Origin: a virus
Length of the DNA stretch: 64,000 nt
Direction: 5' to 3' (one strand)
IMG/VR virus record: IMGVR_UViG_3300025785_000009
Coordinates: 1 to 64,000 of that record
A program made the position numbers and the translations under genes. Positions 1 through 64,000 of the stretch are shown piece after piece. The notes beneath the pieces were generated by a model that worked only from the letters and a program-made list of their open reading frames with translations, was not told where the DNA came from and did not search any database. Position 1 is the stretch's first letter, and every line of letters begins with the position of its first letter.

Positions 1-18
1 TGCTCTACCTAATATAAA

Positions 19-95
<77 letters not shown>

Positions 96-99
96 ACGG

Positions 100-210
100 A
101 AAGCCGGTTACGTTTTTCATTTCGTCTAAGTTTCCCTAGTACAATTTTTCCGGCATAGTGGGAAGGACGCCGCCCCACTATCGTTTACACAATCAATCAG
201 GCGTCATAGC
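100..210 (-). ncRNA. Candidate structured RNA (H-type pseudoknot plus stem) between tRNAs
   Basis: Pairings 155-162/174-181 (8 bp), 166-171/200-205 (6 bp, pseudoknot), 103-107/150-154. Confidence 0.35.
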
Positions 211-211
211 T

Positions 212-286
212 TGGTGGAAATAAGTAGATTCGAACTACTGACCTGCGCCGTATGAAGGCGATGCACTACCGCTGTGCTATATTTCC
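212..286 (-). tRNA. tRNA with CAT anticodon (Met, possibly Ile2)
   Basis: Cloverleaf, anticodon loop TTCATAC, encoded CCA. Confidence 0.9.
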
Positions 287-293
287 GATTAAT

Positions 294-419
294 TTACTTG
301 GTTAATAACTCTATCGCTTGTTGCACTAAATCCAATTGGATATGTAGTCGGTGCGATATTTCTATGGCATCTAAGTTTCTACTTAGAAGTTCTTTGACTT
401 GCGCTAGCAATGGTGACAT
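294..419 (-). CDS. Small hypothetical protein (41 aa, MSPLLAQ...)
   Basis: Internal ATG of the 294..590 ORF; fills the gap between tRNAs; helical amphipathic sequence. Confidence 0.55.
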   Translation of the reverse strand: MSPLLAQVKELLSRNLDAIEISHRLHIQLDLVQQAIELLTK

Positions 420-460
420 ACATATATAACGCCTAGTGCTGTCAAAAAGTTTACAATGTT

Positions 461-550
461 TGGCGGAAACGGTGAGATTCGAACTCACGGTGCCTTTCGA
501 CACGACAGTTTTCAAGACTGTTGCAATAAACCGGACTCTGCCACATTTCC
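461..550 (-). tRNA. tRNA-Ser(TGA)
   Basis: Anticodon arm ACAGT-CTTGAAA-ACTGT, long variable arm, CCA. Confidence 0.95.
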
Positions 551-557
551 TAAATTT

Positions 558-633
558 TGGGGTAACTGATGGGATTCGAACCCACGACAACCGGAATCAC
601 AATCCGGGATTCTACCACTGAACTACAGTTACC
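558..633 (-). tRNA. tRNA-His(GTG)
   Basis: CCGGA-TTGTGAT-TCCGG arm, G-1 and C73, CCA. Confidence 0.95.
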
Positions 634-635
634 AT

Positions 636-710
636 TGGTCTGCCCTGCAGGAATCGAACCCACATTAAAAGGGTAGAAGCCTTCTGTATTATCCATTATA
701 CTAAGGGCAG
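636..710 (-). tRNA. tRNA-Arg(TCT)
   Basis: GAAGG-CTTCTAC-CCTTT arm, GGTTCGATT T-loop, CCA. Confidence 0.9.
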
Positions 711-729
711 ACATTAATAAATAGATCAT

Positions 730-1644
730 ATGAACAATCAATCACTTGCGTTCACGTACAAGTATTACAACATACCCAACCACCCAGTGGAAGGTAGATT
801 CCAAATACGTTTTTCTCCAATCCGACGTGCATTGATGCCGTGGAAGGATGAGGTTGCCAATACTATACAGGCCATATACCATTCTGCAGACAGTCCACTG
901 TTTGTGGCCTTGAGCGGTGGTATTGACAGCGAAATTGTTGCAAGAAGTCTGTTAGAAAATTCCATACCGTTTTCAGCAATAACAATCGAGTACACCAACG
1001 GGTTCAATGCTCACGACATTCAATATGCTCGAGATTTTTGTAAAAAATATTCAATCGAGCATCATACTGTCACCGTTGATCCAAATTATTTGTACACTAC
1101 CAAAATGGAACAGTACATTGATCATGGATACTGTGCTAGAAATTTATACAGATACCTGCAACTGTTTATATTAGAGACTGTTGAAAATCTAAATGGTACT
1201 GCTGTCTTGGGCGCCGAAACTCAGGCCTACTACTTGCTGGATGGTCAACTGCACATAAGATATTCCACCGAAATACTAAACACCATCCGGTGGTGCAAAA
1301 CAAACAATGTTGATCACTGTGTGAATTTTTTCTTGCACAATCCCGAATTGTATGCTGCGTATATGCAAATGCCCGACGTACAGCAAGTGTTAAACAATCC
1401 ACTGGCTTGCAAAAATACTGTTGAACTGGATCGCACCCGTAACGTGCCAAGCGGAGCCAGTCCTGAAAAAGAATTGGTGTATCGATTGGTGTGGCCCGAT
1501 CTAACAGAACGGCCCAAGTACAACGGATTTGAAGAAATCATTCAAATCCGTATCCACGCACAAGATCAACTGCGAGCACGTTTTCCTGAAGTGGGCTTTG
1601 TTTATATACCAGTTAACAAAATTAAAACTCAACTGGGTATCTGA
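730..1644 (+). CDS. PP-loop (adenine nucleotide alpha hydrolase / Asn synthase-like) protein
   Basis: VALSGGIDS PP-loop motif; ATAAATA just upstream. Confidence 0.75.
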   Translation: MNNQSLAFTYKYYNIPNHPVEGRFQIRFSPIRRALMPWKDEVANTIQAIYHSADSPLFVALSGGIDSEIVARSLLENSIPFSAITIEYTNGFNAHDIQYARDFCKKYSIEHHTVTVDPNYLYTTKMEQYIDHGYCARNLYRYLQLFILETVENLNGTAVLGAETQAYYLLDGQLHIRYSTEILNTIRWCKTNNVDHCVNFFLHNPELYAAYMQMPDVQQVLNNPLACKNTVELDRTRNVPSGASPEKELVYRLVWPDLTERPKYNGFEEIIQIRIHAQDQLRARFPEVGFVYIPVNKIKTQLGI

Positions 1645-1645
1645 T

Positions 1646-1719
1646 TGGAGCGGGACAGGAGAATCGAACTCCTAACCGAAGATTGGAAATCTGCTGTTTT
1701 ACCATTAAACTAGTCCCGC
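1646..1719 (-). tRNA. tRNA-Gly(TCC)
   Basis: Loop TTTCCAA, GCGGGAC acceptor, U73, CCA. Confidence 0.92.
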
Positions 1720-2819
1720 ACAAACACATCTTCTACTACGTTACGCATAATGAGTTGTTTAAACTCGGCTGGATCTGCTGCTTTTGGCGCACAAAATCCA
1801 CAGCGACAATACTCTTTCTTACATTTGATAATGGGCATACCTGAGGCCAATTGTGTTTTCAATGTTGCAATGATCTTTCCATCATCAACGTATCCTAGTG
1901 GCTCAACACGACCAGTGGTACTCATACGGCAATCTTTGTTGGTAAAAACTGCACGATCTACCTGTCGCAGGAACAAAAAGAACCAGTTCACGCTACACGA
2001 CCAACCTTCAAATCCTTGACGCTGCACAAAGGAGACATTGCTCTTTAGGTCACCATTTACACTCAAACGCCGTCCGCCACAACAGGCGCGACCTTCGTCA
2101 ATGGCCTGTACTGTGTCTTTGGTTTCAGTTATGGGAATCATCCAAAATGTTTTTAATTCGTTAAACTGTTGGCCGGTGTAAGTCCATTCCTCACCGCGGT
2201 TGTCCAAGGGCTTGACCACGTGACGTATGTTGTGATACTTGCAAAAATCTATTATAGACTTGCTGTCATCAAAGTATACAGGTTCGTTGTGCATCATAAC
2301 AATGCATTTGAATCTACGATTGTGTTCCTTGAGATACAAAATATTGTCCAAAAATTGTTGTTTTTGTTTGGGCAAATTCTCTGCGTGGTAGCTTACTGTA
2401 AACTCATCCACCAACGGAACTATTTCAGCCCAACGTCTGGGACCAACAATGGCATTGGTAGTACAGGTCACTGTCAGGTGCCAGCGATCCTGATATGGTT
2501 CGTAGCGACTGTGACACTCACGCAGGATCTCTACTATGTCAGGATGAAATACACTTTCACCACCGTAAACATTTAACACAACTTTGCGCTGACTAGGTCG
2601 TTTGTGTTGCATATATTGATCCACATACCTGTACATAAAATCAATTGATGCTAGGCATTCTTCCAAAGGAGGATGCTGAGTTGTGTTGTCGTGTCCCCCA
2701 TCTAGACCACTTGGGCAATATGAGCAATCCAAATTACATAATTTGGTCAATTCCCAATCTAGTAAAAAGGCCGGTACATTGGCAGGATCTAATGCAAATG
2801 CTATTGAGTTAACTGTCAT
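1710..2819 (-). CDS. Radical SAM protein
   Basis: CNLDCSYC (CxxxCxxC) and GGE motifs; C-terminal Cys cluster. Confidence 0.9.
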   Translation of the reverse strand: MTVNSIAFALDPANVPAFLLDWELTKLCNLDCSYCPSGLDGGHDNTTQHPPLEECLASIDFMYRYVDQYMQHKRPSQRKVVLNVYGGESVFHPDIVEILRECHSRYEPYQDRWHLTVTCTTNAIVGPRRWAEIVPLVDEFTVSYHAENLPKQKQQFLDNILYLKEHNRRFKCIVMMHNEPVYFDDSKSIIDFCKYHNIRHVVKPLDNRGEEWTYTGQQFNELKTFWMIPITETKDTVQAIDEGRACCGGRRLSVNGDLKSNVSFVQRQGFEGWSCSVNWFFLFLRQVDRAVFTNKDCRMSTTGRVEPLGYVDDGKIIATLKTQLASGMPIIKCKKEYCRCGFCAPKAADPAEFKQLIMRNVVEDVFVRD

Positions 2820-3757
2820 AATTCGCTTGTCAAATATTCTACTATCTCTTTTACTGTTTGTATCTTGGTAATATGTTTGACACCAGCACCAGCATAGATA
2901 TGCCCCACTGTGCCGTCACCCTGTATACCTGTGGTTAACGAACGTTCTCTGTTCCAATCACCTTCGGCAATTTTGTCGTTTACCACCGTATCTAAGTCGC
3001 CCAAGATCAAAGCATTTTGTTTTGTGTCAGGCAATTGTGTTGTGCCGTTTGCCGAGATCATTGATTGTTTGGCAGCTGTGCTTAGATTACTTTCTTGGCT
3101 GGCTGCAAATAGTGTACCTACCCCAACCGCAGTTGCACCCGATTCCACATAGTCTCGAACTTGCTTGGCTGTGCCTACTCCGCCGTACGGTATCAAAATT
3201 GCCGACGGAGTTAACTTTTTCTGTGCCTGGAACAACTCCCAGGTTGTGTAAGTATCTCCACTGGATCCAGCCGAATCACTGCCCTTAAGGCAGTAAGCAA
3301 AATTAAATTTGCTGTATTCGGGATTACGTCTACGATACATAACCTGCATCGGGCTTATATATTTGAGCATACCATTCATCACTGTGGCATAGTTGTTGCC
3401 TAACCGGAGCTTGATGCGTTCCCAATCGTTTAGTGTATCTCTGGGATTGTTGATGGCATATACTTCCAAGTGACTGACTTGATGTTCCTTGAGTATACGC
3501 ATTAGTGTTCGATCAAAGAAATGTTCAACACCGATTGAAAATACCAAATCGCTGGCACCAGCCGCGTGTCTAAATTCTTTAAGCAACGCATTGACCTGAT
3601 CGTAATTTTTTTCTGCCACTTCAAATTGCACAAACTCACTGACTACCAAGCTGGGCACAATGCCTGCTTCCCAACAGGCCAAGGCCAATGGCAAGTCTGA
3701 CACTTGATTCATTGCCGCTTCTACAATGGGGTATCTTGAATTAAAGTATGTTTTCAT
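2816..3757 (-). CDS. Nitronate monooxygenase / FabK-like flavin enzyme
   Basis: YPIVEAAMNQVSDLPLA N-terminus; GGVG...GATAVGVGTLFAASQES FMN-barrel motifs. Confidence 0.8.
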   Translation of the reverse strand: MKTYFNSRYPIVEAAMNQVSDLPLALACWEAGIVPSLVVSEFVQFEVAEKNYDQVNALLKEFRHAAGASDLVFSIGVEHFFDRTLMRILKEHQVSHLEVYAINNPRDTLNDWERIKLRLGNNYATVMNGMLKYISPMQVMYRRRNPEYSKFNFAYCLKGSDSAGSSGDTYTTWELFQAQKKLTPSAILIPYGGVGTAKQVRDYVESGATAVGVGTLFAASQESNLSTAAKQSMISANGTTQLPDTKQNALILGDLDTVVNDKIAEGDWNRERSLTTGIQGDGTVGHIYAGAGVKHITKIQTVKEIVEYLTSEL

Positions 3758-3762
3758 ATGTT

Positions 3763-3836
3763 TGGCGGGACTCCAGGGAATCGAACCCCGATCTGCGGTT
3801 TTGGAGACCGATGTAATGCCATTATACCAGAGACCC
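3763..3836 (-). tRNA. tRNA-Trp(CCA)
   Basis: Loop CTCCAAA, cloverleaf, CCA end. Confidence 0.92.
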
Positions 3837-3842
3837 AGATAC

Positions 3843-3918
3843 TGGTAGGACGTGACGGGTTCGAACCGCCGACATTCACGGTGTAAGCGTGACGCTCTAC
3901 CAGCTGAGCTAACGTCCT
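3843..3918 (-). tRNA. tRNA-Val(TAC)
   Basis: TCACG-CTTACAC-CGTGA arm, CCA. Confidence 0.95.
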
Positions 3919-3927
3919 AATTAAAAC

Positions 3928-4038
3928 TTTGCGTTCAGTGCTTGAACCTGTGGTAGCCCTGACTCTTCCTGGCTCCTCTCCACGTCGTCCGGATTCCTAG
4001 TGGAGTTTAGAGTTGTTCCAGTGTAGCTACTACGCAAA
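3928..4038. ncRNA. Candidate rod-shaped ncRNA within the tRNA array
   Basis: Nested complementary blocks tttgcgt/acgcaaa, gtagc/gctac, actct/agagt, ctccac/gtggag. Confidence 0.5.
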
Positions 4039-4041
4039 TCT

Positions 4042-4117
<76 letters not shown>

Positions 4118-4126
4118 TTTGAAACT

Positions 4127-4202
4127 TGGCGCTCCCGACCGGATTCGAACCGGTGTACTTGCCGTGAAAGGGCAATGTCCTAGGCCTCTAGACGACGGGA
4201 GC
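4127..4202 (-). tRNA. tRNA-Glu(TTC)
   Basis: TTGCC-CTTTCAC-GGCAA arm, CCA. Confidence 0.95.
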
Positions 4203-4641
4203 CTAAATCTTTTAATACACGATCTGGCGATATATCGCTGTAGATTTTTATACGAGTATCGGCAGTGATTTTTTGTTTAAACGGTTGTTCGCAATAGTAC
4301 TCTACTATAGGACTATTTAATACAGCCGCAAACTGCCAATAATCTTTTAAAAAATCATTTTTTCCTTTTTTACCAAGCACCAGTTTGAATGAATCCAAAT
4401 CATCGGGTATTTGATAAAACTTTATTTTGTTTGAAAACTTGCTCATCAAAATGTCAAACAAAATAAAATCGCCAAATGACACACAGTACACATCATCGAT
4501 TCCTTCAGCACGGTAGTTGTCGTACAAGTCGGCTATGCGTTTAACGTGTTCTATTGTGGGTTCGCTTTGTGGGCGGTTGATACCAAAAATGAGAATTCGT
4601 TTTGCAGATAGAGAATCAGATTCTAAAAAGTTGCCTTTCAT
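4180..4641 (-). CDS. Degenerate redoxin (peroxiredoxin-5-like) protein
   Basis: GIDDVYCVSFGD resembles Prx5 GVDEIYCVSVND; no PxxxTxxC motif. Confidence 0.6.
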   Translation of the reverse strand: MKGNFLESDSLSAKRILIFGINRPQSEPTIEHVKRIADLYDNYRAEGIDDVYCVSFGDFILFDILMSKFSNKIKFYQIPDDLDSFKLVLGKKGKNDFLKDYWQFAAVLNSPIVEYYCEQPFKQKITADTRIKIYSDISPDRVLKDLGSRRLEA

Positions 4642-4649
4642 AGAATCTG

Positions 4650-4678
4650 ATTATACTTTAAAACTATTTAAAAGTCAA
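4650..4678 (-). promoter_or_regulatory. Sigma70-type promoter with embedded TAAATA
   Basis: TTGACT-17 nt-TATAAT; ATG 8 nt downstream. Confidence 0.7.
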
Positions 4679-5629
4679 TTAACTTTTACGGATGCTGTCT
4701 ACCAAACCTGGTAAAAATACGGAATCATACTTGGCATACAATGGTTCTGTCAATGCTTCGAACTTGGCCATTTCTTCTGCTGATAATTCTTTGTATGTTA
4801 CACCAGTTTCAGCTGGATCTGCTTTGGCCAGCTTGTCGCTGTCTTCAACGGACCACTTGCGCTCTAAACGTGCAGCATTGATAGCAGCTTGGCTTAGTTT
4901 GGCTTGTAGATCTTCGCTTAAACTGCTCCACCATTTCTCGCTAACGATAATGCTGGTCAAGAACAAGCTGTGTTTTGTATCTGTAACATAACGCTTGTTG
5001 GTCTTGTTTACAGTGGCCAACAAACGTGGAACTGTTGTGTCAACTGCATCGTGCTGGTCGCCTTCTGCGTGAACAGCTGCCCAGTAGTCTTCAATAGCGT
5101 GTGGATCAGGTTGACCGCCAATGGCTTCGATTGTGTCGATACCGATTGGGTTTGTGCCTGTATAAAAACTTAGATTTTTAAAGTCTGCCAAAGATTTGAT
5201 TTCTTCGTCACTGGCAACAATACGGAAACCACCTGAGTATGTAAAAGCTAAACCACGTGCTGGTGATTTTTCTTTTAGCTCGCTCAACATAGCTTGGCCG
5301 ATTTCGCCTTCTAGAACTCTAGTAGCGTGGTCGTGATCTTTAAATAGGAATGGTAGTTCCAAAGCCATAAAAGCTGGAACGTTCCACTTCCATAATTGGC
5401 TAATATGCAACTGGCTCATTTCAATTTTGCCTTGGTCCATATAAACCATTGGATTTTCTCTTGTGCCATTGTTGTGCTTTTCAGCATATTCTGTAGCAGT
5501 AAGAATTTCGATGTCAATTGCACCGTTTGTGCTGTTGCGTACTTCTTCAGCAAAAGCTTCAGCTGTACGCAAAAATAGATGTACTGGCTCGTGAGCAATT
5601 AACCACTTAATTTTGTTTGTTTGTTGCAT
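4679..5629 (-). CDS. TRAP-type (DctP family) solute-binding protein without signal peptide
   Basis: ELPFLFKDHDHA, SGGFR, IVSEKWWSSLSEDLQ motifs typical of DctP. Confidence 0.85.
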   Translation of the reverse strand: MQQTNKIKWLIAHEPVHLFLRTAEAFAEEVRNSTNGAIDIEILTATEYAEKHNNGTRENPMVYMDQGKIEMSQLHISQLWKWNVPAFMALELPFLFKDHDHATRVLEGEIGQAMLSELKEKSPARGLAFTYSGGFRIVASDEEIKSLADFKNLSFYTGTNPIGIDTIEAIGGQPDPHAIEDYWAAVHAEGDQHDAVDTTVPRLLATVNKTNKRYVTDTKHSLFLTSIIVSEKWWSSLSEDLQAKLSQAAINAARLERKWSVEDSDKLAKADPAETGVTYKELSAEEMAKFEALTEPLYAKYDSVFLPGLVDSIRKS

Positions 5630-5652
5630 TTAGGAATCTCCTGGATTGTAAG

Positions 5653-5660
5653 TATTTATA
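5653..5660 (-). promoter_or_regulatory. T4-type late promoter TATAAATA
   Basis: Exact TATAAATA upstream of the DctP-like gene. Confidence 0.6.
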
Positions 5661-5700
5661 CACTTGATAAGTATATTTATTACTAATCCGCTATTTGGGC

Positions 5701-5865
5701 TTAATTAGTACCGTCGTTGACGTTTAGTACTGTTTCACTGATAACTTTACCATTCAACAACAACTGTACTGTAAAATTGTCGCTGTCGTCGTATGGACCA
5801 ACAGTATTAAACGAGTTGATTGTTAAATTTGCTGTTAGAAACGCAATTAAATCTTGTTCTGTCAT
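5701..5865 (-). CDS. Small hypothetical protein (54 aa, MTEQDLIAF...)
   Basis: AGGAG Shine-Dalgarno before the internal ATG, downstream of tRNA-Tyr. Confidence 0.6.
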   Translation of the reverse strand: MTEQDLIAFLTANLTINSFNTVGPYDDSDNFTVQLLLNGKVISETVLNVNDGTN

Positions 5866-5891
5866 ATCTGCTCCTGTACAACTATTTAGCT

Positions 5892-5975
5892 TGGTGGAGA
5901 ATACTGGGATCGAACCAGTCGTGTCAAAGACGGCGGATTTACAGTCCACTGCATCACCATTGATGCTTCTTCTCC
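5892..5975 (-). tRNA. tRNA-Tyr(GTA)
   Basis: Loop CTGTAAA, long variable arm, CCA. Confidence 0.95.
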
Positions 5976-6003
5976 AAATTTATGTGTTCTCTGTTGCCAA
6001 AGA

Positions 6004-6105
6004 ATATAGCAAAGCCTACTAGTTTGTCAAATGGACGACTATGAGTCTTTTCAATTGACCTGCGCTTTCCAGGCGCGACTATTCGTCTAATAGACTTTGC
6101 TATAT
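6004..6105 (-). ncRNA. Candidate ncRNA closed by a 19-bp terminal stem
   Basis: ATATAGCAAAGTCTATTAG pairs with CTAGTAGGCTTTGCTATAT; two G-U wobbles indicate the minus strand. Confidence 0.5.
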
Positions 6106-6215
6106 ACTTATTTTACTCCCGACGTTGTCGCCATCAGTTTGATCCAAGTACCCGCCCCTTTATGGCTTTTTTAGAGTGGTCCAACGGAGCTCGTTTCCTA
6201 CGTCCACTTTACTGC

Positions 6216-6374
6216 TTATTTTTTAGAACGGGCCTTTTCTAACAGTCGGGCCTGTTCAACCAACGCCTGCACTTGTGCCTGCGCTCTTGCTACCTTTGCT
6301 TCCATCAAAGCAACCTTCTGCTCTGGAGAAAGAAAGAACTTGTTTTCTTTTTCTAGTTTTTTATGTTCTAACAT
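6216..6374 (-). CDS. Small coiled-coil protein (52 aa, MLEHKKLEKENKFFLSPEQKVALMEAKVARAQAQVQALVEQARLLEKARSKK)
   Basis: Strong SD AAGGAG; first ORF after the attenuator terminator; too short for the ORF track. Confidence 0.7.
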   Translation of the reverse strand: MLEHKKLEKENKFFLSPEQKVALMEAKVARAQAQVQALVEQARLLEKARSKK

Positions 6375-6387
6375 TACCTTCTCCTTT

Positions 6388-6422
6388 AAAAACAAAAAAC
6401 CCTGGGTGTTTAGTCCAGGGTC
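6388..6422 (-). terminator. Intrinsic terminator of the putative attenuator
   Basis: ACCCTGG/CCAGGGT stem followed by TTTTTGTTTTT. Confidence 0.8.
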
Positions 6423-6470
6423 TTAATTAAAATATATGGTTAGATTGATATCTTAATTAAGACCCCCAGG
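6418..6470 (-). promoter_or_regulatory. Antiterminator hairpin competing with the terminator
   Basis: 13-bp perfect inverted repeat 6453-6465/6418-6430 (GGGTCTTAATTAA/TTAATTAAGACCC) overlapping the terminator 5' arm. Confidence 0.7.
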
Positions 6471-6569
6471 TTCACGATCACTATTAATCATTGTAAACAC
6501 TGACCAATAGGCTAGCCCGCCTAGGTTTGGCTGTGGTGCGGATAGATGTTTACAAGTTCTAAGTGTCAT
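6453..6569 (-). CDS. Putative attenuator leader peptide (38 aa, MTLRTCKHLSAPQPNLGGLAYWSVFTMINSDREPGGLN) containing all 20 amino acids
   Basis: Starts 10 nt after a consensus -10 box; stop codon lies inside the antiterminator 5' arm. Confidence 0.7.
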   Translation of the reverse strand: MTLRTCKHLSAPQPNLGGLAYWSVFTMINSDREPGGLN

Positions 6570-6579
6570 AATGTTATCA

Positions 6580-6608
6580 ATTATACATTTATTTATCTTT
6601 TGTGTCAA
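6580..6608 (-). promoter_or_regulatory. Consensus sigma70 promoter with embedded late-type ATAAATA
   Basis: TTGACA (6608-6603), 17 nt, TATAAT (6585-6580). Confidence 0.85.
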
Positions 6609-6652
6609 CCTGGTGTGGTAAATAATTATATTCCCTGAAAGTACACTACTAT

Positions 6653-7300
6653 ATGCAACTAATCAAAGCAAGCGCCGGCGTCATTGACCAATTCAATTCG
6701 ATGTATCCATCCAAATCCGAAAAAGTTACCAATGCCACTGTTGACACTATTCCTTACAGCACCATATATGGGTTTGTATTGGACGGACAGGCTCGTTTAC
6801 CAAACGGTTGGATTGCCAGCAAAGATCAATATTTCTGTTATACACCAAAAGACGGCGACACAGTTGCAGTTGACGGCGTTGCTGTTATTATAACACGATT
6901 GGGATTTATCGGTCAACAGTCAGTGGGTGGCCCGATTGAACAAAATGGACGTTTGTGTTATATTGATGGTTGCAGTGACAGCCTGTTGATTTATCCGCCA
7001 AGATTGGGAGACCCCAGTTTGAATATGTTGTATTTTCCACCCGGCATTGATCAAACATTTCACATACATCCTAGTTTAAGACTGGGTATGGTAGTGCGCG
7101 GCAAGGGTTACAGTTGTTTCCAAGATCAAGAAATTGCACTTGAAGTAGGAAATATTTTTTCGATCGAAGAACGCGAATTACACAGATTTAGAACTGAAGA
7201 CGAATCGATGACCGTTATTGCGTTTCATCCCGACGGTGATTGGGGTCCTACTGATCAAAATCACACAATGTTAAACAGAACCTACATTACCACTAAGTAG
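6653..7300 (+). CDS. Cupin-domain protein
   Basis: QTFHIHPS...RELHRF metal-binding cupin motifs. Confidence 0.8.
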   Translation: MQLIKASAGVIDQFNSMYPSKSEKVTNATVDTIPYSTIYGFVLDGQARLPNGWIASKDQYFCYTPKDGDTVAVDGVAVIITRLGFIGQQSVGGPIEQNGRLCYIDGCSDSLLIYPPRLGDPSLNMLYFPPGIDQTFHIHPSLRLGMVVRGKGYSCFQDQEIALEVGNIFSIEERELHRFRTEDESMTVIAFHPDGDWGPTDQNHTMLNRTYITTK

Positions 7301-8438
7301 TACGTTTTAAAATCCTGCCCAATTCTTGTCTGGTGGGTGTGTCTTCCAGGCTGTAGCGACGCCAATCCTTGTCTATAGCAAAAATGTCTGCTTGTGCATC
7401 GCTGTACAGTCTGCTCATTGACTTTTCTTCACGTTTGTTGGACCAGTATAGATCGTTGCCATCAAAATCAAAAATGTATTTTTTTGGAAAATACTTGGGA
7501 TCTTCCACTGTGCGTTCTCTGCGTAGGTCTTTGGTCAACATACTCCAAATTTGCAATTCGTCTGCGGCATAAAATCTATACAATGTATTTTCATAAAAAT
7601 CTTTGAACTGAGCTTGATCTAGATTTTTAGCATAGTTTAAAATTTTACGCAACAGTACATCGTCAAGTTTTAGATTGAAATTTATCCACCAAAGAAAATC
7701 ATACACAGTTTCAATTGGTATGGGACTGTGTTTGATAGTTTCTTTGACCAGGTCCACTGTGAAGTATAATCCATTCAGCGTGGTTTCAAATATGGAAGTT
7801 GATGTTTGTCTGGCAATCATATCCCGGGGGTCAACTTGGCTCCATGGCGAATTCAACAGATCAAATTGTTTCTTGTATGCCAACTTGTGTATGGGTGTTG
7901 ACCCCATACATTGATTTCCAGCTTCACCGTCAACCACGAGAATCTTGTTGTAGTTGCCGGCATCAATGACAAAATCAGTTATGTCTTCCACTTGCAATCT
8001 TGGCTTGATGAAATTGTAATAAAAGTATGCGTTTTCTCCCACAGACAACACAGGATCGCACAGCACGGTAATACGGTCTAGCACATCTTCATCAGCCACT
8101 TTGAGCATACTGACCAAAATGCTGGTGCTGTCAATACCGCCCGACCAACAAAAGTATGGCTTACGTCCGGTCTGTTTGATCCGCTGGCAAAAGGCCTCTG
8201 CTACAGTTTCTATTACCACATCAAATCGTAATTCATTATTGGTTATGTCCGGAATAGGGCATAAGGTAGGTGCAAGATCCCACGGAGTGTTTAGTTTGTT
8301 TACACGAGACTGTATCATTGGCGGGAAATGATCGATTCCCATTGTGTTGAACCAACCGTTATACTCGTAACTTTCGTCCCGCAGATACGGATCGTACAGG
8401 GCCAATCGATCTAGCGGAATATAAATTAAATCACGCAT
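7293..8438 (-). CDS. PP-loop (Asn synthase-like) protein
   Basis: WSGGIDST and VDGEAGNQ motifs. Confidence 0.75.
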   Translation of the reverse strand: MRDLIYIPLDRLALYDPYLRDESYEYNGWFNTMGIDHFPPMIQSRVNKLNTPWDLAPTLCPIPDITNNELRFDVVIETVAEAFCQRIKQTGRKPYFCWSGGIDSTSILVSMLKVADEDVLDRITVLCDPVLSVGENAYFYYNFIKPRLQVEDITDFVIDAGNYNKILVVDGEAGNQCMGSTPIHKLAYKKQFDLLNSPWSQVDPRDMIARQTSTSIFETTLNGLYFTVDLVKETIKHSPIPIETVYDFLWWINFNLKLDDVLLRKILNYAKNLDQAQFKDFYENTLYRFYAADELQIWSMLTKDLRRERTVEDPKYFPKKYIFDFDGNDLYWSNKREEKSMSRLYSDAQADIFAIDKDWRRYSLEDTPTRQELGRILKRTT

Positions 8439-9072
8439 ACAATTTGTCCAACTGCTGTAATATCAAACTAGACACACGAAGATCCTGATCAGTTTTTAAA
8501 TTGTTTGTGGCCATCTCAAATAATTTTTCTTCTATATCGGCCACTGTCAATTCTGTTTTACAAATTTGCTTGAACTGTTTGATAACAGCGTTGTCAAGAC
8601 TGTGGTCAGATTTGGTTCTCAACTGTTGCAATATTCCACGCTTGTAATTGGGCAGTGGAATTTTGTTAAACAAAGTCACAAAGTGATGAGCCAGCATCAT
8701 CTGTTGTTGTAGATCCTGCTGTCTTTCCACAGAAAGTCTACTGTCTGCACGTTGATTGATCAACAGTTGACCGGCATTTTCTTCGTGAACGTGTGTGAAC
8801 ATATTGGATATGATAGAAGTTTCTACCAGGCGTATGTTTGACACTACGGGAATTTGCCAATCCAAGCAAACGCTGTTGTCCAACAAGCCCGGTTGATAAT
8901 TGTCAAACGATTGCAAATCAAATGCGATTACATTCAATTTGCTAAACGAAAATATTTCTCTAACTTCCAGTAACACTTCAAGATCGTCGGACAATAGCCA
9001 TATTGCTCGGCTAAACGAGTCCACCAATGCATAACGTCCCGGTATTCCAAAGAAGAAATATTTACTATTCAT
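8431..9072 (-). CDS. Hypothetical protein
   Basis: 213-aa ORF overlapping the downstream PP-loop gene. Confidence 0.7.
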   Translation of the reverse strand: MNSKYFFFGIPGRYALVDSFSRAIWLLSDDLEVLLEVREIFSFSKLNVIAFDLQSFDNYQPGLLDNSVCLDWQIPVVSNIRLVETSIISNMFTHVHEENAGQLLINQRADSRLSVERQQDLQQQMMLAHHFVTLFNKIPLPNYKRGILQQLRTKSDHSLDNAVIKQFKQICKTELTVADIEEKLFEMATNNLKTDQDLRVSSLILQQLDKLYA

Positions 9073-9082
9073 AGTTCACACG

Positions 9083-9169
9083 TGGTGCGAGTGGCCAGAA
9101 TCGAACTGGCACGGGGTCTCCCCCGAGAGATTTTAAGTCTCTTGTGTCTACCGATTTCACCACACTCGC
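9083..9169 (-). tRNA. tRNA-Leu(TAA)
   Basis: AGAGA-CTTAAAA-TCTCT arm, long variable arm, CCA. Confidence 0.95.
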
Positions 9170-9175
9170 AAATTT

Positions 9176-9260
9176 TGGTGCCCCAAAGGAGACTTGAACT
9201 CCTACACCTTGCGGTACCGGCTTCTAAGACCGGCGTGTCTACCAATTCCACCATCGGGGC
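9176..9260 (-). tRNA. tRNA-Leu(TAG)
   Basis: Loop CTTAGAA, long variable arm, CCA. Confidence 0.93.
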
Positions 9261-9283
9261 ATAACTTTACTTAGCAACAATTT

Positions 9284-9358
9284 TGGTGGGCCTTGTTGGA
9301 ATCGGACCAACACTCCAACGATTATGAGTCGTTTGCTTTACCATTAAGCTAAAGGCCC
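9284..9358 (-). tRNA. tRNA-Ile2(CAT)-like
   Basis: AACGA-CTCATAA-TCGTT arm and GGGCCTT acceptor resembling bacterial Ile2; T-loop TCC variant. Confidence 0.8.
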
Positions 9359-10264
9359 TTATTCAAATACTCCTGTGAATTGTGCGCTCATTGCAGTAAA
9401 CATTCGTGGATCGCGCTCAATCAACACAAATCTGCGATTACGTTTTTGGGCCGCTAATCCGGTACTACCCGAACCAGCAAAAGTGTCTAAGACTAAATCT
9501 CCTTCGCGGCTCAACAGTTCAATCAGGTATTCCAACAACTCTACAGGTTTCTGTGTAGGATGAATCTTTTTGCCAATGCCGCCACTAAATGTAATAGTAT
9601 TAGGCACTACGCATTGTACAACATCACCAGATCGTTTGCGATCTTTCAACATTTGCTGTGCTTCTTTTAATGCTGTTGCAAACACCTGCTCAATGTCTTG
9701 TTCGTTATCGGCATCTTTGGCATACTTGTAGACAATACTTGAAATCTTATCTGCAGCTGTGTACCGTTCAACAATAGTGCCACGTGCTGCATCAGCATTG
9801 AATGTACGATCGCCTTTAGGTTTGATGCCCCACAAGATATATTCGCAACCACTAACCAAATTAACCTGTCGATTGAACGGAACTGCCGCAGGCTTTTTCC
9901 AAGTAATAACACGCTTGGGTTCAAAGCCGGCCGTTTCCATTATCCGCCACAGGTAACTGATGTATTGATCACTGATGAATATAGCAAAGGTGCCGCCTTT
10001 TCTCAACTTCTTGAACCAGAACGCCGCCCAGGATTCCATCTGTGCCACAAACTCGTCGTGTGTGACACTATCCCAATCTTGTTCAAACGATTCTGAAAAC
10101 TTTTGACTGTGAATGGTGTTTTTGTTTTTGCCAGTTTCTGGATCAATCCATTCGGGCTTGGCACCACCCTCGGAGATATTGTAAGGCGGATCCGTTAATA
10201 GCAGATCAACCGAAAGGTCAGCAATGTCAGCATCTGCCAACAACATATCTTTGTTTAGTAGCAT
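9359..10264 (-). CDS. DNA N6-adenine/N4-cytosine methyltransferase (beta class)
   Basis: TDPPY, HPTQKP and DTFAGSG motifs. Confidence 0.92.
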   Translation of the reverse strand: MLLNKDMLLADADIADLSVDLLLTDPPYNISEGGAKPEWIDPETGKNKNTIHSQKFSESFEQDWDSVTHDEFVAQMESWAAFWFKKLRKGGTFAIFISDQYISYLWRIMETAGFEPKRVITWKKPAAVPFNRQVNLVSGCEYILWGIKPKGDRTFNADAARGTIVERYTAADKISSIVYKYAKDADNEQDIEQVFATALKEAQQMLKDRKRSGDVVQCVVPNTITFSGGIGKKIHPTQKPVELLEYLIELLSREGDLVLDTFAGSGSTGLAAQKRNRRFVLIERDPRMFTAMSAQFTGVFE

Positions 10265-10270
10265 CTATAG

Positions 10271-10299
10271 ATTATAGCTTATTGAGAATTTTGTGTCAA
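10271..10299 (-). promoter_or_regulatory. Consensus sigma70 promoter; leaderless methyltransferase mRNA
   Basis: TTGACA-17-TATAAT; ATG 6 nt after the -10 box. Confidence 0.8.
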
Positions 10300-11747
10300 T
10301 ACACAATCATAAAACCTGGCAAATTGTTTCCGGGTTTATGACTAGGTGCGTGATATTGGAATTTGAATTGCAATTCTGAAAATGGTTTAGACGAAGCCAA
10401 AACTTGTCCGTTATCGGTTATATCCAGGCGTCCCAACCAAGCAGGACTTTGGTTAACAATGTTGGTCATCATTGTGGCATATTCTCCAGCACTGGGTCCA
10501 CGCAATACCGAATTCAGAGTGGCAACACCAAGTGCGTAGGTCAAAATATCAGTGATTGATTTGACCGGATCCTTGCGGAAGCTGGGAAATCCAGCTTCCT
10601 TTTCTGTGGGCTTTTCTTTGCCTTTGGCTACACCCATAAAGTAATTGCCGTCGGCTGGTAGTCCAGTTGGTTTACCCCAATTGCCAGCTGTTAAAATTGG
10701 ATAGATAAATTTGAGAGCCGAGCCATAGTCTTTTTCTCCGGTACCTTTGCCTAGACCGTTTTTGGTAACCAATGCAGCCAGGCCAGCCCAGTCTACAAAT
10801 TTGCCGCCCAACACTTCAACCGCTTTGTTGTATTCAGGCAAACTGATGTGTGCTGATGCGGCAATAATTTTGTCTACGTTTTTGCCGCCAGCTTTGGGAT
10901 GATAGTTTTTAAACAAGGCAAATAATTTTTCTTGTTTCTTATCGTTGGCAATGGTTTTTTCAAAGTTGTCCATCAAGTCTTGGATACTTTTGAAGCTGGT
11001 ACCTGATCCTGTCAAGCTCTTGACGCTGTACTTGTTTTTGCCAATGATAACATCGATCAAAGGAAAGTTACCCTCGGCTGGAAATTCAATGGCATCGTTT
11101 TTCTGTGCCATCTTGATTGGAGCTAAGATTTCACCAAAGTCTACACTGAGTTGATTTCTAGCACGAGCACTTAGATTGGCATTGGCGTCAGGTGTCAAAG
11201 CCGGTTGTGCTCCTGCAGCCACTTCAATCAGTTCTAATAGGATCTGTTGTAGTTCAGGACGAGTTTTGGTTTTGCTGATAACTGCGGCTCTTGTTTGTAC
11301 AATCAATTCATCACGCTTCATTGGACGTCCCGACAAGCCCAAGGTAACTGGTGTAAATTCTTTGATACTCACCGTAACACCACCTGTATCGTCGTCTTTT
11401 TTGCCCGAACCTGCAACAACAATACTGTAAAACACATTACCGGCGCTGTAGCTGAGAATGTTGCCGCGATATTTGCTGCTCAGTGATGCTTGTAGTGGTT
11501 CCAGTGGTAAATTGTCTAGACCCACTGCTTTAAAATATTGTGCTATTGTTGCTTTGTCAGATCCAAACACACGGATATAGGGAATTTGTTTGTCGTTTTT
11601 GACTTCAAAACGAATATCTGGCATATCGCGTTGCATACTGGCTGCCAGATATTTGATTTCGTTACGATCAGCAAACCTTTCATCGGGTTCGGGCGCCAAT
11701 GCTGTTTCAAATAGCTCAACTAATTTTTGTAGGTTCATTGTATTCAT
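10296..11747 (-). CDS. Hypothetical protein, possible PD-(D/E)xK nuclease
   Basis: FGE...FPLIDVIIGKNKYSVKS resembles a PD-(D/E)xK core; adjacent to the methyltransferase. Confidence 0.45.
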   Translation of the reverse strand: MNTMNLQKLVELFETALAPEPDERFADRNEIKYLAASMQRDMPDIRFEVKNDKQIPYIRVFGSDKATIAQYFKAVGLDNLPLEPLQASLSSKYRGNILSYSAGNVFYSIVVAGSGKKDDDTGGVTVSIKEFTPVTLGLSGRPMKRDELIVQTRAAVISKTKTRPELQQILLELIEVAAGAQPALTPDANANLSARARNQLSVDFGEILAPIKMAQKNDAIEFPAEGNFPLIDVIIGKNKYSVKSLTGSGTSFKSIQDLMDNFEKTIANDKKQEKLFALFKNYHPKAGGKNVDKIIAASAHISLPEYNKAVEVLGGKFVDWAGLAALVTKNGLGKGTGEKDYGSALKFIYPILTAGNWGKPTGLPADGNYFMGVAKGKEKPTEKEAGFPSFRKDPVKSITDILTYALGVATLNSVLRGPSAGEYATMMTNIVNQSPAWLGRLDITDNGQVLASSKPFSELQFKFQYHAPSHKPGNNLPGFMIVY

Positions 11748-11753
11748 ATTTAG

Positions 11754-12509
11754 CTATTTTCGTTCTATATCTGTTTCGTCACAGCGTGAGCCATATTGTA
11801 TTTCTACTATTTTACACGGCTCTGTGAAAGGGTTTGCCAATTGGTGCCATTCGTTTACCAGTATACTGTACTGATCGTGCCGGTTAAGAGTTTGTGACGG
11901 CATTTCGTATCCGTTGTTGGTCAATGAACGAACTACACATTGACCTTCACTCACGTGCCAGTGTTCCCAACGTTCCGCGTGTCGTTGCATACTCAAACTT
12001 TGCCCAGGGTTTACAGTAAGTTCTTTTACTTTGGTGCCAGGCACTTCGTGTAGCACACGATAGTAACCCCAAGGACGTTCTGTACGGGGTGCTTTCCATT
12101 CTTGCAAAATCCAACTGCTTGAATTGGCTTTGTTTTCCCCGCCTACACCAAATACAAATTCTACACCCTCTACTGACATTTCAGGAATATTATCCGGGGT
12201 GCGGTCGCCACCGTTGGCAAAGATAATTTTGGCATCGGGATAGTGGGCTTGAACCTGTTGTATCAGGTGTCTCGCTGAACCGTCCTCGTCGTCAAAGGTA
12301 TAAACTTCGTCCACCATGGACAAATTGTTTACTATGCAAAGTCGTTCATTCCAGGGCATAAATGCGCGACCTTTTTTGCGTTCTAGCCACTCGTCACTGT
12401 TGATTCCCACAATCAGCAAATCGCCCAAGGTAGACGCAGCTTTCAAGTACGCAATATGCCCACTGTGCAAAGGATCAAATCCGCCGCTTACTACTGCAAT
12501 TTTTGTCAT
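11754..12509 (-). CDS. Cytidylyltransferase-family (HxGH) domain fused to a mannose-6-phosphate isomerase type II cupin
   Basis: GGFDPLHSGH and ANGGDR; ERPWG and LSMQRH motifs. Confidence 0.88.
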   Translation of the reverse strand: MTKIAVVSGGFDPLHSGHIAYLKAASTLGDLLIVGINSDEWLERKKGRAFMPWNERLCIVNNLSMVDEVYTFDDEDGSARHLIQQVQAHYPDAKIIFANGGDRTPDNIPEMSVEGVEFVFGVGGENKANSSSWILQEWKAPRTERPWGYYRVLHEVPGTKVKELTVNPGQSLSMQRHAERWEHWHVSEGQCVVRSLTNNGYEMPSQTLNRHDQYSILVNEWHQLANPFTEPCKIVEIQYGSRCDETDIERK

Positions 12510-12510
12510 A

Positions 12511-13263
12511 TCAATTTGTAATTAAATAATTTTCTTTGTCTAGCCAATGCACTACTAGATCGTCTAATCGAGCATAGCCGTATTTTTCTACGCTGGCAAT
12601 TAAGAAATCATTGACAAGATTTTTTTCAGCAAGATCATACCAAGTTGGATGCTCTGGCAGTGGTGTGTTGGTTGCATACACCGCCGCATACAACCAGGGA
12701 CTGTTTGATTTACGATAAAAATACGCATCTCTGCAATCAAAGCCACTTACTGCCAGCATATATATGAGATTTAAAATGTTAAAACTGTAATATTGATGAC
12801 TGTGATTTTCAATGGTCAATCTGTTTTTAAACGAATAAGTTGTTTGTGGTATACTCAACATCAACATACCATTGGGGTTCATCTGGCTGTTCCAGTGCTT
12901 TAAACAACTCAGCGGATTCTTGGCATACTGTAAACTGTCGTGGCTCCAAATCAAATCGGCTTTGGTAGGCAGTATCACTGTTTCAAAGTCGTCTTCAATT
13001 TTTTTAAAATTTGGATTGTCCTCAATGATGTATTGCTCAATCTGATGTATGTTGGTATCTACACCATATACTGTGTAATTACGATGTATTGGAGGATCGT
13101 CACGTGTTTCAAGTCGAGCCCACCATTCGCTGTCAAAACCAACGCCACAGCCCATATCAGCAACAGTATTCAGGCTGTCGAGAAAACTGTCGTATCCGTA
13201 AATAAGGTTTAATACTTCCAAGCTGTGCTCGTGACTGGCTGTTGCATTTTTAAACAGGGCCAT
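12511..13263 (-). CDS. SAM-dependent methyltransferase
   Basis: VADMGCGVG motif I; DLIWSHDSLQY. Confidence 0.8.
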   Translation of the reverse strand: MALFKNATASHEHSLEVLNLIYGYDSFLDSLNTVADMGCGVGFDSEWWARLETRDDPPIHRNYTVYGVDTNIHQIEQYIIEDNPNFKKIEDDFETVILPTKADLIWSHDSLQYAKNPLSCLKHWNSQMNPNGMLMLSIPQTTYSFKNRLTIENHSHQYYSFNILNLIYMLAVSGFDCRDAYFYRKSNSPWLYAAVYATNTPLPEHPTWYDLAEKNLVNDFLIASVEKYGYARLDDLVVHWLDKENYLITN

Positions 13264-13504
13264 TGGTTAATATCTCCATTACTAGTTTTTCTTTTAATTG
13301 TTTCAATCTTGGTTCAAGTTGATGGCAAGCTTCTGCTATTTCTATTTCACTGCCCCAAGATCGCTGTGTGCTCAAATGATACGCAAATTTACCACACGCA
13401 TCTTTTTCTAATTGTACATTGATTGCATCATGCCGAGGTTTGGCTCGGCAACACAAGTTAAATTCTTCCAACAGTTCGTCTGCACGAGCCTTCCAGTCTA
13501 TCAT
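13250..13504 (-). CDS. Hypothetical protein
   Basis: 84-aa ORF overlapping its neighbours in the operon. Confidence 0.65.
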   Translation of the reverse strand: MIDWKARADELLEEFNLCCRAKPRHDAINVQLEKDACGKFAYHLSTQRSWGSEIEIAEACHQLEPRLKQLKEKLVMEILTNGPV

Positions 13505-13953
13505 ACCACAATGTCTTCCATTCCTGCTGTACGCAAACGAACCACGTGTCCCAGCATAAAGTTCTTTGATTCAACACCTTTCATAACTCCCAACCATTTG
13601 TTACGTAATAGTGCCACTTCGTTGATCAATGTTTCAAAGTCAATTACTTCGTCTTCACCGTCTACATATTTTTCAGCATCTCTCGATGTCAAGGCACGCT
13701 GATATGCTTCCAAGTATTTTTGAAAATGCTTACGACGTATTTTACGCAGTTGTATATTGAGATACTCCAGTACTGCTTCAATCTCTTGCAGTTGGTTGAA
13801 ACGGTGTTCACTTTGACCCGGTAAGTCTGCCAACTCTTTTTCTACTCGTCCCTGTATCTTGATGTCGGCACGAGCGGCTATTAGTTCACCCTCGTAATAG
13901 TTAATAAAGTCTGGCAATGCGCCAAGGTCGGCTACAATTCGATTATAGAACAT
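13501..13953 (-). CDS. uvsY: Recombination mediator UvsY
   Basis: Helical ~150 aa, AEKYVDGE-like motif, near uvsX. Confidence 0.75.
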   Translation of the reverse strand: MFYNRIVADLGALPDFINYYEGELIAARADIKIQGRVEKELADLPGQSEHRFNQLQEIEAVLEYLNIQLRKIRRKHFQKYLEAYQRALTSRDAEKYVDGEDEVIDFETLINEVALLRNKWLGVMKGVESKNFMLGHVVRLRTAGMEDIVV

Positions 13954-14602
13954 AAGTGTGTACGACTATTGCCTGTTTTGATTTGATGTTATTTTTTAAA
14001 AAATTATCACTGCAATGCAGTTGTTTTTCGTCCCAATATACCACACCGCCCAAACCCCAAGGAACAATTTGATCAATGGTCAAACACTCCAGATCTTCAG
14101 GTTTGAGATGACTCAAATGTTGCTCAAAGTGTTTGAGAGCATTGTTCTCTTTTGGTTGTCTGTTGTTGTTCCACTCAACTCTTTTCCACATTTTACGCAC
14201 AGGATCTGCGGAATCTACAAAAGTGTCAGCTTCATTGAATGTGACTGTGTGTACACGTTCAAACCCCTCAAACTGATTTTCAATGCCCATTGGAATCAAA
14301 AATGCTTTGTATGGTTCGCCAACACTTTTGTAATAGTAGTCTGAATGTAACTGTTGCGGAATTTCTTCATTGATAAGACCGCCAAACAACAACCTCATTG
14401 GCTCGTCAGTTAACTCTCTCAATCGGCCAAATACTTTTTTATCAAACCAGCTGTGTAATGTATGATCCTGTGTGATAGCAGTATGATACAAATGGTCGCG
14501 AGGCAGTTTAGACAGTCGATCCAATAAGAATTCTACTTCCGTGCGACTGAATACATCTGCAACTACACCACTGTTACCAATCACCATCTTTGTCTTCTTC
14601 AC
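13943..14602 (-). CDS. 2OG-Fe(II) oxygenase-like protein
   Basis: LHSD ... LHC HxD...H pattern. Confidence 0.5.
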   Translation of the reverse strand: MKKTKMVIGNSGVVADVFSRTEVEFLLDRLSKLPRDHLYHTAITQDHTLHSWFDKKVFGRLRELTDEPMRLLFGGLINEEIPQQLHSDYYYKSVGEPYKAFLIPMGIENQFEGFERVHTVTFNEADTFVDSADPVRKMWKRVEWNNNRQPKENNALKHFEQHLSHLKPEDLECLTIDQIVPWGLGGVVYWDEKQLHCSDNFLKNNIKSKQAIVVHTYVL

Positions 14603-14807
14603 CCTCTTCGTCGTTTTGAGCTGTGTATTCTTTGAGTGCTTTTTTCAATATGTTGTCAGATGTGCCGAATTCCTGCAGTTCAACATCGCCCAACATATCA
14701 ACCAGTACACTCATAAGATTATCGGCTGCTTCCTGACGATCTTTGCTAGGTATATATTGTTTTAAAATAGTGTATGTCTCAATGAGAACTTCTACGTCGA
14801 TGCTCAT
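14574..14807 (-). CDS. Hypothetical acidic protein
   Basis: 77-aa ORF coupled to uvsX. Confidence 0.7.
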   Translation of the reverse strand: MSIDVEVLIETYTILKQYIPSKDRQEAADNLMSVLVDMLGDVELQEFGTSDNILKKALKEYTAQNDEEGEEDKDGDW

Positions 14808-15922
14808 TCTACTGTTTCCTCTTTTTTGGTTTTCTTTGTTTTTTCTTCAACTACTGCATCAACTGCTGCTTCAAGCTCTTCGATGTTGGCTTGCTTTTGA
14901 TGTGGGTTGGCAACAAAATCTACCATGGCTCGATCCAAACAAGAATCCTCGTTGCGTTCCCACGCCTTACGGAACTTCTTGATAATTTCACCATCGGCCA
15001 ATGTGTACACCAGACTGTTGCCTTCTTTCTTCAGCAGGTCTTTGCCTTCAAACAAGTCTACTAGACCTGAGTACGGATTCATACCTTCTTCGTATGGAAT
15101 CTTGACCTGGACAGATTCAAATGGTTTAGCGTAACGAGTTTTCATAATCTTACAAGCGGCGCGAATACCTTTGACTTCTGAGATCTTGTTGCCGTCTTCG
15201 TCTTCTTTGAGCTTTAACTTACGCATAGCAACCACAATAGAGCTGGCATAGATAAAGCCCTGACCACCCGAGATCTTGTCATCGGGATCAAACATATCTT
15301 GGCTAGCGTATGTGTGTGCTGTGGTAACCAAGCCAATGTTTAAACTGCCAAACATATTGACACAGTTACGAACCAAGGCAGCCAACGCTTTGGGTTTACG
15401 ACCCATATCGCCCTTCATATCGCCTGCTTCAAATTGGTTAACGTCTGTGGGTGTCAACAACATACCCAATGAGTCAACCACAAACAACACTTTGGGACGT
15501 TCTGTTTCTGGTAGAGTTTTGTATTCTTTAACAAACTCTGAAATCATCTTGCCCACATCGTCAATCATGGCCATATTTAATTTTAGCAGTTTGTCCTCGC
15601 TGGTGTCTACGTCTAGTGCGTGTAACCATTTTTCATCCAATGCATTTTCACTATCAACCAAGATAACATAAATGCCTTGCTTTTGTGCGTTGGATACTAG
15701 GTTACCCGAACAGATAAAACTTTTACCTGCACCAGATTCGCCAGCAAACACAGTGACTTTACCTAGCGGTACACCTTTGTGGAAGTCTCCACTGATAAGA
15801 TAATTGAGAGCATAGTTGTTGGTTGAGATCCAATCTGTTGGATCAGTAAAGCCCACGGAGATACCGTCAATGCTTTTGGTAATGCTCTTGCGAAATTTAC
15901 TTACGTCGAATGGTTTAGCCAT
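14804..15922 (-). CDS. uvsX: RecA-like recombinase UvsX
   Basis: GESGAGKS Walker A; DSENALD, VVDSLG and SGGQG motifs. Confidence 0.95.
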   Translation of the reverse strand: MAKPFDVSKFRKSITKSIDGISVGFTDPTDWISTNNYALNYLISGDFHKGVPLGKVTVFAGESGAGKSFICSGNLVSNAQKQGIYVILVDSENALDEKWLHALDVDTSEDKLLKLNMAMIDDVGKMISEFVKEYKTLPETERPKVLFVVDSLGMLLTPTDVNQFEAGDMKGDMGRKPKALAALVRNCVNMFGSLNIGLVTTAHTYASQDMFDPDDKISGGQGFIYASSIVVAMRKLKLKEDEDGNKISEVKGIRAACKIMKTRYAKPFESVQVKIPYEEGMNPYSGLVDLFEGKDLLKKEGNSLVYTLADGEIIKKFRKAWERNEDSCLDRAMVDFVANPHQKQANIEELEAAVDAVVEEKTKKTKKEETVE

Positions 15923-17069
15923 AATGATTTTCCTTGATAAAATGATAAAAACTTTTAAATACTGCTTGACTACTTATACCTCTACGCTGATCCAAATCAG
16001 CAATTTCCTTGAGACTCTGCTCAATGTTGGCTGCAAAAGGTTGTTGAATATAGTTCAGCATATTACGTAATCCATCTTCCAATAGATATCCTGGTTGTTC
16101 AGAGATATGATATTGCAGTTTTAGTTCTACTGATTTTAACATATCTTTTGGTAAATGTCTAATGTTTAGGTATTCTGGTGTCAACAACGGGCCCAGCACA
16201 AAACTGTTGTTATGGAAACCCAATCCTTTTAGATAATATATACACTCAAATATACTCAAGTAGTTCAACAGAAAGTGCAACATATTGAATGATATTTTAT
16301 GGTTGAGCTGTTTGATTGTGCTCAAATTGTCTAAAAAGTCTCGCCACCGGCCGCCGTATCGAATGTATTCAAATTCTTCTTCGATTGAGTCAATGCTCAC
16401 AATCCAGTGTACATTCTTGAACTCACATATACGTTCAAACACACGAGTGTCCACTTTGCTGAGATTGGTATTGATACGCAGATTCACATCAGGATCCAGT
16501 AGATCCAACAACTCCAGGTTTTCCTTCATCAACAAGGGTTCGCCGCCGGCCATATACACGTGTTTTAGTGTGGGCGCACGATCCAAGATATACTGTTTGA
16601 ATTCGGCACGTTGTTCGTCAGTGGGCACCGCAGGATGTATCTTTAATTCATCAGCCCAACGACTGCTGAACTTGGGACCACAATATGTACAGGCAAAATT
16701 GCACAGGTTGGTCCAACGTACATCAACAGTTTGTAGATCAAAATTTTGTTCGGAGTAAGTAGACGGTGGCACATTTTTGAGTTCACGTATGTAAAACACA
16801 CGATCGCTAATGTGTTCAAAACCACGTTTACCTTTATCTAGATCATAACACGGAGAACAATTTGGTCCTGGCTCACGATTGATCATATTAAACTGTGTGT
16901 GCATATTGGTAGGACCCATCAAGATCTGTTCGATGCTGTTGTCTCTGATGTTGCCTAGCTTGCCAGCACTACGAATACAGTTTTTAACGTCGCCGTCAAA
17001 GTTGTACATAAGCCCAGTCCAAGGCATAGGACAAAATGCAGGGTTGGTCAATATGTCTTTGGGTGTCAT
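15915..17069 (-). CDS. Radical SAM protein with N-terminal SPASM/twitch-like domain
   Basis: FCPMPW; CNFACTYC; GGEPLL. Confidence 0.9.
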   Translation of the reverse strand: MTPKDILTNPAFCPMPWTGLMYNFDGDVKNCIRSAGKLGNIRDNSIEQILMGPTNMHTQFNMINREPGPNCSPCYDLDKGKRGFEHISDRVFYIRELKNVPPSTYSEQNFDLQTVDVRWTNLCNFACTYCGPKFSSRWADELKIHPAVPTDEQRAEFKQYILDRAPTLKHVYMAGGEPLLMKENLELLDLLDPDVNLRINTNLSKVDTRVFERICEFKNVHWIVSIDSIEEEFEYIRYGGRWRDFLDNLSTIKQLNHKISFNMLHFLLNYLSIFECIYYLKGLGFHNNSFVLGPLLTPEYLNIRHLPKDMLKSVELKLQYHISEQPGYLLEDGLRNMLNYIQQPFAANIEQSLKEIADLDQRRGISSQAVFKSFYHFIKENHYG

Positions 17070-17599
17070 ATTTTGGGACCTAGGCTGATATCAGCAATGG
17101 CCAGATTGTTAGCTTCGGCCATTCTAAATGTTTGTACTAGTATTCTAGCCCACGTTGCAGGATCGGCTGCCGGTGGACTGGTAGTACCTGGTTGTGTGGC
17201 AATCCATCCAGGTCTGATCACTGTGATATGTGGACCACGTGGTGTCTTATACCTCAATTGATGTGCAGCCAACTCTAGGCTGATCTTTTGTATGCGATAC
17301 TCATCCATACCTTCCACTGTGCTGACCGGTTGCTGAGTCATCATTGTGCTGATCACCCAGATCCGTTTATCTAAATCTGCCCATCGGCGATGCATTTCAA
17401 ACAGCAATTCTGTTTGTGCAAATCCGGCCTGTGCATTGCTAACAAACAAGTCGCAAGGCTCAATGAGATCTGCTACTTTGGCAATGTTTCTGATGTTGTG
17501 TCCGGTACGCCGACTCAGGCCCACAATTTCCTCGCCATAAAATGCTTCAGCAAGTGCTTGCCCAATGCCGGCTGTGTGTCCGGTAATTGCTATTTTCAC
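17066..17599 (-). CDS. Short-chain dehydrogenase/reductase-like protein
   Basis: ITGHTAGIG Rossmann motif; YRIQK (YxxxK). Confidence 0.8.
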   Translation of the reverse strand: MKIAITGHTAGIGQALAEAFYGEEIVGLSRRTGHNIRNIAKVADLIEPCDLFVSNAQAGFAQTELLFEMHRRWADLDKRIWVISTMMTQQPVSTVEGMDEYRIQKISLELAAHQLRYKTPRGPHITVIRPGWIATQPGTTSPPAADPATWARILVQTFRMAEANNLAIADISLGPKI

Positions 17600-18480
17600 T
17601 CAATGCCTCTCAGTTGTTTTTGTTCTTGTATGTATGCCTCTAAGGCTGCTTCATCGGTATTATTGACATCCAATACCGCAGGATGTTTTAGGTATGCGTA
17701 TTCGTGATCAATTCCGTGTAACTTTGCAAATGCAACAATCTCAGGTAACTGCTTTACATTCAATCTGCTGACTGTGGTCCATAAGTTTAATCGGACTGGC
17801 ATACGTTTGTATTCCATTAAATTAGCGTAGAACTTGTCCCACTTGATAGGCCAGCGTACAAAATCGTGTACGTCTTGTACGCCATCAAAACTGACGGTGA
17901 CAGTGACATCGATGCCGCGGTTGACCAAGTCTACTAATTCGGTCAATACGGTACTGCCATTTGTGTTTAGTCTGATACTTTCAACATTGGGCGGCAAATT
18001 GCGTATGACCTGTCGGTAGTTTTTGCTATGGCTGGGTTCGCCACCATTCAGGTCCAGGTGCACAATTCTCTCTTGTGGTAGTGCCCAAAAGCGATTGGTA
18101 TTGTCAACTATGGTATACTGTTTGGATTTCAAACTGCCAATCTTGGTGCTTAGGCCTTCGTGGCAGGTCATACAGGCACTATTACATACATTGTCTAACA
18201 CACCACCCACAGTTAGATAGTCTGGGCGTGTTTGTTGACTGTCAAATTCTATACTGTGTGTGCGTACACTTACGTTGGATTCGCGTTCGGTTTCTTCACA
18301 ACGTCGACACTCACTGGGCCACAGATCTTGCTCAAACTGTTCACGTATTTTGCGTAACCATACGCTAGAATCCATTTGTTCCAGGCTATCAAATTGTGCA
18401 GGGTTGACCATATGGCCACAGCGACTAACTGTTCCGTTATGGTTAAAGCGTACAAAATGATCTAGTCTAGGACAGCGCAT
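17596..18480 (-). CDS. Radical SAM protein
   Basis: CNSACMTC and GGEP motifs. Confidence 0.88.
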   Translation of the reverse strand: MRCPRLDHFVRFNHNGTVSRCGHMVNPAQFDSLEQMDSSVWLRKIREQFEQDLWPSECRRCEETERESNVSVRTHSIEFDSQQTRPDYLTVGGVLDNVCNSACMTCHEGLSTKIGSLKSKQYTIVDNTNRFWALPQERIVHLDLNGGEPSHSKNYRQVIRNLPPNVESIRLNTNGSTVLTELVDLVNRGIDVTVTVSFDGVQDVHDFVRWPIKWDKFYANLMEYKRMPVRLNLWTTVSRLNVKQLPEIVAFAKLHGIDHEYAYLKHPAVLDVNNTDEAALEAYIQEQKQLRGIE

Positions 18481-19082
18481 AAGTCTCGGCTTCGTTGAAT
18501 TGTTTCTTTGTATAGTTCGGGGTACTTGACCTTGATGTGTGCCAGTATCATTGCAAATGTGACAGTTTGATCTCTAAGGTCTTCAAACAGTATCTTGTCC
18601 AACTGCAAATAAAACCATAGTTGTTTGTTGTCTTGGAAACGATTTATCAGGCTTTGATCTCTAGCCAAGGTGTTCCAGGTTTCGCCAATGGTTGAATCTA
18701 ATTCGTCTGTGGTCTTGACAGTTATCCAAATGCCATTGGTATGTCTGTGCAAGTTCATGATCCAATGAAACTGTAGTGCAAAATGACGATCTAGAAACAA
18801 ATATTGTTCTATCAATGATAGAGTAGTTGCTCTATCAAACTCAGGATGGTACGCTAGATAAGTTTGTACACCCGATACATAACGTTCAAACGGATCACGC
18901 AGATACACCGTCACACAACCAACTTTACTTATCTGTTCTGGTGAGAGTGTGCGTAAACTTTTTTCTTTGAGTCCGCTGGAACCGTTTTTAAAAATAGGGT
19001 AGACATAGTGGTTAGCAGATACTTCAAGTATCTCGCACTCGTCGGGAAATAGAATAGGATCTATATATGATAACATAAGCAA
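18462..19082 (-). CDS. Sulfotransferase-like protein
   Basis: IFKNGSS and LRDPFERYVS resemble PAPS-binding motifs. Confidence 0.6.
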   Translation of the reverse strand: MLMLSYIDPILFPDECEILEVSANHYVYPIFKNGSSGLKEKSLRTLSPEQISKVGCVTVYLRDPFERYVSGVQTYLAYHPEFDRATTLSLIEQYLFLDRHFALQFHWIMNLHRHTNGIWITVKTTDELDSTIGETWNTLARDQSLINRFQDNKQLWFYLQLDKILFEDLRDQTVTFAMILAHIKVKYPELYKETIQRSRDLCAVLD

Positions 19083-19105
19083 GAAGTGGGAGCCGAAGCC
19101 CCCAC
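19081..19105 (-). terminator. Hairpin/terminator after gp32
   Basis: GTGGGGGC-TTCG-GCTCCCAC followed by TTCTT. Confidence 0.6.
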
Positions 19106-19125
19106 ACCCTAATCAGGAAAGATTA

Positions 19126-20100
19126 TTACTGCTTACGATTGCGAATCATCGCTAGGATGTCTTCGGCACGTTTGCTACTTGGTGCAGCTTCGGCAGCTGG
19201 AGCAGCTACTGGTGCTGTTGCTACTGGTGCATCATCTTCATCAACAGGATCAGCTGACACGGCTGGTGCTGGTGCGGAAGCGTCTGCGGCTGGTGCGGCA
19301 TTTGGAGTATCCAAACCGTATGGTTTGTAATACGCACCCCATTTGTCTGCATCATATGGTTGACCATCTACTGATGCTTCAAACATTTCTTTAAGAACTT
19401 TGAGTTCTACTTCGGTTGGTTTCTTGGGCAAGAAGTCACTCAAGTTAAACAGACCGTGTTCGTCGATTGCGGCTTGTTCTTCTGCGGTCAGTGCAGATTC
19501 TTTGCGTGACCATTTGCTTGTGCTGTAGTCAGCGTAGCCACCTTTGGAAGTTTTAACAATTTGGAAATCCAGGCCAGCTTGATAATCAGTTGGCAATTCT
19601 TCCATTTCTGGATCCATCAAAGCTGCTTTGATGATGTTAAAAATTTGTGGGCTGATTGTAAAACGACGAATTGGATTAGCCGGAGTCTTGTCATCGCTCA
19701 ATGCATTTTCACGCACAAAGCCTTGAAACACATAACTCTTCTTTTTCCAATACTTGCGACCCATTTCTTCTAGACTAGGATCTTTGAACCAAGGACGTAC
19801 TTCTGCCAAGATTGGGCAGGCTTCGCCGTACATTTCCATACAAGGAACTTGTACTACTACTGGTTTTGAATCTGCTTGACCTTTGACACCAGCAAATGGC
19901 AAACGGATCATTGCACGTTCAGCCCAAAAGAATGAATTCTTGGTGTTGCCGTCGGGTAGAAATCTGATACGAGTGGTGGAACCTTCTGCAATGTTCCAGT
20001 GTGGATAGATAGCGTTGTCGCCACCTGCTTGTTTGTTACCTGCGCCACGGTTTTCTGATGCTTGAAGCTTTGCGCGAATTTCTGCTAATGTTGTAGCCAT
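19126..20100 (-). CDS. Single-stranded DNA-binding protein (T4 gp32-like)
   Basis: IRFLP, CPI, GGYADYSTSKW motifs and acidic/Ala tail. Confidence 0.9.
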   Translation of the reverse strand: MATTLAEIRAKLQASENRGAGNKQAGGDNAIYPHWNIAEGSTTRIRFLPDGNTKNSFFWAERAMIRLPFAGVKGQADSKPVVVQVPCMEMYGEACPILAEVRPWFKDPSLEEMGRKYWKKKSYVFQGFVRENALSDDKTPANPIRRFTISPQIFNIIKAALMDPEMEELPTDYQAGLDFQIVKTSKGGYADYSTSKWSRKESALTAEEQAAIDEHGLFNLSDFLPKKPTEVELKVLKEMFEASVDGQPYDADKWGAYYKPYGLDTPNAAPAADASAPAPAVSADPVDEDDAPVATAPVAAPAAEAAPSSKRAEDILAMIRNRKQ

Positions 20101-20164
20101 AATGTTTCTCCTTAAGATGGTCTTTAATTTACTACTGTGCCTAGATATATACTTGCACCCTGCT

Positions 20165-20194
20165 AGTATATAACAATACTATTTAGCTTGTCAA
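20165..20194 (-). promoter_or_regulatory. Sigma70-type promoter with embedded CTAAATA upstream of gp32
   Basis: TTGACA-18-TATACT. Confidence 0.65.
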
Positions 20195-20206
20195 ACGATT
20201 TTTAAA

Positions 20207-21682
20207 TTATTTTCTCAATCCGGCTAAACTGCGGATAAAATCCAAACTGTCGGCTTCTTCCATTGCCATATTTGAAACATTTGGATGTTCGGTTGTGCTG
20301 CCGTATTCGGTACCGGTTGGTGCAGATGGGCTGGTCTCTGGAGCAAAATTGGTTTGCTGATCGCGACCGTTTTGTTGTAGTTCTGCTGTGACTTTGGCAA
20401 ATAATTCGGGCATATGAACTTCTAACCAACTTTTGATCAACGGAGTTGCATCTGCGTCAGGACCTTGGCTGTGACTCAATTCGGTAATTTTGTCATTTAA
20501 CTCGTCGTCACCAATCAATTGATCCAGCTCAGAAATAGCATCAACACCATCAATGCCAACTGATACAGGAGTTTTTAATAGTTCTATCAATGCTCTGGCA
20601 CGGTCTGCATCGTCGGGCTTGAGCCAGTTGCCTTCGGCTACCAAGTCTGCCCACTCTTCCAACTCTGCACCCAAGGTGTTGGCCGATTCGCGTTGATATT
20701 TTTTATATGCTTTGTACACAATTGGTAGGGCTTCGGTAAAACGATCGTCGTAGACCTTTTTAACAAAACGTTCACGCAAGGCATCTACGTCCACTTCATC
20801 TTCAACCACGGAGCGATCTGGCACCCAGGATTCAAAATATTCGTTGTAGCCTCTTGGTCCACGCATACGACGCAGTTGACGTTTCAACTGATCATAATGT
20901 TGTACAGCACTATGAGTCATATCTGCTGTTTCTTGGTCTTCAAACTGACGATGTTTGGTACTGCGTACAAAATGACGCATATCACTCATTTCTTTTACCA
21001 ATGAATTGATATGTTCGGCACGTTCGTCGTGCAAGGTTCCGCCGGCATTCAAATGCTCAGCCATTGCATACGCACCGTGTAAGTTTGTGTGTGGTAACAA
21101 GAAACGTTCACCGCGTTCGGTTTCTAAAAAGATTTCTTGAATTCTACGACTACGAGCGCCACGAACTTCGTCGTTGACTTTGTCTGCGTGGCGAATTAGT
21201 ATTTTGGTGTTGCCTTTGTCGGCAAAGCTGTTGTATGGACGACCCGGTGTGCCATACAAGCGACTTTCTGTCATTGCCACGTCGCTGGTTGTTGCCACGT
21301 CGTCCACTTTGGCCTGTTGTTTGATATCTTTGAGATCTAGATTAGATTTGTTAATGTCACGGGTGTCAAATGTTAATAAATTGCGTTTTGCAAACAGTCT
21401 CAAATTGCGTAAAAATTCGTACCATTCTTTGCGTTGCTCGCGATCCATTTCGCCGCTGATGTTTTGTCCATAATATACTTTAAGACTTGTTTCGTCAATT
21501 AGGCTAATAGTTACTGTGCCAAATTCTGCGCCGTCGTCGCTGGAATATGTGAAGTTAAAAAATCGTGCTTCAGAAGGGTCTGTTTCAGCCTTGGCTTGTT
21601 CGTCGCCCAGAGTTACGTTTGCAAAACGTGAGCGTATTTTATCAAATAATGCGGCGGCAATGGATTCTATTTCTTTACTCAT
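20207..21682 (-). CDS. Hypothetical protein (possible virion component)
   Basis: 491-aa ORF with late-type ATAAATA upstream. Confidence 0.75.
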   Translation of the reverse strand: MSKEIESIAAALFDKIRSRFANVTLGDEQAKAETDPSEARFFNFTYSSDDGAEFGTVTISLIDETSLKVYYGQNISGEMDREQRKEWYEFLRNLRLFAKRNLLTFDTRDINKSNLDLKDIKQQAKVDDVATTSDVAMTESRLYGTPGRPYNSFADKGNTKILIRHADKVNDEVRGARSRRIQEIFLETERGERFLLPHTNLHGAYAMAEHLNAGGTLHDERAEHINSLVKEMSDMRHFVRSTKHRQFEDQETADMTHSAVQHYDQLKRQLRRMRGPRGYNEYFESWVPDRSVVEDEVDVDALRERFVKKVYDDRFTEALPIVYKAYKKYQRESANTLGAELEEWADLVAEGNWLKPDDADRARALIELLKTPVSVGIDGVDAISELDQLIGDDELNDKITELSHSQGPDADATPLIKSWLEVHMPELFAKVTAELQQNGRDQQTNFAPETSPSAPTGTEYGSTTEHPNVSNMAMEEADSLDFIRSLAGLRK

Positions 21683-21695
21683 ATATCTATTTATC

Positions 21696-23258
21696 TTAAA
21701 TCATTATGAACGGCATCGGCTCTATAAAATTGTCAATATTATCACGTAATTCTGAGTCCAATGTGCTGTCAAACTGCTGTAACAGCATAACCATACGTAT
21801 TGCCAGCAGTAAGCTCATTACTAGATCATCGTGTTCGCCTATTTTGGCTGCAAAACTGTTGCCGCTGGCCACAAAGGTTTTTAGTTCGCTCAACAACGGC
21901 TTGCTGGCTATAACAAAACGTCGTGTTTCTACTAGACTTTTTAGTTTGCTACAAGCACTCAGTTTACTTTTGTTGGTAGTAGTAAATCCTTTGCGATATC
22001 TGTGTCCCACTGCACCTTTTTTGGGTTCGCTTAGGAAAGTGCCTGGGATATTTTCTTCGCCCAGCTCGCTGATTGCTACCAGAGCTGCTTCACCCAGGGT
22101 ATTGTTTTCCACCGAGTAGTAAACATTGTTGCTGCCGGCTGTGTCCGCTAGATACTGACAGATTTCTTTAAGAATTACAATTTGACGTTGCACTGGTGTT
22201 TTGTTATCGCGCCACTCGGCCACTTGTTTCAACCCGGGCATCTCTAATACCTGTATGGCCGCAGGATCAGATCCTGTACCTAGACTGGGATCCAATGCTA
22301 CCACATAGGTTCCTGTGCGTTCAGGGCGTTTGTACCAACGTATTTGTCCTTGCTTCTCTACTGGATCAATACCAGACATTTCTGCCAGGTGTAAGGGATT
22401 GATAAGTGTTTCATCAAAGATAATGAATTCACATTCCATTTCTCGACGGAAACGTTCTTCGCCCAGCTGTGCCAACATTTGTGCGGCCCACTTTTCATCA
22501 CGATCTGGATGTTCTTGCCACGCACTACGGAATGCCTTGAACCCGTTGATACCCAACTCTGTTTCGTTGCCTTGTGCATCAAAGCACTTGTTGGCGCCAC
22601 GCCAGATCTGCGCAAACTGATCTTCGTCTGAGTTTGGTGTTGATGTAATAATACACTTACCACCAGTTGCTAGTGTAGGTGTAATGGAAGTCCAGAATTC
22701 ACTCGCAATAGTTGGGCGAACGAACGCAAACTCGTCACAGTATAAGAGTGATATGGACATACCACGACCTGTATTTTCTGTTGTTGTTTGACTTACTATG
22801 CGGCTACCATTTTCAAAGTCCAAGCTACCTTTATTGTAACTTGTTACCCCGGCTCGGATAAAGTCTGGACAGTTCTCATAAGCGTGACGAACACGTTGCA
22901 TAATCTCCTGTGCGCCCAGGTATTTGTGTGCGGCTACTAAAATAGTCGAATCTGGAACAAACATAGCATACCACAACAGGTAGCCAGCGGCACTGGTCGA
23001 TTTGCCCGTTTGTCTAGGCATTAGGCTTATAGAGAATCTATAATTATGATACGTGTGTATCAAGCGTTCTTGATATTCAAATGGATGATACTGTATGGCA
23101 CCTTTAGTTGGATGCTGAATAAAGAAGTAGTTGTCCATAAAGTATTGCGGACCTGTTACCGGATCAGCACAGCGAGCTAGCTCTTGTATTTGCTGTTCAG
23201 TATACGACATCCGTTTGTACGGTGTCTTAATAATCGCGGTTTCTAAGTCTTTGGCCAT
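21696..23258 (-). CDS. Terminase large subunit (T4 gp17-like)
   Basis: RQTGKS Walker A, LYCDEFAF Walker B, STPN, and HDDLV nuclease motif; start taken at MAKDLE. Confidence 0.95.
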   Translation of the reverse strand: MAKDLETAIIKTPYKRMSYTEQQIQELARCADPVTGPQYFMDNYFFIQHPTKGAIQYHPFEYQERLIHTYHNYRFSISLMPRQTGKSTSAAGYLLWYAMFVPDSTILVAAHKYLGAQEIMQRVRHAYENCPDFIRAGVTSYNKGSLDFENGSRIVSQTTTENTGRGMSISLLYCDEFAFVRPTIASEFWTSITPTLATGGKCIITSTPNSDEDQFAQIWRGANKCFDAQGNETELGINGFKAFRSAWQEHPDRDEKWAAQMLAQLGEERFRREMECEFIIFDETLINPLHLAEMSGIDPVEKQGQIRWYKRPERTGTYVVALDPSLGTGSDPAAIQVLEMPGLKQVAEWRDNKTPVQRQIVILKEICQYLADTAGSNNVYYSVENNTLGEAALVAISELGEENIPGTFLSEPKKGAVGHRYRKGFTTTNKSKLSACSKLKSLVETRRFVIASKPLLSELKTFVASGNSFAAKIGEHDDLVMSLLLAIRMVMLLQQFDSTLDSELRDNIDNFIEPMPFIMI

Positions 23259-23289
23259 TTTGTAATAATCTTTTGTATAAGTATATTTA

Positions 23290-23817
23290 ATGTCAGACAC
23301 ATTACTGTTAAATTCTAATTACGAGCCAATTAGCATTTTACCTTTAAGCGTAATCAATTGGCAACACGCAATCAAACTCATGTATTTGGGACGAGTCCAC
23401 GTGCTGGAAACCTATCCAGATTGGATAATCCACAGCGAACGTCTTGCAATCAATGTGCCCAGTATCTGCGTGACCCGGGACTATTTTCACTATAAAAAAT
23501 CAGTTAAGTTTAGTCGTTATAACTTGTATATGCGCGACCTGTTCAAGTGTCAGTACTGCGATGATGTGTTTGATTATGAAGAACTGACCATTGATCACGT
23601 GATTCCACGTAGTGCAGGTGGCAAAACAGTATGGGAAAATTGTGTTACTAGCTGTAAAGCCTGTAACCACGCCAAAGGTAGCCGGTTGATCAAACCCAGA
23701 ATGAAACCGTATCGTCCCGACTACTATAGCTTGGTGGGAAAATGGAAACAGATGCCGTTCAGTGTCAAACAAGAATCCTGGTATCAGTATCTGGGACGAG
23801 AAAAGATAGCTGCTTAG
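23290..23817 (+). CDS. HNH endonuclease
   Basis: CQYC...TIDHVIPRSAGG...CKACNHAK. Confidence 0.9.
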   Translation: MSDTLLLNSNYEPISILPLSVINWQHAIKLMYLGRVHVLETYPDWIIHSERLAINVPSICVTRDYFHYKKSVKFSRYNLYMRDLFKCQYCDDVFDYEELTIDHVIPRSAGGKTVWENCVTSCKACNHAKGSRLIKPRMKPYRPDYYSLVGKWKQMPFSVKQESWYQYLGREKIAA

Positions 23818-24596
23818 TCAAACACAGGTTTCTTACGAGCCCTAAATGCAATTTTCCAATTGGGTACTTGATCAATTGAAGTGCAAGGTGGCTTGGTATT
23901 GTGTAAAGCACGACCATCCTGTACTATTACTCGGCCTGGAACTGGACTGACAATACGTCCTTGATCAGGCCAGCCAATATTGAATCCTCTGCGTTGTCCG
24001 TGTACACCAACATTGAATTGTTGATGATCTCCTGTGAGTCCTTCAGGGTCCTCGGGGAAATACACAATTTCTGCACCCCACCTAGGATACCAAACTGGAT
24101 TGGCCACGTACAAAATTGTTGCAGTTGAATCATCGTTGAGGTCCGGAGTATCTCTATGCGGTCCCCAAGAGCCCGAATTTGCTTGTCCATACAAACCGTT
24201 GACATAGCAGCGCCAGCCTTCGGTTTTGCGTTCAGCTGAATACTCTTCGTCAAACATATCTTCTGGGTACCCGGTCAATTCCCAAACATCACCTAGACCT
24301 TTGTTGATCATTTTCCACAGGTTAGCAATCAGCGGATGATTTTCTGCTAGGTCGGATTCTTCAATGCCCAAACAGCATCTATGAAAACTGGTACAGGTCG
24401 GAAATGTAGGAGTTGTAGTGAGCCAAGGCTTGCCCTGGTTTGGATAGTATCTGTCTAGTTTGGCCGGTATTTCTGGAACGGCGTCCCACTGCACGTGCCA
24501 TTTTTGTCGTGCAAGGTAATCCCAAATCAGTGTTTGTGCCGAGCTTGGAACCAGATTGTCGTAGACATCAATTTGATATAGATTGTTTTTGAGCAT
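23814..24596 (-). CDS. 2OG-Fe(II) oxygenase
   Basis: PHRD...WGAE...PGRV...LH motifs. Confidence 0.8.
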   Translation of the reverse strand: MLKNNLYQIDVYDNLVPSSAQTLIWDYLARQKWHVQWDAVPEIPAKLDRYYPNQGKPWLTTTPTFPTCTSFHRCCLGIEESDLAENHPLIANLWKMINKGLGDVWELTGYPEDMFDEEYSAERKTEGWRCYVNGLYGQANSGSWGPHRDTPDLNDDSTATILYVANPVWYPRWGAEIVYFPEDPEGLTGDHQQFNVGVHGQRRGFNIGWPDQGRIVSPVPGRVIVQDGRALHNTKPPCTSIDQVPNWKIAFRARKKPVFD

Positions 24597-24630
24597 AGAT
24601 ATAGTTGTGTGTTACAACTATTTACTCGAC

Positions 24631-25026
24631 TTATTGTTCGCCGGGCAATTTCTTTTGTCGATACTGCGGATGTTCTTTGAGATAGCGTTCCACGTGATCA
24701 CGCAAGCTACCATTCAAGAATGGTTTGGTAAAGTTGATGATGAACCAAAGATCGGTGCCAGGCTTGGCATTGTATTCGGCTTCTAGTTGTCTACGATCGT
24801 TGGCAGTATAACTGATGTTGCTGCCAACCGGACTTTGAATTCCTGTTTCCGCAGCCTGAGGTACTGTGTTTTGCCCAGTGTATACCCCAGCTTCGGCTTC
24901 AAGCAGTCCAGTGATACCGGCCAATCGTTTTAGTTCGTTTAAATCATGACTATCCATAACTGCGTCAGCATCGCCGGTTTCACCTTGATGTACAAAGTGT
25001 TCGCTAGTTATACGATACTGTTTCAT
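24631..25026 (-). CDS. Hypothetical protein
   Basis: 131-aa ORF coupled to the upstream gene; LKRLAGI motif. Confidence 0.75.
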   Translation of the reverse strand: MKQYRITSEHFVHQGETGDADAVMDSHDLNELKRLAGITGLLEAEAGVYTGQNTVPQAAETGIQSPVGSNISYTANDRRQLEAEYNAKPGTDLWFIINFTKPFLNGSLRDHVERYLKEHPQYRQKKLPGEQ

Positions 25027-25427
25027 TTTTTCTTTTTGAGAACAATGGCGCCAACGCGACGAGTTGGGCTAACTTTGTGTACCGAATCTGTTTCGGTAGA
25101 ACCATCGGGTGTAAGTTTGATATGGTTAGTGGCTTCGGGACCAAACGCTTTTGAAGCTTGATCTAAAATACGCTTTTCGCCTTCTGAGTAAGCCGATGTA
25201 ATCAATGACTGACCGTTGGGACCATCCTTGACTGGCTCGTGTTCGTACTTGCCATCGGGTGCACCTGCGCCGCCAAGAAACAACGCACCAAATCGCCAAG
25301 GGTGATATGGATCTGAGTTGTTTAAATTTGTATGGCTTCTTAACCCCGGAGTAGCAGACTGGTGGCTATCGGGTAACCCGTCATTATTTTTGTCTTCGCT
25401 TTCGGTGATAATTTCGTTAATCTTCAT
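25023..25427 (-). CDS. Hypothetical protein (MKINEIITE N-terminus, possible internal head protein)
   Basis: N-terminus resembles T4-like capsid-targeting sequences; late motif upstream. Confidence 0.7.
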   Translation of the reverse strand: MKINEIITESEDKNNDGLPDSHQSATPGLRSHTNLNNSDPYHPWRFGALFLGGAGAPDGKYEHEPVKDGPNGQSLITSAYSEGEKRILDQASKAFGPEATNHIKLTPDGSTETDSVHKVSPTRRVGAIVLKKKK

Positions 25428-25445
25428 ACAAGTATTTATGCTGGA

Positions 25446-25519
25446 TGGAGCAGTCGGGCAGGCTTCGAACCTTCTTCTCAGCTGGGAAGCTGTGTTTTAC
25501 CGGGTTAAACTACGACTGC
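25446..25519 (-). tRNA. Atypical or pseudo tRNA-Gly(CCC)
   Basis: GCAGTCG/CGACTGC acceptor, U73, CCA and GGTTCGA, but a 6-nt anticodon loop (TTCCCA) and an extra nucleotide after the T-stem. Confidence 0.7.
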
Positions 25520-26805
25520 AAAGAGTGGAACAAACTGGGTCGACCGTTGAGTTTGCGATTGAAATAGTTGGCAATGGCCTGATGTGTGTGCGGGCCAATA
25601 CTGCTGTACACTCCGTATTCAACAAAATCAAACGGTACTTTTTTATCTTCTCGATTGATGTACAAATCGTAGTAGTCCACATCGTGTCGAGCGCAAATGT
25701 TTTCCATCAACAGGCGATTTTTGTGAAAATTATAGTTGTTGCTTTGCCAATCAATATGATCCCACCAGTCCGCATACGGCAAATTGTAGTTGCGATGTGT
25801 GTGTACCCCGCCTTTGTATCGCTTGCTCACAAATTCTCGTAAACTCATTGACGGATAATGTATCAGTACTGCATCAACAGTATTGCCCAAGGCCTGTATG
25901 GTTTGTGCAACTATGCGAGCCAGTCCATCAATACTGATTCCCGGTACACTGAGATTTAACACCGTGGCATCTGTATCCAACAAGCTGGGCCATATTTTGT
26001 CGTGCTCAACACCAATACCAAATGTGTCGCTGTCGCCCAGACATAACACAGTTCTTTTTTCTAACAGTTCTTCTAGCACATAATCAAACTGTGAACGATA
26101 CCCAAGATTGTTATAATGGTATTCGGTTGAATCGCCATTGAAAAATCCCACACTACTGGCCTTTATAATAGGAGCTGGATTTTGTATACGTGCTGGCACT
26201 GACCAAGCTGTGGGTATTTCCGCATCAAAATACAAATTGCGTAGTCGATCTTTGCCAAGATAGTATTCAATATTTTGATCCAGGTCCATCCCAGGCTTGG
26301 TTGGCTCTGCTGGCACATAGGTCAATGTTTTTCTAAAAGTAATGGTTTTGGCCAAATTACCAACCACTGTTTTTTCAGTTTCTTGCACGTGAGTACGTAC
26401 TGCGGTGTGAGCCAATTGTTTATTTCGTAACGGAAGATTATGCCAGGTATCTGTTGTTTCAAATTCTGTACCGACTACTATTTGTCGTTTTGGCAACACA
26501 TAGGCATCAACTGTTTGTTGATGTATTAACTCAGGTCTCATTATCAGCGCAATAGAATCGCTATCGCCGAGCGTACAGGTAATGTCAAACAATAGTTCTG
26601 AGTCAAACAGGAGGTCCTCGGGCATTTCAATATCCAGGTGCCCGGCAACAGTTTGATTATTCCACGTGCCCGCTGGTAGGTCAGCAAACTCAACTGTTTG
26701 AGCGATGTCAAGTTGAGTTTCGGTAATTGTAACAGTACCGGTAGCAGTTTTATCTAGTCCAAAATCAGAAATTACACAGAATGGAAATCTGTAGCGAATA
26801 GTCAT
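25510..26805 (-). CDS. Protein with C-terminal SGNH/GDSL-like domain
   Basis: CLGDSDTFGIGV...NLSVPG motifs. Confidence 0.65.
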   Translation of the reverse strand: MTIRYRFPFCVISDFGLDKTATGTVTITETQLDIAQTVEFADLPAGTWNNQTVAGHLDIEMPEDLLFDSELLFDITCTLGDSDSIALIMRPELIHQQTVDAYVLPKRQIVVGTEFETTDTWHNLPLRNKQLAHTAVRTHVQETEKTVVGNLAKTITFRKTLTYVPAEPTKPGMDLDQNIEYYLGKDRLRNLYFDAEIPTAWSVPARIQNPAPIIKASSVGFFNGDSTEYHYNNLGYRSQFDYVLEELLEKRTVLCLGDSDTFGIGVEHDKIWPSLLDTDATVLNLSVPGISIDGLARIVAQTIQALGNTVDAVLIHYPSMSLREFVSKRYKGGVHTHRNYNLPYADWWDHIDWQSNNYNFHKNRLLMENICARHDVDYYDLYINREDKKVPFDFVEYGVYSSIGPHTHQAIANYFNRKLNGRPSLFHSLQS

Positions 26806-26812
26806 TGTCGAA

Positions 26813-26820
26813 TATTTATA
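26813..26820 (-). promoter_or_regulatory. T4-type late promoter TATAAATA
   Basis: Exact motif 7 nt before the ATG. Confidence 0.6.
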
Positions 26821-26841
26821 GGTGAGAAATAGACAGCCATT

Positions 26842-26864
26842 AAAAAAGGCACCTAAGTGCCTTT
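26842..26864 (-). terminator. Intrinsic terminator
   Basis: AAAGGCAC/GTGCCTTT stem plus U tract. Confidence 0.8.
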
Positions 26865-26868
26865 CTTA

Positions 26869-29022
26869 TTACTTGCTTGATTTTTTAATGCTTTCGTATT
26901 CGGCAGCCAACTGCGATTCCAGTGTTGGCGTAGTTGTCAACGGATTGGCAGCTTTGTTTGCTGTGTGTGGATCTTGACGCTTTTGACGATTCAAATCATC
27001 ACCTTGTGTGGTAATTGCTTTGATACTACCGTACTTTGGTTTTGGTTTGTTGGCGTGTTCTTCTTTGTCCTCATCAGCATTGTCAACTGTGGTATCACCG
27101 TATTCACTTTCTTTTACAGGATACTCTTTGCCATCAACATCAAATGTATCTTTGTGTTGTGCTCTAGCTTTGGCCAATTCACCCGAGAACTCGTTACCTT
27201 CAAATTCTGGTTGTGGATCTTCTGTCACTTCATCTGTATTGAACAACTGACCAAAAGCGTTGAATGAGTCTTTGCCAGATTTTTCTGCTTTTGCATCTTG
27301 TTGCTTGATGTATTCGCCGCGGCTAACTTCGCCTAAACCAGCCAACTTGGCCAATTCATCCAATTCTGTTTTTAGAGAATCTGGGTGTGGCTGGCCGTGA
27401 GCACGTTGATGATAATCAAATTCTGCTTTGCGATCTTTGTTAACAATGTCTTGACGTGACAATGGTGCTTGGCCTTGAGCTTTACGCATAAATGCTGGAA
27501 TTTCGTAGTCGCGTGGATTGGTAGGGTCAATGGTTTCGTCCATCTCTGCATTGGCAGGATCGCTACCGTAGGCTTTGTCGCCCAGCTCAAGATCTAAACG
27601 ATCACTGATCCACTCGTATGGGTCTCCATCACGTGCTTTGGCTGTACCGTAAGGAATTTCGCCACGTTCAAAATAATAATCAAACAATGCGTGATATAGA
27701 TCTTCATCCAACTCGCCACCTTGTTCAAAAGATTTAACTTCGTGTTTGAAACGATTTAAAATATGATCAAGTGTTTCACCTGATTCATCAATGATGCGAC
27801 CTTCACTTAGTTCTTGCAAGAAGCTGTCAGCCAATTGATTCATGCTTTCGGCAACTGATGCTCGTTTGTGTGCGTCTTTTTTAACGCGACCAAACGGATC
27901 GTGCGATTTGAATGATGACTTACTGTCGCTGCTGTCGCTTTTTTCTTTCTTGGGACGGCCACGACCTTTTTTCTCTGCATTAGGATCGCGACGTGGATTC
28001 TTTGTAGTAGCCTTGCGTGGACGACCTTTTTTAGGACCGTGATCTTTTTCACCGTCTTCTTTGTCGTCTTCGTCTTCTAGGTCATCACTTGGATATCCTG
28101 GAAAATCAGTCTTGGTATGCTTGATACCAGTAGCAGTTTTTTCTGTCTTGCCTTCGTTGTACTGATCGTGCTTGTTACGAATTGTATCTAGTTCTTCTTC
28201 GCTAGCTCCTTCACGACCGGCTTTGGCTAGGGCTTCCATACCTTTTTTACCATACTTCTCGTAGCCTTTGGCTGCACGGCTCATATCTTCGTTGGTATGC
28301 TCGCAACCGCATTCGCTTTCATACATACCACATTCGTTGCAAGTGGCTTCACCAACAATAGTATGAACCGACCCTTGTAATAATTTGCCACCAATGCGAA
28401 CGCCCTTGTCTGCGTATGCTTTGGCATCTGCTTCATTGTCAAAAGTTTTTACCGGTTTACCATCGTTGTGTCCAACAACACAAACTCCATATTTTGCAGG
28501 ACGGCCCATGTATTCGCCTTCATTGGTTGGGCACTCGCATGGATCGCAATCGCACTTGGTACAATGATCATCTTCGTTTGTTCTAACCGGTGTTACACCT
28601 TTGGTCATGGCGTTATAACCGCCGTGAGCAAGTTTGCCTGACGGTTCTGTAGTTTTGTTAAAAGGTAGTTTGCTACCAGCGGCACGTGCAGACTTGGCCA
28701 TTGCGGCTGTGGCATCACGATGCGCCTGTGCTTCTGGGCTACCATCTTTTGCAACGTGTTTCATGTGCGAGTAGTGGCCAATTGGTCCTTTTGTATTACC
28801 TGCAACACGAACTGCTTCGTTGGTATTGCTTTCGGCAAATTGTCGAGTCAAACGTTGCTCTGTTGAGCTAACATCACGAAGGCCTTTAAGTATACTACCT
28901 TGACTTTCTACACTTTCGTAAATTGTTTTAGGTGCTGGTGCTGCTGGCTTGTCCTTGGATTCTAGTTTTTCTAGTTTGCCTAGGATGCTGTAGATATTGT
29001 CGTGTGGATGATTCTTGCTCAT
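26869..29022 (-). CDS. Large modular hydrophilic protein (possible internal head protein)
   Basis: 717 aa from MSKNHPHD; low-complexity modules, Cys clusters, AT-hook-like GRP motifs. Confidence 0.75.
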   Translation of the reverse strand: MSKNHPHDNIYSILGKLEKLESKDKPAAPAPKTIYESVESQGSILKGLRDVSSTEQRLTRQFAESNTNEAVRVAGNTKGPIGHYSHMKHVAKDGSPEAQAHRDATAAMAKSARAAGSKLPFNKTTEPSGKLAHGGYNAMTKGVTPVRTNEDDHCTKCDCDPCECPTNEGEYMGRPAKYGVCVVGHNDGKPVKTFDNEADAKAYADKGVRIGGKLLQGSVHTIVGEATCNECGMYESECGCEHTNEDMSRAAKGYEKYGKKGMEALAKAGREGASEEELDTIRNKHDQYNEGKTEKTATGIKHTKTDFPGYPSDDLEDEDDKEDGEKDHGPKKGRPRKATTKNPRRDPNAEKKGRGRPKKEKSDSSDSKSSFKSHDPFGRVKKDAHKRASVAESMNQLADSFLQELSEGRIIDESGETLDHILNRFKHEVKSFEQGGELDEDLYHALFDYYFERGEIPYGTAKARDGDPYEWISDRLDLELGDKAYGSDPANAEMDETIDPTNPRDYEIPAFMRKAQGQAPLSRQDIVNKDRKAEFDYHQRAHGQPHPDSLKTELDELAKLAGLGEVSRGEYIKQQDAKAEKSGKDSFNAFGQLFNTDEVTEDPQPEFEGNEFSGELAKARAQHKDTFDVDGKEYPVKESEYGDTTVDNADEDKEEHANKPKPKYGSIKAITTQGDDLNRQKRQDPHTANKAANPLTTTPTLESQLAAEYESIKKSSK

Positions 29023-29026
29023 AGTA

Positions 29027-29614
29027 TTAACCTTTAGTTGGGTCTGAAATCTTGTTTTGGCTTGTCCCAACTGGGCTAGCTTTGCCTTCGGGCGAGTCAA
29101 CGTTGAATTTGGCTTTTTCTTTGCCGCCTTCGGCAAATTCAAATTTACGTGATTCTAATTCTTTCATTAAACTACCGATACGACTTTGACCAGCTAGTTC
29201 TTGTGCGTTAGGTGCATCTTTTAATTCTGTTTCGTCTAGTAAGGCACCGGTATGATCTTTGCCATACGCTTCGGCTTCGTCTGTATCTACTGCTTCGCCC
29301 AAGGTACGCACAACAATCCAATCAGGATTCAATGCTGCACGTTCTTTTAGCGTTTGGCGAATTTGAGGAACTGTTACAGGATATGCTACTTTGATGTCAA
29401 ATGTCCAGCACTCACAAGGTCCCCATTGTGGAAATTCTCTGTGTTCCTGAATTGGCAAACTTTTTACAGCACTGATGCTTTCAAGTTGATAAGTTTCTAA
29501 CGCATTTTTAATGCGTTCCATAACTTCGCCCCTTGGGTTTACGGTCGCTAATTTAACGCGAAACTCGTAGGGTTTGTTTAATTCAGCAATGTAAGTTTGG
29601 AATGGTTTCATCAT
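29027..29614 (-). CDS. Hypothetical protein
   Basis: 195-aa ORF; TAAATA upstream. Confidence 0.75.
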   Translation of the reverse strand: MMKPFQTYIAELNKPYEFRVKLATVNPRGEVMERIKNALETYQLESISAVKSLPIQEHREFPQWGPCECWTFDIKVAYPVTVPQIRQTLKERAALNPDWIVVRTLGEAVDTDEAEAYGKDHTGALLDETELKDAPNAQELAGQSRIGSLMKELESRKFEFAEGGKEKAKFNVDSPEGKASPVGTSQNKISDPTKG

Positions 29615-29634
29615 AATAATCCTATATTCTATAT

Positions 29635-30138
29635 TTAGCCTTTTTGATCTTTTTGTCCCAGGATCTGCTTTAGCAGTTCATTGCGATCAAGCACAATGCC
29701 TTGCCCTTCAATGGCTTCTTCACCTGGTTCTTTGGTGTCTTTTTTGATCTGATGATCCAACCGCGCTTTGGCCAGCTGTAGTTGTACCATCTTGAGTTTT
29801 TTGTCTAGTTTGGCTGTTTTGGCGGTGATAGCGTGTCCCAACATTACGCCAGCTGTTTGTAGTATAACTCCGCTAAATCTTGGTTCTACATTCATACCCA
29901 AATCAATGAGATCCTCGGCTTTGTCTTGTGCCAAACGTGCCAGTTCATCCAGCTCTTGATCCCCAGTTTCTAAATCACGTACTGTGGGCAAGGCTGCATC
30001 TATACGATCAATGGCACGATCTACTTCGGTAATTATTTCGCGATTTTCATTGACAAAACTGGTGCTGTCTGTGACAGCCGGATCTGTGGTGTTTTCTTGT
30101 GGTGTTAAATTAAACAGTTCTTCTAATTTTTTAGTCAT
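29635..30138 (-). CDS. Hypothetical helical protein (possible terminase small subunit)
   Basis: Coiled-coil sequence and late-gene context; function is inference only. Confidence 0.45.
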   Translation of the reverse strand: MTKKLEELFNLTPQENTTDPAVTDSTSFVNENREIITEVDRAIDRIDAALPTVRDLETGDQELDELARLAQDKAEDLIDLGMNVEPRFSGVILQTAGVMLGHAITAKTAKLDKKLKMVQLQLAKARLDHQIKKDTKEPGEEAIEGQGIVLDRNELLKQILGQKDQKG

Positions 30139-30151
30139 ACAAATATTTACT

Positions 30152-30883
30152 CTATTTAACTACGTGATTTATTAATTGCTTGGCTAGATCTGTGCGTTCT
30201 TCATAACTGTTCATACCCAGTATAGAAATGGTATACTTTTTGTTGTGCCGTTCAACCAGCATAGACATAGAATAACCCGACTCAACGCTGAGACCAGTTT
30301 TACAAAGTTTGATTGATGTTCCAAACATATCCAAAAGCTGTCGGTTGACGTTTTCCATATAGGTTTCACGCACCGTGGTTTTGACAATGTTGTTGAGTTC
30401 TACTAGATAACTGTATTGGCCAGCAGCCAACATTATTTTTGTAAGATCATTTGGTGTAGACACATTGTCAGGAAAGCATCCGTGAGGCTCATTGAAAAAT
30501 GTGTCAAGCGCACCCAACTGTTTGACTTTGGTGTTCATATCTGCCACACATTGTTCGTAGCCCGTTGAGTAGTTGGCGGCCAAAGTTTCTGCCGCTCCGT
30601 TGTCGCTGGTAACCAAGGCGGCTGTCAGCAATTCGCGTCTGGTATATTCGGCTTCGGGCAATTGAAATGCTGTCCTGTCGTATTGTTTGTCGATTAGGGG
30701 TCGTGTGGATCTATTTTTATAGGCTACTACAGCATCCAGGTCCTGCTGGTCATCGAGTACCACCATTGCTGTAACCAATTTGGTTATGCTGGCAATTGAG
30801 CGTTGTATATCGCTGTTGGTTTTTAACAATATTTTGTTGTCGGTGGCGTTGTATACCAGTATACTGGGCTTTGAAATTGACAT
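30152..30883 (-). CDS. D-alanyl-D-alanine carboxy/endopeptidase (peptidase S11)
   Basis: SITK (SxxK), SDN and KTG motifs. Confidence 0.88.
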   Translation of the reverse strand: MSISKPSILVYNATDNKILLKTNSDIQRSIASITKLVTAMVVLDDQQDLDAVVAYKNRSTRPLIDKQYDRTAFQLPEAEYTRRELLTAALVTSDNGAAETLAANYSTGYEQCVADMNTKVKQLGALDTFFNEPHGCFPDNVSTPNDLTKIMLAAGQYSYLVELNNIVKTTVRETYMENVNRQLLDMFGTSIKLCKTGLSVESGYSMSMLVERHNKKYTISILGMNSYEERTDLAKQLINHVVK

Positions 30884-30900
30884 AGCAATATTTATTCTTG

Positions 30901-31332
30901 CTATTTCTTGCCTTGATGGAAAATCTGATCTTCAGTAACTACCCGAAATGTCAGCCCGTGCGCTTTGCACCAGGCTTGAGCAGCTTGCCATTTGGCCATA
31001 TTGAGTACAGCGGCCGCTTGATCACGGATATTTTTGGCACCTTCTAGTGTGGTTTCTTTTTTGGGTTTGACCTCAACTACCTCGGCACGTTGATTGCCGG
31101 TGGCATCTTGATAGGTAATTAAAAAATCCGGAACGTAGATAGTATTTTTGCCAGTCAAAGGATTACGATAGTTGATGTGTACTGCTTCGCTAGCCCATTG
31201 CAGTATGCTGGGATTGTTGTCACAGAACTGCATAAACACATACTCCCAGCTTGACCGATAGGTGGGTTGTTTGTTTCCCACATACTTGGCTGGATTTATT
31301 AATTGGTATTTGCCTTGTGCGTACTTGCTCAT
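30901..31332 (-). CDS. Head completion nuclease (T4 gp4-like)
   Basis: NPAKYVG, YRSSWE, WASE, YVPDF and EVKP motifs. Confidence 0.9.
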   Translation of the reverse strand: MSKYAQGKYQLINPAKYVGNKQPTYRSSWEYVFMQFCDNNPSILQWASEAVHINYRNPLTGKNTIYVPDFLITYQDATGNQRAEVVEVKPKKETTLEGAKNIRDQAAAVLNMAKWQAAQAWCKAHGLTFRVVTEDQIFHQGKK

Positions 31333-31718
31333 AACAGTATAAGTCTGTCAATGTAAGGATTAGATTTTTTTTGATCCTTGACACCAACAAAGCTGGTTGG
31401 AGCTCGATTGGAATTTAAAAACGCAGCCAGGTAAGTGTTGAGTTGACCTTTTGGTAAACTTTGAAAATCACTCAGTATTGACAAGGGATTTATGCCTTGG
31501 CTTTGTGCTGTGTACAATACTGCCGCAGCCAAGTTGTGTGCCGATTTTTTATTTTGTGTATATTGTTCAAAGAACGCAATGATAGCATCGTTGGCTGGAC
31601 CAGTACTGTAATCAATTGAATAAAAATTATTAAAATACTTTTGTGTTGATACCAAGGCGCTACTGAGATTGGGACCTTGCAAGTTGGTAGCTGTGGTGTA
31701 TTGTTGATTGGTTGACAT
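31329..31718 (-). CDS. Hypothetical virion protein
   Basis: Lies in the tail operon. Confidence 0.7.
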   Translation of the reverse strand: MSTNQQYTTATNLQGPNLSSALVSTQKYFNNFYSIDYSTGPANDAIIAFFEQYTQNKKSAHNLAAAVLYTAQSQGINPLSILSDFQSLPKGQLNTYLAAFLNSNRAPTSFVGVKDQKKSNPYIDRLILL

Positions 31719-31720
31719 TG

Positions 31721-33211
31721 TTAACCTCCATCCCAGCCAGCTGGGTTTGATGCATCAATTGATCCATCGGCGTTTAACGTTGCTTTGGTAGCTGTTAAAT
31801 CGTTGACTGAATCGTGTACGTAATTGTAAGCGTCGCCGGCGGCAGTGGCAGCCTTGCTGGCAAGACCGCCCAACAAAGATGATGATCCTGCCTGTAGTCC
31901 ACCAGAAATAGCTTGTGTTGCATATTGAGTCGCACCACCAACCAAAGTTGCGGCTGCGGCGGCCGGATTACTGATTGCAGCGGCCAGACCACCAACCAAG
32001 TTGGCTCCACCAACGCTGCCTAGACCCAAGTCGCCGAGTACTTCGTTGGCAGCTGAATTGACCAGTTTACCTAGTTGCCCAACCACTTGATTTGCAATAC
32101 CAGCAACACCAGCACCAATTGCTCCGGCTGCGCCGGCCTTTAACTGTTGACCAATCATGGAAAAACTTGGTATGCCTGCGCTCAAACTTCCCAGGTTAGG
32201 TATACTGAATCCACCGCTATTGACTCCACCGCTCAGGGTTGACAGTATAGTAGCGCCACCAAATGCAGCAGGAAAACTGCCAACTGGTGTTTGTACTAGA
32301 CCACTTTGCAAACCTGTTTGTGCAAATGATCCTTGTGTCATATAATTGTTATAGGCCAAATCTTGTATGCCATCGCTGGCTCTAGTAACACCACCCATAC
32401 CATCATCAACCCAGTCAACACCATTGGCAGGTGCCAGCGGACTTTGTTTGGTATCGTAATGTAGATCAACAAAGCCGCCGGCTGTGTCTGAGGTAGTGTA
32501 ACCTGTTAGATATTTTACTGTTTCAAATTGAATACTCATCGAATGCTCAACCAATTCACTGCCGCCTTGTGCGTGTGAACCGTGGCTGAAGCTGGTAATG
32601 GTTGGATTAACCAATTGGTATTCGCTAAACTGACGTTGATATAAACTGTATATGCGGATAGCCTGTATGTATTGGTACTGTTGATATCCAGCCGAGTTGT
32701 TGTAGCTAGGAGCCGGACGAGGACTATAGCCCCAATCAAAACTGGCACGACTTTGATATTTGTGTATGCCTTGGTAAGTTACATCGGCATAGTCGCTGTC
32801 ACGATAGAAGTAGCTGTAGTAGTCATACCAAAAGTTACGAACGTTGTCAGCTTGGTCATCGTGGAATACAATTTGTACCGGATCGTATTTGATTTTGTTT
32901 TGCACAATGTTCACACGATTGTAAGCATTGTGTATTTTGGTATCAATGGTGTATTTTGGCAAGCCTACACTTTTGACAATCATACCTAATTCTTGTGCAG
33001 CTGTGTTTGATACATTACTGATCAAAGGATTGAAATCAAACTCTACATAAAATAAGAAACCGTATTTGGGACTGAGACGATAATTGCCATCCAAGAAAAT
33101 TTTCTTGGCGTGTTGATAATCCTTGAGAATAGCTTGACCGCCCAGAGTTGTATCGTAGTCTGATGCAGGTTTGGCTGGCGCGGCAGCAATTAGGTCTTGT
33201 ATGGCACTCAT
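31721..33211 (-). CDS. Tail tube-related baseplate protein (gp19/gp48/gp54 superfamily)
   Basis: VKSVGLPKY...YDPVQIVFHDD tube-like fold plus Gly/Ala-rich tail. Confidence 0.65.
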   Translation of the reverse strand: MSAIQDLIAAAPAKPASDYDTTLGGQAILKDYQHAKKIFLDGNYRLSPKYGFLFYVEFDFNPLISNVSNTAAQELGMIVKSVGLPKYTIDTKIHNAYNRVNIVQNKIKYDPVQIVFHDDQADNVRNFWYDYYSYFYRDSDYADVTYQGIHKYQSRASFDWGYSPRPAPSYNNSAGYQQYQYIQAIRIYSLYQRQFSEYQLVNPTITSFSHGSHAQGGSELVEHSMSIQFETVKYLTGYTTSDTAGGFVDLHYDTKQSPLAPANGVDWVDDGMGGVTRASDGIQDLAYNNYMTQGSFAQTGLQSGLVQTPVGSFPAAFGGATILSTLSGGVNSGGFSIPNLGSLSAGIPSFSMIGQQLKAGAAGAIGAGVAGIANQVVGQLGKLVNSAANEVLGDLGLGSVGGANLVGGLAAAISNPAAAAATLVGGATQYATQAISGGLQAGSSSLLGGLASKAATAAGDAYNYVHDSVNDLTATKATLNADGSIDASNPAGWDGG

Positions 33212-33228
33212 ACTAATATTTAGTCCAT

Positions 33229-33256
33229 AAAAAAACCCGGGTTTTAATCCGGGTTT
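33229..33256 (-). terminator. Intrinsic terminator after the tail tube gene
   Basis: AAACCCGG/CCGGGTTT stem plus U tract. Confidence 0.8.
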
Positions 33257-33273
33257 GATTAATATTCAATCTA

Positions 33274-33891
33274 TTACGCAATAGTAGTAGATGAGTTATT
33301 TCCACGAGTTGGTGAAGTTACTGCGCTTGAGTCTTGATTGATAGCTGTTTGAATAGCATTATCGTACTTAATAGTCAATGCAATCATGACAGGCTCATTG
33401 CTCTTGTAATCCATTGCACCCCAGTCAACTTGACTTAGGAAGCAACCACTTAACTGCCAGCTTTCTAGAATGTTTGCTTGTGCTACGCCATTGGCGCCAT
33501 CCAGCATATCATACTCTAGTGTAAACTTGTAGTCGGCACCAGACACAGCACTCTGTTGTTCCAAGAAGTCAAACTGTTTCTGTACTTGTGCGCTGACCAA
33601 TTTACTTACTGCACCAGTAGCATCGTCACGCAAGTTGATAGTAACGTCTTGCCACTCTGGTTTACCTTGTAGGTATACTTTGCTGTTGTAAACATCAATG
33701 GTGATTGGGTTGAAGTTTACGTTTGGACGCTTGATATCAGCAACCTGACGTGTTAAGTCAGACAGTTGTCCTGCGCCTGATCCAAAGCCTGTAAATATCG
33801 CACGAAAGCGATATTGTAACTTTGGCATTAACAGTCCGCTACCATTGTCTGGCGCTGGGACTGTAAATTTACTCATATTTGCTACGGCCAT
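33274..33891 (-). CDS. Tail tube protein (gp19-like)
   Basis: PKLQYRFR, GKPEWQDVTINLRDD and W-L-GCF motifs; follows the sheath gene. Confidence 0.88.
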   Translation of the reverse strand: MAVANMSKFTVPAPDNGSGLLMPKLQYRFRAIFTGFGSGAGQLSDLTRQVADIKRPNVNFNPITIDVYNSKVYLQGKPEWQDVTINLRDDATGAVSKLVSAQVQKQFDFLEQQSAVSGADYKFTLEYDMLDGANGVAQANILESWQLSGCFLSQVDWGAMDYKSNEPVMIALTIKYDNAIQTAINQDSSAVTSPTRGNNSSTTIA

Positions 33892-33919
33892 ATTATTCTC
33901 CTAGTACTCTTATTTATCG

Positions 33920-36900
33920 TTAACCTAATGATGCAATTTGACCAGGATTGTAAATCGCGATTGGAATGTAGATAAACTCTACGTCGCGTACTGGTTCAAT
34001 GGCCACATCAACATACAACTGATTATTAGCAATCGTGCTTGAAGTATTGTTACTTGTATCGCAGATTACCAAGAAGTCGTATAAACCGCGCTTGCTTAGA
34101 ACATCGTGCAAGGCGTTTTCAATTTGCTTCTGAATAGATTTTCTTGTTTGTGTATCATTTGGTTCAAATAGGTATCCATTGGAAACACTCTTGAATGCTG
34201 TACGCAAGAAGTTCTCTAGACGAACTACGTTTACACGGTCTCTTGCACTGGTAAATGGATTCTTAGTGATTTGACCCCAAACAACCAAACCTGTGCCAGG
34301 CAATTGAGTCAACGGATTGATTTGCTGTGTGTACAATGCATCACGTAGACCTTGATTGATTGAGTTGTGTACCCATTCGCCGCTTGTGGCATCTACGTAA
34401 CCAATGTCGCTTAGGTTGCTGATCAAACCACGGTGTGCGCCAGCTGGAGCAAACCAAGGATAGCTTACATTGTCGTTGTACATAAATGTACGCAATACTG
34501 CGTGACTTGCTGGTACAACAACTGTGTTGCCACTTAGGTCGTTTGTACGGCCTGCTGGGTAGTAAACACCTAGATATGGATCAGCTGTTGCTAGACCATT
34601 GCCGTTGGTGTTGTTGTTCCAATTAGTGATATCAATTGCGTTTGCAGCCAATGTCATTGGTGTGTCGCCAATAACAAATGCTGTGTTTGCACGATCGTTG
34701 TTTAGCTCAACCAAGTTTGGAATCAACTCTGGGTAACCAGGTGCAACCAACAGGTTGAAAGAGAACACATCGCTACGTACATCAAAGTTGCTGTCTACAG
34801 CACCCTTCATTGCAGCTACAACGATAGCACGTTGAGCAGCTGAACCGGCGTGCATTACGTCCATATCATCAAGACCACTAGCACTTACCCAAGCGTCTGT
34901 GACAGTTGGGAATGTGACTGGGAAGCCGTTGTTATTTGGCTCTGGTGTGAATGCTGTGCTGTTGAAATAATTCTTGTGGAATCGTTTAACATTGTAACCA
35001 CTGCGACGTGTGTTGAACAACAACATACCACGTGGATACAATGTTGGATTTGGACAATCCAAATCAACATAGTTACTGCTCAATAAAGATTTGATTGTTG
35101 GCAATGCATCAGAAGCAACGTTGCTTTGACCGTTTGTGTCCCAACGTGCATCAGCAAAAATAATACCATTGCTGCTTACGTGGTCGGTATTGTCAATTGC
35201 TGCCCACTTGCCAGTGTTTGTGTTGTAACGACTCAACTTTGGATAGTTGATCAAATCGCTTGTATCCAACCATAAATCACCATCACTCAATGGAGTACCA
35301 TCGCTTTGTGCCACAGGCTTGCTGGCGCTTACGATAACACCATTTGGATCAGTGTTGGTCAAATTAAAGTTACGAATATCAGTACCGGCACGCAAGTAAC
35401 CTTTCCATTGAGTACCTGTGTTGATCATGATGTCAACTTCGGTTGGATTGCTGTAATACCAATAGGTACCATCAGCCGGTGGGTTGTATGGCTCGCTGGC
35501 GCTGTAAATTACGTTTGCTGTTTGGTTAGCAAAATTTGTGCCTGTTACTACACCAGTTGTTGGGCTAACTGTAAAGTTAGATCCTGAACCAGCGGTAAAA
35601 CCAATTAGGCTTAGAATACCTGTTGTAACTGGTTGCAAGAAAATTACACCACCAGCTGTGTGCGATACTTGTACAGCACCGTTGACCACAGTTGCAGAAA
35701 TGTATGGGACACCGGCTGATAAAATAGCTGTTACTACATCTTGTACACCAGTACCAGCCAATGTGACTGTGGTGTATGTAGGAACTGTTGACGAGCCTGG
35801 TACAGTTGCGCCAATTGCAAAATATTCTGTACCTTGGATTTGACTTTGTGGGTCAAACTGTCCAGCAGTCATATAAGTGACACCGTTTCTTAGTGTAGTA
35901 ATTAAACGTAAGAAATTGTATGTACCATCAGTTGGTGTAGTGATAAAGAAACTGGTACCTGGATCAATTGCTTCGCCACCGTTAGGGTCAAGTTGTGCAA
36001 GTGCATCAGCATTGTTTAGGAACACTGGTGTTGTCAATGGAGTCCACTTGTCAGTTGCTTGGCTGTATGTTTTAACCACAGGGTTAAAGCCATTACCAAC
36101 CGAGCTGGTTTTCCACCAGATACTGCCTGATGGACGTGGTTTTGCATCGCTAGAAGAAATACCCCAACCACCTGTTGGCTCGCTGGCATAGTTGCCGTAG
36201 AACAAGTATGGTGCATTGTATGTGCCGGTGATACGTAGACCAGATGTTGTGCTAGAGCCCAATGCACCGCTGATTGTCATTGCGCCGTTGGCTGCGCCGC
36301 CAGTGCTTGAAGAAGCATTGGTAACAAACAAGTAAACCAAACCTGGGTTACCAGCTGCTAGGGCATACACGCCTGGAATCTGTTTGCTGTTAATTGTTTG
36401 AGCCAACAAGTTAGCTGTTAATGTAGTGCTGATACCGCCAAAATCAGCAGCAGTAATGTTGGTACTGTTAATGATCAAACGTACATCAGTACCAGTAGTA
36501 CCGCCAACTGTACCGCTGATAGCGCCAGCTGAAACAGCGGCGTATCTGGCACGTTGCCAATCTGGACTACCAACCATTACCCAACTGTTTGCGTTTGTTT
36601 GGCCGTTCCAAGTAGACTTGGTTGACAATGCTGTAGCTTTGTAAAATAAACGGATAGTTGCTGCAGCTGTACCAGTTTGTGTAACTAGTGGCAATACATA
36701 GCTACCTGTAACACCAACAGATGCACGTGGTGTTGGAACAGTAACGTTGCTGTATGTAGAAGTATCGTTTACAACTTGTGTTGGATCTGTCAAAGTTAAC
36801 GGAGCGATTTCATTGAAATCTGCAGGGCTAACTGTGCGATCTAATTCGTAAATACCCCAATCGGTATTGGCTAAATCTAACCATTCTGCGCCGTCGGTCG

Positions 36901-37282
36901 GAGCAGCTACTGGGCGAACTGATGTTCCTGTTAATTCGTTAAGATCAATATCGGCACGGATAGCATATAGCTGATTACCTAGGCCTAGTGCGCTGTAAGC
37001 TGCCATTAAACCGTATTCGCTGATTTCACTGGCATTGACCATTGAACCCGAAGAGCTCATTTGGAATGACGGTGTTCCCATTGCTGTTACTAAATCGCGT
37101 TGGCTAGTAAATGATTGTAATTTACCAGCATTGGCTTTTGTAGTACCTGTAGCCAACGAACCGTTGTAGGTTTTATTTTCCGCTGTAGCTAACAATACAA
37201 ATGGTACTGAGCCAATATTGCTGTTAACATATTGACTCTGATCGTTGATGGAAATTGATATTCCTGGAGAAACTAGTGCCAT
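33920..37282 (-). CDS. Tail sheath protein (gp18-like) with large insertions
   Basis: LVSPG N-terminus; PWFAPAG, RVNVVRL and FEPND motifs. Confidence 0.95.
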   Translation of the reverse strand: MALVSPGISISINDQSQYVNSNIGSVPFVLLATAENKTYNGSLATGTTKANAGKLQSFTSQRDLVTAMGTPSFQMSSSGSMVNASEISEYGLMAAYSALGLGNQLYAIRADIDLNELTGTSVRPVAAPTDGAEWLDLANTDWGIYELDRTVSPADFNEIAPLTLTDPTQVVNDTSTYSNVTVPTPRASVGVTGSYVLPLVTQTGTAAATIRLFYKATALSTKSTWNGQTNANSWVMVGSPDWQRARYAAVSAGAISGTVGGTTGTDVRLIINSTNITAADFGGISTTLTANLLAQTINSKQIPGVYALAAGNPGLVYLFVTNASSSTGGAANGAMTISGALGSSTTSGLRITGTYNAPYLFYGNYASEPTGGWGISSSDAKPRPSGSIWWKTSSVGNGFNPVVKTYSQATDKWTPLTTPVFLNNADALAQLDPNGGEAIDPGTSFFITTPTDGTYNFLRLITTLRNGVTYMTAGQFDPQSQIQGTEYFAIGATVPGSSTVPTYTTVTLAGTGVQDVVTAILSAGVPYISATVVNGAVQVSHTAGGVIFLQPVTTGILSLIGFTAGSGSNFTVSPTTGVVTGTNFANQTANVIYSASEPYNPPADGTYWYYSNPTEVDIMINTGTQWKGYLRAGTDIRNFNLTNTDPNGVIVSASKPVAQSDGTPLSDGDLWLDTSDLINYPKLSRYNTNTGKWAAIDNTDHVSSNGIIFADARWDTNGQSNVASDALPTIKSLLSSNYVDLDCPNPTLYPRGMLLFNTRRSGYNVKRFHKNYFNSTAFTPEPNNNGFPVTFPTVTDAWVSASGLDDMDVMHAGSAAQRAIVVAAMKGAVDSNFDVRSDVFSFNLLVAPGYPELIPNLVELNNDRANTAFVIGDTPMTLAANAIDITNWNNNTNGNGLATADPYLGVYYPAGRTNDLSGNTVVVPASHAVLRTFMYNDNVSYPWFAPAGAHRGLISNLSDIGYVDATSGEWVHNSINQGLRDALYTQQINPLTQLPGTGLVVWGQITKNPFTSARDRVNVVRLENFLRTAFKSVSNGYLFEPNDTQTRKSIQKQIENALHDVLSKRGLYDFLVICDTSNNTSSTIANNQLYVDVAIEPVRDVEFIYIPIAIYNPGQIASLG

Positions 37283-37311
37283 GGTTTTTATCCTTTAAAT
37301 TGCATTATAGT

Positions 37312-37319
37312 TATTTATA
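37312..37319 (-). promoter_or_regulatory. T4-type late promoter TATAAATA
   Basis: Exact motif upstream of the sheath gene. Confidence 0.65.
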
Positions 37320-37380
37320 ATAAAGGAGAAAATTTTGGATCTAATTGGAGCCTTTGCAAAGGTTTAGCGTAAATAACTGT

Positions 37381-37734
37381 ATGTTAAAACGCAATTTGTG
37401 CCCCATATGCAACGAAACCCTTGTTGCAGTTAACTATCGCAAGGATGGTGTCACTCACTATCGCAACAGTTGTGCGCCTTGCATACGAAAAGGTCGTAAA
37501 CTAAAGGCCGTTAGGCCACTGTGGGTCAAGTCTGGCTATAAGAAAAAAGAAAGATGCGAAGTTTGCAACTTTCGTGCCAAGCTACCTGTTAAACAATTAT
37601 TTGTTTATCACGTGGATGGCAATTTAAAAAATTGCAACTCGTTTAATTTAAAAACAGTTTGTGCCAACTGCCGTATTGAATTGCTCAGCAGTAATCTTCC
37701 GTGGAAACCTAGTCCGATTGTACCAGATTTTTAA
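37381..37734 (+). CDS. Zn-finger/HNH-like protein
   Basis: CPIC, CEVC, HVDGN...NLKTVCANC motifs. Confidence 0.75.
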   Translation: MLKRNLCPICNETLVAVNYRKDGVTHYRNSCAPCIRKGRKLKAVRPLWVKSGYKKKERCEVCNFRAKLPVKQLFVYHVDGNLKNCNSFNLKTVCANCRIELLSSNLPWKPSPIVPDF

Positions 37735-38335
37735 CTTGGTTATACAGTTCTTCAATGGTGCCGTTGTTGTCAATTACTGCATCAAACTTGGTACCAACCC
37801 AAGCAGTTTCACTGATGTGTATTCCCAGTTTACCAAGAATCTCACTGCTGGCATTGGGCTGTGGGTGCTGATTTGCGGCCTGTGCCACTCCGTACCATGT
37901 GGGTTCTTCACCACGTACCACTCTGATAACAATACCGCCAGCATTGCGAATACTGGCAATTTCGTTAGGGAAACGCACATCACTAATCACAGTATTGTCG
38001 CTACGACGGCTCAGTCGTGCCTCCAGTGCTGCGATCCAAATATCATCGTGAAACGCTCGACGGCACACTTCAGTTCCCCAGTGTTGCAGGACCCAACGCG
38101 GAGTTAGTGCAGGCATTGATAAACGGTTGGCCCACCATGGATCTACTTGTTCGCGCCAGGCACGTGCTTCGGGTGTACGTCCTTCCAACAGTTCTCTGTC
38201 CCACCCAAATACTGCAGCCACAGCATCTTTGAGTGTGCCAGCAAAGCTGTCGCGACGGTAACCGTGAAAGCCAACCAAGTAGTCAGCAATAGTATCTTTA
38301 CCCGAACCAATGAACCCACATACACCTATGATCAT
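37709..38335 (-). CDS. Deoxynucleoside monophosphate kinase (T4 gp1-like)
   Basis: GFIGSGKDT P-loop; LQHWGTEV and SDVRFPNE motifs. Confidence 0.92.
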   Translation of the reverse strand: MIIGVCGFIGSGKDTIADYLVGFHGYRRDSFAGTLKDAVAAVFGWDRELLEGRTPEARAWREQVDPWWANRLSMPALTPRWVLQHWGTEVCRRAFHDDIWIAALEARLSRRSDNTVISDVRFPNEIASIRNAGGIVIRVVRGEEPTWYGVAQAANQHPQPNASSEILGKLGIHISETAWVGTKFDAVIDNNGTIEELYNQVKNLVQSD

Positions 38336-38362
38336 AAAAAAGCCCTCAATATATAAGGGCTA
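38336..38362 (-). terminator. Intrinsic terminator after the neck gene
   Basis: AGCCCT/AGGGCT stem plus U tract. Confidence 0.6.
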
Positions 38363-38390
38363 TTTTTACATACTTTCAAGTGTTTGTCAA

Positions 38391-39347
38391 TTATCCTATT
38401 ACCCAAGTTAATGGTTGCGATCCATCCACATAGGTTTTGAGATCTTCTTCTAGTTTTTCCATTTCGGCCTGTGCTTCTTGTTTGAGTGCATCGCCGTTTA
38501 ACTGCCCGCCGCCTTGTGGGCCAGCAATTTGACTAAACTTGCTACGTGCTTCACCCAAGATGCGCTTGCAGAAACTGTAGGCATATTCTTGTATCCAAGG
38601 AAATGCGTAAGTGTCGTTAAAGATCATTTGATCTGGTTTGGTATTGAATATGTGTAGCAATACCGACTCCTGTTGATCCAACTGCGGGTTAGCACCTTGC
38701 CAAGGCATTTTGCGAACAATAGTCAGCTTCTTGGTAACTGGATTAAACGTAAAGTTCATAAAGCCACCAAACATTTTCATAGCCAGCTTTTGATAATCTA
38801 CAAACAATTCATAATTGGTCAAGCCGCCAACACGACCTGCAGTCAACATATATGTGTTCAAGTAACCCGAAGCAAACGGCTCAAATTGACTGGCAGTTGT
38901 TCCTGTGACTGATCCGATACCACGACGATAAATGGCCTTGACTGTTTGAATTTCTTTAGGCAAAATATACTCTTGTGTTTCAGGAAGAAGTTGTAGGCTA
39001 GCATAACTTTCTTCTGTGGAGTTTTGTGCTCGTTGACGATACTTGATTAGAGCTTGGTTAATGCCCATTTCATAGTGTTCTTTGTCTAGCTCAACGTCAA
39101 CAATACCGTCGCCTAGGCGCATACGGATATAATCAACAATGCTGGCTCGCATTGAATCGGTAGTGTTACCATACTGCCAGCTGGGGTCTGTTACACCAGG
39201 AAATGTTACATCAGGATTGCCATCAAATGCTATATGAGGCCCTGACTGCGACCCTGTGTTGGCATTGAACAGGCTTCTTGCTGTTATGTTGTTTTGTGCA
39301 TCGTACCCAGGTTCTGGGGTCACTGCATTAGGAAATGGTGTGGCCAT
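38391..39347 (-). CDS. Neck protein (T4 gp13-like)
   Basis: LGDGIVDVEL and GEARSKFSQIAGPQGG..LNG motifs. Confidence 0.85.
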   Translation of the reverse strand: MATPFPNAVTPEPGYDAQNNITARSLFNANTGSQSGPHIAFDGNPDVTFPGVTDPSWQYGNTTDSMRASIVDYIRMRLGDGIVDVELDKEHYEMGINQALIKYRQRAQNSTEESYASLQLLPETQEYILPKEIQTVKAIYRRGIGSVTGTTASQFEPFASGYLNTYMLTAGRVGGLTNYELFVDYQKLAMKMFGGFMNFTFNPVTKKLTIVRKMPWQGANPQLDQQESVLLHIFNTKPDQMIFNDTYAFPWIQEYAYSFCKRILGEARSKFSQIAGPQGGGQLNGDALKQEAQAEMEKLEEDLKTYVDGSQPLTWVIG

Positions 39348-39373
39348 CGATTACTCCGTCTATACAGTATTTA

Positions 39374-40546
39374 TTACTGTACACGGAGTAATAGGGTATC
39401 TTGATTGATGCGACCGTTGAGTCTGGTTTCAGTTGCTTTGATATCTTCCAAGAATTTGCGTAGCTGTATCTTAGTAGCCTTGGCAAACTCCTTGAGTTTT
39501 TCTTCAGGTTTGCGGAGGGTTTTTGACGTGCTTTTGTGCTCATCGTAGCCGATAATCGTGGTTCCTTTGACATTTAAGGGTCCTTTTAAACTGTCAGCTA
39601 CATACTTGCCCAGTTTGCGTGTTTTGCTGTTGTAAACCCATAGTTCTTGAGCACCAACAATGTCTGCGGGATTGACACTGATCAAACGTAGCACTTTGTC
39701 TTCTTTGGCATATTTGAGTTTGGACACTACTTTTTCTTTGCTGACCGACTTTGGAGCACGAACTTTCTTGGTTGCTTTTTTAACTCCGCGATACTGAATA
39801 ATGTCGTTTAAAATTTGATCCAGGAAAGTGAACACACGTTTGAAGTCTGCAGATTTCATATGACTGTAGCCTTCGACCAATTGCTCGTCTTGTTTTTCGT
39901 AGGCGGCACGGAGTTCATTGAACCGCTTTTGGTACACTTCTTCGTATTTGGTCAGCTGGCTCTGGGGAACATTGTTAGCCACAAGAAAATCATAAGGCTT
40001 AAACTGGTACTTAGGGTTACTAATAAACTCATCGTAGTGACCTTCAAGTTCGCCAATGGTGTCTGCTGTTTTTTCATTTAGTCTATCCTGGATAGTGGGC
40101 ACGTATGCCTTGGGTTTTTCTTCTGTTGCTACTTCTTCCACTTCGTCGGCTGTGCTGTTGATGGCTTTGACAATAGCTGACTTGAGATATTCCAATGATC
40201 TAGGTTTGAATGGCATTCCTTGACGATGTGCCATAACAAGACTGCAAGCTGTCATTTCGATTGCACGATCCGGGCTACGGCTAAATGTTTTGACGTCTGC
40301 GGCAGTAAACCCGTTTTTGGGATCTTTCATCCACTCCACCACATACTTTTTACAGTCTTTTTGGTTGTAAAAATAATTGTAGTAATAAAATGCACGACGC
40401 AGGTGATGATCAAAAGTGGCATCATCAAAAGTCAAGGCTCGTTCAGTGTCCCACACCGGTTCTTCACCTGTGTATTTTTCATCCACCATCAGGGGATTTC
40501 GTTGAACTTTGGCTTTGGTTCTGACTGTTTTACCGTTGAGTTTCAC
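39374..40546 (-). CDS. Hypothetical protein
   Basis: 390-aa ORF with SD AAGGAG and its own sigma70 promoter. Confidence 0.75.
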   Translation of the reverse strand: MKLNGKTVRTKAKVQRNPLMVDEKYTGEEPVWDTERALTFDDATFDHHLRRAFYYYNYFYNQKDCKKYVVEWMKDPKNGFTAADVKTFSRSPDRAIEMTACSLVMAHRQGMPFKPRSLEYLKSAIVKAINSTADEVEEVATEEKPKAYVPTIQDRLNEKTADTIGELEGHYDEFISNPKYQFKPYDFLVANNVPQSQLTKYEEVYQKRFNELRAAYEKQDEQLVEGYSHMKSADFKRVFTFLDQILNDIIQYRGVKKATKKVRAPKSVSKEKVVSKLKYAKEDKVLRLISVNPADIVGAQELWVYNSKTRKLGKYVADSLKGPLNVKGTTIIGYDEHKSTSKTLRKPEEKLKEFAKATKIQLRKFLEDIKATETRLNGRINQDTLLLRVQ

Positions 40547-40573
40547 TGTGCCTGCTCCTTATTCGTATAGCCT

Positions 40574-40602
40574 AGTATAGCATTTTGGTAATATTTAGTC
40601 AA
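40574..40602 (-). promoter_or_regulatory. Sigma70-type early promoter
   Basis: TTGACT-17-TATACT with extended TGc. Confidence 0.75.
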
Positions 40603-40856
40603 CCGCACAGATGCCCCCAACTAATGTAGCCTTCCAATGTTAGTAAACACTGACTTAGCTCAGTTTCTAATTCTGCATACTTTGGTGTTACTTTGTGCAA
40701 TCGCTTGCAGTTAATTAGCTCAATATCCAATTGATCCCATAAATTTCTAGTGGCACGCCACATACGTCTTAGATCTTCGCGTTGATCTGGGCGCACCTGT
40801 ATTATGGCAAAAAATGCCTGATCTATACGATGTTTGTAGTCAGAATTGTGCTCCAT
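40599..40856 (-). CDS. Hypothetical protein
   Basis: 85-aa ORF, leaderless from the upstream promoter. Confidence 0.65.
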   Translation of the reverse strand: MEHNSDYKHRIDQAFFAIIQVRPDQREDLRRMWRATRNLWDQLDIELINCKRLHKVTPKYAELETELSQCLLTLEGYISWGHLCG

Positions 40857-40862
40857 AGTGCT

Positions 40863-40892
40863 AGTATAGCATTTTGACCATTGTTGGTCAAA
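40863..40892 (-). promoter_or_regulatory. Sigma70-type early promoter overlapping a palindrome
   Basis: TTGACC-17-TATACT; TTTGACCA-N4-TGGTCAAA inverted repeat. Confidence 0.7.
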
Positions 40893-40916
40893 CCCATAAA
40901 TACTACAATATAGGGA

Positions 40917-42092
40917 TTGACTATGCCGCGTTTAAGTCTTTGGAAAGACGGCCAACATTCAAATGATTACAAGTTTATAGATCGCCGGATCAGCGAAATG
41001 TTTACCATTGGCGGTACTGGAATTTTGGTAAACAAGTATCTAGGGCCAATCGAACAAACCGGTAGTACTGATGCTACCAAACCCGATTACCTAAATCAAA
41101 GTGAACAAAATATTCAAGACTTGCTGTGGTTAGAAAACCGTGATCGCAAGTACGATCAGGATGTTTACAAAATGCGTGGTATCTACCAACGCGGTGACCA
41201 AGACTTTGATCTAAGTCAATTTGGCTTGTTCTTGCAAACTGGTACCATCTTTATGGTTTTCCATTTGCGTGATATGGTTGATATGCTAGGGCGCAAATTG
41301 ATTGCCGGTGACGTGCTAGAGCTACAACATTTGAAAGATTACGATGCACTGGATCAAGATGTGCCGGCTGCATTAAAGAGATATTATGTGGTAGGTGACG
41401 CATCATTTGCCGCTGAAGGTTTTAGCCCAACTTGGTGGCCACACCTGTGGCGTGTCAAACTTAATCCCTTAGTAGACAGTCAAGAGTACAAAGATATACT
41501 TGACCGAATCAAAGCTGGCCCGGGCACAGACACACCGGTTGGTCAAATTTTAAGCACTTACGACAAATACCTAAATATCAACGAGGCCATTGTAACTCAG
41601 GCCGAAGTCGATGTTCCCAAATCTGGTTACGATACCAGTACACTTTATACCACGCCATTTAACAACGACGGTTCACCAGCTGGAATTCCAATTGCAGCCG
41701 ACAGTACTGTTATCACAGCTGACAATTCGGTAGTTAACTCAGATCAGGGATCTCCTACTCCCAATTATAAAATTGAAGGTTACTTGTCCGGTGATGGGCT
41801 GGCTCCCAATGGTGTACCTACTGGTGCAGGCATTGCGTTCCCAGCACATCCAAACGAAGGAGACTATTTCCTACGCCTAGACTACTTGCCAAATCGTTTG
41901 TTCCGTTTCAACGGCCGAAGCTGGACCAAGATCGAAGACAAGGTTAGAACCAATATCACTCCGAGCGAAGATTCTAGCACACAGCGTATGACCTATGTAA
42001 ATAACACTAATACCTACACTGACTCTCAAGGTGTGTCACATACCGAAAGACAAGCATTGAGTCAGGTACTAAAACCCAAGGCAGATAATTAA
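40917..42092 (+). CDS. Neck protein (T4 gp14-like)
   Basis: DLSQFGLF and GDVLEL motifs; position before gp15. Confidence 0.75.
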   Translation: MTMPRLSLWKDGQHSNDYKFIDRRISEMFTIGGTGILVNKYLGPIEQTGSTDATKPDYLNQSEQNIQDLLWLENRDRKYDQDVYKMRGIYQRGDQDFDLSQFGLFLQTGTIFMVFHLRDMVDMLGRKLIAGDVLELQHLKDYDALDQDVPAALKRYYVVGDASFAAEGFSPTWWPHLWRVKLNPLVDSQEYKDILDRIKAGPGTDTPVGQILSTYDKYLNINEAIVTQAEVDVPKSGYDTSTLYTTPFNNDGSPAGIPIAADSTVITADNSVVNSDQGSPTPNYKIEGYLSGDGLAPNGVPTGAGIAFPAHPNEGDYFLRLDYLPNRLFRFNGRSWTKIEDKVRTNITPSEDSSTQRMTYVNNTNTYTDSQGVSHTERQALSQVLKPKADN

Positions 42093-43471
42093 TGGCTGTA
42101 CAATTCAGTTACGACGGACAGATACGTCGATTCGTGATTCAATTTATTAGAATGGTTTCTGGATTCCAAGTTGAATTTGGTAAAAATTCCGACGGTAATC
42201 ATACACTACAAACTGTTCCAGTCTACTACGGCGATGTCAGCAGACAGGCTGCAATGATCCTGCGTGGCAACAGCGAAAACAGTTTGAATTCGGTACCGGC
42301 AATGGCCTGTTATATTTCTGCATTGCAATACGATCGCGACCGTGTACAAAATCCTTATCACGAAGGATCCATACGTGTCAATGAAAGAGTTTACAACGAA
42401 GACACTGAATCGTACGAAGCCAGTTCTGATGGCCTGTATACTGTAGATCGTATGATGCCAGCACCATACAAGCTGACTATGAAGCTGGACATATGGACAT
42501 CAAACACCGAACAAAAACATCAAATACTTGAACAAATTATTCCCTTGTTCAATCCTGGCATAGAAATACAAAGCAACGATAACTTCATTGACTGGACCAG
42601 TTTGAGTGTTGTGCTGTTGACCAACACCGACTATACCAATAGATCAATTCCGTCTGGCGCAGATGAATCCATTGATGTTGCTACCTTGACATTTGAAATG
42701 CCTATCTGGATCAGCTTGCCGGCCAAAGTTAAAAAAGGCGGAGTTGTATCACAGATTGTTGCCAGCATATACAGCGAAGAAGGTACCTTGAGCGAAGAAG
42801 TGTTAACCAACTTACAAGGGCTAGTGGCACGTCAGCAATTTACACCAATGAATTATGAAGTGCTGTTTGTTGGCAATTCATTGACTTTGTACAAGTATGG
42901 AGTAACTGAAAGCGATGGTACTGTTTACGGACAAACTGTCAAATGGAATAGTTTGACTGGTTTATACGGTCGGTTAACCAACGGTATCAGTCAACTCAGA
43001 TTAACATTTGATAGTCCTACTGGTCTACACCAAATAGTTGGTACTGTTGCATACAACCCCACAGATGATACACAATTATTGTTTACACCCGATCCAGCAA
43101 CATTGCCGGCCAATACCCTGGCGCCGGTAGATGCTATTATTGATCCAATGACAGTTAATGTAGAACAGATGCATTTGCTGAGCCCTACCGCTGGTACTAG
43201 ATACTTGATCTTAAATCCCATCGGCGAAGCCAACACTGAGCCGGCCGTTGCGTGGCGCGGAACTCCGGGCACAAACTTGATAGCTCGAGCCAATGACATT
43301 ATTGAATGGAATGGCAACTACTGGCAAGTGGCATTTGACAGTCAAAACAATCCTGGTGTGCAGTATGTGGCCAATTTAAAAACCACAATACAATACTGCT
43401 GGACTGGCTCTGCTTGGGTCAAAAGTTACGAAGGTTTTTACCGATCCGGTATGTGGAGTTTGGTACCATAA
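42092..43471 (+). CDS. Tail sheath stabiliser/terminator (T4 gp15-like)
   Basis: YDGQIRRF, VPVYYG, MPAPY and QILEQIIPLFNP motifs. Confidence 0.85.
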   Translation: MAVQFSYDGQIRRFVIQFIRMVSGFQVEFGKNSDGNHTLQTVPVYYGDVSRQAAMILRGNSENSLNSVPAMACYISALQYDRDRVQNPYHEGSIRVNERVYNEDTESYEASSDGLYTVDRMMPAPYKLTMKLDIWTSNTEQKHQILEQIIPLFNPGIEIQSNDNFIDWTSLSVVLLTNTDYTNRSIPSGADESIDVATLTFEMPIWISLPAKVKKGGVVSQIVASIYSEEGTLSEEVLTNLQGLVARQQFTPMNYEVLFVGNSLTLYKYGVTESDGTVYGQTVKWNSLTGLYGRLTNGISQLRLTFDSPTGLHQIVGTVAYNPTDDTQLLFTPDPATLPANTLAPVDAIIDPMTVNVEQMHLLSPTAGTRYLILNPIGEANTEPAVAWRGTPGTNLIARANDIIEWNGNYWQVAFDSQNNPGVQYVANLKTTIQYCWTGSAWVKSYEGFYRSGMWSLVP

Positions 43472-43899
43472 TGAAAGAATGCTCCGAAGGCGTAGGTGCG
43501 TTAATCTACGCAAAAAATACTCATCGTTACTTGTTCTTGTTGAGAAACAAAAGTCGTCACGCAGGCAGTTGGGGTATAGCTGGTGGAAAAATTGAACCCA
43601 ACGAAACTGTTATACACGCACTGGTAAGAGAAATACGCGAAGAAATAGGTCAGGATTATACCAACCGTAAATTTATTCCATTGGAAACATTCACTGCCGA
43701 CAATCAAAAATTTGTATACTACACATTCTTGGTAACTGTTGAGGAGGAGTTTGTTCCTGTATTAAACAACGAACACAGGGGTTACTGCTGGGTCAATCTG
43801 GATGATCACCCAACCCCGTTACATCCGGGGCTCTGGCGTAGTTTCAGTTTTAATATTGTTAAAAAGAAAATTAAAACGCTAGAATCAATATTGAATTAA
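43471..43899 (+). CDS. NUDIX hydrolase
   Basis: GGKIEPNETVIHALVREIREEIG Nudix box. Confidence 0.92.
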   Translation: MKECSEGVGALIYAKNTHRYLFLLRNKSRHAGSWGIAGGKIEPNETVIHALVREIREEIGQDYTNRKFIPLETFTADNQKFVYYTFLVTVEEEFVPVLNNEHRGYCWVNLDDHPTPLHPGLWRSFSFNIVKKKIKTLESILN

Positions 43900-44651
43900 C
43901 CAATATCAGCTTCAAAAACAAAATCTCTAAAACTGATCTGTCTAAAATTCAATTGAGCTTGCCAACTATCGGGACAAAAAGTTTGAACAGTTGGTGTGAT
44001 GCGAACAAATTCAACCGACAAATAAGTTTTCATAACATTGAGTAAACTCAATTCAAAAAATGCGCCATTGAATATTTCATCTGTTGGATAACATTTTGTT
44101 CCAGCGTACACACTTGATGACTTCTGATCGTGTACATAGTTGTCATAACCCAACAAAAATACTTTTTTATGTCCATCAAAACAGGCCAAATAGGCAGCCA
44201 ATGCACCACTGTCGTAGTGTATGTTTTGTGGTACTAGATAAAATTTACCAGGATATTGTGTGATTCCAAAAGTGTTGGTGTATACAATATGGTTGTCTGC
44301 ATAACCGCTGTCGGCAATTTCTTTAATGATGTCGTTTTCGTCGCCAGTGTCGGGACCAACTGCTACTAAAAAGTCTGGAGCGAAATCTCTGTATAGTGCA
44401 TTGCAACCGTAAGTTTGCAATTTGTTTTCGCCCAACAATCCACCTTTGTGGTTGGCCAAATGTGTTAAATCAAATGCCAAACGACTTTCACCGTTACCAA
44501 TGGCCACAGCTTGATTTGTAGTATGTGTTGCAAACACACTATTTGGTACATATTCAGTTTCAGTTTCCCAGTCGCCGTCGCGAAGAGTCAATTGAGAAAC
44601 AATGTGTTCTCCACCATATGTAGCACGATAAATTTCTTTTAGCATTTGCAT
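43896..44651 (-). CDS. Hypothetical protein (Rossmann-like, possible glycosyltransferase-related)
   Basis: AIGNGESR, YGCNALYRD and VFLLGYD motifs. Confidence 0.55.
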   Translation of the reverse strand: MQMLKEIYRATYGGEHIVSQLTLRDGDWETETEYVPNSVFATHTTNQAVAIGNGESRLAFDLTHLANHKGGLLGENKLQTYGCNALYRDFAPDFLVAVGPDTGDENDIIKEIADSGYADNHIVYTNTFGITQYPGKFYLVPQNIHYDSGALAAYLACFDGHKKVFLLGYDNYVHDQKSSSVYAGTKCYPTDEIFNGAFFELSLLNVMKTYLSVEFVRITPTVQTFCPDSWQAQLNFRQISFRDFVFEADIG

Positions 44652-44691
44652 TTTAACAATCCTTGGGTTTCTTATATTGTATTTATGGAGT

Positions 44692-45822
44692 TTAGACTGG
44701 AATCAGTGTTCTAGCCAGTTTTACTGTGTTATTTGCACTCACTCCTGTACCCCATAAAGTAACGTTGCCGGCTACTAGGTTGGAACTAAATGACATTTTG
44801 GCATTGCCACTGGAAACTAACAATCCGTAGCTGGTGATAGTTGAGTTGGTGCCGTCTTGCATCAGCAATATTTCTGACGTTTGATATGCGGTATTGGTCA
44901 CATCAGTAACTGATATCACATATTTGGCACTACGATAAGCTGTGCTGCTAAATGAGTCAATGGCCACCGGGCTGGTTCCTATGCTGGTAGTAGTACTTGA
45001 GCTGTTGAGAATTGGTACTACACCGTATGTTAAATTCCCGTAGGCTCGAGTTGCACCAGTGTTGTCAATTGATACGCTTGTGGTTGCGCTGGCGCCAGTT
45101 GTGCCAATAGTGAATGTTGATCCGTTTACTGTAAAAGGTGCATAACTACTACCGGCAGTATTAAGACTAGTAATATTATTTTGTCCAGCTGTACTTCCTA
45201 CTGTAAAAGCCCACTGGTCGCCAGAACCGGAACCTTTCATAGTTAGTGCATATTGATTACCAGTTCCAGTTTGTGATACTGTAAGTGCATTTGCTGTTAA
45301 TGCACCGTTATACGTTGGTAAGTAGGCAGCCACCTGTGTATTACCATACGTGTTGGTCACAGTTGATAAAATGTTTACGCCATTGGCAAAATTGTATTGT
45401 GGTGCTGTCACGTTGGCTGTAACTGTCAACGCATTAGTAATTGTGCCACCGTTGAAAGCAGCCGTGGTCCAGGCCATACCCGATCCGGTAGACACAATGT
45501 ACTGTCCTGCTAGCCCTAGGTTTCCATTGATAGCAATGGTACCGTTGATCAACAGTACGTTGCCTACTGTTAGGTTGGCATAACTGCTGGGTGCAATATT
45601 ACTGTTTGTTGAACCGGTGTTTGAGGTAAATGCGGTGACAAAACTTTGATTGGTTTCTGACCAATACAACGAAACATTTGAAACTAGTCCGTTGGCACGA
45701 TTAAATAAAAATCCCACATCAACGTTGGCACTAGATGCACCTTGGTGAAGGACCGTAATTGGGTCCATAAAATATTCGATATTAGTATCAATATCCCAAA
45801 TTTTTGGTCTAGTTAATGCCAT
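44692..45822 (-). CDS. Virion fibre/structural protein
   Basis: Thr/Gly/Ser-rich; C-terminal YRSAKY module shared with 47936..54064. Confidence 0.75.
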   Translation of the reverse strand: MALTRPKIWDIDTNIEYFMDPITVLHQGASSANVDVGFLFNRANGLVSNVSLYWSETNQSFVTAFTSNTGSTNSNIAPSSYANLTVGNVLLINGTIAINGNLGLAGQYIVSTGSGMAWTTAAFNGGTITNALTVTANVTAPQYNFANGVNILSTVTNTYGNTQVAAYLPTYNGALTANALTVSQTGTGNQYALTMKGSGSGDQWAFTVGSTAGQNNITSLNTAGSSYAPFTVNGSTFTIGTTGASATTSVSIDNTGATRAYGNLTYGVVPILNSSSTTTSIGTSPVAIDSFSSTAYRSAKYVISVTDVTNTAYQTSEILLMQDGTNSTITSYGLLVSSGNAKMSFSSNLVAGNVTLWGTGVSANNTVKLARTLIPV

Positions 45823-45860
45823 CAGTTAAATTCCGTGTTATTGTATATTTATCGCCAAAC

Positions 45861-45886
45861 AAAAAAGGCGCCTAAGCGCCCTTTTT
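45861..45886 (-). terminator. Intrinsic terminator
   Basis: GGCG/CGCC stem flanked by A and T tracts. Confidence 0.75.
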
Positions 45887-45905
45887 GACAATACTGATAA
45901 TAGTA

Positions 45906-47858
45906 TTAGATACGACCAACAACTACTTCGATAACAGCCTTGCTGTTACCTGGGAAGTCGTACAATGCTTTACCAATCACTTGACCCATTTGTGGGTTAG
46001 CACTGGACTTGGCATAACCGTATCCTGCTGAAACTAGCATATCGCCTTTCTTGACAGGACCAATAACCATACAAGGAACACGACCTTGTAATGCTACAGG
46101 AACTACGTTGGCACCGTTTAGGCCACCGTTCATCAAGTGAGCTGGGTTAGTAGATACTACACCTGCCACTGCACGTGTATCTGCATCGGCTACTGTAACT
46201 TCTTGATCGCCGCCAAACATAACTACTGTACCAGGAGCATACGCTTTGTCGCCTTGGTAGTTTTCTGCCAAGTCAGCGTATTGTGCTGTTGTTGCTGTAG
46301 CACTAACTGTACCAGCACTGAAGTTGCCCGAACCATCACGTGCAACGATTGTGCCAGCTGTGTTGCTGCTTGTTGCATCTGAACCTAGCGTAATACTACC
46401 AGTTGATGCACTTGCAGTAATGTGACCACCGCTGCTTAAACTTGTGACACCGCTGTTGGTAATTGTTACAGTACCACCTAAACTTGTAGTACCACCAGAA
46501 ATGCTAATACCTGTACCAGCACTATGAGTAATTGTGCTGTACTGTAATTTGGCATTTGTCACTGCGCCGGATGCGATTGTCAATGCTGTTGAACCACCAG
46601 TACTACCTGTACCAGTCACATCACCAGTAAATGTCAATGCTCCAGAAATGCTAGCAGTTGATACTGCGGTTACAAGACCTTTTGCGTTAACTGTGATAAC
46701 CGGAATCGTTGTTGCATTACCAAATGAACCTACGTTGCTGTTAACTGTGGCAAGTGTTACAGCTTGACTGTAGTTTGCACTACCATCAAATGAACCGCTT
46801 GCAGTTGCATCGCCTGTCAACGCAATAGTTCTAGCTGTAGCCAATTTGGTTGCTGTACCAGCGTTACCACTTACTGAACCAGTAATGGTATTGGTTACTG
46901 TCAAGTTGGCCAATGTACCAACGCTTGTCAAGCTGCTGTTGACAATAGTGCTTGCTAGTGTTGTACCAGTCAATGTGCTGGCACTTGGAGTAGCTGCTGA
47001 AATAGCACTTGATACATAACTTTGTGTAGCAATGTTACCGTATGTGGTATTGTCGCTACTGATTTGCCAGGCTTGAACTGATTCAGTCCATTTTAATACT
47101 GCGTTGTTGCTTGTACCACGGTTGATACGGATACCAGCATCTAGAGTTGGAGTACCTGTTACACCGTTGTTTAAAACAGCATATTGATCGCTTACCAACA
47201 AGTTTGTTGTGTTGATAGTTTCTGTTACACCGTTAACTGTCAAGTTACCAGTAATAATTGTATCTGTGTTGATAGCAACTTTACCAGTACCTTGTGCAGT
47301 GATGGTAAAGTTTGTGTTGGCCGAGTGTGATGTGATCGAGTCAACACCAATTTGGTTAGCAAATTGAATTGCGTTGCCATCGCTACTTGTGATGTTGTAG
47401 CCGGCAGCCATTTGCAATGGGCTCTTGATTTGAATGTAGCCAGCGCCTGCTGCACCACCGTCCAGTTGTAAAATACCGCCGCCGTTTGTGGCAACGCTAA
47501 TGTTCTGACCAGCTGACGCTGTCATGTTAATTGTTGGTGTACCTGTTGTAGACGCACCCAATACTGGTGTACCGTTAATGTACAATGTGCCTGGACCAAC
47601 GTATACTGAGTGGAATTGTTTTTGTAAACTACCCAAGTCGTATGTTAAGTTAGCACTTGGGATAATATTACCAGTTAAGATAATAGTACCGTTGTTACCA
47701 GCAACAATAGTGTTAGCTGTTAATGTACCAATTGTTTCAGATGTAGAAGTAACAACAGCGTTGATGTTACCTGTTGTGGTGATGCTACCTGTTGCAGCAT
47801 CGATTGTTAATGGTCCAATTGTTAGACCATTTTGTACTACGAAATTTCCGTTTGCCAT
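45906..47858 (-). CDS. Tail fibre protein with C-terminal intramolecular chaperone (autocleavage) domain
   Basis: YADLAENY...VALQGRVPC...IGKAL C-terminus; ATKLATARTI repeat. Confidence 0.8.
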   Translation of the reverse strand: MANGNFVVQNGLTIGPLTIDAATGSITTTGNINAVVTSTSETIGTLTANTIVAGNNGTIILTGNIIPSANLTYDLGSLQKQFHSVYVGPGTLYINGTPVLGASTTGTPTINMTASAGQNISVATNGGGILQLDGGAAGAGYIQIKSPLQMAAGYNITSSDGNAIQFANQIGVDSITSHSANTNFTITAQGTGKVAINTDTIITGNLTVNGVTETINTTNLLVSDQYAVLNNGVTGTPTLDAGIRINRGTSNNAVLKWTESVQAWQISSDNTTYGNIATQSYVSSAISAATPSASTLTGTTLASTIVNSSLTSVGTLANLTVTNTITGSVSGNAGTATKLATARTIALTGDATASGSFDGSANYSQAVTLATVNSNVGSFGNATTIPVITVNAKGLVTAVSTASISGALTFTGDVTGTGSTGGSTALTIASGAVTNAKLQYSTITHSAGTGISISGGTTSLGGTVTITNSGVTSLSSGGHITASASTGSITLGSDATSSNTAGTIVARDGSGNFSAGTVSATATTAQYADLAENYQGDKAYAPGTVVMFGGDQEVTVADADTRAVAGVVSTNPAHLMNGGLNGANVVPVALQGRVPCMVIGPVKKGDMLVSAGYGYAKSSANPQMGQVIGKALYDFPGNSKAVIEVVVGRI

Positions 47859-47935
47859 TTTGTTTTCCCCGGTTCCATATTCCCCGATAAGGTTATTAAG
47901 TTAGGCGAGCCTGTCCCGCCTAACCTATCTTGCAA

Positions 47936-50900
47936 TTAAACTGCGATATAATCTTTCTTGATTCTCACTTGGTTACCAGCTGAAGCACCTGTGAACTGCA
48001 ACAATGCGTTTGAACCGCTTTGTGTTGCACTCAATGTACCCAAGCTAGAACCTGTTGATACTACACCGTAAGTTGTTACTGTTGCAGTTGTACCATCACT
48101 GATTAACAATGCTTCCATAACTTGGTAGCTTGAACCGTTAGTAATTTGTACAACGTACTTGGCACTACGGAACTTGGTATTGTCAACTGTGTCAATTGTA
48201 GTAGCACTTGCACCAACTGATACGTTACCAATTGCACTAACTTGTGCACCTGTTGTGCTCCAATATGTTGTATTGGTTGGTGTGCTTGTGCCAGTTGAAA
48301 TGTATACGCCGTTGTTGTCGGCTGATATACCCATATAACCATTGGCACTTGCAATGCTTGAAACAGATTGTGTTGTAGTTAGGATACGTACATCAATGAT
48401 ATCGCCAGATGCTGGGATTTCAGTGAATGTCAATGTTGTTCCACTAGTTACAGAGTAAGCCAATGTTGGGATCTGTACCACACCGTTGATGCTAACAATA
48501 ACGCCAGCTGTTGTTGTGCTTTGTGTCAATGTCCAACTTGATGCTGATCCGTCAGCAGTAATCTGTTGATCTGTAATCAATGTAAATGTTGAACCCGAAC
48601 CTTGCCAACCTGAACCTGTATAATATTCAACGCTGTTTGAGTAGTTGTTGAAACGTATCATACCTGCTACGTCTGTACCACCCGAACTACTTGGACGTTG
48701 TGCGTTTGAACCAACTGGTAACAAGATAGCGTCTGTGGAGTTGATGATCAACTTGGCGCCAGTTACTAGGTTACCTGTTGTAGCTGTATTACCAATTACA
48801 ACTTGATCGTATGCACTAGCTGAGTGTGCCCAAATCAATGTACCATCGTTTTTACCTTTGGCAATAAAGTCGCTACCAGCTGTTTGGCTACTGTTAATTG
48901 TAACTGCGTTACCAAACGTTGCATTAGCAGTATGTGTTGAAGTGCCAGTTACAATCAATGCACCGGACACGTTTGCACTAGCCAATGTAGCTGCGCCACT
49001 TGTGCTCAATGTTGTAAATGCACCGGTTGATGCTGTTGTAGCACCAATTGGTGTTGAGTTTACACTACCGCCTGTAACCACTGCGTTGGCTGTTGACAAG
49101 TTTGTTACGTTCAAGTTTGTTACGTTTTCTAGTGTAATACCAGTCAATGTACCGCCAGTAATCTGAGCATTTGCTGTACTGAAGTTTGTGGCAGTTACGT
49201 ATGTACCTGTTACGTTTGTACCAGTTACGTTTGTAGCTGTAGCTGTTGTAAATGTACCAGCTGCCGGCGTTGTTCCGCCAATTACCACGTTGTTGATAGT
49301 ACCACCACTCAATACTGCATTACCAGTACTCAAGTTGGTTGGAGTAACGTAAGTGAATGTACCGTTTGTAGCTGTTACACCAGTTGTGGTCAATAAACCA
49401 GTACCCGGATTGTATGTTAACGAGCTGTTTGTAATAGGTGCCAAGTTACCAGTTGTTGCACTCAAGAACGCTGGGTAATATGTACCGTTTGTGCTGGTTG
49501 TTGTTGTAGTGATGTACAATGCAACGTTAGAACTTGTTGATGCACCGGCCAAGCTACCATAAATTGTACCGTATACGCCACCAAGAGCAACAATGTTACC
49601 ACCAATTACGTTACCTGTTATTGTTGCTGAGCCACTTGCTGTCACGTTAGTTGCACTAACGTTAGCCAATGTTGTAGCACCAGTTACACCTAGTGTGCCA
49701 CTTGCTGTCAAGTTAGTAAATGCACCAGTACCTGGTGTCACGTTACCAATTGCTGTAGCTTGTAAACCGCTTGCTGTAGCTGTAGTTAAAGTGGTTGCAC
49801 CAGTTACACCTAGTGTACCACCTACAGTAGCATTGTTTGTTACTGCGGCACTTAACAATGTAGCAGCACCAGTTGTTACACCAGCCAATGTTGTAGCGCC
49901 AGTTACACCCAATGTACCGCCTACAGTAGCATTGTTTGTTACGCTTGCGCTGTTTAAAGTAGCTGCGCCACTTGATGTCAATGTTGTGAAAGCACCGGTT
50001 GATGCTGTTGTAGCACCAATTGGTGTTGAGTTAATACTTGTTGCTGTTACTGCACCAGCTGTTAAACCAGCCAATGTTGTAGCACCGGTAACTGCCAATG
50101 TACCACCAACTGTTTCGTTACCAGTGATGCTTGCGCTAGCCAATGTGGCTGCGCCACTTGAGCTTAATGTTGTGAATGCCGCAGTACTTGGAGTTGCATT
50201 GCCAATTGGTGTGCTGTTGATACTTGCAACACTCAATGAGCCTGTAGTTAATGTACCAGAAACTGTTGCACTAGTAAAGTTGCTGCTTGTGGCTGTAATG
50301 TTGTTAACACCACTGATGTTACCGTTTGAACCAGATGTTGTAAAGTTGGCTGCTACTAAATTGCCAGTAACAGTTGCGTTGCCACCAACAGTTGCGTTGC
50401 CAGTGATGCTTGCGCTAGCCAATGTGGCTGCACCGCTTGTACTTAGTGTTGTGAATGCCGCAGTACCTGGAGTTACGTTGCCAATTGCAGTTGCTTGCAA
50501 GCCACCACTTACAGTCAAGTTACCTGTGTCTGTTTCGTTGGTTACACTCAATGTGCCTAGTGTTGTAGCACCAGTTACGCCCAATGTACCACCAACTGTT
50601 GCGTTGTTTGTTACGCCCAAACTGTTTAGTGTGCTTGCGCCACTTGAACTTAATGTTGTAAATGCACCAGTACTTGGAGTTGCGTTACCAATTGGTGTAC
50701 TGTTAATAGCTGGCATTACAACACCAGTTGCAGGAGCTGCTGTAACTGCTACACCACCAATTTGGATTGTGCTACCACTAATCCATAATGTTTTCCACTG
50801 GTTAGTTGAGCTACCTAAATTGTATGTTACGTTTGCACTTGGGATTAGGTCGCCGCTGAATGTTGATCCAGCACCAACAATCAAGTTACCGCCAACGTTG

Positions 50901-53900
50901 GCGCTGGTAGTTGTAACCAAGCTGTTTAATGTAGCTGCACCACTTGAGCTTAATGTTGTGAAAGCACCAGTGCCTGGTGTTACGTTACCAATTGCAGTTG
51001 CTTGTATGCCGTATGCTGTTACTGTGCTTAGTGCTGCAGCGCCTGTTGCGTTCAATGTGGTAAATGCACCAGTACTTGGTGTGTATGAACCAATTGGAGT
51101 AGCTTGGATACTACCAGCATAAATGTTACCAACAATGCCCGCACCGCCTGCCACTTGTAAGGCACCCGATGTTGTGCTTGTTGATGTGTTGGTTGAGTTT
51201 GCTGTTAATGTACCAGCAACAACCTCTGTACCAGTAATTTGTACTTGTGTTGTGTTTAGGTATGTCAATGTACCAGCAACACTCAAGTTGCCACCAATAA
51301 ACACAGCACCGCTAATACCAACACCACCAGCAACTACCAATGCGCCAGTTGTTGTACTTGTACTTGCTGTACCACTTGCGGCAACAATGTTACCGTTGCT
51401 GATGTGTACACCAGAGTTGATCAATGTTGTAAACGAACCTGTTGAAGGTGTTGCGTTACCAACCGGTGTGTTATTCAAACTAGTTGCTGTTACTGCGCCA
51501 GCTGTTAAACCAGCCAAAGTAGTTGCACCAGTTACTGCCAAAGTACCGCCAACAGTTTCGTTACCTGTTATGCTTGCACTGGCCAATGTGGCTGCGCCAC
51601 TTGAACTTAATGTTGTAAATGCGCCAGTACTTGGAGTTGCGTTACCAATTGGTGTATTGTTTAACGATGCAATACTGATCGAAGCGGCTGTCAATGTGCC
51701 GTTTACTGTTGCATTGTTTGTTACAGTTACGCTGTTTAGAGTAGCTGCACCACTTGTGCTTAGTGTTGTAAAGGCTGCTGTGCCAGGTGTTACGTTACCA
51801 ATTGCTGTAGCTTGTAAACCACCGCTTACAGTCAAATTACCTGTGTCAGTTTCGTTGGCAACACTCAATGAACCTAGCGTTGTGGCGCCAGTTACACCCA
51901 ATGTACCACCAACGCTTGCATTGTTGGTAATACTTGCGCTGTTTAGAGTAGCTGCACCACTTGTGCTTACAGTTGTAAATGCACCAGTTGATGCTGTTGT
52001 AGCACCAATTGGTGTGTTGTTCAAGCTAGTAGCTGTTACTGCGCCAGCTGTTAAACCAGCCAAAGTAGTTGCGCCAGTAACGCCTAGTGTACCACCCACA
52101 GTAGCGTTGTTTGTTACGCTTGCGCTCAATAATGTAGCGGCACCAGTTGTCACACCAGCCAAAGTAGTTGCGCCAGTAACGCCTAGTGTACCACCAACAG
52201 TCAAGTTACCTGTGTCTGTTTCGTTAGCAACACTCAATTGACCAACAGTTGTGTTGCCAGTTACACTCAATGTGCCACTTGCTGTAATGTTGGTTGCGCT
52301 TACTGCAGCCAATGTACTTGCTCCAGTTGCGCTTAGTGTTGTAAATGCACCGGTTGAAGCTGTTGTAGCACCAATTGGTGTTGAATTCAAGCTGGTTGCT
52401 GTTACAGCACCTAGTGTTGTAGCACCACTTGAATTTAACGTTGTGAAAGCACCAGTACTTGGAGTTGCATTACCAACTGGAGTATTGTTGATGCTTGAGA
52501 ACGAAGCTGAAGCAGCACTCAATGTACCAGTTACAGTTAATGTACCGCCAACTGTTGCGTTGTTTGTTATGCTTGCGCTGTTTAAAGTAGCGGCACCACT
52601 TGTGCTCAATGTGTTTAGTGTTGTAGCACCAGTTACACCTAGTGTACCACTTGCTGTGATGTTGGTTGCACCAATGTTGGCCGCAGTTGTTGCGCCAGTT
52701 ACAGTTAATGTGCCGCCAACAGTTGCGTTAACAGTTACAGCCAAGCTGTTTAGTGTGCTTGCACCACTTGATGTTAATGTTGTGAAAGCACCAGTACCTG
52801 GTGTCACATTACCAATTGCAGTGGCTTGTAAACTACTTGCTGTAGCTGTAGTTAAAGTGGTTGCACCAGTTACACCTAGTGTACCGCTTGCTGTTACGTT
52901 GGTTGCACTTACAGCCGCCAATGTACTTGTGCCACTTGCTGCCAATGTTGTTACACTGGTTGCACCAGCTGTTAAACCAGCCAAAGTAGTTGCGCCAGTT
53001 ACGCCCAGTGTGCCACCTACAGTAGCATTGTTTGTTACTGCGGCGCTGTTTAGCGTAGCTGCACCACTTGAGCTTAATGTTGTGAAAGCACCAGTGCCTG
53101 GTGTTACGTTACCAATTGCAGTGGCTTGGATTGCGCCAGCTGTAGCTGTTGACAATGTAGTTGCGCCAGTTACAGCCAATGTGCTTGATAATGTAGCAGC
53201 ACCAGTTACACCTAGTGTACCACTTGCTGACAATGTTGTGAATTTACCAGTTGAAGCTGTTGTAGCACCAATTGGTGTTGAATCTAAGCTGCCGCCTGTA
53301 ACCACTGCGTTGGCAGTTGAGAAGTTTGTAGCAGTTAATGTTGTAACACCTTCAATGGAAATGTTGGTTAAACTACCACCAGTGATAACTGCGTTGGCAG
53401 TAGAAATACTGGTTGCAGATAATGTTGTAAATGCACCAGTTGAAGCTGTTGTAGCACCAATTGGTGTTGAATTCAAGCTACCGCCTGTAATTACAGCATT
53501 AGCTGTAGAAAAACCAGTTGAAGCAGCTAATGTTGTAAAGGAACCTGTGCTACCTGAAATTGGAGTTGCAGTAATACCACCAGCCGATAAATTGTTGGTA
53601 ATACTTGCACTGACCATTGTGGCATTACCGACTTTGACGTTGGCAAAACCTGAGTTAGTAACGCTGGTAACTTTGCTGCTACCACCGCCTGTGCTGGTTG
53701 TTGTTGCTACTGCAATAAACGCACCAGCGTTTTCGTCCCAAACGAATGCAGTATTAACCGCACCGTAACCAGCCAAGGATGACAAGTTACGATTGATAAA
53801 CATACCAATGTCATAACCGGCCAAGCTGCCAGTGTATCCGTTGTTGAAAACAACAGTAGGGTCATTGATAAATGTATTAACTGAGTTAATTGTACTTGAG

Positions 53901-54064
53901 TTGCCGCTAACACTCAAATTACCAGTGATAGTAACATCAGAAGAAAGTGTTAATGAGGGGCTAAACAATGCACCTGTCAGTGTGCCAGATGCAATTTTCT
54001 GTGCTGTGATGGTAGAATCAGTGATCTGATTATTTTTAATTCTTGTAATATTACCGGCGCTCAT
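47936..54064 (-). CDS. Giant repetitive fibre protein (2042 aa)
   Basis: Many TPIGxxTxSTGAFTTL and NATVGGTLGVTGATTL repeats; shared C-terminal modules. Confidence 0.85.
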   Translation of the reverse strand: MSAGNITRIKNNQITDSTITAQKIASGTLTGALFSPSLTLSSDVTITGNLSVSGNSSTINSVNTFINDPTVVFNNGYTGSLAGYDIGMFINRNLSSLAGYGAVNTAFVWDENAGAFIAVATTTSTGGGSSKVTSVTNSGFANVKVGNATMVSASITNNLSAGGITATPISGSTGSFTTLAASTGFSTANAVITGGSLNSTPIGATTASTGAFTTLSATSISTANAVITGGSLTNISIEGVTTLTATNFSTANAVVTGGSLDSTPIGATTASTGKFTTLSASGTLGVTGAATLSSTLAVTGATTLSTATAGAIQATAIGNVTPGTGAFTTLSSSGAATLNSAAVTNNATVGGTLGVTGATTLAGLTAGATSVTTLAASGTSTLAAVSATNVTASGTLGVTGATTLTTATASSLQATAIGNVTPGTGAFTTLTSSGASTLNSLAVTVNATVGGTLTVTGATTAANIGATNITASGTLGVTGATTLNTLSTSGAATLNSASITNNATVGGTLTVTGTLSAASASFSSINNTPVGNATPSTGAFTTLNSSGATTLGAVTATSLNSTPIGATTASTGAFTTLSATGASTLAAVSATNITASGTLSVTGNTTVGQLSVANETDTGNLTVGGTLGVTGATTLAGVTTGAATLLSASVTNNATVGGTLGVTGATTLAGLTAGAVTATSLNNTPIGATTASTGAFTTVSTSGAATLNSASITNNASVGGTLGVTGATTLGSLSVANETDTGNLTVSGGLQATAIGNVTPGTAAFTTLSTSGAATLNSVTVTNNATVNGTLTAASISIASLNNTPIGNATPSTGAFTTLSSSGAATLASASITGNETVGGTLAVTGATTLAGLTAGAVTATSLNNTPVGNATPSTGSFTTLINSGVHISNGNIVAASGTASTSTTTGALVVAGGVGISGAVFIGGNLSVAGTLTYLNTTQVQITGTEVVAGTLTANSTNTSTSTTSGALQVAGGAGIVGNIYAGSIQATPIGSYTPSTGAFTTLNATGAAALSTVTAYGIQATAIGNVTPGTGAFTTLSSSGAATLNSLVTTTSANVGGNLIVGAGSTFSGDLIPSANVTYNLGSSTNQWKTLWISGSTIQIGGVAVTAAPATGVVMPAINSTPIGNATPSTGAFTTLSSSGASTLNSLGVTNNATVGGTLGVTGATTLGTLSVTNETDTGNLTVSGGLQATAIGNVTPGTAAFTTLSTSGAATLASASITGNATVGGNATVTGNLVAANFTTSGSNGNISGVNNITATSSNFTSATVSGTLTTGSLSVASINSTPIGNATPSTAAFTTLSSSGAATLASASITGNETVGGTLAVTGATTLAGLTAGAVTATSINSTPIGATTASTGAFTTLTSSGAATLNSASVTNNATVGGTLGVTGATTLAGVTTGAATLLSAAVTNNATVGGTLGVTGATTLTTATASGLQATAIGNVTPGTGAFTNLTASGTLGVTGATTLANVSATNVTASGSATITGNVIGGNIVALGGVYGTIYGSLAGASTSSNVALYITTTTTSTNGTYYPAFLSATTGNLAPITNSSLTYNPGTGLLTTTGVTATNGTFTYVTPTNLSTGNAVLSGGTINNVVIGGTTPAAGTFTTATATNVTGTNVTGTYVTATNFSTANAQITGGTLTGITLENVTNLNVTNLSTANAVVTGGSVNSTPIGATTASTGAFTTLSTSGAATLASANVSGALIVTGTSTHTANATFGNAVTINSSQTAGSDFIAKGKNDGTLIWAHSASAYDQVVIGNTATTGNLVTGAKLIINSTDAILLPVGSNAQRPSSSGGTDVAGMIRFNNYSNSVEYYTGSGWQGSGSTFTLITDQQITADGSASSWTLTQSTTTAGVIVSINGVVQIPTLAYSVTSGTTLTFTEIPASGDIIDVRILTTTQSVSSIASANGYMGISADNNGVYISTGTSTPTNTTYWSTTGAQVSAIGNVSVGASATTIDTVDNTKFRSAKYVVQITNGSSYQVMEALLISDGTTATVTTYGVVSTGSSLGTLSATQSGSNALLQFTGASAGNQVRIKKDYIAV

Positions 54065-54261
54065 AGTTAAATCCTTTATAATTTATAGGTTATAATGTTA
54101 TTTATCGCGGCCGTAGGAATTCCGGGCTACACCCTTTTAAAAATGGGTTTTTGGATTTTAGGCTAGCCGGGGAATATAAGAGAAGGTGGTAGAGAAACGA
54201 ACTGCTGTATTACTTTAGTATTTACCTGGTTGTAAAAAAATATTCTAGATACGCTTGGTTT

Positions 54262-56850
54262 TTAAACAATTGGACCGTAGGTGATATTGCCGGCAATCAT
54301 TACATTGCCTGTGCTGTCAATGGCAAATACCTTAACACCATTGCAACTGACCACAACTTGATTGTTGTTTTCTGTGATGCTGAAGGCTCCAGTTGACACA
54401 GTATGAGCAGATGTTGTTCCAACCACTGTTAGGTTGCCAGCAATGTTCAAGTTATCTGCAAGACTGGTATTGATGTTTACCGTTGCGCCCAAGAAACGAA
54501 CGTCAACAATATCAGTCACTTGCGGAACTTCTGTAAAGGTAATTTGATTTTCGTTTACATTATATGCAATACCAGGCTGTTGCACAGTACCGTTGATACT
54601 GACAATACAACCGGCTGATGTGGTCACTTGATTTAGGCCAAATTGTTGACTGACGCCGTCAGGAGTTATAATTTGACTTCTAACTGAGTTGGTAACTGCT
54701 ACCCAGGCCGCGCCATCGTAGTATTCAATTGACGGTATATCTGTGTTGTAACGCAAATACCCGCCCTTGGTTAAGGAAGGACGCTGTACGCTGTTGCCGT
54801 TTGGCAGGCCCAATGCACCAACCGAATCAAACTCTGTTACTGTTGTGTAAAGAGAATTGATGCGGTCTGTGTAAATGTTTCCAAAGAATGTAGTAGCATT
54901 GACATTGGCCGCTGTGGTAATGTTACCACCGGCGGTGATTGTAGTATTAACAGTTAGGTTACCAAGATTGCCCACCGTGGTAATGTTGGGCTGACTTGGT
55001 GTCAATAATGTACCTGTTGCGTTGCCAACAATGTTGCCATAATAGGTTTGAGCTGTTACAGTGGTGGCTGTTATGCTGGTGTTGACTGTCAAATTGCCAA
55101 GATTACCCACCGTAGTAATATTGGGCTGACTTGGTGTCAATAACGTGCCGGCAAAATTTCCGTATAATGTTGAGTTGGCCGCAATGTTGTTGGCCGTAAT
55201 ATTGCCAATTACAGCAAGATTGGTCAGTGTACCCAAGCTGGTAATGTAAGGTTGAGCAGGAGTGTTGATGTTGCCGTAAATGTTGCCCGAGAATGTGCCA
55301 TCTCCAGTTGATATGCTGTTTGAAAATACGCCGTAAGTGCCACTCACGTTACCAGTAACGTTACCGGTTAAACGTCCTATCACGTTGCCGCGCACAGTAT
55401 TGCTGGCAATGTTGCCGGTTATCAAGTTACCAGTAGTTACGTTACCGGTATAGCTGGCCACGGTACCGTATGTGTTGCCGTAGAATGTACTGAAAGTGGC
55501 GGCCGCTGTCAGGTTACCTTGATCCAGTTCAACTGTGTTAACCAACAAGGTTGCCAAAGTAGTTGTTCCGCCAATGGTAAGATTGTTACCAATTGACAAA
55601 TTACCAGCAATGCTGGCTGAGTTGGCTGTTAGTGGTCCGTTAATATAGGCTGCGCCGGCAGTAACTGAGCTGGCCTGTACCCCACCGGTCACTGCCAAAT
55701 TAGACAATGTACCAACCGCGGTAATATAAGGTTGCGATGCTGTGCCGATGTTACCGTACACGTTGCCACTGAATGTGCCATTGGTGGTATAAACATTTCC
55801 AGCTGTTACATTGCTGGAGAATGTACCATTGGTGCCAGTTATGTTACCAATCACATTGCCAGTCAGTGTGCCGGTACTGTTACCAGTTAGGTTGCCGTAA
55901 TAGTTTTGAGCTGTTACTGTGGTAGATGTTATGGAATTATTAACTGTAAGATTGCCCAGATTGCCCAGGCCAGTGATATACGGTTGATTGGCAGTTAAAA
56001 CAGATCCAACAAGATTGCCATAAAAATTATTGGCAACTACTCCGCTGGCATTCACGTTACCAGACGTGTGAATAGCCGATCCAGTACTGTTGGTAATGTT
56101 GCCTAGCAATTGATTCAACAACGCTATGCTGTTGGTTATACTGGTAGTGGAAGTTAGCGTAATGGCCGAAGAAAAACTGCCTGTGGTGTTTGCACCCAAC
56201 ACCAAGCCGGTACCACTGAATCCACCAGTGTTGACCACATTTGAAATGTCTGACCAAAAGGTGTTGCCGGCTCCGTCAGTGGACAATACATAATTTTGTG
56301 CTCCACCTGTTAGAAACAAATTGCCAGTGGTAATAACATTGCCGCTGATGTTGGTGATGTTGCCCAGTATGCTGTCCAAGATGCTGATGGCTTGGCTGGT
56401 ACTTTGACCTGTGGTCAATGCATTGGTGCTGTAAGTGACAGAGTTTTGACCAATGTTGGCGGTAACCGGCACAGGTCGATATGGAATATTGTTTGTTGTT
56501 ACATTGTTAAGTGACAGTAGAGTCTGTAAACTGGTAAATGCCAAGTTACCAGCACCATCTGTGTATAACAAATTGTTGGCGCTGCCGCCGGCAATATGAA
56601 TTTGACTGACGTTGCCCAACAACACTTGACTGGAAGGGTTGATGTGAGCGATTGAGTCGCCGTTGATGATAACGTTGCCTAACTGTGTTGCACCAGCAAC
56701 TTGAAAATCTTTGGTTGGGTTTACTGTGTTAACACCAATTCTTCGATTGGTAACATCAAGGTATATTAGGTTTCCGTCGAACGCAAGATTGCTACCTTGG
56801 CGAGCCAAGTTGTTTTGTAGCATTACCCCCGATACTTTACCAATTGCCAT
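54262..56850 (-). CDS. Virion fibre/structural protein
   Basis: QPNITTVGNL repeats; LPNG..QRP..G.LRYN module. Confidence 0.8.
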   Translation of the reverse strand: MAIGKVSGVMLQNNLARQGSNLAFDGNLIYLDVTNRRIGVNTVNPTKDFQVAGATQLGNVIINGDSIAHINPSSQVLLGNVSQIHIAGGSANNLLYTDGAGNLAFTSLQTLLSLNNVTTNNIPYRPVPVTANIGQNSVTYSTNALTTGQSTSQAISILDSILGNITNISGNVITTGNLFLTGGAQNYVLSTDGAGNTFWSDISNVVNTGGFSGTGLVLGANTTGSFSSAITLTSTTSITNSIALLNQLLGNITNSTGSAIHTSGNVNASGVVANNFYGNLVGSVLTANQPYITGLGNLGNLTVNNSITSTTVTAQNYYGNLTGNSTGTLTGNVIGNITGTNGTFSSNVTAGNVYTTNGTFSGNVYGNIGTASQPYITAVGTLSNLAVTGGVQASSVTAGAAYINGPLTANSASIAGNLSIGNNLTIGGTTTLATLLVNTVELDQGNLTAAATFSTFYGNTYGTVASYTGNVTTGNLITGNIASNTVRGNVIGRLTGNVTGNVSGTYGVFSNSISTGDGTFSGNIYGNINTPAQPYITSLGTLTNLAVIGNITANNIAANSTLYGNFAGTLLTPSQPNITTVGNLGNLTVNTSITATTVTAQTYYGNIVGNATGTLLTPSQPNITTVGNLGNLTVNTTITAGGNITTAANVNATTFFGNIYTDRINSLYTTVTEFDSVGALGLPNGNSVQRPSLTKGGYLRYNTDIPSIEYYDGAAWVAVTNSVRSQIITPDGVSQQFGLNQVTTSAGCIVSINGTVQQPGIAYNVNENQITFTEVPQVTDIVDVRFLGATVNINTSLADNLNIAGNLTVVGTTSAHTVSTGAFSITENNNQVVVSCNGVKVFAIDSTGNVMIAGNITYGPIV

Positions 56851-56853
56851 TGG

Positions 56854-57294
56854 TTAATCCCCGATCGTTTTGGTGCTATTAAGGTTGTGTATTACAATAA
56901 TAGGTTGATTGGCATCTCCAGATGTGCTGGGTTGGAGATACAATTGATTTGATGCTACGTTGGCAGAAAAAGTGTAGTTCACATTGGGGATCTGTTGGAC
57001 TCCGCCAACAAATACCAATACGCTGCTTTCTTGTCCAGCTATATAACTCTGTGACATTGGATATTGATTTACGCCATCGGCTGTGACCAGTTGATCAACT
57101 ACCACTTGTACTGTGCCAATTTTGGCCACTTGATTCCATTGATTGTTGTAGTAAAATTCAATTTTATTGGTTGTTTGATTGAATCTGATTTGGCCGTTGA
57201 CCGGACTGTCGGGACCAATACTGTTGGTACCCATCGGTAGTTGAATAGAATGACTCCCGCCTTTCAGCTGAGTATTTTTAAGATATCGTCCCAT
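56854..57294 (-). CDS. Virion structural protein
   Basis: LPMG...GQIRFNQTTNKIEFY module shared with neighbours. Confidence 0.75.
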   Translation of the reverse strand: MGRYLKNTQLKGGSHSIQLPMGTNSIGPDSPVNGQIRFNQTTNKIEFYYNNQWNQVAKIGTVQVVVDQLVTADGVNQYPMSQSYIAGQESSVLVFVGGVQQIPNVNYTFSANVASNQLYLQPSTSGDANQPIIVIHNLNSTKTIGD

Positions 57295-57297
57295 CTA

Positions 57298-57627
57298 TTA
57301 GGCTCCAACAGAGCTAACTGTCATTATAACTGCACCAGAAGTTCCTGTGCTTATGTTTGCAAAAATACTATCACCATTTTCTAACACAATGCGTTCGCCA
57401 TCAATCACATAAGTTTCGTATGGTGTAAGTTGAATGTTGGTATAAACCAAACTACCAAGCGGGTCAGCCACGTTGGCCTGTGCAGGTACCAAGTAAACAT
57501 TTGCCGCAACAGTGACATTGCTATTGTTGCAAAGATACATTGTTGTGACCACTCGAGTCTGACTTGCAGGAGCATAGGCAACATTTGCAAATGGTCCATT
57601 TGGTAATTTTGTATTTGTGATAGCCAT
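57298..57627 (-). CDS. Hypothetical virion protein
   Basis: 109-aa beta-rich ORF in the fibre cluster. Confidence 0.7.
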   Translation of the reverse strand: MAITNTKLPNGPFANVAYAPASQTRVVTTMYLCNNSNVTVAANVYLVPAQANVADPLGSLVYTNIQLTPYETYVIDGERIVLENGDSIFANISTGTSGAVIMTVSSVGA

Positions 57628-57637
57628 TTATAAATCC

Positions 57638-58258
57638 TTAGAAGAAAATCAACGAATAAAGAAGTGCTTGATTTTTAGTTGACAGCTGAGCACCTTGTTT
57701 TGTTGTGTTTGTGACAAATACACCCGAGTCTCTAGGACTGCTAGCAGGTGGTGTAGTTGTGTAAATTGTGTTGTAACCAGCTGTAGCGCCAGGAGCCACA
57801 TTGGAATTTTTTATTGACACGTTTGAATCTATTGTCAACTGTGATTGTGTGCTGGTATATAGTGTGTATTGTTTTAAATCTAGATTGCCGGTGATTTGTA
57901 ATCCACCACTGCTGCTGGTAATGGCAACGGCACTCAATGAAGATGATGGGTTGCCTGGTGTATTGATCAACCAAGATTTAGTTGTTTCGTCCCATATCAG
58001 TTGTGCTAGAGCGCCGGTTCCGCGATTTACTATTATGCCAGATTGAATTGGCAACGGTGGCGCAGTGGGACTCAGATTGGCATTTAGTTCTATTTGGTTG
58101 TCATAGATAACAGTATTGGTACTTTCAATGGTCGTTGTTGTACCATTAACAATCATATTTCCGTTGACTGTTAGTGTGTTTGTGTTAATATTGACGTTGC
58201 TTTGTGTACCAACACTTTGTATGGTATAATCGCCAAGAATTTTTTTAACTGTTGCCAT
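57638..58258 (-). CDS. Virion structural protein
   Basis: LTVNG..TTIESTN...DN.IELN...GIIVNRG module also seen in 45906..47858. Confidence 0.75.
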   Translation of the reverse strand: MATVKKILGDYTIQSVGTQSNVNINTNTLTVNGNMIVNGTTTTIESTNTVIYDNQIELNANLSPTAPPLPIQSGIIVNRGTGALAQLIWDETTKSWLINTPGNPSSSLSAVAITSSSGGLQITGNLDLKQYTLYTSTQSQLTIDSNVSIKNSNVAPGATAGYNTIYTTTPPASSPRDSGVFVTNTTKQGAQLSTKNQALLYSLIFF

Positions 58259-58312
58259 CCTAGAAACCTTAATTTAGTAGTATTTATGCAATCATAAAAT
58301 ATAACTTTTAAT

Positions 58313-58338
58313 AAAAAAACGGGCCGAAGCCCGTTTTT
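58313..58338 (-). terminator. Intrinsic terminator
   Basis: ACGGGC-TTCG-GCCCGT plus U tract. Confidence 0.85.
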
Positions 58339-58358
58339 GTTGAGTCTAACAAATAAAA

Positions 58359-58829
58359 TTAGTTAGCGTCTAATACTTGAACAAAACCCACTGTGCCGGC
58401 GGCTGCATCAACAGCATATGGATTGTTTGTTGTAGCAGCTTTGGTCCAATAACGATACTTGTTACCAGCAAAGTCATATACCCAACGGTTGGTAATACGG
58501 CTAGCTTGTAACTGTGTAGTGTTGGCTAGAATAATACCAATGCTCATTGTGTTTGCCACTGTTGGTGTTGCCAAATTTACCAGCTTGCAGATAGCAGTAT
58601 CTGTACCATCTGTAGCTAAAAACTTGTGTGCACCTTTTTGACGCAAAATGCTACCGGTTGTTGCAGAACCGTTAATTTTAACTTGCGGTGCAATCTGTGG
58701 TCCAATTTGACTGCGAATACCACCAACAGAACCAACGTGATTACCGCTGATTAAAGTTGGACTGGTGTATGAGTCAACCAGCTGACTGGTAACCGAATGA
58801 GTTTTTGCGATTTTTAGTTTGTTTGCCAT
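58359..58829 (-). CDS. Hypothetical protein (possible capsid decoration)
   Basis: MANKLK start with AAGGAG SD; directly after the major capsid gene. Confidence 0.7.
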   Translation of the reverse strand: MANKLKIAKTHSVTSQLVDSYTSPTLISGNHVGSVGGIRSQIGPQIAPQVKINGSATTGSILRQKGAHKFLATDGTDTAICKLVNLATPTVANTMSIGIILANTTQLQASRITNRWVYDFAGNKYRYWTKAATTNNPYAVDAAAGTVGFVQVLDAN

Positions 58830-58831
58830 TT

Positions 58832-58921
58832 TATTTCTCCTTTGCCCCAAGGGCGTTAGCGTTCTAGGCTATCCGAAGTGGTGCTCCGAAAGTTACTCTT
58901 GTGAGTGAACACTATTATTTA
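58832..58921 (-). promoter_or_regulatory. Late promoter plus structured 5' leader
   Basis: ATAAATA followed by four tandem hairpins before the SD. Confidence 0.45.
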
Positions 58922-58931
58922 TGCGGTCAAC

Positions 58932-58956
58932 AAAAAAGCCCCTTGCGGGGCTTTTT
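58932..58956 (-). terminator. Intrinsic terminator after the major capsid gene
   Basis: AGCCCC-GCAA-GGGGCT plus U tract. Confidence 0.88.
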
Positions 58957-58990
58957 GTTTCCTTCCCATCCCTGGGTAGTAATTTTTGGA

Positions 58991-60166
58991 TTACTGGAAT
59001 GATAAGTTCGCAACTGCAATCTCACCAACGTAGTCACCAGCGTTACCTAGAGATGACGCTGTGTTTGTTAACTCAACATAACCATAACGTGTCATGAAGC
59101 TAACTACTGGTTCGAATGTACTTGGATCTAGTACAACACCAGAGCTCATCAATGGGATATATGGGCAATAGAACGCAGCTGCATCAGCCTCGCTTGAACC
59201 CTTATAACCAACTAATACAGCTTGGCTGTCGTTTGCATAACCGTCAACATAAATCTTCATTGCGCCGTTCAATGTACCAACAAACTTGGTGTTTGTAGGA
59301 GCTTCGAATGTGCCTTCTGTTGTACGAGCGAATGCAGATGTTGTAGCACTTTGTAGTACTGTTAACGCAGCTGGGGAAACAACTGCCCAGTTACCAGCAC
59401 CACGACGTGTACGCTGAGCGATCAAGTTAGCTGTACGATTGACTAGAACAGCTAAAGCAGCGTGTTCATCACCAACGAATGTAGCTGTACCAGATACTGC
59501 AGCTTGGTCAAATGTGTAATCAGTTGCAGCTAGAGCACGTAAAGAAGCCAAAATTTCTTGGTCGATCTCAACTGTGATCTCTTGTGCCAAAGCAGCCATG
59601 ATTTCAGCTTCAACATCCAAACCGTGCATAGATTGTGCATCTTGCGCAGCTTCGAATGTCCAACGAGCTGATAACTTACGTGTTTTAGCTTCTACAACTT
59701 GTTTCAAGATTTGAACGTTGATACGGTTACCTGCTACGCCTTCAAGAGCTGCTGTAGAAGTAGCTTGTGAAGTTGCAGAGTTACCAGAGTATGCTGTTGC
59801 AATCTTGAATGGGCTCAATGCCTCATCGCCAGCGTTTGCGCCGTCTGTTGATGTTGTAGCACTAACGCTATCAGCATAACGAACACGCAATGTGTGGATT
59901 TGAGCAACTGGACCTGTCATTGGTTGTACACCAACGATTTCGTTAGCGATAACTGTTGGCATTACACGACGGATAACTGGTAGAATTACACGGTTTAGTG
60001 TAGCTACGTTACCTGCTTGTGTTGAGCCAGCTGTTGCGTTCTCAGCTAACATTTTACGAGTGTTTTCTAAGATCACACCCATTGTTGTACGACGTGAACC
60101 TTGTAGGCCTTCTAACAGGGCTTCTTTGGTTTCGCCCCAACGGCTTTCTAATAATTGTTGTGTCAT
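58991..60166 (-). CDS. Major capsid protein (T4 gp23-like)
   Basis: GVQPMTGP, AKTRKLSARWTFEAAQD, YCPYIPL and TRYG motifs. Confidence 0.97.
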   Translation of the reverse strand: MTQQLLESRWGETKEALLEGLQGSRRTTMGVILENTRKMLAENATAGSTQAGNVATLNRVILPVIRRVMPTVIANEIVGVQPMTGPVAQIHTLRVRYADSVSATTSTDGANAGDEALSPFKIATAYSGNSATSQATSTAALEGVAGNRINVQILKQVVEAKTRKLSARWTFEAAQDAQSMHGLDVEAEIMAALAQEITVEIDQEILASLRALAATDYTFDQAAVSGTATFVGDEHAALAVLVNRTANLIAQRTRRGAGNWAVVSPAALTVLQSATTSAFARTTEGTFEAPTNTKFVGTLNGAMKIYVDGYANDSQAVLVGYKGSSEADAAAFYCPYIPLMSSGVVLDPSTFEPVVSFMTRYGYVELTNTASSLGNAGDYVGEIAVANLSFQ

Positions 60167-60191
60167 TTTAATTCCTCTTTCCTTTTAGGGT

Positions 60192-61307
60192 TTAATTAAG
60201 CCCTGCTAAACGTTTTAGTTCAACAACATTGGTTTGCACTTCTGTTGTTCGGCCTTCAACGGCAGTTTTAGCAGTTTTATCACCAGTTACTACTGCACGA
60301 CTCTCTGTCAAAACTGATTGCTTTTCAGCAACAACTTTAACAGCGGAATTGTTCAATACAGCTGGTAGATACTTTTCGTATGCAGTCTGAAGACGATCAG
60401 TCTGTACACTCTCGAGCAAGTCACGCATGATTGCTGACTTCTCTTTGTTCAAAGGCTTCAACATTTCTGCAAGTTTTTCTTTGCGTTCTGCTGACTCTTT
60501 GATAATCTTGATTTCTGTTTCTTTTGATTCAACTAGAGCTTTCTTGTCTTCAATTGCTGATACTGCTTCAGACAATTTCTGAGCCAAAGTACTTACAGTA
60601 CCTTGTAACTCACGGATCTGCTTGTTCTCATTTAAATGAGTACCGGCAAACTCGCTGGCGAATGCTTCAAATAGACGACGACCAAACATATTCTCACGAG
60701 CAATTTGGATATCTTCTTTTAGTTGAGTCAATTCTGACTCTAACGAACTGGTAACAGCCTCTTTAACAGCCTCGGCAGATTGTTTTACAAATTTAGCTTG
60801 TAGTTCAGCTAGTTTAGCTTTACCTTCAGCAACTAAACGAACCTTGGTTTCCACCACGGCACGCTTGTCTGCTTCAAACTCTTTGATTTCTTCTGCTAGC
60901 GCACGGATTGTAAAGTTTTCTAACTTGGCAATAGCTGCTTCGTATGTCTTACGATCTGCACGTAGTTCTTTAATTTCTTCTGATAGTTTTGCTACCATGA
61001 AATTATCAAACTTGCTGGCGCTTTCAACCATTGTGCGTTTAAATGCAACACGGTCTTCTGCTAATTGTTTTTTTTCGTCTGCAAATTCTTGTAGTTCTGC
61101 AGTGAGAGACTCTGTAACCATTTTGTCTAGAGCTTCAACCATTACAGCTTTATCATGTGAATAACGTTGTGCGAATTCTTCACGTAGTTCAGCACGTACT
61201 TGTTCTTTGGCTTCGGTAATACGAGCTTCCCAAGCTTCGGAAATTGCAGTACGAGTTTCCTCGTTAATAATTCCGTTATCCAACAATGGTTTGATAGCAT
61301 CTAACAT
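60192..61307 (-). CDS. Prohead scaffolding protein (gp22-like)
   Basis: Coiled-coil protein between protease and capsid; GRRLFEAF motif. Confidence 0.85.
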   Translation of the reverse strand: MLDAIKPLLDNGIINEETRTAISEAWEARITEAKEQVRAELREEFAQRYSHDKAVMVEALDKMVTESLTAELQEFADEKKQLAEDRVAFKRTMVESASKFDNFMVAKLSEEIKELRADRKTYEAAIAKLENFTIRALAEEIKEFEADKRAVVETKVRLVAEGKAKLAELQAKFVKQSAEAVKEAVTSSLESELTQLKEDIQIARENMFGRRLFEAFASEFAGTHLNENKQIRELQGTVSTLAQKLSEAVSAIEDKKALVESKETEIKIIKESAERKEKLAEMLKPLNKEKSAIMRDLLESVQTDRLQTAYEKYLPAVLNNSAVKVVAEKQSVLTESRAVVTGDKTAKTAVEGRTTEVQTNVVELKRLAGLN

Positions 61308-61319
61308 TGGATATTTCTC

Positions 61320-61958
61320 CTATAGTTTTAAATCTTTGATTAAGGCTTCAATGCCTTGCTTCAGGTACTTCTGTACTTTTTGATCTTGAGCGGCTTCACG
61401 TGCCGTTTCAAATACCTGCATACCACCTCGCATATTCATCAAGCCTTCATAAATGACTTTTGGATAAGCGTGAGGTGCGCTAGGCTGTGCTACGATGTCA
61501 ACGGTAATGATTTCAAAATCACTAACGTGTCCACTTCCTTCGTTAACATTACCAGATCCACGTGATGATACACCTAGTTTTACGCCTGATGTGATCATGG
61601 CTTCTACCAGTTTACCCATCGGAGTTGGCAACACTTTTAATTTTCCGTAACCTGCAGGGCCATCCATCCACATTTCTGTGATCATATGGCTAACACGGTC
61701 CAAGTTAATCTTTAGATCATCTGGGTGGTCTACTTCGCCGAGTACACTATAACCACCTTTGATTTGTTCATTAATAGTTGACACGGCTTTTTGAATTTCG
61801 TGAACAGGATATACACGTTCGTTGGCATTCTTAACGCCACCTTCGATGAATATCCCTTTCATATAGAGATCCTTACTCTTGCCGTCAGCGGATTCGCTGT
61901 GTTCAACAACGATCCCTGCACGGTCAAAAGTCAAATTCTCTTTAAGATACAAAGCCAT
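61320..61958 (-). CDS. Prohead protease (gp21-like)
   Basis: NANERVY, GEVDHP, GVSSRGSG and DIVAQPS motifs. Confidence 0.95.
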   Translation of the reverse strand: MALYLKENLTFDRAGIVVEHSESADGKSKDLYMKGIFIEGGVKNANERVYPVHEIQKAVSTINEQIKGGYSVLGEVDHPDDLKINLDRVSHMITEMWMDGPAGYGKLKVLPTPMGKLVEAMITSGVKLGVSSRGSGNVNEGSGHVSDFEIITVDIVAQPSAPHAYPKVIYEGLMNMRGGMQVFETAREAAQDQKVQKYLKQGIEALIKDLKL

Positions 61959-61979
61959 TTTGTTTCCTATCTAATACGA

Positions 61980-62957
61980 TTAACGTACTTTTCCACCGAT
62001 TTCGCTCTTCTTGTTAATTGGAACGGAACCGTTGTTACCTACTGTTTTACCTTCAGCGTCGTGTGACTTGCTGTACTCTTTACCTGTTGGTTTCTGAGCT
62101 GCTTTGCCACCTGGAACGTTTACGTTACCAGACTTGATAGTACCTTCGCCTTTGGTATATTCGTTACTTGCCTTTGTTGGGCTAGTACCGTCTTGATTGC
62201 TGTCTGCGCCTTTTGTTCTAACTGGTGTACCACCAAAATCAGCACCTGGACCTACTGGATCTTTGGTATTGATTGAAGTTTTTTTGCCAGCTGCGCCAAC
62301 TGCTGTACCTTCGGCTGCGTCGCCTTGACCGCCGTAGATATCGCCAATTTGGTCAACATATTCACGCATTAGTTCAGAAGTTGATTTGATACGGTTAGAT
62401 TTAGATTCTTCAGTCTTTTTTGCTTCTTTAGACTCTTCTTCTTTTTCTTCCTCTTCTTCAACTTCTTCTTCGTACATTTCTTCAGCCATTTCTGGTTCTT
62501 CACCGTGCTCAGCGCCCATTTCTGGTTCGTTGTGCATAGCTGGCTCTTCGCCGTGACCTTCGTCGCCCATGATTTCGTCAAACTTGGCTAATAGCTCGTC
62601 TAACTTGGCATCAATGTTCATTACTTTGTCTTCGATTTCTTCTTCAGCTGGATTGCCTTCGATTTCGTCGTGATCTTCTTCGTCGCCGAATTCTTCTTCG
62701 TCGCCGCCTAACTCTAACTCAGCGCCTTCTTCGTCGTCTTCACCCATTGCTTCTTCGGTTCCAACTTCTTTGACCATATCTTCAACCTGATCACCTGCAA
62801 CTGCTGGGTGGTCAAAGTTTTCTTCCATAGACTCTTCGTCCATGATAGATTCATATATGTCGCGTGATTTTTCTACTACGATGTCGTGAAATAATTCACG
62901 TGCTTTTTGATCTTCATCATTAATGATGTATTCAATTAACTTTTCAAACTTGTTCAT
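61980..62957 (-). CDS. Acidic prohead core protein
   Basis: Very Glu/Asp-rich; lies between portal and protease. Confidence 0.7.
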   Translation of the reverse strand: MNKFEKLIEYIINDEDQKARELFHDIVVEKSRDIYESIMDEESMEENFDHPAVAGDQVEDMVKEVGTEEAMGEDDEEGAELELGGDEEEFGDEEDHDEIEGNPAEEEIEDKVMNIDAKLDELLAKFDEIMGDEGHGEEPAMHNEPEMGAEHGEEPEMAEEMYEEEVEEEEEKEEESKEAKKTEESKSNRIKSTSELMREYVDQIGDIYGGQGDAAEGTAVGAAGKKTSINTKDPVGPGADFGGTPVRTKGADSNQDGTSPTKASNEYTKGEGTIKSGNVNVPGGKAAQKPTGKEYSKSHDAEGKTVGNNGSVPINKKSEIGGKVR

Positions 62958-63068
62958 AAGAAACCCCTTAAAAATATAGCTTTGTTAGTTATTTACTAAA
63001 GTACGTATATTTCTGGGGTTAAATGGGTATATTTTGAGGTGTTTTACAGATTTATTACAGAAAACTGC

Positions 63069-63299
63069 TTATAATCCAGCAAGAGCACCGGCTTCGGGTG
63101 CAGGTTGATATTGTTTGGCTACTGCTTCCAACTTCTTTTCGTGTTCCAATTTACGAACGTCGTGACTTTTTCTCAGCCGATTTAGGTGTGCCAATGTCAG
63201 TCGGGTTTTACGGCTATCTGACATTTTAAGAGTACTTTGATCGCTCTTTTCGTCGTAATAGCCCTCTGGTGCTGGGTCAAACAATTCCATAATATTCAT
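63069..63299 (-). CDS. Hypothetical protein (MNIMELFD...)
   Basis: TAAATA immediately upstream; RKTRLTL motif. Confidence 0.7.
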   Translation of the reverse strand: MNIMELFDPAPEGYYDEKSDQSTLKMSDSRKTRLTLAHLNRLRKSHDVRKLEHEKKLEAVAKQYQPAPEAGALAGL

Positions 63300-63321
63300 A
63301 TGAGTATTTAACCCTTTTTGA

Positions 63322-64000
63322 TTAAATTGGGCTAGCTGAACCGGCTGGACCACCAGGTGCGCCGCCGGCAGCTGGTATTGCTCCGCCTGTAGGACCGGCT
63401 CCAGCTGGTGTTGGGCCACCTGCTGTGTCAGGACCTAGACCTTCTAAATCAGCACTTACACCACCGGGGCTAATGCCTACACTACGCAATCCAGGTGCAT
63501 CTGGCTGTGCCAAATCTGTGTCGCCACGTTCTTCGGCCCAGGCCTGTTCATTTTCACTGATTTCTTGTTCGGTCATACCTAGATAACGTTTCATTAACCA
63601 ACGTTTGCTAAAATAAGGCAATGGTTCCAGCTGTGTAAATGTAGCAATACGAGCTGAGTCAATGTCGGCTTGACGATACTGTGCAAAGTTTTGTGGTTCG
63701 TTGAACGACAAATCAAACAACGATCCATCAATGTTGAAACCTCTCCAACGCATAAACAGTTTGAATTCCGAATCCAACTTGTCGGCAACCATGGCTTGCA
63801 AGCGTTGGCAATATTGGTTAAATCGCCATTCCTGAATGAGTGCTGTACCCACGCGACCATCTGTGTATGCTTGACTACCATCCTCGGCAGTGGTTGGTAA
63901 GTAGCTGCTTGGAATACGCAAACCGCGGAATAATTTATTAGTAAAGAATCGCAAGTCGGTGATTTCGCCCAGGTTGCTACCGCCCGGCAATACGTCCACG
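63322..64000 (-). CDS. Portal protein (gp20-like), C-terminal part
   Basis: LPGGSNLGEITDLRFF..KLFRGLRIPSSYL motif; truncated by the window edge. Confidence 0.92.
   Translation of the reverse strand, partial: VDVLPGGSNLGEITDLRFFTNKLFRGLRIPSSYLPTTAEDGSQAYTDGRVGTALIQEWRFNQYCQRLQAMVADKLDSEFKLFMRWRGFNIDGSLFDLSFNEPQNFAQYRQADIDSARIATFTQLEPLPYFSKRWLMKRYLGMTEQEISENEQAWAEERGDTDLAQPDAPGLRSVGISPGGVSADLEGLGPDTAGGPTPAGAGPTGGAIPAAGGAPGGPAGSASPI

Follow-up and report, generated by a model that had tools for sequence, protein, structure and literature searches.

A candidate ribosome-mediated attenuator that heads the tRNA genes of a jumbo phage, with a leader peptide whose composition follows the tRNAs downstream

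Introduction

What might a 38-codon open reading frame that uses every one of the 20 amino acids be doing at the head of a phage tRNA region? This question is raised by a locus in the IMG/VR virus record IMGVR_UViG_3300025785_000009, in which a promoter, a short ORF and an intrinsic terminator follow one another on the minus strand, upstream of a series of tRNA genes. The original prediction was that the ORF is the leader of an attenuator, such that a shortage of any tRNA would let transcription continue into the phage tRNA genes. Here we examine the element and its relatives computationally. Judging from the sequences, we consider it likely that this is a ribosome-mediated transcription attenuator that heads the tRNA region of a jumbo phage and samples the tRNA repertoire under its control.

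The record is 140.8 kb in length with a GC content of about 43%, and it carries genes for a terminase, a tail sheath and a tail tube. As CheckV estimates the completeness of these 140.8 kb at about 40%, we take the record to be a fragment of a jumbo-phage genome. The window analysed here is the first 64 kb of the record (64,000 nucleotides), and all positions refer to it. Consensus-type sigma-70 promoters are rare on the 140-kb contig: there are only four, all of them within the tRNA region. Searches of cultured-phage databases by blastn and tblastn, for which we used the element, a neighbouring protein and the leaders of two other subfamilies, gave no true match. An Rfam 15 cmscan of positions 1-12000 at E <= 1 returned only tRNAs and chance plastid matches, with none at 6388-6608.

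Results and discussion

Promoter and leader ORF

The promoter had been described as perfect, with an ATG 10 nt past the -10 box that opens a 38-codon ORF containing all 20 amino acids, and this description is borne out base for base on the minus strand (Table 1). Both hexamers match the sigma-70 consensus in our promoter scan (12/12 positions), and a motif in the spacer, GATAAATAA, is kept across relatives. The position of the ATG is that of the expected transcription start, and there is no Shine-Dalgarno (SD) sequence ahead of the ORF. It had also been suggested that other genes nearby are leaderless, and we could identify two of them, both real protein genes of the phage with PHROG matches (a DNA methyltransferase and a redoxin-like protein), in which the ATGs are 6 and 8 nt past consensus -10 boxes. 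Because these two genes begin so close to the -10 box, leaderless starts appear to be used in this phage. Leaderless translation of the leader ORF is thus plausible, and we infer that the ORF is translated, with indirect backing from the same two genes and from the conservation of the reading frame described below.

Table 1. Positions of the features of the element and of the region downstream within the 64-kb window.
Feature	Position	Strand	Basis or detail
-35 hexamer TTGACA	6603..6608	minus	sequence and promoter scan; kept in all homologs
-10 hexamer TATAAT, 17-nt spacer	6580..6585	minus	sequence and promoter scan
Near-leaderless 38-codon leader ORF with all 20 amino acids	6453..6569	minus	ATG 6569-6567; TAA 6455-6453
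Two-part hairpin inside the ORF	6503..6531	minus	folding, conservation
H1 5' arm (last four codons, stop and 5 nt past it)	6448..6465	minus	sequence, covariation
H1 3' arm	6418..6435	minus	sequence, covariation, RNAalifold
Intrinsic terminator	6388..6421	minus	7-bp stem 6421-6415/6405-6399, T6-G-T5 to 6388
SD AAAGGAG (6387-6381) and 52-aa helical ORF (6374-6216)	6216..6387	minus	sequence
Internal promoter (6030-6003) and tRNA-Tyr(GTA) (5975-5895)	5895..6030	minus	promoter scan; Rfam
tRNA array: Glu, Gly, Val, Trp, Gly, Arg, His, Ser, Met, Pro	19..4202	minus	ARAGORN

The hairpin within the ORF consists of an outer stem of 5 bp, a 3-nt bulge, an inner stem of 5 bp and a 6-nt loop. The hairpin is conserved in nucleotide sequence, four relatives (L049, L053, L039, and L028) have compensatory variants of it, and the invariance of the peptide core at the nucleotide level is attributable to it. 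By analogy with the 1:2 hairpin of the trp leader, it is a candidate pause hairpin for RNA polymerase. The possibility that the conserved core is a tRNA-like structure or a degenerate tRNA was also considered and rejected, as it has no cloverleaf and no match in ARAGORN or Rfam.

Antiterminator and terminator

The end of the ORF is part of a second hairpin, which we refer to as H1. It had been predicted that a hairpin containing the stop codon could be extended to about 18 bp and would overlap the terminator, and H1 is indeed a stem of 18 pairs (one of them G-U) in which ACCC (6421-6418) is common to the end of the 3' arm and to the start of the terminator 5' arm. The terminator has a 9-nt loop (6414-6406, ACTAAACAC) and was outside our consensus scan solely due to the 8-nt loop limit of that scan; the same loop is found, with compensatory changes in the stem, in 58 unique contexts. 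A further pairing that had been proposed, between CCTGGG (6470-6465) and the terminator 3' arm, is present in the minimum free energy fold of the window and is not conserved in relatives such as L037, so this part of the prediction stands for the window only.

H1 covaries. In an alignment of 12 close relatives, 93% of the cells are paired and six pairs have changed on both sides, while 0 of 500 shuffles were as good. The RNAalifold consensus is likewise H1, extended over 5 nt of the terminator 5' arm. There is also a second architectural type, in which the H1 5' arm lies six to eight codons ahead of the stop, and here too the arms co-vary, with matching substitutions and insertions on both sides in the printed sequences. 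Across the family, the stop or the final codons always fall within the antiterminator 5' arm or immediately ahead of it, and this antiterminator covaries and overlaps the terminator; such an arrangement had been anticipated for homologous loci. Covariation of the terminator stem on alignment A3 is uninformative because an indel has shifted the register.

The leader RNA as a whole folds better than 200 of 200 shuffled sequences (z = -4.8). This strong structure, together with the conserved hairpins, the missing SD and the fact that termination would yield a discrete RNA of about 180 nt, could also fit a non-coding RNA, either an sRNA or the processed 5' leader of a tRNA precursor, in which the open frame is incidental. 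We regard this as very improbable: the element belongs to no Rfam family at E <= 1, the frame is open with indels in multiples of three and an ATG fixed at the transcription start, and there is no explanation at the RNA level for the amino-acid coverage and the match to tRNAs that are described below.

To evaluate the competition between H1 and the terminator, we used partition-function folding of the nascent RNA, with the ribosome represented by its footprint. For the window, the terminator has a probability of 0.00 in ribosome-free RNA, of no more than about 0.2 while the A site is at any of codons 1-31, and of at least about 0.9 once it has moved to codon 32 or beyond, as far as the stop. 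Among the 67 leaders in our collection (see below), a footprint placed over the stop lets the terminator form in 60, and 33 are switch-like at equilibrium in this footprint-constrained folding, as is the window itself. In some close relatives (L055, L049, and L053) the terminator is predicted to form regardless. Suppression of the terminator (P <= 0.2) was seen in 43% of native leaders versus 2% when the upstream sequence was shuffled, and the competition between H1 and the terminator is therefore specific. Modelling of this kind points to the direction of the switch in vivo, namely that a ribosome at the end of the ORF would favour termination. The opposite polarity is unlikely, as about 30 nt separate the stop from the terminator 5' arm further downstream, which places that arm outside the ribosome footprint, and L105 and the 41-aa leader of L079 are the only leaders in which a ribosome at the stop makes the terminator clearly less probable than an early stall does.

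The region downstream of the terminator

The first gene past the terminator is a 52-aa ORF whose SD begins 1 nt past the T tract. The ORF is promoterless and is retained behind the leader in relatives, and searches of PHROGs, Pfam and the ESM Atlas gave no family for it. From its position, the 52-aa protein is the predicted first product of read-through in the window. Further downstream, at least 11 tRNAs had been expected; ARAGORN identifies ten, all on the same strand, interspersed with enzyme genes and cut by the contig end, and the eleventh is a tRNA-Tyr that ARAGORN missed and only Rfam found. Most of the tRNAs in the window are fed independently by internal promoters at 6030, 4753, and 4678, and on this layout the window element would directly gate only the 52-aa protein, with an additive contribution of read-through to the rest.

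Relatives of the element

We collected 67 distinct leaders, homologous or analogous to that of the window, from uncultured jumbo-phage contigs; they form 33 clusters at 65% identity. Three independent anchors were used for this, namely the downstream ORF, the peptide core and the terminator alone, and further searches were anchored on the divergent cupin gene and on a 17-nt core pattern. Searching viral and metagenome contigs with the 52-aa ORF makes no use of the leader, just as searching with the terminator loop and 3' arm makes no use of the ORF. All 67 leaders have a promoter, a leaderless or near-leaderless ATG, an ORF of 20-53 codons, a terminator, and tRNAs downstream.

The terminator anchor returned 75 loci in 58 unique contexts, and 47 of the 58 have a sigma-70 promoter, an ATG 0-11 nt past the -10 box and an ORF of 20-49 codons that ends shortly 5' of the terminator. 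The remaining 11 are mostly cut by contig ends or have promoters that the pattern missed, and the ORF is visible by eye in most of them. One context found in this way, L116, resembles an unrelated ordinary terminator. Wherever the flanking sequence suffices, loci of the first collection have the element at the head of a same-strand tRNA array, and the terminator-pattern loci with enough flank have same-strand tRNAs within about 0.03-1.8 kb. In family members other than the window, tRNAs start 34-230 nt past the terminator.

The reading frame is preserved across these loci. Alignment gaps between the window and its distant relatives are all multiples of three, and the frame is open in essentially all homologs. 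Substitutions at codon positions 1, 2, and 3 number 1268, 1282, and 1392, i.e. they are equal; with no third-position excess, purifying selection on the peptide was not seen, and the constraint on its sequence is weak. The peptides of different subfamilies cannot be aligned, while their architecture is shared. A frame that is kept while its sequence is free to change is typical of regulatory leader ORFs rather than of functional microproteins, and we read the leader in this way. The expectation that homologous loci would retain the ORF, its frame and its amino-acid diversity thus holds at about 50% divergence.

These results bear on the possibility that the ORF is a gene for a small functional protein, expressed from its own promoter and closed by an ordinary terminator, such that the hairpins are mere 3' structure of the mRNA and the adjacency to tRNAs is coincidental. 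Many phage microproteins exist, and one large subfamily has a conserved peptide core (the LAYW motif region). This core is conserved at the nucleotide level as a covarying hairpin, however, and the substitution pattern and the unalignable peptides within a constant architecture speak against selection on a protein product. In addition, the downstream ORF or tRNAs are promoterless and abut the terminator, and the amino-acid content of the leader follows the tRNAs downstream (see below). We therefore give the small-protein reading a low probability. Alternatively, the peptide may have a function of its own that accounts for its conserved core. In the window there is also a radical-SAM gene about 4 kb downstream of the element, and for this reason we considered whether the ORF is the precursor of a RiPP. 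This was rejected, as the radical-SAM gene has no synteny with the element in relatives, and neighbouring protein genes in general show none.

Amino-acid coverage of the leader

All 20 amino acids are present in 24 of the 67 leaders, 19 are present in 9 and 18 in another 18, for a total of 51 leaders with at least 18. Complete coverage is therefore the commonest state and not a rule, and some subfamilies have only 15-16 types. The chance of finding all 20 in 38 codons had been put at 1% or less, and our calculations bring it below that figure with each null model: 0.12% with the composition of the phage proteome, 0.2% in windows of real proteins, and 0.6% in random ORFs with the base composition of the leader itself. 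Random ORFs of equal base composition have a mean of about 16-17.5 types and reach all 20 with a probability of 0.3-4% at 35-48 codons; across the nulls, the probability is about 0.1-4% per peptide.

The way in which the coverage is maintained is informative as well. Among homologs, the position of the only Cys corresponds to any of three non-homologous alignment columns, and shifts are likewise seen for Phe, Lys, Gln, Ile, Asp, Glu, and His. What is conserved is the frame and the coverage, not the peptide. We assessed this with a conservative branch-wise test, in which residues shared with a relative were held fixed and those that differ were redrawn from the family composition. The probability per branch was 0.014-0.26, and the product over eight branches is about 5e-9. 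Coverage extends to codon boxes in the case of serine, for which both boxes occur in 14 of 14 close homologs. The last 4-6 codons, which are the zone where a stall would go unsensed, contribute the fewest unique amino acids; the single Glu codon of the window leader is within this predicted insensitive zone.

Leader content and the tRNAs downstream

If the leader reports on the supply of tRNAs, its composition might be related to the tRNAs that follow it. For this comparison, we counted as one sub-array all tRNAs that follow a leader until either another leader element or the end of the flank is reached, and we applied greedy clustering. Of 293 tRNA amino-acid types, only 6 have no counterpart in their own leader, compared with 23.1 ± 3.6 in shuffled pairings of leaders and arrays, for which the minimum was 8 in 100,000. 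The match holds without short leaders, with incomplete leaders only, and with clustering at 45% (P <2e-5 to 0.009), with the proviso that these permutation P-values are optimistic because related phages inherit both the leader and the array by descent. The sub-array-bounded test was a second attempt; in a coarser version, based on 9 representatives from single-linkage clustering at 55% and on the entire downstream flank, including any part past a second leader, the match did not reach significance (P = 0.33). When codons rather than amino acids are compared, 277 of the 305 tRNA species find a strictly cognate codon in the leader that heads them, compared with 255.7 ± 5.2 after shuffling, and in four- and six-fold families the codon-level match has P = 0.003. 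For the window, the leader contains such a codon for each of the ten ARAGORN tRNAs, and its TAT codon would be read by the tRNA-Tyr(GTA) that Rfam identified.

Some leaders are without certain amino acids, and these leaders head sub-arrays without the corresponding tRNAs. Three contigs (L111, L144, and L081) have tandem leaders. The first leader is followed by tRNAs in the order Glu-Tyr-Asp-(Cys or Ile-Arg-His)-Met, and the second leaders are without most of the amino acids of the first sub-array: those absent are Cys and Asp; Glu, His, Arg, and Tyr; or Asp, His, Arg, Val, and Tyr. The second sub-array begins Trp-Ala-Ser-Asn-Thr in L144 and L081 and Ala-Trp-Asn-Ser-Thr in L111. A further example is a leader type of 22 codons (L002 and L060), in which nine amino acids are absent. 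It abuts a tRNA-Gly, and its array is without tRNAs for seven of those nine amino acids. The amino-acid and codon repertoire of the leader thus tracks the tRNAs downstream, a result that goes beyond the original prediction.

This result also bears on a reading in which the ORF is translated and acts in cis, and in which the element senses something other than tRNA supply. It could be a general sensor of transcription-translation coupling or of translation inhibition, an early-to-middle timer, or a switch of the opposite polarity to that modelled above. The attenuators of bmrCD (PMC4191407), vmlR (PMC9226507), and msrD (PMC10314930) answer any stall, the ribosome-free state of our element is also predicted to read through, and single codons would confer a weak amino-acid specificity. 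A generic sensor would need no particular repertoire, yet the coverage is selected and is matched to the tRNAs, tandem leaders included. For these reasons we think it unlikely that the element is blind to tRNA supply.

Proposed mechanism

The element combines the features by which attenuators are recognized: a short ORF at the 5' end, a terminator before the regulated genes, an antiterminator that overlaps it, and codons that match the product. We propose the following sequence of events for an attenuator of this kind. Host RNA polymerase would start at the sigma-70 promoter, and a ribosome would initiate on the leaderless or near-leaderless AUG. The mid-ORF hairpin probably pauses the polymerase, which would couple it to the ribosome. 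When all of the needed aminoacyl-tRNAs are present, the ribosome would reach the last codons or the stop and cover the H1 5' arm; the terminator would then form, and transcription would stop at about 6390. When the ribosome is delayed at any earlier codon (roughly the first 30), or when it does not initiate, H1 would form first and sequester the ACCC of the terminator 5' arm, and the polymerase would read through into the 52-aa ORF and then into the tRNA array. Since the leader samples the amino acids and, for the most part, the codons of the downstream tRNAs, this would constitute a demand-driven feedback on tRNA supply.

Anatomy, conservation, covariation, amino-acid coverage and the correspondence between leader and array come directly out of the computation. 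Translation of the ORF, the pause, the direction of the switch in vivo and the physiological trigger are inferred; the trigger may be decay of host tRNAs, anticodon nucleases, or starvation, and a role in counter-defence is likewise conjectural. We lean, with less assurance than for the attenuator itself, towards a broader view, in which uncultured jumbo phages have a family of repertoire-matched attenuators. On this view, a leaderless mini-ORF in front of each tRNA sub-array has a codon for nearly all of the tRNAs that follow, in many cases with all 20 amino acids; the loss of any one of these tRNAs would de-attenuate the replacement tRNAs, and the whole would form a self-correcting circuit and a conditional counter-defence.

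If this is true, the element would be the first ribosome-based feedback sensor for tRNA supply, and the first attenuator that samples a whole tRNA repertoire instead of one amino acid. It would also represent a regulatory use of leaderless translation in jumbo phages. The design principle is that the content of a leader should predict which tRNA depletions induce read-through. In practical terms, the element marks the starts of tRNA transcription units in uncultured jumbo phages, and at about 220 nt it would be a compact natural part with which to report global or tRNA-specific translation capacity.

Comparison with known systems

A full-text literature search found no description of a leader peptide, an attenuator or feedback regulation for phage tRNA arrays. 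The closest likeness is to the trp, his, leu, thr, ilv, and pheL attenuators (PMC3082878), which likewise have a short leader ORF, an internal pause-like hairpin, an antiterminator 5' arm that the ribosome covers, an overlapping terminator, and codons that match the product. There are also several differences. Classical leaders have runs of one to three amino acids, whereas the phage leaders have one or a few codons for each amino acid served by the array, and a single codon per amino acid should be much less sensitive than the codon runs of trp and his. The output is biosynthetic enzymes in the trp type and tRNA genes with a 52-aa protein here, and trp-type leaders are SD-led, whereas the phage element is leaderless and phage-encoded. 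Finally, the 1:2 hairpin of the trp type provides termination by default, whereas no anti-antiterminator is evident in most members of the phage family, and it is for this reason that read-through is predicted for the untranslated state.

The attenuators of bmrCD (with the leader BmrB), vmlR, and msrD cited above resemble the phage element in that a stall anywhere favours the antiterminator and reports the general state of translation. They connect antibiotics to resistance genes, and the composition of their leaders is not matched to the output, whereas the phage leader tracks the tRNAs downstream. T-box riboswitches likewise tie the status of tRNA to the antitermination of genes in the tRNA and aminoacylation economy. 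A T-box binds one uncharged tRNA through a specifier codon and the T-box sequence, with no translation involved, whereas the phage element would use a translating ribosome, and the Rfam 15 cmscan gave no T-box match at the element. Phage tRNA arrays are themselves regarded as a means of compensation and counter-defence, and they are reported to rescue infection upon cleavage of host tRNAs (PMC10264068, PMC11464382, and PMC11555353). To this picture, the element described here would add a layer of sensing and regulation.

Promoters and the read-through region

The entire 140.8-kb contig has only four consensus-type sigma-70 promoters, all of which lie within the tRNA region (window 4650-10299, minus strand). 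At three of them, an ATG follows the -10 box by 6-10 nt, starting a methyltransferase gene, a redoxin-like gene and the leader ORF (the 38-codon frame containing all 20 amino acids at the head of the tRNA array); leaderless early genes thus look like a characteristic of this phage. The spacer of the leader promoter carries an A-rich motif that occupies the same place in L026, L031, L035, L036 and L051, which are loci in related uncultured phage contigs. A conserved motif inside a promoter spacer is unusual; this one might represent either a site for a regulator or a late-type promoter embedded there.

Read-through past the leader terminator would also co-transcribe the stretch behind the 52-aa ORF (the first read-through product), in which there was neither an ORF nor a tRNA call. 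Part of this stretch was a candidate structured RNA in the original prediction, made from the sequence alone. Beyond it lies a tRNA-Tyr with its own promoter (6030-6003, minus strand); this tRNA was found with Rfam, and ARAGORN made no call for it.

Features discussed in this section, with coordinates
Feature	Location	Strand	Remarks
Leader-promoter spacer, 17 nt	window 6586-6602	-	carries the A-rich GATAAATAA motif, conserved across diverged phages
Unassigned gap, ~165 nt	window 6050-6215	-	52-aa ORF to next promoter
Class-II tRNA-Tyr(GTA)	window 5895-5975	-	Rfam, 35.4 bits
Cupin-domain protein gene	window 6653-7300	+	divergent from leader promoter
Second, long element	L059 (record G001), 3680-4500 of its reverse complement		before the phage's other tRNA cluster
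Anticodon-CTA tRNA	L028:11805-11880		ARAGORN
Anticodon-CTA tRNA	L061 (record G001), 1785-1859 of its reverse complement		ARAGORN
Anticodon-CTA tRNA	L081:1637-1715		ARAGORN

Variation among related phages

Among relatives, the element is found either upstream of the cupin gene on the opposite strand or downstream of it on the same strand, which indicates local inversion or rearrangement. The phage with the 22-codon leader, a short type lacking nine amino acids, also carries a second element whose frame is in two pieces, an 18-codon leaderless ORF and a 48-codon ORF; the latter supplies exactly the amino acids absent from the short leader.

Several related phages encode amber-suppressor-like tRNAs with anticodon CTA, labeled "Pyl" by ARAGORN, one of them within a leader-controlled sub-array (the tRNAs behind one leader). 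Because TAG is the stop codon of several leaders in the family, suppression would let the ribosome continue into H1, the antiterminator hairpin, and the terminator, which hints that stop-codon recoding may be involved.
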